A DNA stretch of 54,213 nt, filler included, from Dimargaris cristalligena (taxonomy: Eukaryota): assembly GCA_003614675.1 (NCBI GenBank). It is 2 parts of 2 records of this genome, joined end to end, with 100 filler letters (N's around TTAATTAATTAA, not from the genome) between each part and the next. Parts side by side here need not be neighbours in the genome. Positions count along the whole stretch, not along the records: positions 1 to 27,063 come from ML002524.1; 1 more part is not named here. The stretch is one strand, 5' to 3'. The translations under genes and the position numbers were made by a program. Positions 1 to 54,213 of the stretch are shown here, in pieces. The notes beneath the pieces were generated by a model, which was not told the DNA's origin, made no database searches, and saw only the letters and a list, made by a program, of their open reading frames with translations. Numbering within the stretch: position 1 is the first letter of the stretch; every line of letters starts with the position of its first letter.

Positions 1-220
1 AGGGCTGGGTGGTCCTCGTATGAGCGGAGGCTTCCATGGGAACTGGAAGACACTAAGATCACCTAGGAGTGAGTAGTGCGAACTCCAGGGGGGTCCGGCC
101 GGTAAGATGATATATATGATGTCTGGCCCCATTAGGACTGGGGGTACAATATGGCGCTATATGGCCTGCTATGATGGCAATCATTAGCGGATGGATTAGG
201 TCGGATTAGGAGGGGTGACA
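1..220 (-). mobile_element. LTR-like fragment, truncated by the contig start
   Basis: The minus strand begins TGTCACCCCTCCTAATCCGACCTAATCC at 220 (TG start typical of LTRs). 148-220 aligns by eye to 27465-27539, a second diverged copy. Confidence 0.5.
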
Positions 221-1956
221 ACCAACCAATGTCACTTCTGAATATGAAGCAATCCAGCCCACTTAAACCAAATAAATTATTGATGTGCTTCAATTACTAC
301 CAAATGGCTTTGGTATAGAGAAGGGTGTACTGATATGTGGGGTCCTTCATAGAGTGAGCATATGGTTATCTAGCTCAGTCGTTGAAACCTGGGCAGCCAG
401 TTCGAAAGGGAACCTTAGTGGGATAGTTGACAGGGCATCAGATAAATTACTGATGGTGTCCGACGTAGAGGTCACTTGTGTCTTCGAGTTACTTGAATAA
501 AACAGGGAGACATCCAGTAATGGATTACAAACTACCTTGCGACCCTGTCAATTCCTTACTGAGGATTACAAGTCGACTGAAAAAGTTGGCAGGCTAGGTG
601 ATTCAAATGGGACTCACACATGATATTGTTAATACGGTACCACCGGAGGTGTCTAGTATCGACCAGACACCCCATGGACTCGGGTTCCCCACCAGAACCC
701 CACAGGTGCATACTATGCCCATGGCCATAGAACCACCGGACATTACTGCAAGGGTACCAGCTGAGGGATACCCTGCTGCAACACCACCTGGTACACCAAC
801 ATAGGGCCATGCTCAAACTTGCTAGAACACCAAGCCCATGGCTCCATCTGCCGAGCAGGGCTCATATGCCTGCCCCATACCGACACTGGCAACTATCTTG
901 TAATCGCAACATTGGGGATGCCAATAGTCCAGTATAAAAACGGACTATCGGGGTGCCCTAATGTGGACCCTTAAATGGCTATTAATCCTATCCGCTACCC
1001 ATTAATCCATTGCCGCTTGTTATCATCTAGTGCCCTTATATCTACTGCTATTAATAAAAGAGTCCTCCTTAATATTACTATGCTCATACATATTTGCTGA
1101 TAACATTGGCCCTTTATTGTAAACCTGGGCTATTCTCTCCAATAACCCAAAGTCATTTGGGGCCCAAACTCCCAAACGAACTAATATTTACCTCACAGAT
1201 TGCATTACTATCTTCCTATTCATACGGTGATAGGAAGGTCATTCCATATCTCCACAGCCGACTGCTTCCCCCTCAACCCCTTAACTTGCCCCCAATCCGT
1301 ATTGGAACATCTTAAATTATGGTTGGGTTCAAATTAAGATGAGAATGGCGACTGGGCGGCCGGTGAAGCCAAAGTATAATAGCTCTGCGAGTTGAGAGGC
1401 TATATAACAGTGTGTAATGATATTTTTGTGTACCCAGGTACAAGGAAAATGGCAAAGGTGGATTTAAGGGAGGGGAGTGCACAAAAGAGTGCTATATTAC
1501 TTAGCCCTCAATCCTCACCGGAATTGGTCTCACCCTACGATTCAGTTACCTCGTAACGACCCACCCGGCCAATAGTAGAGCTAGTGTGACATCCAACAGG
1601 GAAGGGGGATTGGCCCCATCGCTGGTTATCAAAACCAAGCGCCCCCACCTCCCTTTGCTCTGGAAGGCTACTTCCTGCTGCCTTATCCTATACAATAAAC
1701 CGTGTATATACTCGCCCTCATTATAACTACTTGACTCGTAACAACCTGATGGAAATATCGATGGCCACGCCATCTTAAACTGGGGTCGATAATTTGCGAG
1801 TCCAGAAGTAACCAGGCAGTTTCGCGCAAAATATATACAGGCGAGTGCTGGTGGGATTTACGCCCAACTGATTCTCAGACAGGGTACCTTAATTGAATGA
1901 AATAGCGAGGTTGTCGCCAAAACTTGATACCCTTCTAGTTTAATGCTGATGGCTAA

Positions 1957-2520
1957 TCATTTAACCCGATATTCAATCTTTTCGAGGGTTGCGGTAGCGC
2001 TATAAGCCGGATTTAGGTAGTCAACTTGATGGTCATAGGCCCAAACTTCGAGAGAAGGAATTCCGCTCATACCCATTGTGACCACGAGCCTGTGGTATGG
2101 AAGTAGCCTACTATTCAGTTGTACGGGAGAAGGGAAAGAAAATAAAATGAAAATAAACCAGCAAGCCAATTAGGTTTGGACTGTTACGTGTTAACGGGGG
2201 GGAATGGTAGAATAGCGTTAAACTTAATTATTGTTATGGAAATACTAGAGAAAGGAACCTCCTCGTTCCATGGGGGGAGCGGGAGCTATTGGTTTTGATC
2301 ATCGTAGATGGGTGTAGATCCTCCCGTTCTGTTGGATGTTACACTAACTATTCTATTGTCTGTTTAGCCCACTATGGGCCGATTGGCCCGTTACAGTACC
2401 ATAGTATTCTTGAACTACCACAGACCTTGTCCAATTAGGAGGGCCTAATGGCCACAGAGCCAACTTGGAAATGGAATTCTAGGAGTTTATGGCTATTATT
2501 CAGCGGGCCTAGTAGTTCAA
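1957..2520 (-). pseudogene. Possible degraded intron-containing gene remnant of unknown family
   Basis: A protein-like terminal segment (GMSGIPSLEVWAYDHQVDYLNPAYSATATLEKIEYRVK*) follows an intron-like stretch: GTAACA donor ~2188, CTAAT ~2173, polypyrimidine tract, TAG ~2108-2113. The upstream frame is broken by TAA/TAG stops. No family recognised. Confidence 0.2.
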
Positions 2521-3087
2521 CCTTCGGTTTTTTGTCGGCAAAAAAAATATGCCGGGGGTGGTTATATGGAGGGGGAAGAGGAGTTGGTACTTTACCATTT
2601 TTATTCCGTGTATTACAACAGAGGTAGAGGGAAGGTAAAGACTGCCAGATAGCAACGCCATTTACACGCAGGTTACCATTTAGGAATGAGTACGAGTGTA
2701 ATACAAGTCGACAATTTTTTTGCTTTCGCATAATGGTTTAACCCGCAAAGCAGGATTTGCAACGATTGGGGTAGTGGGCCGAGGAAAAAAGTACAAGTGA
2801 ACGTTGCCAGGTATCTGGTGAATGGGCAGTGGTAGTGGTGTACCGGTGAAACTACTGGAGAAGTCGTCAACTATAAAACCAAGGCGCCCCGTATCAAGTA
2901 GCTGGACACCGCCGTATGATAATTATATCTATGTTTTGGTATATTGTGCTCTAGGTTTACATTCTGTCTTTTTTTTGTACACCACATTTAGCCGGACTAT
3001 TCTGCTGATAACTTGGTTACTTACAATTTCCTTTTTCTCCACCCGATTTCCTTTACTCCTGTTTTCTTGATATTTCTACACTGCACC

Positions 3088-4920
3088 ATGCAGCCTCTAC
3101 GTCTGAACATTTTGGTCTTGACCTCATTCGGCCTGTCCCTCCTCGCCAGCAACCACGTTAGCGCCAGCGAAAGTAGCCGGCGGTTGACCAAATGGAAGAA
3201 AAGCCTGAAAAATAAGTATGCTAAAACAATGAACAAAATGCGAGCTTACGCCCCGGGCAACATTAAACTCGACGACCAGAGTAGTGAAGAGTCCAACAAA
3301 GCGGTGACTTCTGTTCCAGGCGATAAGTTAACCAGTCTACCCAATGAACTCTTGAACAATATTTTGGACCTGGCTATAGAGCCGGGGTCCTTCCGCCAAA
3401 CTTACCCTGGGCTTATGTTGACCTCCAAAGCCATGGCAGCCCACGTTTTAGCCCATCCTAGTGGTGCGATACTAGTAAGTGTCAACGGTATTTTACCTTT
3501 GTCACCATATCCGAATTGTCCCAATTCATAGATGTCACCTTTGCCTACGCATGCCAGTGAGCTAAAGAAATTCAAATTATACACCCGCCACCACAATTTT
3601 GTAGTCTAGTAGTATTTTATTTAAATACTCCTACATGATATACTATGGTCATACTTGTGGTTATTAGCCGGTACATTAATTATACCTATTCTACTATACT
3701 ACATTATTTAGCCAACCTACCACAAACTTCAAGTCGGCTTAAAACATTATCGAGCTAGTGGCGTGTTCAAGGTTCGTAAGGGAACTATAGTCCCAGCTGA
3801 TAAACCGGTATCCAAATTGGTGTCAATATCCCGTAATTTCAAAAATGGGGTTAAGCAAACATTCAATCCCTGGCAAGAGTTACTTTATCACCAATTTGCC
3901 ACCACACTATGGCGGAGTGCCAGTCGTTTTGTGAGCTTCGCCTGCGATATTGTGAATACCGATGGGGTAGCAAGGTTGAATCCCCATGAAAACCCCCTCA
4001 CAATGATATATCTCCGTGAGACCTTGGCAATTGGTCGAGACTTAAAAATTTTCCAGAAGGGGGCGCCGCACTTCATCGATCCCAACCAACTGACGCAGCA
4101 GACACTGGAGAAGCAACTGCCGCTCCTAGCCCTTGTTGATACTCATAATAATGCCACTGACCTCCTCCAGGTCTTTGACACGCTAGTGGACCCATCATTT
4201 GATTTACTCATTCATCGGGACTGGGTGAAGCCATCCGACTCAAAATCCGACTATGCAGAGGGTCCCTTGCGGAATATTATCAGACTGCGCCAGGTCCCTA
4301 CATTTAGCCTTTTTTCGGGGGTTTATTATTGGGACTTATTCGATACTCTGGCCGCTATCATCATGGCCCGGTTAGCCCTTACGGGACAGTACGATCTCTT
4401 TCGTAGTTTTATCTCGAGTATCCAGTCTATTGACAACTCTCACCACCCGTATGGCGGCCTTCGTTTTGGCAGCCCTGACTTAGGAAAACTGGCCGTTATG
4501 CTGAGTGCCATGACTCGCCAGAAGGAACTGGTGTGTATATTGCCCCACGATTTTTTAGGCAGAGACCTTAATTATGGGCTTACCGTGGATATTCCTGAGT
4601 CTAATTGTTTCATGGCCGATGAAATGCGCCAAATGGGGTTGATCACGAGTGCAAGGTTTCTGGAGGAGACTCTGGAATGTGCGGATTACGAGTCGGATGA
4701 ACCGTCTGAAACTGGCGGACAGAGGCCTGAGTTAGACTCCAGACCCCTCCGGCAATTGCGGCTCGTCGATAGTGGCGAAACTCCCCAAATGGGGGTGCCA
4801 GTTATCATTTCCGAGTTCGATGTTGACACCAGAAACGCGCTTACGGACCTGGGCCCATGGGAACACGACGAGCTTTGGGAGTATGGCCAATTGTTGGCCA
4901 AACAACAGCACCTTATGTAA
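3088..4920 (+). CDS. Predicted secreted protein with an N-terminal F-box-like motif (~554 aa). Exons 3088-3474, 3532-3600, 3712-4920
   Basis: ATG in gcaccATG context. Signal-peptide-like MQPLRLNILVLTSFGLSLLASNHVSA. F-box-like LTSLPNELLNNILDLA...LMLTSK. Two phase-0 GT-AG introns (3475-3531, 3601-3711) join ORFs 3013-3531 and 3763-4920 into one open frame. TATAAAA at ~2872. Confidence 0.75.
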
Positions 4921-5654
4921 TAGAGTAGAGCTCACTATGAGCATCTACAAATGACATTTTATTTCATTGGCCTACAACTTGAATTAAAGGACTTTCGTTG
5001 AAACAACTGGCCCACACCCTTTTGCAAGGTGGTACTTACATAATAAAACTAAGGCCTCGAATTCATTGATGGCTCTACACAAACAACTTATTTCCGAGGA
5101 ATGTACAATGACTATATGGGGAGCGTGCGGTATGCCTGAATCACCAAGAAATCGATTGATATGGCGGATAATGCTGGTTCAAAACGAAATTCCTGGATAC
5201 ATTCCTATACACCATTTATTTGACGCTATATACGGTCGCATTAGATTACATCTATATTTTTCCGCGTTTTTATTATAGTACTGGAAAGGTAATGGGGCTA
5301 CCATCGTGAGCCCATATGGTTTATATCCTAGGTCCATCAAGATCTACCCCCTCGGTATATATTTGAAATCTCCTTCCACCCCCAGGCTTCCTTGAAGGAT
5401 TGCGGCTTCTTCGGTTTCGTCATGAGAGTTCAGGGTAACTCCGTAACACTAGATGGCTTTAAATCACTCTGCCAGAAGTCCGTGAACCTTTTTTTACGAC
5501 TTATACAGAGAACAGTACTAATTCTTTAAGGTTTTATTTATAGAAATACAAAAACAGTTGAATACATGTTTATGATAACATGCTATGCTATACACCTGTT
5601 GAAAGTGGGCCCATGGGGTGGGATAGTTACAGATCAAATCATTACAATATTTTA

Positions 5655-7742
5655 CTATGCCTCCGACTCGGCCAGGGTCGGAGGAGCCGAATAATCGGCG
5701 TTGTACCGGGCCAGGGTATCGGTGACTAATAAATCAATTACCGCGTCCTTAACTTCTTCGAACATACCCACGGTGTACCGCTCCTGATGAGCAACTTGGT
5801 CCTGCAGGGGTTTTTTCTTCCGAATATCGATATTAATTTCGAAAATGGACTCCGCCGAAATATACTTTGTGTAGAAGTGGCGGAACGCCCCGCGAAGGTG
5901 ATCGGGAACCGGGTCGTCCAAGGAGTGGGGCCAGACGGAGGAAATCGATGCTGGGTATGGTATATCCCGGACGAGACGGGCCCATAAATCGCGCTCAACG
6001 ACAGTGGCTTGAATGGCGCCCGGCAGTTGGGTGGACGTCAAGTGCGGTAGAACCGGGTTGAAGGGTGGGGGGTGGGGTTCTGCCAATGGAGGGACCGGTG
6101 CGTTGTTTTTGGCCCACCCGGCACTAGCCCCGGGTTTGGCAGACGGATCGGACGAAGGGAGATTAAGGGGGTTACTTGGGGTCGGACTCGGTGGCTGGAT
6201 GGCTTCGAACGGGGCCACCACCAGGGCCAAATCAGAGGCCGCGTTACTACCGCCACCATGGGAAAGAGCACTACTGCTGCTAGTGTTATATTCGTGACTA
6301 ACGGGGCGGGTGGCTGAACCCGAAGTGGAACTTATACTATAATGTAATAGCTCGGAATCAAATATCTCGGCCGCCATCGATACGGTGTGGCAGTGTTGGT
6401 GGGCTGACCCATGGGCGTTTTCGTGCTTGGGAACGGGTGGAATTTTCCGCTCGCGCTCGGGGGGATGGGGAACGACCTCCTCCTCCTTCTCCTTCTCAGT
6501 TCTCCGCTCTGTCAGCACCACTTCATACAGGGCCAACTTTAATATCTGGTAATCCAGTAGGAAAGTTGGGAGTTCGCCACAGTAGATGGAAGTGCAGAAG
6601 CGTCGGAAATCAAAATATTTGTCGGGATGGTTGATGATCCGGAACAAGGTCTGTCTATTAGCCGGCATCATCTGACGAGCCCGGGACATTTTGATACGTT
6701 GGATATGTCCCTTGTATAGCGGAAGGATTAAAAACATGAGGGTATACCATATGTACTGGGCGTAGCTGATAATCAGCAAGGCGATACCGGAGTTAGGTCT
6801 GGGGAGATCTAGACTATAGACAATACGATAAGCCAATTCGAGGACAAATAGGCCAAAGTAGTAAATCGTCAATTCCTGTCGGATCCCGAAACCGTCGTCA
6901 AGGTGGCGAAGGAAAAATAGAGTGGGAATGTAAATGATGATGAGAATGGCACCGGCCACGGCGGTATTGTAGGCAGACAGCCAGCCGAGGGAACAACCCG
7001 GATTGCCATGACTTAAGGACCTGTCCTGCTGAGTGGCCACAAACACGGAATAGACGATGCACGTATAGATGACCAGGGCGGCAGTAATGGCCATTAACTT
7101 AAATTTCAGTGAACGTTGGCCCATAATGTACCAGGGACGCCGCCAGGTCCGCTGCAGCGTCACCGACGGTTGGGATAGCCGGGATATGGAGACGCTGCGT
7201 TCACTTGCACTACCGTTACCGGCTTGCCCACCCGTCTGGGCACTATTCATCCGATTCTGGTCAGTAAAATTGAGTTGATGGCCCAGAACCTGGGCATGTT
7301 TGGCCAGTGCCAGCAGTTTAAGGGTGCATAGTAAAGGGATCGTTAAGGTCAAATGCACGGTTACAACGTTGGATAAATAAATAACCAGGCAGGGGAAGTC
7401 TTCGGCGTAATAGAGGGCGCTGGCTACTAACGAAATTATGCTGGCGATATTGCCAATCGTACTCAACGAAATGGACCGTTTTTCGTAAAACGGATTGTTG
7501 TGACCCCGGATGATGAACAGGGCGTTTAGGGAGATGCCCAGGGCGAGTGAAACTGCGAGAATGGGGTAGACTATCGCCCGGATAAGTGGGTAGTTGGCGT
7601 GCTCGTCTGGGGACAATCGACTACTGTGGCCAACGTATTGGTGATTGCGATGGTGCTGCAAAGCGGTCATTGAGTCGATGGTAGTCATTGCCCTAAGAAC
7701 GAGATGGTGGATCCTGTCGTTGGGATACATAAAGGTACTCAT
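5655..7742 (-). CDS. 7-transmembrane protein fused to a C-terminal RGS domain (GprK / plant RGS1-type), 695 aa, intronless
   Basis: Seven hydrophobic segments. DDGFGIRQEL loop after TM5, typical of 7TM-RGS proteins. RGS halves FRRFCTSIYCGELPTFLLDY and FYTKYISAESIFEINI...MFEEVKDAVIDLLVTDTLARY. Confidence 0.88.
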   Translation of the reverse strand: MSTFMYPNDRIHHLVLRAMTTIDSMTALQHHRNHQYVGHSSRLSPDEHANYPLIRAIVYPILAVSLALGISLNALFIIRGHNNPFYEKRSISLSTIGNIASIISLVASALYYAEDFPCLVIYLSNVVTVHLTLTIPLLCTLKLLALAKHAQVLGHQLNFTDQNRMNSAQTGGQAGNGSASERSVSISRLSQPSVTLQRTWRRPWYIMGQRSLKFKLMAITAALVIYTCIVYSVFVATQQDRSLSHGNPGCSLGWLSAYNTAVAGAILIIIYIPTLFFLRHLDDGFGIRQELTIYYFGLFVLELAYRIVYSLDLPRPNSGIALLIISYAQYIWYTLMFLILPLYKGHIQRIKMSRARQMMPANRQTLFRIINHPDKYFDFRRFCTSIYCGELPTFLLDYQILKLALYEVVLTERRTEKEKEEEVVPHPPERERKIPPVPKHENAHGSAHQHCHTVSMAAEIFDSELLHYSISSTSGSATRPVSHEYNTSSSSALSHGGGSNAASDLALVVAPFEAIQPPSPTPSNPLNLPSSDPSAKPGASAGWAKNNAPVPPLAEPHPPPFNPVLPHLTSTQLPGAIQATVVERDLWARLVRDIPYPASISSVWPHSLDDPVPDHLRGAFRHFYTKYISAESIFEINIDIRKKKPLQDQVAHQERYTVGMFEEVKDAVIDLLVTDTLARYNADYSAPPTLAESEA

Positions 7743-8853
7743 TTAGGGTAAAATGTCCCATAATCTCCGCGACAGCGAAGACTGGGGAATGGGCACTTCA
7801 CGTGCTGCTTGGCGTTAGTTTAAGCACCCAGAACAGACTATAGAGTTTGGAACACGATATGGTGAGTCAAAAATTAAATTAGACGGCAATCTTTGTGAAT
7901 ATGTTAATGGTAGGTGAAAATATGCTGTCATGATAGCAAATTATAACATAAATTAATGTATAGAGGAAAGCTGAGGGCGGCCCAATTAATGCAAAGGTTC
8001 ATCAGCTGTGCCTTGGTAGGTAGATGAGGAGCTCTAAGAGTGCTATGGCCAAAAAAGATAGCCAGGGGACTCTTTGAATATCGTAAGTGCCGAGAATATT
8101 AAGGTGATTGGAAGTAGAGTAATTTAAATAAATATAGTTGACTTTCGGTTCATTGGTATCGTTTTCCAATGGAGTATATAAAGCGAATAATAATCATATT
8201 GAATCGTCTATGTAGGATAATGTTGAAAATGTAACCAGGCAGCGTCTAATAGTCGGTCTTATCTTCTCCAATACCCCCTAAACATACACTTCCACTTCGG
8301 CAAGAGCTACAGTTGAGAGCATGAATTGTTGAACACAAAGTGTAAAACATGTTTTACGATACGGTGATATCCCCCCCCCCTGGCCAGATCCAACTGAATC
8401 CCCCCTACATCATCTAACCATATCCTCGCTTCTGAGACCAAAGGGGCTCACACTATAGGCCAATCGTGATAAGATGCTCTCCATTCCCAAACGATAGCGG
8501 TAATGTTTCGATTATACCCCAATTAAAGGGACCCCGATGTCCCTCACCGCCGTGGTTTGGTCTGCATTTACAGTGTGGGTAGGTTAGTTTAACTGGCACT
8601 GTTTATTACCAGAAGACCGCATCGAAGTACTGGTCAAACATTATCATAAAAATGCTTTGATTAAAATGGTATGGACATATACATAAACTAGAGCAAACTG
8701 ACGAAGCTGCCATTTAATCTGTTTACGTACCCTTTGGGCACCTACTCGGACCAACTATTAGGTATTGGGTAGAACAAAATTGTACTTTATTGGATACTTG
8801 TAGATAGAGGGGGAATCCGCAGGTATAAATGCGCCGCATCGCAGGGGAAAAGC

Positions 8854-10856
8854 TTATTTATATACATCAGTATTACGGAAACTAGAGTTATCCTTCATTG
8901 AGTCGTTGTGTGCCTTGTATTCCATGATGGTATCGGCCGGTAGGTTAAGAATGCGCTTCACCGTATCCCTAATTGACAAATAGCAACGATGTTCCGAGAC
9001 CCGAATTAAGGGCGGGGTATTGCAAGCATATGATTAGTAGAATGTTGGGGGGGAGAGTAAAAGAAGACACGTATGCAATACTCGACCTGGCTTTGGGGAT
9101 GTGCAATATTGGGCTGAAAGGGCGCAATAGTACAATGATAATGGTGCAGAGCTATCCGGACTTACCTGATGCGGAGATTAATTCGACCGTCTTGCGCCGA
9201 GCTATTCCACAGTGACAGTATATCCTCAGAGTTACGGATAGAGAGGACGGCCCCGCAAATGTCATTTCCTACATCAAACTGATCACCAATAACCGCCAAC
9301 ACCTAGTGAAGTGAGAGTGGATTGGTAATGTAAAAAAAAAAAGATACGATGGAATTGGTGGTTAGCGAGGTTCACCTCGTCTTCAAGCCACCAATATGAA
9401 AATTATCCAATAGAAATGAAACATTCATTCGGTAATTAAATTTCGGATATTAATTAAGATCGGGGACACTAATCAATGAGAGTAACTTACCAAATCCTCC
9501 CAGTAGCGGCTGGCGATGCCCTTCTTAAGGCGAACAATCCATTTACCGCCGTTCTTATTGACGTCATCCTAGAGACCCATACCAAGACCAAATGTACACA
9601 AATAATTAGTAAACGTTAATAAATGATGTTGGCCGATTGGTGGCTAAAGATTAGATAGTCGGTACAAGATATTACAGTTGGCTATTTTCAATATAAACTA
9701 AAAATGGATCGCCTCTGAAATCGGAAACCTGGAGTTTCCCGGGGTTCACGATAGGTCAGCTAGTCTAATCGAGAACACTTACCTCCCAGACAGGGCGGAC
9801 GCCTTGCTTAAACAAATGGTAGTCCGAGATGGTCGGTAGTTCGTGGGGACGACGCAGATGGCAGTAGACGGCCCAAAAGTTCTCTATCGAGGAAAATGAG
9901 GCAATTTTCTTCATAGCACTCTCATAGTTGACAATTTTCTGCCCGGGGGCACGGTGCATAAACCAAAACACCCAGGTGAACTGAAGGGGGTGAATCCCTG
10001 AGCTTGAGCCGGCTTTAACATTAGCCAGGGGTAGCAGATTCGCGTGAGAGAGCGACTTGTTTTTTACACTCAAACTAGTGGAGCTGCCGCTGTTGGTGTC
10101 ACGGTAGAAAAGGTGATTCGAGGCGCCCGGACCACCGCCCGATGTTCCAGTGCCACCGGTCGTTAAGTTGCCCATTGCAGCGGCTGTACCGGCGGCCGAG
10201 AAGTTAAGACTGGCCCCAGTACTCGCACTAATGTTGGTGGACGAGTTGTGCCGGGGTAATGTGGCAGAGTGGCCGTTAGCGGGGTTACTTCCGGTGGCTG
10301 TATTAGAATTAGAGCCGTTAGAGGAGCCAGTAGTCGCACCAGGGGTACCCGTAGTAGGTTTCCGCAACTTTGATAGAGCGGGAGTGGAAATTTTACGCTG
10401 CAACTGGATTAATTTGGCGCTAATGCATATAGTTAACGAAGAAAACGGCCCAGAAAATGACCAATTGTGGATTAATAAGGGTTTAAAGGCAGAATAAGTA
10501 GTATTGGGGTAGATATCCCGGGAATGGTGCAGTGTATATACTGGGGAGTCTTCCTAGGAATACAGGCATGCCCAAATACTTGGAGGGAATCTTCGGTGTA
10601 CGCCTGAGTGGCATATAGACTACATAATTAAATAAGAACTATGGCAGCCCAAATAATGGATGAAGTCGGCGATATAAAAAAACAAAAGTAAGAGGTAATG
10701 GTGAAACTCAAATAGGTCGCCTCGGGATAACCAGGTAGTCGTGGGTCGACCGACTAGAGTTACATCGAGTGTTACTTACGATTTACGGACGTTGTTATTC
10801 GAGGATTGTCCGTTGTTCAACGATGCTGTGGCAGTACCCGCTTGAGTGGATTCCAT
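8854..10856 (-). CDS. EIF4E2: Class II eIF4E (4EHP/eIF4E2/nCBP-like), ~347 aa. Exons 10856-10780, 10419-9783, 9568-9491, 9302-9166, 8968-8854
   Basis: The spliced frame reads HPLQFTWVFWF, YESAMKKIASFSSIENFW, FKQGVRPVWEDDVNKNGGKW, RYWEDLVLAVIGDQF, ICGAVLSIR, ILSLWN and MEYKAHNDS...SSFRNTDVYK*. F/Y at the class I W43/W56 positions marks class II. All four introns are GTAAGT...TAG and the total length is 1044 nt. Confidence 0.93.
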
Positions 10857-13800
10857 GAGCAGCGGTAAATAGATGAGGACAAGTATAACGATCGAGGGGG
10901 TGTGGCAAAGATTCCTAGATGGAAAGAGCGGGGATCAAATCTGGATAAGGTATGAGAGGGTGAACCTGTCACTAACTAACTAATGCGGAGGATTGGTAGA
11001 GGCTTGATGAAGAGCACTAAGTAGATAATAAGAGGGCTTAAAGTCCGAGTGGAGGGAATCGGCGATTTAAGGGAACAGGACTATAGGAAGAGCGGATGGG
11101 CCGGGGAATCAGTAAAAGACAGTCGCTGCACGATCCCAGAACGTGGGCAAAAAAATTCAAGGTATGCACTGGTGGTCTGGGGAGAAAAGAGGTACGCCGG
11201 TATTGGGCGGGAATAGTAAACGCAGAGTCTTCTCGGGTGGACTGTGGTTATAGTGCTTATTCGGCTATCGGGTTAGTATCAAAAAGCGGATGGAGAATCA
11301 AGAAGAGAGGGATAGCTCGGGGAACTTAGAGGGGGTGACTTGGGCAAGTTGCGAAAGTGGTCCAGAAAAATAGTGGGTCGATTTTTGAGAGTAGAAGAGA
11401 CCAACTGAGCCGAATTGGGGGGTTGGTCCGATGAGAGCCAAGTGAATGAATATAGCTTAAAGATGGGGGCGAAAGGAAGTGAGAGAGTCGAAGGGATTAG
11501 ATACTTGAGCCAGGCATCCGGTAGATCGTGAAAGTTGAAGGTAAAGAAGGGAGGGGGTAGTATTGGTGGTGAAGGCAGGAGAGATGGCCCGAGATTACTG
11601 TGAGGAAGGGGCGCTAGGACACTCTACTAGGGAACAAGGGGGCAAATTAGCGGTCAGTGGCCAGCGATGGCTGGACTAATTGCCAGAGAGAAAGGGGCAC
11701 AGCAGCACACAGCGGCTTGTGGAGTCGGATGGGTTAACGAGACCGGGGAATCCCAACTGAACAATGGGCAGCGGGGTGGTAGGAAATTACGTGTGGCGGT
11801 GAGTTGGTTGCTGTAGTAGGACGCAGAATGAAAGAGTGTGTGGAGGTGGGCAATGGAAGCACAAAGAGAGTTATTGGGAAGATGAACGCAGTAGGCTGAC
11901 AAAGGGTAACGGAACAAGAAGGGATAGAGTGTGTTTGGTATGGTAACAGAACAACAGAAGATGCAGTTAGAAATGATATACTTGTCCACCCACCCTCCTA
12001 CCACACTATCAGTTGCTATACTATTTTATATTGTACCACAAATATCCACCACTTTTGTAAAAGTCGGTTGTTATCCAGAGGAGTCGTAAGGTAAGGAGGG
12101 GGGGATATATTATGACTTAGAGGTGGTGATGGTGGCCATTGCAGCCCGCCGTCCTCCTGCCACTGATGCACAGCCCTCCTAGGCCACCTATAGCTGGGCC
12201 GGGGAGAATATGAGATTATATAGGTCGAAACCTCTCTCGTCCAAAAGATGGAAGGGCCTTCTCTCTTCAGCCATGACCATTCGCGTTGCCAAAAAAGCGT
12301 GTAGTTTAGTTGACTTAAGTGGATAGTTGAAAATGGGTATCACAAGGGGATTTTCTTACTGGTCTATGGGTGGTGTTTTCCTGGGAGTAGGCCTGCTGTA
12401 TACGAATGAAATTGGGAACATGGTAAGGGGTGTGCGTTTGGTTTCGAAAGGGTTGGTTATATAGAGCAGAACAGAGTAGGGTATGAGGGTAGGGTAAGTG
12501 GTGGATATTGAGCGGGAACTAGTGGGGTGGGGGGCTTTCCAATCCCTTACGAAGGGTGGCAGGATACACCCGACTATAAAAAGAAGGGGAGACCCCCCAC
12601 AGGAGATTTACTGACTTTATTCAACTGGCCCGTTGATTGCCTACTACACTTAGCCAGTGATGAAGGGTCACCACAGCATAGGCCTTTCTTTTCCCTTGAA
12701 AACCCGTGAGGTGAAGGGATTGATTGTGCGACGAATCCAGATAAACAACGTAAGTAAGTGGGTTTTTTGAACCGAGGGATCGTATAAACTACTAACAGTG
12801 TAACAGGGACCCAGGACTATATCAACTTCCCGACAGTAAAGATGCACACATAATACCGACAAAAGGAACTCCGGAATAAGAAGGATCTTACTCTGGGATC
12901 AACATCAGACACGCTTATGTATATTTGGAATCTGGCGGCAAAGGCGACCCTTTAACATTTGCGCATATAGGCTGTATGCGAGATTTACTACCCGGGCCAT
13001 CGACGTTGGGCTTTCCGCTGCCTAGCAACGTCTATTAAATGAACACCGAAAAGCGCTTTGCCAGGGAAATCTATCCCAATCGCCGGCCGTCGTTGACCAC
13101 ATATAGCCATCCATACCCGACCTCTAAGCAAATGCGGTAGTATATGGGCTATAACACCTTCATCAAGCCCAACCATCTCAAAGAGTCTTCACATATTCTT
13201 TCGCCGCCAACTATTCGGTCCCCGTTTATAAGCTTCACACTGGTGGTAGGTAGTTGTTAATAACCATTTAGTTACGCATTGGGTTATCCGCCAATAATTA
13301 ACGCTGCTGGTTGTCTTCCCAACTGGAATTCCGAGCGTGGGTCCGGGTCGAGCCAGTGTTGAAGTGGTTGTGTCTATATTCTAATGTGGGAGAGGCCATC
13401 AGCAGCATATACCTATTAAAGGCAATATACCAGGGCAGTCTACTCAATTTATTCGATACCCAATCAAATTTCTCGTTGGTTTGACCAAATAAACGAAAGC
13501 AGGCCGTCTAGATTATCGTCAATCGCACTTTCGTGGGGCAAAACAGGGGGTTCTTAGTACCGAAGAAAGAACAGGGCAATCGTCGCCAGGCAAACTATCG
13601 ATGCGCCCGATGAAAGGTAGGCAGGCCGCTATGAGGAGGGAGGTTGGTGGTTTGGTTGCTGAGGATTTACCAGCCAGCTCAACCCGGAAATGAAGAAATA
13701 ATTGTAAGCGGAAGACACCATCAATCTCCCCCAAAATGGCTAATGGCCGTGCTGTTCCCAATGGGCATTTTTATCAATGCAATTGACACGGTATTCACAA

Positions 13801-14375
13801 AGGGAAGAGAAGTGTCCCTTTTGGAAACAAGGTTTGCCTCCCCTTCCCCATTGCGGCTAATACCCTCACTGCCAAAATGCATTCGATGGCGCGCTCCGGG
13901 TAGATTGGGGTAGCCTAAATGTATTAAATTTAGCCATGTCTCTTTTCCCCCCTGCCACACGGTCCTTGTGACCGATTGGCCGGTTGAAATAGTCCGCGCC
14001 ACCACAACAGCCCAATCCCACAGGCTGTATGCAGTCGGGGTTATTTCCCTCGACTCGTTCACTGAACTTCGTGTAACTGCATACAACCTGCTAGTGCTAC
14101 TGGCTAGGGATAATGCACTCTCCCAATTTTCCCGCTCCATGTTATATATAATCATATAAAACCCTACCTTTATGCCCCGCCCTTCTCCCCAATTCAGTTG
14201 GCATTCCTTTCCGTACTATTTTTTTTCTCCTTGTCTGTTGCCCGCCCATTTGTTACCAAGCTCTCCTCGGCCTCTTGCTCTACTCTAGTTTCCCCCGACC
14301 TCGGTGCTTCCCAGTTCCGGACCTCTATCACCTATTTACCCATCACTGACCGCGTCTACTGGACCCAACCTGAGT

Positions 14376-17244
14376 ATGCCGAAGCTAGGCAAAGAGCATG
14401 TGGACGCTTACAAGAAGTTGAACCACTACCATAAAACAACCGCCCTACCGCCGAAGGGGCAGTCTGACCTTGTATTCAACAACATGGTGCGTGGTAACAA
14501 GGCAATGTCCGAAGTACGTTTCTATTCTATACAGTGGTAATATTTACACATCTTCCATCCACTTGCCTGGAACAACGGGGTTTCCAGGGCCCTTTTCCGA
14601 ACAGCCAGGAAGGAACTTACAGTCTACACTGCGTATTGGTCGGGAACTCAACTTTTCCTGATGGGGGAGGAAGGGGTGGGAGGTGAATAAGGGGGGGGGG
14701 GTCTTACATAGCTCTTACGGTGTGGTGTGCTCTACATTAGCGGTTATATATACCCTTCTATTCCACTGTGTATATTCGAAAGTGGTCCCATGGTTTAATT
14801 TTTTTTGCCGTGGTTGAGCTTTTATGCCACTGAATTATCTCTCCCAGTAGAGCTTGTTGGACCTCCTTTCTCTCCTGCTACCCTCATTTCCTTTTTTCCT
14901 CTGCAGCGTTACACCAGCGTGTGAGCACATTATCTGTTTTTCTTGGCTATTTCGGCTTCTGAATTTACCAGTGACCCACCTGGACAACAGTGATATTATT
15001 GTTCCCATTTCCTACTGTTCCACCCTGTTTATTGATTTACTGTCACTTGGAAAATTTTGGCCTCTCCCTTCCCTCCGCGTTATTATTGATTGTCCCTTTG
15101 CGAACACCCCAATTGTCATTGCCACCGAACTCGCTAACTTTTTACTTTTACATTTATCTTTTACGATCCGGCGCCACCCATCCCTTTGTTTTATTATTGG
15201 CTTTACCCCGTCATATATATGCAACCGAGCCAGGTTTTTCGTATTACGACCGAAACAATCCAGATGGGTAAGTGTTTATATATATTTATAGGGAAACGGC
15301 CTTGCCCAGGTGGCTTTCGGAGCCAACCCCCTCTGCATTCCCTCCCAGGCTACTGCCGTTGACTACGCAACCCAGGCCTTTATTAAACTGGGTCACTGCC
15401 ACGCTGTGCGTGACGGGGGAAGGCAAGCAAAATATCGATGTATTCAGTCACTTCGCATCAAAGCTATGCACCCTTTAGCTACCACTATAACGCCTTCACC
15501 TGGCCTTGTGCTTGGGATATTCCTCCTTCATGTTCTAAACCTATATTTTCGGCTATTATATACCATCTATTTCTCTATTTCTCTGTTACCTTACACCCCA
15601 CCCAATTCACCTCGAAGAGGCCAGCCAGACTAAACGCGACGAGTGCGCCGCTAAACTCCGCGACTGCCAAGAGGTATTTCATAAGCATATTCCCAAATAA
15701 CGGAGCTGTATTTCGCCGTTTCTTGCAAATGAATAATTGTTTGAATGTCAGTCTACGGTATGCCCCGGGACATCATTTGATTACCCGTCACTTTGCAACT
15801 CTGCTGTCTAACTAACCATCTGGTGACGTACATTCATATCCGATATTGCACTAATTACCAACCATCATTATCCTACTAGGCTGTTTTAGCCACCGAGATG
15901 AACATCATCGATATGAAGAGGAAAATCAGGCGGAACAAATTCAATAATCGGTACGTTGTTGTTTGGCACCGTCATATTTGATACTGCCTTTTTTCTATTG
16001 TTATATTAACATTGGATTTTAGATCCACCTCCATCATCATAGAACCTTGAGTTTGTCCACTTTCCTTAAACCTAATTCACCAGACATGCGTATATTGTAG
16101 TTGCTAACACCATCCGGCCCTCTGTACTTGGTTTATTTCGATTGCTAAATCGATGGCAAACCTTCAATTCCCCCATTCCATACCTCCCAAACTCTCGACC
16201 ATGATACCTTTTTTAGCATCCTTTCACGTAGCCTCGATCTTTCGAGAACTACCGTGGATCGAAAGCGACTTCTCCGATTTGTTGAGTCCAACCCCATCTT
16301 CCGAGACATTCTGGATGAAGATGACTTAAGGATCATCCAAGGGCGGCCAGAAAGAACCGGGGTCTATGGGTCATACTTGCGGGACGTTACCCTCTCGGAT
16401 GTTAACCAGCTGCTGGCGAAGATTGATGAGGATGAAGACATGGATGAGGCAGGGGGTGGCTCTTCTCAATCGGCCTCAACCCAACTGGGCATGGCGCCCG
16501 AAGGCTCCGACCCTGATGCTGAGTTGGCCGATCCTGCCAAGAAACGGCGACCCCGTCGTCCCAAAGACCCCAATGCGCCAAAGAAGCCTCAAAATGCGTA
16601 TTTTCGCTACCGGGACCAGGAACTCGGGCGTATGAAGACCGATAACGAAACCGAAACGATAACTGATCTGACGAGACGGATTAGCGAAAACTGGAAGAAT
16701 CTTAGCACAAAAGATAAGCAGGTAAGTTGAGCGGGATGGAACTTGATCTCCGCGACTGCCTTGATCTAAGATATACGCACCAGCAAGATGCCCGGCCTAT
16801 CCACTTTTTCCAGCGTAGTAGGTGTGGGTTTCCGAACCAAAAAGAAAAAACCTCCCGAATGATCATCGAGTGTACGTCAATTGGGATACTCCAAATGGGT
16901 GTTTTCTATTTTTGTGGGTGTATAGGTTAGATCTAATTAGCCGGCTTCAATCCCAGGTTAGATTTTTTTCCTAATTACCCGTGGCATCGCACTTTTCTCC
17001 TTTTATACTGTAGCCCTTTTTTGACCAGTATAACCGTGAAATTGACGTTTATCGTGTTATATATAAGGAATACCGCCTTGCTATGAAGGCTAGAGCGGAA
17101 GCCTTGGGCGAAACACCTGACCCGAGTTTATTGGACCCGCCCGTAATTAATCCAGCGGACCCAAATGATCCAGTGCAGCTTGACGAAGAAGATGAGCAAG
17201 AAGTTCATCTGTTATTGGACTCCGATCCCGTGGAAAATGCCTAA
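14376..17244 (+). CDS. HMG-box protein with N-terminal coiled coil (Nhp10/INO80-subunit-like), ~344 aa. Proposed exons 14376-14513, 15234-15267, 15618-15673, 15880-15950, 16217-16721, 17014-17244
   Basis: HMG box KDPNAPKKPQNAYFRY...DLTRRISENWKNLSTKDKQ|PFFDQYNREIDVYR spans the last intron. The small exons splice in frame into a coiled-coil-like EASQTKRDECAAKLRDCQEAVLATEMNIIDMKRKIRR. The 3' exons are firm; the three 5' exons are less certain. Confidence 0.8.
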
Positions 17245-17985
17245 TAGCCGAATTTAGATAAGGGGATGGGTAGATTCTCCCTCCTTCACCCTGGTACAGT
17301 AGTGCCCATTCCTATTTGACCATGCGTTTCTCCATTCTATTCAATTGGATGTTTCATTCCCTTGCCCACGTTTTTATGTTTTTAACTTCAAGTGCTTGTC
17401 TGTACATCATAGCTTCTTTGTTTCCCTCCGTCCTGTTACCACTGGTTAGCTGACATCTAACATTTATCTTTTAAATATGCCTCTTTGGCCATTTCTTTCA
17501 CCCGCTAGGGGGGGTTTCTTTTTCTAATGGGTTTGTCATCTCCTCATTTAGCCTCACTCATTTACTCACTTTTTTTTTTTCGTTTAATGTCATTTCCCAC
17601 ATTATTTTAACGTTGATTTGTTGGCGGCATTTCTCACTGATGCCCTTTTGTTCTAGTATTCTTTTCATTGATATAAATTGTATATGGCTTGATCAGCTCA
17701 GCAAAGATTAGTTCCTAGAGCTTTATCCAGGGACCGTGTTGATTGGCTGAAGTGGGGTATGGAAGGGGGGGGATTAGCCCCGAAATATAACAAATACTAC
17801 ATTGTATAAATTTAATTCGATGCCATTTACCAGATAAAAATGCCCTTCCCACCAGATTTAACAATTTTACTTCAATCATTAGTTACAGGAATTTATTGGC
17901 TATTCTCCGAGGTTCGAACAAATATCGGTCTTAATGCATTCCAAATGGTTGAGTTTTAGTTGCGAAGAGGCAGTAGGGCCCGTGA

Positions 17986-20881
17986 TTACTTTGATCGTAA
18001 TAGATTGCGGCGCTCAGTCCCCAATTCTTCCTCAGACTCGGTATCTGTATAATCTATCGATTAGGATAATGCCGACCCGGAGTAAAATCAAATCAATGTT
18101 AATTGGAATAGGTGTACCATTATGGCACGGTTAGAAGGATAATGATGAGGTCGTAGTGATGGTTTCGGGGTGGTTGGATCAAGAACATGTACCTCTTTTC
18201 TTTCATTACAACAGGGGAGGAGGTAGCACTGAGTGAAAAGAATCATAGAGAAACCGCCCGCCTCCCCGCCGGTCCCCCCCACCGTGTTTTTGAAGGGGTT
18301 TCAATTAGACCAGTTTCGATTCTAAATAAAAATAAAAAATACTATACTTACCTTGCGATAATTCGCTTGACGTGGAATCGTAGTCGCTGTGCGATTGGGA
18401 GTCGGTCTCCCAGCTGGACTCGGTTGTATACCCATCGGTAGATTCGGAATGGGAACCGACTGACGCGGCACTTCGGGGACGGTAGGCCGTGTGGGGGGAA
18501 GATTTCGGATAAGGGAGGGGGGATACCGACGCGACCGTGGCGGGTAGCCGTTCCTCAGGGGAACTGGCCTGACTGTAAAACGCATCCAGGTCGTTCAGAT
18601 TCTGGGCCCGGGCGGCCGTCGTGAACTTACTGGCCTTTCGTTTGGAGGTAGAGGTGGTGTTGCGGGGTGCCCCACCGCCACCACCACCGCCACCAGCGCC
18701 ATTATTACCCCGGCTAGAGCGATCGGCCCGATCCGAAGTAGCGGGGGCTTGTCCCCGGAACACCGCGGGGGGTTTGCTCGGGGGCCAGGCGGGTAGGTCT
18801 TGGTAACCGGCGACCGGGTGGTTTAAGAGCAGCGACAGGGAATTCAAGTCAAATAAGGGGGAGTCGCGGTCAGTAATCGGTCGCGGTTGCGTCGCGGAGG
18901 CCGGGCCGGTGACCGGGGCGGGTTTTCCGCCTAGGAAAGCCGTCGCCAGGGATTTAGCCAGCGTGCGGGGTGAAGATGCGGATGATGGTGATGAAGGGGA
19001 TGGATCATCCCGGGTATAATCGGTCGTGTCCGGTTCATTATAGGGTTGAATCAATTGCTGGAGAAACCGGGCCCGGTCACGAAGGTCGTAGTCTAGGTCA
19101 AAGCGGGCCAAGGTAAACAGATACTGGACCAGTCCCTGGAGGGTAGGGGTCAAAGGTAAGGCCACGGATGCCTTGGCTGCCAGGGTCAAGATACTCAATT
19201 TGACGGGACTGGTTTCCGTTTTAAAGCTACGGGCCCCCCATTGGAGTAAATCGGCCGGGTATTGGGGGAACGCGGCCGCAAACTCCCCCACGAGGTAGTA
19301 CACGTTTTCGCGCGCGAGCGGGGCGGTATGGGGTTGCACAATAACGCTGACCAAGGCGGCTAGAAGGGAAGGCACGGCCTCGGAAGTGACGGTACGGGTC
19401 CGGATTAAGGCGCGAAGTTGGGCCACGGCATGACCTACTATGATGGGGTCGCTGTTGCGGGTCAGGACCACGAGGCCACGCAGACAGGCGGTGTGGTGCC
19501 GGGCCGAGAGGCGTTGGGCGCACCGACCGACGGTTTCAATGGCCGCTTCCACCAGGGCCGGCTGGTCGGAACGCAGGTAGCGCTGGAGTTCACGAAGTAA
19601 AGCGGGGGCGCCCTGTTCCGTGAGGGTAGCCTGCAAAATCTGGATTTTTAATTGCCAAATGTAAGCCGGGTCCTCGGCGGTCACGAAAAAATGGTGCATG
19701 TGGGGGGTGAACAGATCGGGTTGCTTTTCACAAATCACCCGAATATGGGTTAGGACGGCGTATTCCAATTCCCGACTGGCTCTTAGGACTCGAATTAACG
19801 GCTTCACTACCTTCGGTAGATCGGAATAGGGGCCGATATGGTAGAGGGCCGAAACGACCGTCATAACCACAGCGGCATTATCGCTCTGTAGGAGGGGCCA
19901 AAAGGAGCGAAGCAAAAGGGCATGGTCCTCGTCGAGATACTGGAGCTTCGCCGGGTGGTTGTCATCGATGTCGCTACCGGATCCTGGGGGTGGTTCTTGA
20001 GAATCGGGAATCGATTCATAGTCCTTACTAAAGGAGGGTGACGGTCCATTGGAGGATCCGGGGGTGGTAGAGCGGGGTTTCACTGGGTTGGGGTTGATGA
20101 ACTGGGTCCGGGCGTACCGCAGAAGCAAGTTTACAATAGCAATCTGCCCCCATTCGTCCGTATCAATCAGCATCAAGCACAGCTTGGCGAAGTGCGGGTG
20201 GATAAGATCGAACCGATCGGGGCACACCCCATTGAAGGCCTGAATAACGCTACCGATAGTGATGGGGGTCTTTTCGTGCAGGAGGTTTTGAATGAGGGTG
20301 ACCAGGGACGAGGTGAGGCTAGGGTCCAGGCTGTGGAGTTTGGGAATAGCAAAGGCCGCAATTTTGCGCACGTAGGGCGACCGATCGGCGACCCCTTTTT
20401 GAATAGCCATGAGCACGATGGAGCTGATAATGGGCACGCGGATACTCGACAGGACCCGCAACGCCATGGCCCGAATACCCTGGTGCCGGTCGCCCAAGTC
20501 CTTCTGAAAAGTGTTGATGGACAGGAGGGCCAAATCGGGTTCCTGTTCGGCGTAGCGCAGCAGGTACATGTACACTAACTGGCGGATTTCCAAATTGCCC
20601 GAGGCCACATTCTTCACCACATCGGGAAAGAATTCGGCCGCATCGTGCCCTTTGGTAATGACCGCAATGAGCCGGCGCATGCCTTCTAGTTTGTCCCGGT
20701 CCACCCGGGAATCGAGTTTCTTCTTGACATCCGCTAGTTTGAGCTCGGCATTGTCGTAGAACTGAACGGGATTCTCGAACCCGAAATCCTTGGCGTTCTC
20801 CACGAGTCCCTCGGACACGCGTTTGGATATTTCGGCGGCGCTGTGGGCGAGGGCAGCGGCCCGATTAAAGTATTCGGCCAT
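17986..20881 (-). CDS. APL6: AP-3 adaptor complex beta subunit (~865 aa). Exons 20881-18352 and 18053-17986
   Basis: Adaptin N-terminal trunk: KLEGMRRLIA, FFPDVVKNVAS, YLLRYAEQEPDLALLSINTFQKDL, DEWGQ, DYDLRDRARF. A phase-1 intron (GTAAGT at 18351, TAG at 18056-18054) adds DYTDTESEEELGTERRNLLRSK*. Confidence 0.93.
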
Positions 20882-21735
20882 GGCCTAGGGAGGAAGGGAA
20901 GACTTGTCTGGCAGGGGGGTATAATGGGTGAAAATGGGAGGTAGGGGTATTGTGGTAAATGGTTCGTTTTGGAACGTAGTATGAAATGGTGGGCCGTTGC
21001 AATAGAGGGGGTTCGGTATGAAAGATGATGGAATTCAATAAACTTGGTGGTTAGGCTGGGAATGGGTGCATGTGGTGGATGGAGGGGCGGTTAGAACTGG
21101 TCCTCAGGATACACTAACTTGATTATGCGGGCTTTCAACTGTGGTCACATTTCATCCCACCACTACTGAGGAAACCTGTTGGGCGATTTACTGTGGTATA
21201 ATATCCCAAGTCACAAGCACTATGTAGTCCTTGCCCGGTACCAAGCTGCCAGTTTTTAAAGCCCTTTGCTAGCAAACCATAGGTCCAGTTTAGTCGGTTT
21301 TGGTTGAGAATTTAGAATGTTCGCAGTGTTTCGAATAAGGGATTCCTTATTCTACGGATTGGCTACTCGTCTAATTACATAGCCAGTATAGGTTTTTCCA
21401 CAACCTGGGTTCCCTTCAACTATCCCCCCTCAGTAAATGCTGTCTGCATATAACCCATGGCATATGTAAGAGACCAGTGCTGCCTCACTGATCAAATGCA
21501 GAGCTACTCCAACCGTCAAAATAAATCCACACTGGTCCGATTTGGGAACGGGGTGACCTAGCCAAGGAAAATCAAAATAGTATATTATTGAATGTGCATG
21601 GAAACCTAAGCCATAGCCAATTTAATTACATGTAATGAATATGCCCATGGTTACGACTGGCAAGCTGGTCGGTCAACGGACAAGCCGCGCCTATTAGTAT
21701 TCGGCCATCCGAGGCTGGGGGCATCAATCTCCTCA

Positions 21736-22458
21736 TTATTCAGATGACGCTAGTTTTTGGGCAATGTGGCAATGGTAGTAAACATCCGGTGTAAACATGG
21801 GCCTGTCGGTGACTTCTTTGGGGGCCAGAACCCGATGGCGGGTCACTTTCCAGTGGCAATCGCCCGGCTGTTTCGGTAGGGTTTCGAGGGGCCGGTCGTC
21901 GGAGTACGAAATAATAATCCATCGGCCACCCGGTTTTAGCATTCGGCCCACCTGGCCAGCTAAAGCGCGCAGTCCCAAATCGGGTTCCGATTCGTCGCCA
22001 CAGCAGATGGTGTCAGTTAGGGTTTTGTCGATGACGATATCAAACGGGGCCAGCGCCGTCAGAGTGGGGTCGGAGGTCATGGTCATGCAGTCGGCGGTAA
22101 GCCAGTGGATTTGGACGTCGTTTTCCGGGTGGTTGGTTGGGGCCTCGGAGGTAGGAAGCGTCGGTTCCCAACGCAGGCCAAGTTGGTCACAGAAAGTTCG
22201 GCACCGTCCAGTCATACGGTCGACTACCGATTGGCAATAGTCTACGTTGGCCACCTGGCGGAACCCGTGGGCCAACAGGTCGAAACCCAAGCGGGAAGTA
22301 CCACAGCCTAGGTGAAGAACCTTGTCCGTGGGTTGCATATAGCGTTCAAGGATCGAGCGGAAGACTTGGTAATCGCCTAGCCATTCGAATTGGCTCTCCT
22401 TTTCGAAGCGCTGTTCCCAATAGCTCTTCTCATCGTAGCGCCTCGCATGTACCGTCAT
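21736..22458 (-). CDS. Class I SAM-dependent protein-lysine methyltransferase (EEF1AKMT4/ECE2-MT, METTL13-N-like), 240 aa; start may lie slightly upstream
   Basis: YWEQRF..FEWL N-terminal motif, motif I VLHLGCGTSRL, post-I VDY, motif II FDIVIDK, and LKPGGRWIIISY. Confidence 0.85.
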   Translation of the reverse strand: MTVHARRYDEKSYWEQRFEKESQFEWLGDYQVFRSILERYMQPTDKVLHLGCGTSRLGFDLLAHGFRQVANVDYCQSVVDRMTGRCRTFCDQLGLRWEPTLPTSEAPTNHPENDVQIHWLTADCMTMTSDPTLTALAPFDIVIDKTLTDTICCGDESEPDLGLRALAGQVGRMLKPGGRWIIISYSDDRPLETLPKQPGDCHWKVTRHRVLAPKEVTDRPMFTPDVYYHCHIAQKLASSE

Positions 22459-23071
22459 AGAGTCAAGCTGATCATAAACGAGGTCGTGGTACTCCTTAAG
22501 GGATTCAACCCAGGTAACAAATAATACTACAGGGAACTAAAAAAAAACACAGATAACGACTACAATGACAAAAAAAAACAGGACCCATCATAACCTATTA
22601 CAACCCGCCACCACCTATAGACATTCTTAGTGGCTAGGCATGGCAGGAGTGGTTGACCAGGTTCACATAGATGGGTAAACAGTGGATTCGACAAGTATGG
22701 CTGGCTGTCTTGAACGCCCGCCTAAGGCGCTCTCATTCGATTCCCAGGAATGCCGGACGAACTCCACCCTAGTAACTTGTGACAATCGGGCTGACTGTAG
22801 TAGAGTTGTGGGTGGCAGATACAACTATGGAGCTAGGGTAGGGTGAATGGGGCTGCTATTTGCTTTACCCTGTTCCTGCGTCTTGGTATTTTTGTAGTTA
22901 TTGTTTATCCTAGGTATACGGCTTCACTGACCTCATCCTGCCCAGCCCTTGAGCCATCCCAGTTGCTCCTCGACCCCTTATTACTCCCAACAGCGCCTCC
23001 CCTTCTTTTGGCTACCGATTCCCTTCTAGTTAGAGACTGTACCATAGTGTCGTTGGAACGAATTTAGTACC

Positions 23072-25727
23072 ATGTTGTCTCAAGCCGAAGTCAGGTAAGC
23101 CACTCTCAGCCTACAGAGAGCTATCCACCAGCCGAAACTGAGTTCGAAAATGAGCCTTGACCCGTCCCCCGGTCCAGCTCGAACAGCAGGACAAAGAACC
23201 CCTGGTTCGATTGCCTCTGTTTGTTCGTTGGATAATTTCGACCGTATAAGCCAGCTCTATCGTATACGCTTTATATTTTCAAGCACCTCGTTGCGATATA
23301 TATATATATATATATATATATATCTAACTTTTGAATTCCAATTGTATTTACGACCATTTCCGACTTGCCAGTCAGCGCTGGCGTCAATTTCGTGACGTCT
23401 CGCTTTTGTCAATGACAACCCTTCGGGAGCTCGGCCAAACCAGTCAATACACCGAACAGCACCTTCTTAGTGTCAGTTGGAAGCTTTTCCTGGAGTATCT
23501 TCCGGGCCTCGATGACATTCACCTACTGTGGCCCGAGGCCCTGCATAAGGAGCGCTCCCACTACGAACGGCTCCACATGAAGTACATTATCGAACCTTCG
23601 CAGCAACTCAATCCATCGTCGGACGACCAAGTCAGTCCCATTGAAGGGCCCACCCGGCCGATTTCCCCATCTGTGGTTGATTTGTCGATTCACAATCCGC
23701 TATCGTTGGCCCAGGACAGTCCGTGGCAGCAGTATTTCCAGGACAATGAGCTGAAGGCCATTATCCAGCGCGATGTGGAGCGTACCTTTCCCGACCAGCC
23801 CTGTTTCAACCAACCGGATGCCCAGCGGGCCATCACGGACATTCTCTTCGTGTACTGTAAGATGCACCAAGATACCTCCTACCGGCAGGGCATGCACGAG
23901 CTGTTGGCCCCCCTGTGGAAGGCCGTCAATGAAGACCGGTTTCACCGGGGTACGGGGTTCCCATCCGACCCGGTGGTCAGCCAAGATAATATCATTTTTC
24001 AGGTCCTGGATGCCCGCTATGTGGACCACGATGCATTTGCCCTGTTTTGCCGGATTATGCGCGTGGCCCGGCCTTGGTTCGAGGTTAGCGATGTAGCTCG
24101 CAACGCCTCGGCTAACCTGCGGCCCCGTACTGCCCTACCCGGAGCAGGATCAGACCGTTCGGCAGGGGGAACTATTTCCGACTCACTCCGCTATTTGAAA
24201 ATAGCGGAATTGAGCCGGGCAACCCCCATTTTGGCCAAATGCAACCACATCTTTTATTCCCTATTGAAGCGGGTTGACCCGTCTTTGTTTCAGCACCTTG
24301 AAAGCCTGGAAATCGAGCCCCAACTCTACGGTATCCGTTGGATTCGTTTATTATGGGGCCGAGAGTTTCCATTCGACGACTTGGTGACCCTCTGGACCGC
24401 CCTTTTTGCCCATGATCCGAATCTGGTCGCGGTCGAATGGGTGTGTGTGGCCATGTTAATTCGGATTCGCCATCTCCTTCTCGAGGGTGACTATTCCACT
24501 TGTCTTCAGCATATCATGCGCTACCCGCCCTTGACCGGTCCCGGAACGGCGGTTTCCTCCCCGGGCGACGGGGAAGGTGGTCGTACGTATTCGAATTATA
24601 TCCCATCCTTCCCCCACCTACCGGGCCTGACTCTGACTACCTTAACCCCCGTCCAATTTCTGTTTCAGCAGGCCGTATACCTCCGCCAAAACCTGGGTCC
24701 CTCCGCGGGTTACTTAGTTATTACCCAGAATAATGCCATCCTGGGGATTGAGACCACTAATGAACCATTGCCCCCCCTGGACGCGACCGCACCCCTTTCC
24801 CCCCGGATCACCGATCCTATTAAACCTACTGTAAACCAGCACTACACCCGACGCCCCCTGCCACCCAGCCAGCCGGCTGCCACATCGGTCCCTACCACTC
24901 GAACCAAGACGGCGCCGGCGACCAGCCGGTCCAGCTTGGAAGCCGATTCCCAGCGGGCCATTAGCCAGACAACTGCGGATATTCTATTACAATGCGAGAA
25001 GTGGCTCCAGCTCCTCATTGAAACTCGGTCACCCTCCCAGACTAACCTAGCCTCCCCAATTCCCGAAGCCCATACGGATGAATCGGTTGGGGCGGTTGTT
25101 CCGGCGGTATTCCATACGCTTCGCTATACCCGGCAGATATTGGAAAAACGGGTGAATCCCAATGGCGCGGCGATTCACCAGCCCCAACACGTGTCCACCT
25201 CCGCTACGTTGAATCTTCTCCAAACCGCCCGGTCCCGGCTCAGTGTACTTGGCCGGGAACTCTCGCTGGACAAGGCCCAGACTGACGGGAATCCCGGGGC
25301 TGGGTCCCGGGCCGTTGCCAAACCCCGTGCGACGCAAGTGGAACAGACCTTTTGTCGGGTAGTGGCCGTCGGCTCCACTCCCCCGGAGACCCAGCCCCCT
25401 TCGGATCCGTTGCGCTCGCTTAGACCGCCATCCTCCTCACCAACTTTAAGGGCCCAATCGCCGCCTTTGATCCGACCCTTATCGCCCTCCTTATTGACCG
25501 GTCGCGCACAAGCATCAGGATCGGCCATGCGTTCACGTCTCACCACCCGGGGAGTTACTTCTCCCCCTCTGACGGCCCGATCGCCCCCCGTCTCGTCAGG
25601 CACGGGTCGCCATGGGTCTATGTTTCCCAATTCTTCGCAAATCGGCTCCAGCCAGGGTGTGACATCTTCAGATTTTTCCCAGTTGGGGATACTTTCGATT
25701 GGTATTTTTCAAATAAGGTGCCCATAA
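23072..25727 (+). CDS. TBC-domain Rab GAP, TBC1D5-like (~792 aa). Exons 23072-23094 and 23372-25727; the last ~25 codons come from a repeat
   Basis: Arginine finger IIQRDVERTFP, glutamine finger YRQGMHELLAP, plus NPLS...SPW and IEPQLYGIRWIRLLWGREF. A phase-2 intron (GTAAGC 23095, CTAAC branch, CAG 23371) gives the N-terminus MLSQAEVSQRWRQF. Confidence 0.9.
23296..23323. repeat. (AT)14 microsatellite in the TBC gene intron
   Basis: Read directly. Confidence 0.9.
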
Positions 25728-26655
25728 CTGCAAATATATGTTTTTGAATATATTAATTGCCCTATTATATATTGGTTATAAATATATATTTGTATGTTCT
25801 TATTCCACTATATCCCGCTTTCTTTCTTTTTTTCCTCGGAAACTTGAACTTTCATCATAATATTGTTTTTGATTATGTGATATAATCTGTTTCTCAGTAA
25901 ATTCTTGTGATAATCCCTAAACGCAGATATATTCTCAGTGTGAGTGGCATATCTTAGCTAGAGTGGTCTACTTCCATTTACAACATTTATACAATATATG
26001 GGTTAGATATTTGGCGCAGTTGTATAGGCTTTTGAATAATATATGTTTGGGATGGTAGGCGGGATAATAGGGCGATTACCCCTTCTATCATCGAACTTCA
26101 TTATTTTATTACTATTATTAGCGAATTACTTCATCGAACCCATCCCCATCTTATTAATTGTTTTTCTGGACTTAAGTCCCGGCTTTGAAAAGGGTCTATA
26201 GTACCACTGGGGCGGGTGAGGCCTGCTATATATACCCGAGGGCATATAGGGGCCTCGGAAAAATTACTAAATAAAGCAAGTCGCGGCTTTAGGAGCCGTC
26301 GATTCCCATGATAGAAGGGGTAATCGCCCTATTCCATGGAATACACTAGTCGAGATTAGAGGATATCGGAGAAGTAGCTATGCTAGTTAAAATTTTATAG
26401 TATATTAGATAGTGGAGAGGTGCACCCCCCAGGGCTGCGCTATATACAATATACTCATTGGCCAAAATGTTTATCTAAAGAACGCCTCCGGGGAATATAC
26501 GGATATATATAAAACCGACTATTTTACATCAAAAAGTCGAAAAGAAGATGTTAGTAGATTGATGTATAGAGAGTTTGCAGTTATGGGCACCTTATTTGAA
26601 AAATACCAATCGAAAGTATCCCCAACTGGGAAAAATCTGAAGATGTCACACCCTG
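25653..26655. mobile_element. Non-autonomous DNA transposon-like element (~1 kb) with long perfect TIRs starting CAGGG (hAT-like)
   Basis: 25647-25734 is an exact reverse complement of 26574-26661 (88 bp). The interior is AT-rich with no transposase ORF. The 8-bp flanks GCTCCAGC and GCTGGAAC do not form a direct TSD. Confidence 0.7.
26070..26329. mobile_element. 260-bp MITE with TA target-site duplication, nested in the larger element
   Basis: Perfect inverted repeat AATAGGGCGATTACCCCTTCTATCAT (26066-26091) versus 26308-26333. TA at 26068-69 and 26330-31 flanks GGGCG...CGCCC. Confidence 0.75.
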
Positions 26656-27063
26656 GCTGGAACATACAATTTAACTCGGTATTTTAGATGTTAGTGTGGC
26701 CGTTTCAGTAAACTAATTCAATATTTTCCATCGACACAGATAAAGGCATCTGTCCATAGCCCCACCATTATCCATATTGCCACAGCAGCATTGTATTATA
26801 TGCGGAAATATCCAGTCTGATTTCCTTATTATTGGGCATTTCCTTAGACTTATTTCTATCATAATTAAAAAGATTGGTTTATTATGGTATTTTAATAAAT
26901 AGCATCCCAATATAAAAAGGATGCCACATCCTGATACATGCAGTTTCTTATACCCATATACAAATATAGTAGAAACAATAGTGCAAGTATTGGGCCTCAT
27001 TTAACCTACAATTATGCAGGCACCTCCCAGTGTTTGATCAACTGGTGGCTGGGACATTGGCCT

Positions 27064-27163
27064 NNNNNNNNNNNNNNNNNNNNNNNNNNNNNNNNNNNNN
27101 NNNNNNNTTAATTAATTAANNNNNNNNNNNNNNNNNNNNNNNNNNNNNNNNNNNNNNNNNNNN
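27064..27163. other. Artificial contig-joining spacer (44 N + TTAATTAATTAA + 44 N)
   Basis: Exactly 100 nt and symmetric. The central 12-mer gives stop codons in all six frames. The flanking pieces are 27,063 and 27,050 nt long. Confidence 0.93.
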
Positions 27164-27539
27164 TATATAGAGTTTATTGGGGTAAACTAGGGGGTAATAA
27201 TAAGCTAAGGAATTGAACCAGTCCATGATGGGGCCTGGTTATATATATGCAGGGACAGCTCCAGAGGGAGGTCCCAAGGGGGGATACTACTAAACTACAG
27301 TATAGACTGACCAGACAGCTTCATATCTGGAAGACTCTCATAGGAACCAGAAGAGTCTTTGGATCAGCAGGTTGAGTGTTTTGTACAAAGCATTAGGGCC
27401 AGATAAAGAAGGGTTATACAATAAATGACAATCCCATAGTACCAGGGGTGACTAAAGGAGGGCTAATATGGTACTATAAGGCCTAATAAGGGTAGATGAT
27501 CATTAAGTCTAGATTTAGGTTAGATTAGGAGGGCTGACA
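27164..27539 (-). mobile_element. LTR-like fragment of the same family as 1-220, CpG-depleted, truncated at the contig start
   Basis: The minus strand starts TGTCAGCCCTCCTAATCTAACCTAAATC at 27539 and later shows TATATATAA and AATAAA. It aligns to 148-220. Confidence 0.55.
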
Positions 27540-28841
27540 GCTGGCCAAAGATCTGGTTAAAACAAACAGGGTAGAGCTTAAAAGGACTGGGCTTATAATT
27601 GTATTATGGGGTTAATATAATTATAAGTATAAATATAACCCCACTACTATACTGGCACTTAATTTAGTATCAGCACTATTCCTGCCCTTTCTGGGTATCC
27701 CCTCCCCATCACGCTATGGGCTAAGTCTCCTTGGCTTATATTAGTGGTGATGGATGGGTGGATAATATAGGGGGGAGAAAGTTATGTCCATCCCCCAAAG
27801 GTCATGTGACCTGAATATGATGGTCCACCTATATGGATTTTACCCTATATAGTTGTGTTGAACTTCACCCAATATTCTCGATACTATTACACTTTTTGAT
27901 AGATTACTATTATTTTTGTTAGTATTTCCAAGCACTTTGATAATCGCAATTCCTTGTTTCTTACGATTCTACACAGCGTCCACCATAAGTTTCAGTATTC
28001 CCAAAACTAGCCGGCCTGTGTCTTCAGGCATCCCCATATTTGTCAAGGTGGGTCCCTCTATTGCAGCATCGAACCAGCCTGAGAAGGATGCCAGGGCCAT
28101 TTTGCAGCTCCCCAAGCTTAGTATGCTGAAGGTGGAGTCACCCAGCACTTCCTAACTGATAAACATGTCTTGTTGTAAGCTACAGCAATACCAAGGACCC
28201 TCGGTCAGGGTCAATCTATGAGCGTAATAATACAGTATCTCCCATTGCGAGGTTTTGGATAGGCCGTTAATGTATAGCTGATATTTAGTCATACCAACGC
28301 AATGGTTTTCGAAATCGTAACAATATTACTTTCCCCCAAGTTGAAAGGAAAATTTATAGTGCGCAAATTGATACTTTATATTTCTCATTTTATTACTTCC
28401 TACAACCCAACCCTATTTAGTTTAGTTTATATTTACAGTGAACATTTATTCTCTAACGTGTTCTTCTACATAGGTGCACGACGACTCTTCGGCTATTACA
28501 GACTGTGGACTTATCCATTGACTGCTATAAGTAGCGCCGATAAATAACACATCAACAGCGTCTGTTTATGACAATGAATCCTCAACTATCCCATTCCTTG
28601 AGCGTTAGAGTGCCAATCAATCGTTTAGTCCATTATGGGACATATATATCGAACAATTAGTCAATCAAATTAACAGTGGTCAAATCTCCCCTTATACTTG
28701 TATAAATGCTAACTCAGTGGGTCTCTACATTGCTCTCCGCATTCATGTCAACGAGCCAAAGTAATTATATTGTGAACCAAACGGACCTGGCTCAGTCCCC
28801 TCTTTTTCCCCAATTTGCCAATTCCGATCCCTACAATCGAT

Positions 28842-30570
28842 ATGTTAACCCAGCTGAAACGATTCCGGTTTCATCTGGGCCGCCAGGCGCTGCCTCCATT
28901 GACTCGATTTCAGACATCCCTCGGGTTAGTTGGCGGTGCCTGTCGTAGGTCCTGTACCACCAAGCCGGATTCTGGCCGGACAAGGCCAGGTACTACTACC
29001 TCCCGAGGCGCCGCGATCCCGCAGTCCCCGCTCCAAACTCAGCCCCAGAATCAGACCCATAGCTCAACCCCTTCCGCCACAGCAGCGAGCTCCCCCAATT
29101 CCAAACAGCTGGCTTGGAAGCCCCCACCCTCGTTTCATAAATTTCCTACCAATTTATCATATGGACGATTTCAAATAGATGTCTGCATTTTTAAATTGCT
29201 CAATCGCGGGTTTGCCTTGGACGAGGTGGACGCCGCCTTGATTAAGGAACATTTCCCTCATATGCCCTCGTTTCAAAAGATACACAAACATTATTTCCTA
29301 CGCAGATTTCGCTCCGGGAAGTATAAGCTATCGTGGTTTATGGCCGTAGACGAGGGTAAGCATACCCAGATACCGAATGGTTACATAATTTTATGGTATG
29401 CCTCCATTCCAATAGGAATTCCCTCCGACTCTGATTGGACCAACGTTTTTTTTTTGCTAACGTGATCTTTGCAACATTTCTTCTGATTTGGTTTTGTACG
29501 GTTGCCTTATTTCATGGTCATTTATAGAAATTACCCCAGAGAGCCTCGACCAATTCATCGAATGGGAGCGAACGGCCGTGGATACTCCCCCCGCTGACCA
29601 GGTGCTCTGGACCCTTGAAGAGAGTCTCCGCCTGGTCGAGGCCGTGGAAAAGTACGGGACCGCGTCCTGGAATGTAATCGCCGCGCATATTAAAACTAAA
29701 ACCGCAGAAGCGTGTCGATCTCGAAAGCAAAGACTTGACGAGTGGACCCACCCCTCACCGCCCCTGACCGAAGCCTTCATGGAGGAACTCGACCAGCGCA
29801 TGCGCCAGTTTAACTCTGATTGGGATCAGGTCAAGGCCTTCTACCCGGATCGGGGGGACAGTGCGCGCCTCCGACAGCAATATTGGGCCTGGCGACAGCG
29901 GGTCCGGCTGCCCCATAATCGTGTCTGGAGCAATGCCGACGTGGATTGCCTCCGGGTGGCTGTGGCCCAGCTCGGATACCACCGGTGGCTGGACGTGGCC
30001 GACCGAGTTGGAACTAAATCGGCGGAACAGTGTAAGACTAAATGGCATAAACTGGCCGATCCTCCCTCTTCCATTGTCACTGTCACTGCCACTGCCACTG
30101 CCACCGATACCACTGTTGCTGCCTTGCGGCCGCCGGCCATCGACGAATACGTCCACTTGCTATTCTACCTGGCGGTCTACCACCCGCATAAGATTCGTTC
30201 CGCTCTGCCCTCAATTCTGGAATGGCTCCCCGCCCCGTACCAATGCCACGCCCTCGCTCCCGAAGTGGACATCCATTGGAAACGGGTCAGTCGCTGGTTA
30301 CCCACCCCGAATACGGAGCTCCGGTTAAAGCGGATCGTCCAAAAGGTACCCAAATTGCTAGGTACGTTTGGTCAGATGACCCCCGCCAAACAAGCATCCC
30401 TGCGGGATTTGCGTACTACCGAGCAAGGGCTTCAGCAGGCCCAATGGCTCAAGGCCCGCAATTTAAAAACCAACGTGCGGAATGTGAGACTGCAAATTCA
30501 AAGCGTTCTTCTGGTCGACGCCTTCAAACAACTTTTACGGAATCCCCCCCCCCTGCCCAGTGACAAGTAA
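28842..30570 (+). CDS. Myb/SANT-repeat protein with predicted mitochondrial presequence (~518 aa). Exons 28842-29355 and 29528-30570
   Basis: Myb repeats WTLEESLRLVEAVEKYGTASWNVIAAHIKTKTAEACRSR and WSNADVDCLRVAVAQLGYHRWLDVADRVGTKSAEQCKTKW, with a degenerate repeat between them. A phase-1 intron (GTAAGC 29356, GCTAAC, TAG 29527) joins the two ORFs. Confidence 0.85.
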
Positions 30571-31824
30571 CATTATTTGGCGTCTATATTTAACCCAGCT
30601 AACTGCACCTTGGCCTTTGTGAACTTGACTTTACCCCCGCGGAACTAGTAGGCAAAATCACCTCGTTTCCCTGAATAAGAATCGGTTCAATCGAAACCGG
30701 TAACCTATTCCCTTGTACTCTATGTTGCCGTTTCCCAATTTGGATGATTGGTGTGTTCCTTTCACCCCCTCGCGGGCCATTTCCTCTCTATCGATACCTG
30801 TCGTACAGTGATTTGTATGTAATATTCAAAATTATACATCGTGTTCCGCTCGACCGACCTGGGAATTATCGAGTCACCAAATCTTCGCATACCGAATGGG
30901 CTATAGGTTCTGTGAATGATTTCTGTAATTGGAGGTTTGAATTATAGCACTGATTAAAAGTATAATGCCTAAGTCTAGAACAGTCCCAAATTTAACTGGT
31001 TTATGAACTAGTATTGCAATGTAAAGTGTGAATTAATATCAACTTTTCAAGGAGGAATAAAGTGACTGGATAACCTATTGTTACGCACATGACCATTGTC
31101 ACATTATGCTTGCCAGTTCGATTACAGAGACAGTCGACATTCACGCAATACCCAGTGCCACTTTTCCCTGAAATTCAAAGATCTTCGGCGTTTCATCTTT
31201 TAGTATATTTAATATATAGAGGATCAAGAGCAAGTTGGTCTAAAGGGGATGGATGTGGCTGAGAGGGGGGTGACGACGAGTATTAGAAAGGTAATAAAAG
31301 AATATGAGATATTAAAAGTGGCCAAACGCGAATAAGTGGGGATTGAGGGAGACAGATAGGTGCCAATATGCACATTAAAAGTGGGATACTATAATCGATT
31401 AATGGAACGACACGAGGAAAATACGAGAATAATGGGAGAAACACAGACATGTCATACTTGGTAATTAATGCTTGGGTGCCGGACTATTATACAAATGTCA
31501 AAGAGGGGAGGGAGGGGGAGAGGGGGGATGCTATGGAAGAAGATAGGGAATGAGACTAGGTGTATAGTAATAACGAAAAGTAACTTTTAAAGCCGACGTG
31601 AATCGGAGTATTAGATGCGAATAAGTAAATAAGGGTATAACAGATCGAACTAGGGCTGGGTGTTGTCCCGCGGGGCACTGGCGGACAGTAAAACATGGGC
31701 AATCTCGAGCATATCCGTATCACCGTCGGAGTCCTGTTTTTTGGGGACAGTTTCTTTCCTATCGGTAGTCACTTCAAGAGCGCCAGACCCACCCTGGGGG
31801 CCAGACTCTTCCATGTAGGCTCCT

Positions 31825-34800
31825 TCAGCCATTCCGCTGACACTGGTCCCCCCCACTTCCGGCGCCTCTGTGGGAGAGGGGTGATGGCGGTAGGGATACC
31901 GGATCCGCCCGCGGCGTCAAAACCACAGGTGAATCGGGTGGGGGAAGACCGTGGCTGCCCTCGGGCAATGCCGTATCAGGGGTCGAAACCCCACCCCAGT
32001 GCTCCTGGGACCGGGTCTCCCTGTGTTGGAACTCCACATTGACTGGTGATGTAATATTGGACAGAGCCATTTTCCCCGAGTTGGGGAAGCTGCTACTTGA
32101 ATCTGATAGTAGCGAGCCGAGGGGCACATGAATGGGTGGCAGTGGTGGTGGTGGTGAAAGATGAAGATGACGTCGACGGTCGGGGGCCTTACCCTTGCGA
32201 GATGTAGACGTATGCGACCGGGATGATGACACCTGGGCTACACTGGATCGGGACAGGGATGCGGACGACAGGGCAGCGGTAATGGATGCCGGGGTGGTGA
32301 AGGAGAAGGTGTAGGGTTTATTGGGACCCGCTCCCGCCCCCCTGGAGGACGTCGACGGACTGCTGCTAGCCGTTGAGGATACTTGAAAGGGGCTCCGGAA
32401 GGAGCTCGGGGTTTGCAACTGGAACTGCTGTTTACTGCTGTCGGTCATACGAATAACGGACATATCACACTCGCTGGGATGGTGTCGACGTTGCTTGGCT
32501 GCCTTGGGCGCGGGGGAGTTCATCCCGGAAGATGATGGTGTATAGCCATCCCGGTCGTCGGATTTAGACTTACGGCCGCCGATACTAGGGTATCGGGTCA
32601 GGGTGGGCGGCGGCGGTGGCCGGGCGGTCGAGGAGGACGAAGTGATGGTCAAAGCGTCTCGCCCACTCTCCCGGGGAGGTGGCGGGGGTCCCTGGTAATG
32701 GATCATACCGTCCTCATCTACCCGCCGAGTCCGGTTTCGACTACCCTCCGCTCGGGGAGGGGGGTTGGTTCGAAACCGATAGTTAGTCTGGGTCTTGGCC
32801 GGGGGCCCCTGAGGTTGGGGGGCCTGATGACTAGAGAGGGCCGCGGAAGAGGTACCGCTAGTCGACACGTTAAGTTCGAATAGGGAAAATCCCCTACCCC
32901 CTCTGGAGTGATCGGTGGCGGTAGCAAAACCTGATAGTGGACCCCCCGCGATAGTCTGAGCGGGGGTCGTCGGGGCTATGATCGGCTGTGAGGGATCATG
33001 ATTATCCACGGCTTGAGATATATGACCACTAGTACTACCGCTGGTAAGGGGCTGTCTAGACGGATCATCTAGGTTAGGAGGGGCCACCGCCGCATGGGTG
33101 GATTGGGTCCCACCCGGTCGGCCACGTCGTTTCGACACGGCATCCCGGCAGGTGCTGGCCTTATTATGCTTGATGCACCGTGCACAGGGTCTGTCGTTAT
33201 CGCACGCCACCTTGGAATTACGGCAGTTGATGCAGGCCTTGCTGACGTAGAGTTTGGGCCGGGTATTAGTAGGCCGGGGCAATCCAGATGAAGCCATTGT
33301 ACTTGACCTGAGACCAATGCTGCTGCTCGCACCACCAACCACCCCACCCGGCACATGACCGCTGCCAATCGCACTTTTTGCAGGTGGCTCCGGATAATGA
33401 CCACCCCCTCCTACCCCGGGGTAGGCCAACGGGGAGATGGGGACGGTGTGTCGATCGGCCATGTAGGTAATGGGGATACCGCCATATTCAGGGGTACCTG
33501 GGTAGCGGGGCCCGTAACTAGGATAGCCGGGCGACAAAGGAGACTGCGGCGGCTGGGACTGGGAATGGGGGTGGTGATGGGGCACCAGTAAACCAGGCCG
33601 GGGGGATGGTGGGGGCCGGGGTAAAGCGCCCGGGTAAGTAAATTGGGCCCCGGGACTATGGGGGGCGGGATAGCGGTGATCGGTCTGGGGGCCAGCGAAT
33701 GCAGAGCCGGGGGAGCGAACAGAGGGCGGCGGCCCTATTGGGGGATGCTCCGCCCAAGGATTCGGCGAGTGAGGGAAGCCAGGGGGGTTAGGTGGAGGGT
33801 GATCCGTGGGGGAAGAGATATGCTGGGAATAGACGGGTGAATAGAAATGGGAACGCGAGGGAGACGGGTTACGGTGCGGGTCACCCATAGAGGGGTAGGC
33901 GACCGACGCCAGGGCAGCGGCCGAGTGAAGTGGGTGGCGACCGGATACGTCGCGCTAGTCAAGTGGAAGGGAATTTGGGAATATTCGGGTCGGGTGAGAA
34001 AGGAATCAGTCGGGAAGAGATGGAAAGGTAAAGAGATCACGAACGAGACATTAGATAGGGTCGTGGATTAGGGAGTTTGGGTTGAATGGATGCAAGAGAA
34101 ACGAAGGAGGCGTGACAGGAAGGGGTCGGGCGGGCGGATCAGGGCGAATTTATAAACAAATCAAACGACATGGGCATTAAGGGAATAGGAAAATGAGATA
34201 GGGCATGGTGGTATGGTAGTAGTAATAATAATAGTAATAGTAATGGGCAAATCAGAATTAGTCACTGGCGTTGGAGTTTTGAAGGAAATCGATCCAATAC
34301 GGTCCTAGCCCACCCCACCCCCTCTCTCCCAATAGCACGGGCAATCAGGACCGGAAAGGGTAACGGTAGTGTATATTTACTGAAGAGATTCCACACTGCG
34401 CGGATCGGCATTCGCATTAATAACTTTATCGAATCCCAGCGCGCCGTACCCTTTAGTCAGGGGCGGCTCGTCACCCGACGACCTCACCAAGGCCATTCAA
34501 TGGCATGGGAAAAGAGGGAAGAGGGCGGTATCCCAGTTAGGAAAAAGGCAGATGAGCTCCCAATCGTAAAGCATCTACGGGCGACAAGGTACTTCTCTCG
34601 TTTAAAGAAATGAAACAGTATCCCATCTCAGCCACTCGCTAACCGCTCTAAATAGCATCTCCCAGTTTGATCTCTTTGGAAGTTCTCTCTCCCCCCACCC
34701 CCCCACACACACGCACCCCATACTTGGCCCACACCCGACAGCCTTCACCGAACCATCCTGGGTATCACAGAGGTATCGTTCGGGTAATCCAAGCAGGGTT

Positions 34801-35592
34801 CGAAGCCACCCCCGAATGGCTGCTACTCCCAATCAACGCCCTGCGCACACCCCAACTAGTCTGGATGGGATCCGCTACTGTGGGAAACTGGCCCAGCTAT
34901 AATCGAACATACACCGCACGTGGAATTCAGGTCCCCAGGCTCCACACTGGGCCGGTGTCTTCACAGCTGATATAGGGTCAGGATGGTCTGAGACTGTGTG
35001 TCGCAGTACCCAAGACATCTTCGACAGCCAGTTAGCGATCCCCTACTTCACCCACGGTGACCGGCGAAGTAACTCAGTGGACTTACAGATGAGAAATCAA
35101 GGGACAATAGACCGGCGGGAGAGAGAGAGAGGGGAAGGGGGTAGGTGTGGGATGCAGGGCGCGGGTTAGGTCGCCCGGATGCGGCCTCGGGGAGGGGACA
35201 CGGACCCAAAAAGAACAATGCAGGTATACGAAAGAAATGAAATCAATACATTAAGAGCGGAATAGTCAACGACAATATAAAGAGTATATACTTACAGTTG
35301 GGCTGGTGGCCCTGGGGGGGTGGGATAGATACGGAGACCGCCAGGTTGATTGGTTCGGAGAAAGTGGACGGATGGGGTCCGAGTAGGAGAACGGCGGGGG
35401 TGGCAGAATTGACTGGGAACTGACCAGATAGGACTGCAAGGGCGGAAGGGTCGTGCTGGGGGGTAGTCCGGGCGACCGATGGTGGTAGTCGAAGGAGCCG
35501 GCGGTAGTTACAACTGCTGGGCGGGTTATAGCGGTGGCGGGATTTAGAGTGGTACTGACGGCCGGTGGAGGAGGCGTGGGTGGTGGGTCCAT
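31825..35592 (-). CDS. Zn(II)2Cys6 transcription factor (Ert1/Rds2/Gsm1-like cluster), ~808 aa as assembled. Exons 35592-35296 and 33954-31825; the true stop may be 31650
   Basis: ACINCRNSKVACDNDRPCARCIKHNKASTC followed by an AT-hook-like KRRGRP. The upstream Pro-rich exon ends TSPT|GTAAGT (phase 0) and splices in frame to TAG|CGCGAC at 33954. Confidence 0.85.
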
Positions 35593-36718
35593 CTATGTAA
35601 GCAGGGCCCGGTTTAATGGTAAGCGGGAAAAGGGCGGATTCGTATTTATAGATACATTTATATATATACGCACAGGTTATTGCCAGTGCAGGGATAATAC
35701 TTGAGTTAGTCAGATGTTCGGCTAAAATGAGCCAATAGCCCGTTTCAGGGGGAAGGGAGAGGGCTGTGAGGGGGATCAAGAAGTTTGTTAGCGAAAGCCC
35801 CTACGTCCGTCCGTTCAAAATAGGGTATTTTTATAAACAACCTTAAAATGCTGAAGTATAATAATGAGCAAAGAATGGAATGGGTCGGAAAACACCACAC
35901 GGTCGGAAGTGTCCCCCCTCCCCCATTACGCCTCCAATAACCCGCAATTATCTCCCCACCCACCTCCCGATACATCGAATATATCGAGTTAGGTAGGTAG
36001 CCTTCCTGTGACGAACAGCGGAATGGTTCGTCATAAGAAGCATAATGGACAAAAAGCGAATAACATCAACCAACTACGGACTTCACTCGGAGAAACCATT
36101 ATTTTGGAACAGGCTCCCCCGAGAATAGGAAGGTTCTCAAGCTAATGACTAAGGTGGTTTCGGCAACCATCCTCAGTGATCCCCGGTTGTTTTCATCAGG
36201 TGGGCCACGCGGAATGATGGCCACCTAGGTCAAGAGGGGAGAGGGGGGGTGATAAAACTGTGAACGGCGCCGGAACTGCGTCCAGAAGCGGACACCATGG
36301 TCGGCTCACAAGGAGAAAGGCGGAAGAGAAAATGGTCAGAGGACCCCGAATGGATCACCAAAGACCAGCTGACGGGTTGGGAAACATCACCCCCTCTCCC
36401 ACTTGGAGTCATGGTGGTTGAATTAAGAGGGTTCCGGAAAAGGAGACGCTGGAAACAGAGGAGAATGGGAAGGAATGAAGCACACTAATACCAAAGGGCA
36501 GTTTTGCCAGGAGTACGTATTCTCAAAGCGGGGTATTAAATCCATTGAAGAATGGAATGAACTTACCAGTCGAAGGGAATACGGGATGGAGGTGCCTACA
36601 AGGATGAGAATTAACCATTGGGCGTAAACGTGAAGTGGGTCGATGATCAAATAAACCTAAATGAAACGCAATACACCACGAAATGAAGTACAAGGGGCGG
36701 GGAGACGCCAACCCAGCT

Positions 36719-36758
<40 letters not shown>
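36719..36758. repeat. Compound (TA)n(TG)n microsatellite; similar tracts at 38347-38383, (GGGAT)4 at 40066-40085 and (CA)n at 41519-41542
   Basis: Read directly. Confidence 0.9.
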
Positions 36759-36759
<1 letters not shown>

Positions 36760-39700
36760 AAATATATAACCGTGTAATTGAAATCAGTCGATTTAACGTC
36801 ACGAAATCAAGATAATGGATATAGGTGGTATCAGACAAGCGAGAGAAACAAAAAAAAAAGACGAGGATAACCTATGACTTGGTGGTAAAGCAATAAACCG
36901 AGCACTATGCTAAAATAGGTCAACCGTAGCCGGTGGCAGAGAGCCAGGAGTGGAGAAACCTCGCAAACGGGGTCAATAAAAAAGGTGAAAGTTAGTGAAG
37001 GGCGACTTGGATAATGGTGACCGAGCCAATCACGAAAAACTTGGACGTAGCCGGGAGATAAACCGAGGCTCCGGCGAACTACTAGTAATGTCTGTGCGCA
37101 GTGGTTTAAGCTCGAGCTAAAAAGGGGGGCCGGTATTCAAGCCGGTCGTGTTTGCGCTAGTCCGCTACCTGAATATTTGACTTGATGGGTAATCAAATAC
37201 GATATAGGGACGCGGGTTTTATATAAATGGCTGTATAGGTATTAAATTTTTGGATAGTGGCGGCCTGCGGGGATGTGTGAGGCAGGAGGAAGTCGGGTCC
37301 CAAAGAGGTTACTTTCCCCGGTATCTTAATAGCAGATCCACGAACAATCGGGGGCAAAATTTCCCGGACGGAGTGAAGCCAGAGGAGGTTATCGTCAGAT
37401 GTACAAGTTAGGAAATCCAAAGGAAGGGGAAGACAATCATAAACGGGGTCGATTACGCAATTATATAAATCGAAGAAATATATATATATATATGTTGAAA
37501 AAGAAAAGTAGATAATATAAAAATGAGAAGGAAGAGGGGCGAAGAGAACTAATAGTGTACCCAAAGTGAAAGGAGGCCAGAGTCAAAAAAAGAGGGCGGC
37601 GGGTGGATATTTAAGGAGAGGTCGCCTGTTGATGATAAGCCAGGCGAGCGTGAGAGAACTGTACTCGCGCAGGACAAAGAAAGAGAGAGGGAAAGGGGGT
37701 TAGAGGAGGGTGGAAGCCCTAACTAGTATCTTGATGGTGGTGCGGGATGATGCACCATTCGAATCACCAGTAGCGCGGCTGCTGGGCCCCAGAATGCAAG
37801 CGAGACTGGGGATGAAGGACTTGGAAGTCAGTGTTAAATGGAAATTGCACCCAACAAAACAATGATTAGATGGGCTTGACGAGTCAGGCTGTAGGCCACG
37901 ACTATAGTCCCAGGAGCCGGAAAATGAAGCCACTGGACAAATATAATCGGCAAACAGGGCGAGAGGCTAAAAATAGCGACAGCAGCTATATATATATGAG
38001 AAATATTAAAGTGGGTAATAACCGGCCATACAATAGGCCCAGGGGCCTGTTGAGAGAGAGAATTGATAGAGGAAGATGATATTTGGATCACAGTGAGCCA
38101 TTTAAAATGGTTTGTGACACAATGTTCATCAGATAAAAGGAGGCGTGGAGTGCTGAGGAATTCTACACACTGAAATGGAAATAGAGTTTATGATAACCTG
38201 AAAGCTGGTTTGGATATGCCGCCACGGGAATCGCGAATAAATACAGGCTCGGCGATGGTCCCAAACGGACCTAAAGTGGAAAGCAGGGGCTAACAAGGAA
38301 GTCAGGAAATGGAATTGGCGAATGCACGGATGGTGGGCAGTCTATCTATATATATATATATATACGTGTGTGTGTGTGTGTGTTTGTGTATGGCCAGGAT
38401 ACCTAAGGGAAGTAAGTGATGGGGACAGGACCAAAGAGAATACGAAAAAAAGGGAAGACAGGCAAGTCAGTGAATAGGATGAGTGAGAGCAGTGTGTGGT
38501 TACGTGAGTTGGGGCGGAGGTTAGGAAAACCGTTTGATGGTATGGCGACTCCGAGCGTGTGGAATATCAATCAGGGGGGACGAGGGGAGGGGGATTCTAG
38601 TGCAGTCTACCCTCCTGCTTTGCCAAAAAACAAACTATATACACTCCGCTTTGCCCTGTCGAATAGCCCAAGCTGACTAAAAAATGATGGCCAAATCGAT
38701 GCAACAATGGGGCTTCCCAACGCGGAATGATCAATTATCAACCAGTGGGACTTCACCGCACAGTCCGGAGCTGGTGGAGGGGGACGGGGTGTATATGTGT
38801 GGGAGGGGGACGAGGGGCGTCAATCATATCCCGGGTATGCTCGGCTGTGTATGCTTAGGTGGAAAAACAAGACAAAAACAGGAGGAGGGAAGAATAAAGT
38901 GCTAAAGCCTCACTCATCCCCCCTCAGTATTCCATACCCAACTGGCCCAAAATAGCAGCGGGGATCGGCCACATTCCGCCGGTATTTTAAAAAACTATAG
39001 ACTGACCATGCCAGTGACTATGTTTTGGCTAGTCCACCTTCCTCCATACTCTCCCATTCCAAACCAACCCCCCGTCTCCCCACAACAACTTGACCGAAAT
39101 TCTCAATCTGGTCCAGCCCATAAGGGGATAAAAGAGAAAATATGGAAAAATAAACAGAGAAATCGGGCATGGCCACCATACGCACAGGAAGTGCAGCTAG
39201 GACTGCCGCGAGTCGTGGAAAAAATAGGAAGCCACTATTACAGGGATGGATTGCCCTCCACAACATGTGGGTGTAGGGCTGAATAGCAACGGGGGGGGCT
39301 GACCAGAGAGAGAGAGAGAGAGAAAGCGAAAGAGCCAAGCCCAAAAAATGTGGAGAAAAACTGGATAGCGCAGGCGGCCTAAAATTGGAGTATGACCACT
39401 CCATACTACAGATGTATCTAAAATCCATAGACACACGCATCCCCCATTATAAAAATACATATTATATATATAATTGTATGACTAGTTCGGGGCAAATACA
39501 GGCCAAAGTAGGCTTATTGAAGTAAGCAAGGTGGGTCTTACCAATAGTCTGGAACCACAGGTCAGGATGTTGCGGTTTTCCACTGAAAGTACTGTCCGGG
39601 CGGTCTGGAGTACGGGTGGCTAAGTGTAGTGCAACACTAAGGGAGGTAAAAGCAACGAGGATCACTATAAAGTGTGTACTAACAAGGGAGTAGATAGTTG

Positions 39701-42700
39701 TCTAAATGATCGAAGTAGTCAGGCGGGGGCCAGAGGGCGGCGAAGGGGAACAGCAGCGGGTACGATATAAAGCTGGGTAAACCAGTGGATAGAATGACTG
39801 AGCAAGTGGGGACACCACAGAATTAATGATAATACTAGTAAAACGAACAATACACTAATGGCGCTGACAAGCGGTCGGGAAAGGTCACAGGTGGGGCGAG
39901 GACAATGGGAATATAAGAGCCTATATAAACAGTACTAAGCAAACGAACAATACCAACGAAGCAGGACCATGGCAGTGGGACATGGGAGACCTAGTACAGC
40001 TGATTAGCGGGCAGAGCCAGGCGGACGGAACGGTTGGTTTATATAAGCGACAGGCCAGGCGGTATGGGATGGGATGGGATGGGATGAGATGAGGTGGAAG
40101 AGGCACGCTGTACAGGGGGGAGGGATCCGCAGATTGATATTTGGGGTTGGTCAGAGGGGAGTGTGGCGTGGCTTACTGTTCGCTATAACGTGGGCCAGCC
40201 AAAGATGGTGGGGATGCGGAGGGGCCTACAGCTCCTATCCGGTGGTGGGGAATCGACTAAATAAGAAAATAATGCGCTTACATTAGGTACTGGACTACTA
40301 CTAGAGGCCTAAGGGGGGGAAATGAACGGAATAGTGAGTTGGCTGGGTTAAGCTTGATCTTAATGAGTGACAGCGGAACCCGGCAAGTTCCTCCACACAC
40401 ACTACCCTTACTTATATGGACGGTAATGGCTTGGGGGGATATAGTTTCACCATTATGCGAAGAAGAGGCGTACGGTTCATTTCTACCCAATCTAGCAACC
40501 GGTTTATCGCTCGCGGATTTGCCCCCTTTCCCTTATTGCCAATGTCGACCTCCCATCGTCACTTGCCTTTATAGACCGGGTGTTTTCCCTCCTAGACCAT
40601 CCCTACGCTTTATAGATAATCTGTGCGGTAGCAATATATATAAAATGGTATTGGCACTTTCAGATCCTGATTTTGATTCTGTGCCCCGAATCACTGGCCT
40701 CTCCTGCGAAGACCTAGTATCTGAGTCACTGAGGTATGGGATACTAAATTATAAAAGGGGTTACATTGAAATGGGACAGTCACTGAATACATGTCGGGAC
40801 ATTAGTCCTACAAATATACCACCGTAGTTGGACTATATAATACGGGAAACTCGAGGGCAGGAGGTACTATATCCTTACCTCCGACTATACTCGGCTGCCA
40901 AGAACGAATCAGCCAACCTAGACCCATATCTTAGCTGTGGATATACTGCGCCCGGGTCAGGTTAAAAATAAAATCGATCAAGGCCCTGTTTAGGAAGCGG
41001 CTCCCAGGACTCAAAGTTAAAGAATTTGGATCCGCGAATTCAATAAGTGCCTTGATCACATTCATGTTCGGCCGCCCACGTTCCATTCATTCGCGATTGA
41101 CGACAAGTATAAAATTGATATCTCGAGAAATGTTTTGCAGAGCCGCCATTCCAACTGGATATAAAATATACAATGGTACACCCATAAACAGCCTCTAAGC
41201 TCACTGCCATACGCTTCAATATATATATATATATATACACTAAACCTTCACCTTCCAACCAGCGTTCACTTTTGTTCTTCACGCATACAAACCTCCTGTG
41301 CCCAAATAATATAATACAAAAGCAAAACAAAGCCCACAATATGGACTGTGCTGGTATAGATAGACCTGAGGATTATTCATGATATCAAGATACCATTCCC
41401 CACGGTTATAATGCTGCCCCGTCCGTGCAAGAAAATTCTACCAATGTCGAGTGCAAGGTATAAAGGGTGAGTAGCTAACCACCCTCATCCCTACTTTTAT
41501 TGAGAAAGGAAACACGCGCACACACACACACACACACACACAGAGAGATAGAGAGGGAGAGTGGTGGAAACGCGGAAATTCTACTTTGTTAACGAGGCTT
41601 CCCCGTACTCCCAAAGCTAACCTGGCCATTCCTTTTACGAGGACCACCACGGCAGCTACCCAAACCAAAAGGTAATACCCGAAACCTTGCCGCCTGAACC
41701 GGAAGGGGAAGCGAGGCGGTGCTCATCCCCCCAAGTCCGCCCAATTTAGTACGCTTAGGTATGCTCATGTGCGACATGCTCTAAATGCACGACAACAGCA
41801 CTCCACCGCCCCTTCCAAGGGGTGTGTAGAGTGTGGCCCAGGCGATCCTTTTCCCACTTACTACGCGCGACCTCCTTAGTGTGGCGAGCAGACGAGAGAG
41901 AAAGAGGCGGACCAGAATGGAAAGAATTCAATAGAGTGACGTGTGGTATAGGCACTATTACTAAGTTGTGCGCGGGTTCACGCGGACAGTGCTGTCGCAT
42001 CAAATCTTCAGTGCTCGCCTTATATTCTATTTTATTTTTTAGACAAAAGTGACTATAAAACGTATGATTACTAAAATAACTAGTTAGCTTGGGATGACGA
42101 AATGGGGCAACGTCGGATGGATTCCCGCTATTGGAGCGTTGATCCACTTGGTGGAAATAAGGCTGAAGCAGAGCAAGGCCCACGGCTCGTAGTTATTCTT
42201 TCGTCAACGAGCCAACTCCTCGTTTAATAAATGGACCCAATGTAGGGAATTCTAGTCTAGAATGGCCAGCGGGGAGGGGGGCGGACACATCCAACGGGGC
42301 CCGTTTCGTGGGGTGCGGGGGATCACTGAGCTAGGGCGTGGGTTATGGAGGGTTTAGCGAGAGTATCCCCATCCTGCAGGTCGCTGTGCCCAAAATGACC
42401 GTGACCTGGTAGAGCTAAAAATCCCTGTAGCTGCGGGGCCATCCAAACTCAGCCATTGCGGTTCCACACTCATTGTCAAATGGCCTCCCCCTCTGTCTTT
42501 TGTTCCACCTCTCCAATTGAATTGCCCCATTCATCCCCCTGCCCGCCCTCTATGGTTCCCTGCCCCACCACCTTGTATCTCCCACGCACACGTAAAGGTA
42601 CGCTTCCCTCCTAACCCAGGCCTTGCCTCAAAAGTCTGAAATATAACCAGTATCTATAAGGGGAAGTGCGTAGCATCGCTTCAGCGTAGGTCCCATGACG

Positions 42701-45206
42701 AAATATATAAGGGCCAAATAGTACGCAAAAAAAGCAGGGAACGGGACGGCCGAACTTGGGATATTTCAAATCGGCCCTTCGGCTGTTTTCCAAACCGTTA
42801 GGTTCTGTAACATGGTCACTTTTGCCTCGCCCCACCCATTGGCGCATGTGTCAGGTAATACATTAAAGTGCAGATGGGTTCGTCATTAATCAGTCCAGGA
42901 TTATTGGTTTTGCCCATACTAGGTCTTCCCCAGGAGAGAAAGGTGGTGACGGCGGTGGACCTAATGAGAAAGGAGGCGGTAGTGGTGTTGTATGAGAATA
43001 TTGGCTGCATATTATAAATATATACATTTTTAAATTCAAAAAGTGGGACAAAAAATATGACCACACACATACAGCCGAGTGAGTAATCAAATCCGGATAA
43101 TAGGCAATGTTTATGGAATCCTACCGTCTACCTCATAGGTATACAAGCCACGTACCAGGCCCCATTCAGCCCGGCCTGCATGCAAAAGAGAGGCCAGCGA
43201 GTGATACATCCTTCACCCAGGTGCTCACCAAGATGCCCTATAGAATGAATTCGTCCACAGCCTTTACTTTATTTTGCTGCTTGGTATTTACTGGGGGACG
43301 ATTTTTGGGCGCGGTGTGTGAATTGAAGGAAATGGGACGGAGGAGGAGGAGTATGTGAGTGGGTGGTTGCCGCCCAGGACCCTATGGTTAGTGGAAGAAG
43401 GTAATGCCATTCAGGGATGGTCCATCGCTGCCATGATAAATATTATATTTTCCGTATCATTGGAGACGTGATTAGCGGGTATCAAAGGTTAATATTGATT
43501 AACAAAATTAGAATGGTGCGCGCGGGGGGGGGGGTATTCCATAATATATTTTTTGGAGCCTATAGTATTGCATAGCCTAATAAGATGCGCCGGAAAGCTT
43601 GGCCGAGAAGGACTGTAGCGACCAACTGGTCCGTGTCCCTGGTGACGCTTCCCTAAGATGAAAAAGTACGCAGCCGGGAAACCCGGAAACCGACTGTACT
43701 ATATTATATTTTTTTAAAATAAGGCATTCTATTGGTTCTTTCTGAAAAGCCGAAATGGTGAAAATGCCGTCAGGTATCGGCCAATGGCTATTTCCGATTG
43801 AAGGAAGGTGGCTCAAATTAGTGGTGGTGCATCTATTCCGCTAGCTGTGCCAATCCGCAGAACCAGTACTCCGGAGGGCCTGGTGCTCGTGGCCCCTTTA
43901 GGTATTATTATTTGTTCGCGGTCGAAATCACTAGACTAATTACTAGCCACAATTTGGGGGATATGAGTAACCACTATAGCACATACATGCCTCCTGCCCC
44001 CCTCCACCTCCCCATCTCCTAAATCGCTTGCTGTAGTGCTGTCCGAGCCACTCACTGGGAACAGCAATATAGGGATTGTTTAGACGTACAGGAGAGGCCT
44101 CCCCTTCCGCCATATCCCCTGACACAATCGGCGCTGCACGGCATGAGGTCATCCGGCCCAGCAGCCACGCTGTCGGATGATCAGCACCCGGCATAGTCGC
44201 CAATACCGTCTCGTTTAGGCCAATTTGGTGGCGGGTTTGGACCGTGGAATGGGGGGATCGGAATCGAGCTCGTTGGTCATGGTATGTCACCCCTCCCTTC
44301 CACCCCCAACCCGTGAAGCATAGGGAACGTAGTTTATGCCGAACTATGGATGGGGCCGTAGATTAAAAAGACACAGTGTTTACATGCCGTGGAAGAGCCT
44401 GTAATGCAATATATATGAGAAAAGTGGGTGGGGGGAGGATTGGCCATTTTAATTGTTATTATTTCAGGGGAATTCAAAGTTGGTCAATATAAGAGGAACG
44501 GGTTGGCCGGAAATTTAGATTAGGGTGAAAATGAAACGGTTAAGGGTGGCCCATACACCCAAACCGCCGGTCTGACGGGGTTGCGGCATTGCATTGCACG
44601 AATTATCCCCGGATACATCTGTGCTATGTATCGTTGGGGGAGGGGCAATGGGTTGCGGTCCATTAGATTGGGTCCATTCCCATACCCCCCTCGCATACGC
44701 TACCTACCCCCATCCCCATTTATATGTGAGATCAATCCACATTTATAGCCCCTGAGGTAAGTAATCATTTCTACACCAGTGGGGGATCGATGGCCGGGAT
44801 TGCTACATCCCTAACCCTCGCCAGTTTGCTCTATTACTAAGTCGTGGTGTACCGCCATCAACGATATAGCCTATACCCGCATTTAATTCACCCCCTTGAC
44901 CTATTGGTATACGGTTGGGGTATATGATAAGAGGCCGGTTGGCTAGCCACACTACCCACTAGTCCACTTGTTGAAATGCTCGATCGGTGGCCGGAGTATA
45001 CTTAGTCCGAAGCACCTGACCACTCCTAACACCACCTATTTTCTTCCATCCCCTATCCATCCCAAAAGTTGCGCTGACACTGATCCCCCGGATAAGGTGC
45101 TTCCGTCATCAGACATGCCAGAATCCCGAACTTCCATTTAGTCACCTAATGGCCCAATTAACCGGTTGAGTATGCACGGTACGCGTGCTCTGTACTTTAT
45201 TTATAT

Positions 45207-45351
45207 ATATGGGAGAAGTTTATTCAGGCTGTATAATGAAAAATCCATTGGATGAGACCAATATTACTGGTTAAAAGCTATTCTCACATATATTCACCCA
45301 TACATATATTATGTACAACCTTATACAGCTGGTTTGAATTTCACCCATATG
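45207..45351 (+). mobile_element. 145-bp MITE-like element, copy 1
   Basis: Imperfect ~30-bp terminal inverted repeats (ATATGGGAGAAGTTTATTCAGGCTGTATAA versus TTATACAGCTGGTTTGAATTTCACCCATAT). About 91% identical (13 mismatches by eye) to the reverse complement of 47938-48083. Confidence 0.75.
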
Positions 45352-47937
45352 ATAGACAGATGTTAACATGTCCTTGGGGATTAATCACTCTTTCGCATCC
45401 CATGGGGCATTGAATGGAGGGGGGGGGCACTACAAAATAGGCGCCAGCCATCCTTTCCTACCCATAGCAATCACTCCAGGTTCAGGTTGATCTATGGGGC
45501 CGAACTGGGGCTTGGTAAACACCACAATGCGGTATCGTTGATTATATGGAAGGCTGATATTGGCCTACCCCCCAGCCTCCCAAATCAATCTCCCCACTGG
45601 CATAAGCCGGTGCGACAGAACCCATCGTGAATATAACCGCTTTCGTAGCGCTAGTATCTTAGAGGGATTAGGGTAGAGCTAGTGACTGGCTGGGACCAAG
45701 TGGGGGGTGGGTGGGGAGATTGCCTACGTGATCAGCCTTCTAAACGACATTCTACAAGCCAGCGGGGGCTGATCCAACGGGGGGTTTAGGCCCATTCTTT
45801 TCGCACGATCACACTGAAAACGACACGTTTTAAAAAAATATGGGGCCGCCTCATTCGGAGCACTTCCATGTGGTTTATATAAAAAAAATGATCTCCATCT
45901 CTAGTCCCAACCCTTTCCCGTGTGGAGCAGCTAATTGGAGCCATTGTCACATTCCCCGACACTCTCCAATACATTCGTCCACAGCCACTCCGAAGGAATA
46001 GACCCATCCACACTGGTGAGACCAACCAAGCCAAAACGTAAATATACCGTTTTGGGGCAACGGGTTTCTCGTATATCTACTTTTAATCAACGGTGGTTTA
46101 CTACCAATGGTTTTGTTTACCTACAGTGTCCTAAATTGGATGGATGTGATCATACGACGGGAAAACATTTTTTTTTGTGTAAAGTGGGAGTTCATTCCAC
46201 CCAAACCCTTCGCCTTTCCCAACTGAATAGCATTGCGGTCATCCAAAAAATAAGCGCTTAGAGACGAGGAATAGTGGCAATGGCAAAGGAAGTATCCTGT
46301 CCATAGCAATGAGCAATTGGGGTATGTTCTCCAGTCAAATTACAATCAATTATCTACATTGAGCAATAAGATTGTAGCTTGTAGGTAGTTCCTTCGGTGC
46401 AGATATTTGAATGGGCGAGCGTTCCGCCGAGGAATTGCTGGATTGTATATATTATTATCTTTTGGCATCTCAACGATGGTCGCTTTTTCCCGTTCGGATT
46501 AGCCAAAATGCAAATCACCCATCGTACTCCGCTATTCCGCTATTACGCTAGTTTATATTTTCATTTTTACGACAATATTCACTTAAACACTACACTGATC
46601 ACACTGAGTGAGACGACAAGGGCAAGTATACGTCGTTACTGAAGACGTTTAGGTAGACGGGAATTACCGGGCCTAATCACTCGGGAAAGAACTGGGGCCA
46701 CGCCCTGCTTGAGATGTGCCCATTGAACTCTATTAATTAGTCCCAAATACGCATTACATGATCTTTCAGTCCATCCGGTGACTACTACATTGTGTATAAT
46801 ACGCGGCTGACTACCTCGTCGCAGCGTCACGATTTACGCTGGACTTTAGGTTAGATATATATGAAAATGGGACAATCTCAGGAGCACCCGATTGTCCCTC
46901 CACCAAAAATGACTGAGTGATAGGTACCAAAATGGTAAAATACCTCCTTGCTACCCTCCTTCACACACACATGTATATATATATATTACACTTCTAGCTG
47001 CCTTACCTAAGGCGGTTGACAGCCCCACCCATCCGCTTCACTATCCGCCAGCAGGTCTATCCAGCGATCATTTCTAATTCTAACGAGCATCATTTAATGT
47101 CAATATTTAGCACCTCTATCTATTTAGAATTGGTACATGTATTCCTCTTTTGTAAGTTTACAGAAAACTCTATGGATCCCTAGTGATCGGCTAGTGTACC
47201 CCCTAGTAATGATCCGTGATACATAGGGGAGACATTCGTCGTTTAAGCTACCTGTCTCCTCGAGTGGGTTGGACCAATACCATCCGCAAACTGCTGAAGT
47301 AAATGGGGGCCCTCTTTCCTTATTACCAGCTTATTTTTCAATTATAGGTATTCAGCAGGCGGAATCCGGGGGCAAGAGGGGAAAGGGCAAACCTCTGGGT
47401 ATCCCTACGCCTGAAAGGTATAAACTGTACCCTCCCCAACCCTAGCCCTCGGAGAGCGGAAGTGGGGTAGGGTGATGTACTGCATTCTGGAGGTTCAGGA
47501 CCGGACTGGGCATGGATATCAAGGGTGCCCTGAAGTGGCCAACCAAAAGGCTAGACAGCGGCCAAAGGTTATGGCCCATGTCAAAGAGGGAGTGGGGCAC
47601 TGGAAGAGGGGAAAATCCACCAAACCAGGGGCGCTGGAGGCGGGGGGATTCGGTTCGTTTACCCCTGTAGCGGATTACTTTTGATGGCCGATCAGGTTTC
47701 GCTGCCATATTCATTCAATCGACTATATCCGGACCGATCGACCCCTAATGTCACCTGAAAGCACTACTCTGGATTATCACATCAATTTTATTTCAAAATA
47801 AATTATATAATAACCCATCCATGACCATGGCGCTCCCCCTCCCATTCCACTGTTATTGTCATCCATGAACGGTTCTCGGTAACCACAGCACTGACTGCCC
47901 ATGGCAAGGAGAGATGGTCTGGGGTGTCATTCTGACC

Positions 47938-48083
47938 CATATGGATGAAATTCAAACTAGCTGTATAAGGTTTTATATAATACGTGTATGGGCGAATATA
48001 TGTGAGAATAGCTTTTAACCAGTAATATTTACCTCATCCAATGGATGTTTCGTTATACAGCCTGAATGAACTTCTCCCATATG
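47938..48083 (-). mobile_element. 145-bp MITE-like element, copy 2 (inverted relative to copy 1)
   Basis: Its reverse complement aligns without gaps to 45207-45351. Bounded by CATATG at both ends. Confidence 0.75.
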
Positions 48084-50644
48084 GTAACGGTGTTCCCTGA
48101 TTCACTTCAAAGTTATAATAAACTAGAATTGATCTATAGGGTGGGCCAGAGTGGACTATGTAGGTCCACCGGTGCTTTTAAGAGTGGGGTGGCTGGATCA
48201 GAGGTATTATTTATCCCGCTAAAAGCAGGATTGGGTACACTACTGCACATCCCTGTTGGTCTAACTGGTAGGCCTCTGTTCACCGTTGTTATAATCGATT
48301 CATGACAGCTACGCCTTGGCCCAAAAGTACTATGCCAATTATTTCCTTAACAAGGGCTTGATTATCCCTATTCCGCTTCATGGGTCTCGGGGATGCCCTA
48401 CGGTATGATTTTACCTCGTCCCATTGTAACTACAGGCGATTCACAATGCGATGCCTTTGATTAGCAGATATATCGCCTACAGCCTCTATTTCTTGCGCGG
48501 TTGTACCGGCCTGTTCATACTGGGATCTGTACCAATCCCGACAAGGCATTGCATTTAAATATTTGAATTGATTGATATGTAGTGGTCGACACAGTACATC
48601 TATATTGGATCGACAACCGCTGCCATCAGGTAGAGAATCGTCATTATGTTGGCTTGTCTTTTTTTTTCATTTATTATTTTTTAAGTCAATGGCCGACTTC
48701 TCGTTCGATGGAGGGAGGCTGAAATATTCTCATTTCGAGTACCTGTCTTTTTTTCCACGCATCCCCCACTCTTGGTGACCCAAAGATTCAAGTGAATGGC
48801 CCAATTGGTGGTTTTTTATTATATATCATACAACAGGGGTTGCAGTACTATACAATCCCTCTTACGCATACCGTATCCGTTGAACTTATACCCCTGTTCG
48901 ATAGTTCTCCACATTGCATTGCATAATGGCGTACATATTCGTCAGCGCTCTGTAAAGCTTTGCCCGGCCAAATGGAGGAGTATGTCTATAGTCGATAAAT
49001 CTTTCATTCGAATGTTCGGTATGGCTACTTACTGTATATTTAGTGGGACTGGACTATAATCTACACATTTCGCATGTGGATATGGGTGTGTGTGTTTATG
49101 TGGATGTGTATCTTGGAGGTTTTTTTTTGCAACTAGAAAATTGGGTTGTTCCCAATATCATCAACGAAAACAATCTTTATAAAATAAAAGGTGAGAACTG
49201 TTCGCCGAGCGATGTTAATATACCCATATTAGGCCTAATCACCAGAATGTAGATTTCATGAATGGCAAGGAGGTGGGGAAAATGGTAAATATTGAAATGT
49301 GGGAAAATGGGTGCGTGACGTGTGGGCGTAAAGAGTAAATATTGCTGTGAGGTCCCGGCGGTCAGCTGCCCTATTTGGAGGCACGCCAACGTGTAAATAA
49401 AAATACACACGAATGTTCGGTGGTTCCACCCAACCCGCTCGGAAAATTACCTGCTAATTGTATTCCCAAATGGCGGGGGGATCCCCATTAGACATACATA
49501 CTCATATATATATATATATATATATCAAAACTAAAACTGTAGATATATTGGGGGGTACCGACAGATAAATTCGACCAAGAGCGGGCGGGCGGTCAATGCC
49601 GCCTTTTCCAGATATAAATTGACTGAGGAATTCAGCAAGAATGCATATTAGTCCTCACTAGGTCCACCGCCCGGAAGACCACACCCACATTCTTATTATT
49701 ATATATTACCCCAAACACTTACGAATTCTCACATTTGGTTTCACCTATGAACCAAATAGATTGAACTCCACCGGGTATCTATAAAACCCACTTTGGAATG
49801 CTCGGTAAAGGCAAGTTGGGGTTGATAAAGACGGCCTATTTAGTCCTGCTCTATCATGGTTTCCCCATCTGTATCCGTAACGCCGAATTCCAGTGACAAC
49901 GGAGACGAATCTGGGCTTATAAGCGGCTTCCCACGGGGAATAAATGGTATGGTTTTGTTTTGAAGGCTGCCGTGGCGGATTCTACCAACGGGCGCTATTG
50001 TTGCGAATTCAGCTGAGCTATTAGATTTTACTATAGCTTTTTATTTACGAGTGCCAAGGGTAGCTGCTAATAGATCAGCCGTTCCCCCCAATGACCTATG
50101 CCAAATTCTAATAGCGATTGCGTACTCAGTCAGTAAACCTAGTCGTCTCTCGCACCCCCTTTCCCTTTTCTGCCTCTGCCGAACCTTGTAGCTCCATAAT
50201 AGCTTGACCACTGTTTATGCCTTTATGTAGCACTAGCAGTCCGGAGGGCAAAAAATGAGTTTATACACTGAAAGTAATGTTTGATTATTGCCCACCATTT
50301 ATCGCGGACTTCCAAAAAGCTGATCTCAACCCCCTTTTCCTTCTCATTATCTGTGCTTTAACAAGGATGGGTGTACCCGTGGGACCCAAGTATTTCGGTA
50401 TCGCGGACCATTGGGTGGCAGTCCATCGAACTCTGCACCACCGTTTCCGGAATAGCTTTATTAGGCGTGAGTGAGTAAGGGTAAATACATAACTTTTTTA
50501 TTACTGAATGTGCGGAAGTCTGGTAAATACATACATGAAAGGCAGGTTATAATGGCAAGTGGCCAAATTCCCTCCCCATCCCCCATTATTGGCATGTCCT
50601 TTTATATGCTCAAAAAATGAGAATTGTCAACCACATTCTATCCT

Positions 50645-53532
50645 TTATTGGTCATCGCGAACCTTAGCTAGATGGCCGAGGCTGTCCATGTAGTATGTCG
50701 GCACCGATGAGGGGTTTTCGGTATGAAGCTGGTGCTCGTAGGTCACGCCTGTTGGTAAGATATACGGGGAAAACCGGAGAGTAGGTGTAATTATTGTGAT
50801 AACAAGTGGATGGTTAATATGCCAAAGTTTCCATATTATCGTAGATACAGAGTATCTCAATTCCCCCTACTCCGGAGATGATGCCTACTGTATATTAGTT
50901 ATTTTTTTTTAAAAAAATAAAACCAAAAATAGGAATATCCCAAGTATTCCGCAAATTACGTGGATGGGCCATCTTGTTTAGTTGACTTACCAGAAAGTAC
51001 CAAGAGGGTGGAAATCCCGCCGTTAATTCCAAATTGAATATCCGTGTCCAGCCTACGGTTCATGGAATGGGAATGGCCACGGCAGAACCCCGGGGAACAG
51101 AGGATAGTAATGCAAAAGGGGGAGGGGCTGATTAGATATCGGCATAAATCATACTAGGCAGGCTTACACCAGAACTCAAGTGAATCGACAATAAACCGGT
51201 ATTCCACCAATGTCGGATAATACCGGAAGCTGTTTTTTCCGTGACCAATTATGCCGGAGTATATATATTATTATTCCTTTTTAAAAAAATATAATAATAA
51301 TACTTCAATAATACACACAGGCAACCGCCAGTTCAAGTACTTCGAAATTTATGCAGGATGGCGGACTATATTCCCCCTGTAATCTAAAGATTCAGTGTTC
51401 GGTACATTGTCATCTTTCCCCCCTTAAGCATAATATAAGCCTGCTTACCTATCTCCCACCATACAGGTACGGTCTCGGTCGAGGTGGTATTTTTCCACGA
51501 TACAGTCCAGCATGGTCTGGTGGGGCTTCCCGATTACGGTGGGCTGGCGACCGGTGGAGGTCGATAGAACAGAAACCAGTGCGCCCGTGCCTACGAGTTT
51601 CATGTGTGCAGTGTGTATTGAACGCATGGGTGGACGACCCATTCCCCAAAAATAATTCAGCCGATGATAGTACCGCGGACCAGCGGATAATGTAGTTAAC
51701 AGTACCAAGTAAGGATCACCGGGTTCGCCATGGGCCATTTTCCAAAGAAAAAACAAAAAAGGAGGTGAGTATAAATGAATTGGGATTGGAAATATTATCC
51801 TGATTAGGCGGACAGTATACACGGCATTGGCCACATAAATGATGTATCGGTGGACAGTACCCACAAATAGAATCTGCGGTGTGACCATTCCAATCACAAT
51901 AGCCCTACTTGAACTGCCCCCATAGAGTAGTGGCCAGGGGGAACCCCATGTACCAGCGCCACTTGGTATAGCACTATACTGATTCCTCATGTAATCGGTA
52001 AATCACAAAGAATGGCAGAAGACATGGATTTAAAATAATAATAATAAAAACAGCCTGAACAAACCTGGGAATTGGAAACCGGCCGCGGGAAAAGTGAGAT
52101 CGGTATTGGTCGCAATAAAGCGACAGTCGGGCACTCGCGTCAACAGAGTGAAGGCTTTGGCGTATTTGCGATAGTTGATGTGGGTATCGAAACCAATGAC
52201 TACTGCACCAACCTGTGAATATGTATATATATATATACATATATATATATTACAATAAAGACGAAGGGAAGTCAGGGGAATATCAGGATCGATTGGGCAT
52301 GTAAGCCGATAGTTTCTAAACGGAATGCGCTAATATTGTTGGAAATGCGCATTAGCCGCTAAATATTGACTTACATCCTCATCCGGTTTAATCGTCGCAA
52401 AAGCATCGTCGGTCATGTCGGCCAAGTCCTCCTAATTCGATAAAACAAAAATACAAAGGTGAATAAAAAAACCAAAAAAGAGTCCAGTAAAATGAATTAG
52501 CTGCCTAATATTCCATAAGAGAGGCCTTGCCTTAATCAATGATAGGCATACGAGTTAATGGGAGGAAGGCAATAGTTGGAAATGTCTGTTGATAGCGACA
52601 CTTGATCATCTATTTACCTCGCTGTCCGCAATGGGAATGTTCTGTAACGCAAATTCTTGGCGGATCCCGTCCATACCGATTACATACGCCTTTTTACCCT
52701 CGGGAAGTTTGGACACACTGCTGAGGTAGACGGCGGTGGCAAAGGCCGAACCGAAGATTTCTTCCTAACAATGGGGGGGTTTTTTATAAGCAGTTGGTTG
52801 TACTCATTAGTCTATGTCGAGACGGATAGGTTTAGGGGGTGTAGGACGAAGCCAAGTTAAGGGGGTTTTCTATTCTGGAGTGTGTTGAATTATAGCTATT
52901 TACCTCTTTAGCGTGGATCCCAATCTTCTCGAACTTCGCGGTATAGGCCTCCCGAGACTTCGTGCTATTGTTGGTGACAAACAGGATACGCTTGCCTGGA
53001 AGAACGGCCGTCCCCGCCATATGAATGATTTTGGAATACGAATAGTAAGCATATTAGTGGTCCAAGATTCCAGGGTGTTTCAAAAGGCAGGGGTATCTTC
53101 TATCCCTACGCCTGTTTCGCTAGCTGGAATTGACAGCAATATTCGGCCCAACTTGCGTAATTGTATAAGCACTTACCTCGGCTGCGCAGCATGTCAAGAG
53201 TCTCGCTAATTCCCTCAATTACATGACTACCTTGCCAGACCACACCTAGCGAAGCCCGGGGTATTATATATAGGTACATATATGTTGAATTAGTATAGGT
53301 GGAATGAGCTTATTATAAGGTTGGGGCCGCTCCTATAAAGTCGCCCCGGGTTAAGGCCCCTTTAGCAATGTGGTGGGTTTCGCATAGAGTATAGCCAGGT
53401 TCCAGAGGTCGCATGCAACTTACCGTCGCAGTCCAAGAGAAAAGTGTCGAACTTGTCGATAAACTCGGCGTACTGCTGAGTGGTGGTCAGCTTGGTGGCC
53501 TGGCTGGCAATGGGGGCGATGGAGGCGGCCAT
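50645..53532 (-). CDS. PHO13: HAD-IIA phosphatase (Pho13 / phosphoglycolate phosphatase), 309 aa. Exons 53532-53424, 53245-53177, 52995-52904, 52764-52618, 52431-52375, 52212-52065, 51590-51449, 51052-50991, 50748-50645
   Basis: Motif I FLLDCDGVVW, motif II FVTNNSTKSR, FIATNTD, motif III GKP, motif IV MVGDRLDTDIQFG, and LLVLSGVT. Eight GT-AG introns; spliced length 930 nt. Confidence 0.93.
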
Positions 53533-54160
53533 GGTGGGAAGCGAATGAAGCAAAACTGAAGGCGGTGGTTGACGTAAGGGCTAGAGGGTGAAATCGAAGG
53601 GAAAGTACCACCGAGTCGGCTGGGCTATGAATATATATATATATATATGCGTGTAATGTTAAAGGCAAATCCTCTAGAGTTGAGGGAAACTGGAGACGGA
53701 GGGGAGAAGGTGAGGTGGAGTGGGAATTAGACAATTCCGCGACTCCGTTGTACAGGTTGCTCGGCCAAACTGGAGAAGTTCGGGCAAAAGCGGAGCAGGG
53801 GGGAGAGGGCCTACTGTGGGGTAGGAGGGGGAAAGGTACATACACTACAAATGACGTTAAAGGGTTAGGCTATTTTGATTGGGTTGCTCCCAGTTTGACT
53901 AATCGAGTGGCGAGTAAAGTCGGCTCTATAAACCAACAGATTCAGGTGGCTATAAGGTTGGTGGGTATTGGGTAGACTCCACCAGCAATATAATAACATC
54001 CAACAACTGGGTAGTGTTGTGGCCGGGCCTGCTTAATCTCTAATAGTATATCCCGGCCAAACTATTTTTAGTTTAGGAAGATGAAGAACATCACCAAATA
54101 CCAGTCTTCATCTTTTCCCACCCAGTTATAAGCCATTCAATGACTAGGCCGTTTTTCCAA

Positions 54161-54195
54161 TATTCAACATTCAATATTCAGTATTCAGTATTCAT
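54161..54195 (+). repeat. Five tandem 7-mers (YATTCAN) near the contig end
   Basis: TATTCAA CATTCAA TATTCAG TATTCAG TATTCAT. Confidence 0.7.
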
Positions 54196-54213
54196 AGTTC
54201 TTACTTATAACTC

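Follow-up and report, generated by a model that had tools for sequence, protein, structure and literature searches.

The question raised by positions 3088 to 4920 of the 54,213-nt stretch of Dimargaris cristalligena DNA analysed here (the window) is whether a fungus that parasitises other fungi might secrete a protein that joins the ubiquitin ligase of its host. The first-pass annotation had described a hydrophobic, signal-like N-terminus, an F-box-like motif and a long C-terminal region in one spliced product, and had proposed a translocated effector. The answer favoured here, tentatively and with more doubt than confidence, is a family of secreted effector candidates in which a divergent F-box would recruit host Skp1.

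The gene, BJ085DRAFT_29405, was read on the + strand from ATG 3088, which stands in the context CACC-ATG and is the first in-frame ATG downstream of a stop at 2989-2991, to the stop TAA at 4918-4920. A single intron (3475-3711) fuses both ORFs into a product of 531 aa, which was 100% identical to the public protein P0004 over 100% of the query. The junction 3474/3712 is shared by a second public annotation, P0005, and the spacing across it was kept in the paralogue alignment. Two introns and a protein of about 554 aa had been proposed at first; both public annotations and the paralogues favour the one-intron, 531-aa model. The junction is based on annotation and homology. P0004 and P0005 differ in length (531 versus 448 aa), with an internal intron annotated differently, and the proteins of the two assemblies were identical across 448 aligned residues. 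No other family copy was found in the window outside 2900-5000 using tblastn with stored family proteins, and no Skp1 is encoded within it. The coordinates of all features are collected in Table 1.

Table 1. Features of the gene, with positions counted along the window
Feature	Position	Strand	Basis
Exon 1, 129 codons (aa 1-129)	3088..3474	+	translation; matches N-terminus of P0004 and P0005
Signal-peptide-like N-terminus (aa 1-26)	3088..3165	+	rule-based script; pattern in 17/20 paralogues
Basic stretch RRLTKWKKSLKNK (aa 31-43), within low-confidence linker aa 27-80	3178..3216	+	translation
F-box-like module, exon-1 part (aa 81-129), predicted helices 86-96, 102-112, 114-122	3328..3474	+	AF2, pLDDT 80-87
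Intron, 237 nt, GTAAGT...TTTAG, phase 0, GC 0.35	3475..3711	+	splice signals, public models, paralogues
Mini-exon proposed earlier, 69 nt (23 aa), most likely intronic	3532..3600	+	open frame, ambiguous GC
Exon 2, 402 codons and stop TAA (aa 130-531)	3712..4920	+	translation; 100% identity to P0004
Linker helix extending the F-box-like module (aa 130-144)	3712..3756	+	AF2 helix 128-144, pLDDT 83-94
C-terminal domain that defines the family (aa 146-531), largely helical, small beta part aa 479-494	3760..4917	+	AF2, family search
Cys428 codon TGT, first of conserved pair	4606..4608	+	Cys in 24/28 aligned rows
Cys452 codon TGT, 24 residues after Cys428	4678..4680	+	Cys in 24/27 rows

Base composition leaves the proposed mini-exon ambiguous (GC 0.42 and GC3 0.52; exon median GC 0.49, introns 0.28-0.39). 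In the paralogues whose alignment spans the junction nothing corresponds to its 23 residues, which would also break a confidently modelled helix (aa 121-140, pLDDT 83-94); the segment is most likely intronic.

The F-box-like motif (LTSLPNELLNNILDLA...LMLTSKAM, aa 81-116) was examined in this gene and in its relatives. In the family consensus L-P-x-E is followed by S-K/R at a spacing like that of F-boxes; the Trp of the canonical F-box signature (V-C/S-K-R-W) is not kept. Among the 20 near-full-length members (models of at least 474 aa) an LPxE-type helix was found in 13 and was missing from 7. It occurred together with a downstream L..(S/T)(S/N)(K/R) signature in 11/20 and together with a signal peptide in 12/20. 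The LPxE could be just a helix-capping motif. UniRef labels 7 of the 32 family clusters 'F-box domain-containing protein'.

Scoring against Pfam did not bear out the F-box. The excised segment of this gene matched PF00646 at 12.8 bits (E=0.12; cut-off 20.5), over profile positions 1-14 of 43 only, and whole exon 1 gave no F-box match at E≤10. An F-box-type match at E≤1 was returned for just one of 17 full-length members, P0030, which scored a sub-threshold 16.6 bits against PF12937 (cut-off 24.3). When 11 motif segments were excised, 3 matched PF00646 (best E 0.0031) and 1 matched PF12937 (E 0.00029). Judged by sequence, the module lies under the curated thresholds of both Pfam families. A profile built from the 11 segments gave 15 matches (E≤10) among PDB sequences, none of them to an F-box protein; polysaccharide deacetylases ranked highest, matched over 22 residues.

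The predicted fold was F-box-like. The isolated module (aa 78-143, 66 aa) was modelled by AlphaFold with a pLDDT of 84.2, and the linker helix (aa 130-144) was helical in this model also. Foldseek PDB matches of the modelled module were F-box proteins in 7 of 9 cases, at weak E values of 3-9. Using VIA against 48,161 chains, 15 of the best 50 rows were F-box proteins or Skp1 complexes, and the Z scores of the module matches (3.0-5.4) lay where, by the tool's own account, helical models often score. The module superposed on the Skp2 F-box (1fs1_C) with an rmsd of 2.2 over 41/41 residues and on 5ibk_E with an rmsd of 2.0 over 45 residues; its identity to FBXL2 was 26% (VIA). All 5 rows listed by a further VIA-type structure search were F-box proteins, and 9 of the 10 structure rows returned by the ESM Atlas for aa 76-146 were F-box-annotated clusters (TM 0.50-0.62). 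In prediction the motif folds like an F-box, with strong enrichment of F-box proteins among its neighbours, each single score being weak and the query itself a predicted model. Of the F-box originally proposed, the motif and an F-box-like predicted fold stood, but the scores fell below all Pfam thresholds.

The C-terminal region of about 400 aa, which the first-pass annotation had left without assignment, remained so. Exon 2 (402 aa) had no Pfam match at E≤10, the C-terminal domains of 17 members gave no match to LRR, WD40, Kelch or Ank at E≤1, and Foldseek with the whole-protein model gave 0 matches at E≤1e-3. The best VIA match of the whole model, to designed helical repeats (Z 7.4), and a local match of aa 382-451 to carboxymuconolactone-decarboxylase-type helices (Z 6.3) were both taken as generic helical similarity. 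ESM Atlas neighbours of the domain were ankyrin clusters, at 0.77-0.85 and under the tool's bar of 0.9. The ankyrin reading was kept as a lead only and otherwise rejected: it had no Pfam Ank match, the modelled helices of 20-22 residues do not fit, and no ankyrin protein was among the best 50 VIA rows for the whole model. Conserved columns of the family alignment were almost all hydrophobic, with no invariant polar residues, and for that reason a binding scaffold is suggested rather than an enzyme. The conserved cysteines lie at the start and end of a modelled helix-turn-helix (helices 425-436 and 440-450; AF2). Both were present in 24 rows and both absent in 3 (P0040, P0035, P0029), and no complete row in the alignment had just one of them. 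Their being kept or lost together fits a disulfide.

These observations bear on a rather unlikely rival reading, in which the F-box-like helices serve only to cap the helical domain structurally at its N-terminal side and have no contact with Skp1. Secreted or placed at the cell surface, the family would then work somewhere other than the host cytosol, such as the haustorial interface or the cell wall, or as a binding or toxin-like protein. Such a cap would agree with the full-length model, where the module was placed confidently beside the C-terminal domain as one body (whole-chain pTM 0.79), with a coupled cysteine pair, which fits an oxidising compartment, and with a signal peptide conserved in 17/20 members. 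The sub-threshold scores in all Pfam scans, the motif profile that matched no F-box among PDB sequences and the 7/20 members lacking the LPxE helix point the same way. A plain cap, however, has no need of the L-P-x-E plus S-K spacing of F-boxes, and no other feature of the N-terminal half is as well conserved across the paralogues, which share about 20-37% identity. The nearest solved structures of the isolated model are overwhelmingly F-box proteins, and F-box clusters were also its language-model and Atlas structure neighbours; both argue against a plain cap.

The hydrophobic, signal-like start noticed earlier was confirmed by translation, which gave the N-terminus MQPLRLNILVLTSFGLSLLASNHVSA followed by SE. 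Signal peptides were called with a rule-based script after the rules of von Heijne (a positive n-region, a hydrophobic core about 7-15 residues long, and a polar c-region whose positions -3 and -1 hold small residues). Here the n-region is MQPLR, the 13-aa hydrophobic core is ILVLTSFGLSLLA and the c-region is SNHVSA, with cleavage predicted between SNHVSA and S (V at -3, A at -1). The classical pattern was found in 17 of the 20 near-full-length members, with cores of 8-15 residues starting at aa 6-20 and small residues at -3/-1 a few residues past the core; the n-region was net positive in 16/17, and the 15 residues after the signal carried a charge of -2 to +2. The features of a Sec-type signal peptide were thus found both as a pattern in this gene and as conservation across relatives. 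After the signal no segment of transmembrane strength was present in this gene (19-residue Kyte-Doolittle maximum 1.23), and HDEL/KDEL was absent from its C-terminal end. Both the signal-like N-terminus and the LPxE motif turn up again in independent paralogues with an identity of just 20-37% or so, which is more than chance. Since the signal is conserved in paralogues, it appears to be under selection and translated.

The basic stretch described earlier is present, in a linker modelled with a pLDDT of about 40-50 (AF2). It was conserved in no aligned paralogue and is private to this gene; paralogue linkers at that place were acidic or Ser/Pro-rich and of very different lengths, and no conserved uptake motif was found in the linker across the paralogue alignment. 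The suggestion that the stretch serves as an uptake or nuclear signal found no support, the stretch being private to one gene and in a region of low model confidence.

F-box proteins normally act in the cell producing them, a textbook rule that favours a second and improbable rival: that these are the SCF substrate adaptors of the parasite itself, with the F-box kept in the parasite cytosol by a membrane anchor or by a downstream start at Met48 or Met51, both in frame and upstream of the module. The basic cluster, 10 residues past the core, could by the positive-inside rule favour a cytosolic C-terminal part, and three of the 20 members have no hydrophobic start (P0049 and P0044, which are complete and have different starts, and P0006, a 5'-partial model). 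Against this, that cluster belongs to this gene alone, the cores of 8-15 residues are too short to span a membrane, and the 19-residue Kyte-Doolittle maximum of the N-terminus (1.44) is under the usual transmembrane threshold of 1.6. Across the family the positive charge lies on the n-region, and what follows the core is neutral or acidic; the bulk of the protein should therefore be translocated. A signal-anchor reading for the family was rejected on core length and flank charges. The conservation of the signal in paralogues and the coupled cysteine pair, which would be unusual in a cytosolic adaptor, likewise speak against this rival. That the ORFs are not one expressed gene, or that the family is a non-functional, decaying repeat, is very improbable: a search of sequencing runs listed no RNA run, the four runs compared with the gene were DNA contigs and showed no joints, and the public annotations disagree on the internal intron, but the 531 codons are open with canonical splice signals, many diverged paralogues are built alike and keep their structural residues, the AF2 model is confident, both assemblies agree over the 448 aligned residues, and the sole exon difference seen in contigs of a second strain, G>A at 4449, changes the third base of a Pro codon and is synonymous.

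Relatives were collected using the C-terminal ~400 aa and formed 32 clusters (50% identity) at E≤1e-3 and 19 at E≤1e-10. All 32 were from D. cristalligena in current databases, and the aligned paralogues were 18-38% identical to this gene. One scan of JGI metagenome contigs gave 128 pattern matches and 0 confirmed relatives, and a search with the family profile (alignment A1) brought back 5 proteins, all of them already known from Dimargaris. A passage of PMC9866270 describes the Dimargaritales as parasites of Mucoromycota and Ascomycota that use an appressorium and haustorium. The family suggested for a parasitic early-diverging fungus was recovered as an expanded one, with every cluster from a haustorial mycoparasite. 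Expanded, diversified and, in current databases, confined to the parasite, it resembles in this respect the families of F-box mimic effectors.

According to a passage of PMC4617103, Ralstonia RipG7 binds Arabidopsis SKP1-like proteins, and an F-box is present in the SSGP-71 effectors of the Hessian fly (Mayetiola destructor), whose interaction with host Skp proteins is described there (Zhao et al. 2015). The Dimargaris family resembles SSGP-71 in belonging to a eukaryotic parasite, in being large and diversified, and in joining an N-terminal F-box, here predicted, to a variable C-terminal binding domain. SSGP-71 proteins reportedly bear secretion signals. No sequence relationship between the two was found; the C-terminal domain is LRR in SSGP-71 and helical without an LRR match in Dimargaris, the host is a plant in one case and a fungus in the other, and Skp binding has been shown for SSGP-71, whereas in Dimargaris it is a proposal and the F-box is under Pfam thresholds. 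In Ralstonia RipG/GALA, Legionella AnkB and LegU1, and Agrobacterium VirF an exported F-box acts on host SCF, as is proposed here, and the module matched AnkB in complex with human Skp1 (5k35_A; Z 4.2, rmsd 3.0, 61 residues; VIA). These bacterial effectors reach the host through type III or IV secretion and carry LRR or ankyrin C-terminal domains, whereas the Dimargaris family would use a predicted Sec-type signal peptide and has no LRR or Ank Pfam match. The predicted module and linker helix superpose on the F-boxes of canonical adaptors (Skp2, Cdc4, Fbw7, FBXL2, FBXO31, Fbs1). Those adaptors have no signal peptide, reach Pfam thresholds and bind substrates through domains of known kinds such as WD40 or LRR; the Dimargaris family, in contrast, has a conserved signal-peptide pattern, a sub-threshold F-box and a C-terminal domain without a known fold. 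A full-text literature search turned up no account of a fungus secreting an F-box effector, and a passage of a comparative study states that the idea of F-box domains contributing to pathogenicity in eukaryotes lacks support (PMC8146833).

For the preferred reading, recruitment of host Skp1 by a secreted family, we infer secretion, host entry, Skp1 binding and substrate recruitment. The 531-aa secreted protein would be one of about thirty fast-diverged paralogues of like build, in which a cleavable signal peptide is followed by a flexible linker that varies in length, a divergent three-helix F-box-like module and a new, mostly helical domain of ~390 aa stapled by one disulfide. Its signal peptide would route it to the parasite ER, so that the F-box would be kept from meeting the Skp1 of the parasite. 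After release at the haustorial interface, the protein would enter the host fungal cell, where the module would dock on host Skp1, a protein highly conserved among fungi, and so join the host SCF ubiquitin ligase, while the variable C-terminal domain would pick host proteins for ubiquitination. A fuller version is doubtful: that some thirty Sec-secreted SCF mimics evolved from Dimargaris' own F-box genes and pass from the haustorium to the host Skp1-cullin ligase, where the new helical substrate domain of each would direct different host proteins to destruction. On that version it would be the first F-box effector family of any fungus and the first case of ubiquitin-ligase mimicry in fungus-on-fungus parasitism.

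Effectors of early-diverging fungi, mycoparasites especially, are almost unknown, and the producers of SCF mimics known so far are bacteria, viruses and one insect. Binding of host Skp1 by this family would mean that SCF mimicry also arose in a fungus attacking fungi. About thirty natural degraders built on a new substrate-binding fold would then be available, and the paradox posed by an F-box that enters the secretory pathway could be put to a direct test in a culturable system of two fungi. If Skp1 is not bound, a large, species-restricted secreted family with an unassigned fold would still be present in a biotrophic parasite.

Family proteins of the two annotated assemblies differed by 0-3.2% of amino acids, a spread that was given no weight for want of a genome-wide baseline. 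A strain difference (C>T at 3592) falls inside the segment 3532-3600.

Joining position 3474 to 3712 gave a spliced product of 129 + 402 = 531 residues, identical at every residue to the public Dimargaris cristalligena protein P0004 (BJ085DRAFT_29405). Its start was the earliest in-frame ATG downstream of the stop at 2989-2991. By annotation and homology, the 3474/3712 junction appears to join both ORFs; it falls within helices modelled confidently (AF2), and the distance from the S-K of the F-box-like motif to the next conserved Tyr was equal in BJ085DRAFT_29405 and its nearest paralogues. The two-intron, 554-aa model of the first-pass annotation was not supported: it requires a 69-nt mini-exon, and no paralogue had residues there. 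A second public annotation of the gene, P0005 (H4R33_001165, 448 aa), used the same junction but had 83 more residues spliced out. Because these include the W183 region, conserved in the family, the 531-aa model was judged the better one, and the extra intron was probably mis-called.

Features of BJ085DRAFT_29405 and neighbouring frames (positions along the whole stretch)
Feature	Position	Strand	Details
Exon-1 ORF	ATG 3088 to donor GTAAGT at 3475	+	CACC-ATG context; 129 residues
Proposed mini-exon	3532-3600		Frame open; GC 0.42 and GC3 0.52, between exon and intron composition
X5 difference C>T	3592		Inside intron / proposed mini-exon
Exon-2 ORF	after TTTAG acceptor (ends 3711) to TAA 4918-4920	+	Same phase as exon 1; 402 residues
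C-terminal domain	3760-4917		aa 146-531
Residues missing from H4R33_001165	~3775-4023 (approximate)		aa 151-233 in 531-aa numbering
X5 difference G>A	4449		Third position of Pro codon, synonymous
Open frame	5655-7742	-	695 aa, immediately downstream of the gene; several long hydrophobic stretches by eye
eIF4E frame	9765-10553	-	eIF4E domain (PF01652, E 2e-22) starts at residue 189, preceded by a long Ser/Thr/Gly/Asn-rich stretch

Paralogues were sought with a complete HMMER scan of 1.84 billion representatives using the 402-aa C-terminal part as query. At E<=1e-3 it matched 32 proteins, of which 19 passed E<=1e-10 and nine passed E<=1e-30; all 32 are named D. cristalligena and were drawn from two annotated assemblies. 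Since some short members are fragments or alternative models of shared loci, the number of genes was put at ~25-30. The N-terminal 135 residues as sole query recovered only BJ085DRAFT_29405 itself, one scan over JGI metagenome contigs confirmed no relatives, and no second family copy was found within the window. This family context strengthens the initial observation of a signal-like N-terminus followed by an F-box-like motif, which was largely right apart from the gene model.

The reading placed first, with a chance put somewhat below even, is that of a family of secreted effector candidates acting in the host. Co-translational export would keep the module apart from the parasite's own Skp1, the haustorium would deliver the protein to the host, the divergent F-box-like module would engage host Skp1, and the variable helical domain would select host targets. 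Dimargaritales parasitise other fungi by haustoria (available part of PMC9866270). As to secretion, host entry and Skp1 binding, the host-SCF effector interpretation is a reasonable and testable candidate hypothesis. In its logic the proposal comes nearest to the SSGP-71 family of the Hessian fly, which combines F-box and LRR and interacts with host Skp proteins; the next nearest are the bacterial F-box effectors RipG/GALA, AnkB, LegU1 and VirF (available part of PMC4617103). No sequence relationship links the Dimargaris family to them; its candidate delivery route differs from that of the bacterial effectors, and its putative substrate domain is new. If true, the proposal would be a new variation on an already known strategy. 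No report of a secreted fungal F-box effector or of Dimargaris F-box proteins was found in full-text searches of open-access papers and bioRxiv, and the available part of PMC8146833 describes a contribution of F-box domains to the pathogenicity of eukaryotes as lacking support.

Motif conservation, UniRef names and the predicted fold speak for an F-box, whereas profile-level sequence evidence was weak. In the N-terminal half nothing was better conserved than the F-box-like motif, with Pro invariant and Glu in at least 90% of 11 segments. An LPxE-type helix recurred in 13/20 long models, 11 of which added a later L..(S/T)(S/N)(K/R) signature. The Pfam F-box cut-off was missed: the excised 66-aa segment scored 12.8 bits against PF00646 (cut-off 20.5), covering the first helix only, and exon 1 gave no Pfam F-box match at E<=10. 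Sub-threshold F-box-type matches were seen in one of 17 full-length members. Among 11 excised segments, three matched PF00646 and one PF12937, none shown reaching the cut-off. A profile built on the 11 segments matched 15 PDB sequences, none of them F-box proteins. The UniRef label 'F-box domain-containing protein' was carried by 7/32 clusters.

Modelled alone with paralogues, the module comprised short helices and a linker helix (pLDDT 84.2), and these helices recurred in the full-length model. With this predicted structure as query, F-box proteins made up 7/9 Foldseek PDB matches (E 3-9, weak), 15 of the best 50 VIA rows among 48,161 chains (Z 3.0-5.4, weak) and all five rows listed in a second, similarly weak structure comparison; Skp2, Cdc4, Fbw7, beta-TrCP, FBXL2, FBXO31, Fbs1 and Legionella AnkB bound to Skp1 were among them. 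For aa 76-146, nine of the ten structure rows from the ESM Atlas were likewise F-box-annotated clusters (feature score 0.88, weak). Because all fold scores were weak and prediction-based, the module is designated F-box-like and was not filed as an F-box family member. The main rival to Skp1 engagement, judged only a little less probable, keeps secretion and takes the same helices for a structural cap without Skp1 contact.

The basic stretch RRLTKWKKSLKNK was confirmed, but the uptake or nuclear role first suggested for it found no support: it is private to BJ085DRAFT_29405, and among paralogues the signal and the module are separated by a linker of ~10 to ~100 residues, mostly Ser/Pro/Asp/Gln-rich. 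In BJ085DRAFT_29405 this linker was modelled with low confidence (AF2).

Signal peptides have a three-part layout with small residues at -3 and -1. By a rule-based script, the N-terminus MQPLR-ILVLTSFGLSLLA-SNHVSA/SE fits the proposed signal: all three parts are there, valine occupying -3 and alanine -1. Its hydropathy maximum over 19 residues (1.44) was under transmembrane strength, and the remainder of the 531-aa protein had no transmembrane-strength segment and no ER-retention end. Among 20 models of at least 474 aa (one per locus, the longer of two annotations chosen), 17 had a signal-like hydrophobic core of 8-15 residues; the n-region was net positive in 16 of these, and all 17 had small -3/-1 residues a few positions past the core, then a neutral or acidic segment. 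The exceptions were P0006, a 5'-partial model, and P0049 and P0044, which have other starts. As a sequence argument the family pattern is stronger than the single N-terminus, and it predicts that the bulk of the protein is translocated. The family core and flank pattern makes a membrane anchor leaving the C-terminal part cytosolic less likely.

No Pfam family was found in aa ~146-531 of any of 17 members. The confident AF2 model (mean pLDDT 77.2, pTM 0.79) was mostly helical with a small beta element at 479-494; the full model gave no Foldseek match at E<=1e-3, and its VIA matches were confined to designed helical repeats and the like (best Z 7.4, a level common for helical models). The closest language-model neighbours were all ankyrin-repeat clusters (0.77-0.85, below the tool's bar). 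This ankyrin lead found no backing in Pfam, fold searches or helix lengths; the domain may derive from repeats that have degenerated strongly. Because conserved columns of the family alignment are almost entirely hydrophobic, with no invariant polar residue, a binding scaffold fits better than an enzyme. C428 and C452, always ~24 residues apart, occurred together in 24 rows and were jointly missing from three related rows, and no complete row had only one. As they flank a helix-turn-helix in the model, a disulfide staple is likely, and would suit passage through the secretory pathway. This cysteine pair, the core length and the flank charges all count against the third reading, in which the proteins are the parasite's own adaptors, anchored or started downstream; it is considered improbable.

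Many members had a C-terminal extension ending ..(V/I)P.(D/E)F-COOH (e.g. IPSDF, VPPDF, VPEEF, ILHDF, VPEYF), found in P0039, P0040, P0046, P0050 and P0051 among the 20 long models and by eye also in P0013, P0027, P0029, P0034 and P0048. BJ085DRAFT_29405 and its subgroup lack it. Conservation of a motif at the free C-terminus suggests some kind of signal for docking or sorting.

An artefact or dead gene is very improbable. Contigs from four DNA sequencing runs showed no splice joints at the gene; those of X5, a run from a second study, had two differences from the window over 2.1 kb. Most pairs of family proteins between the two annotated assemblies were 99.5-100% identical. Three pairs (P0040/P0025, P0046/P0013, P0047/P0016) differed at 2.6-3.2% of aligned residues, which could come from rapid evolution of these members, from near-identical paralogues or from differing gene models. 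P0019/P0032 and P0027/P0052 (H4R33_004153, H4R33_004154; BJ085DRAFT_29002, BJ085DRAFT_36153) had adjacent locus tags on one contig outside the window; these two family models are either a tandem pair or a single gene split by annotation. Other ORFs in the window were ordinary genes (eIF4E, HMG box, adaptin, RabGAP-TBC, Myb, Zn2Cys6). The 695-aa frame matched no Pfam family at E<=1e-3 and, from its sequence, may encode a multi-pass membrane protein.
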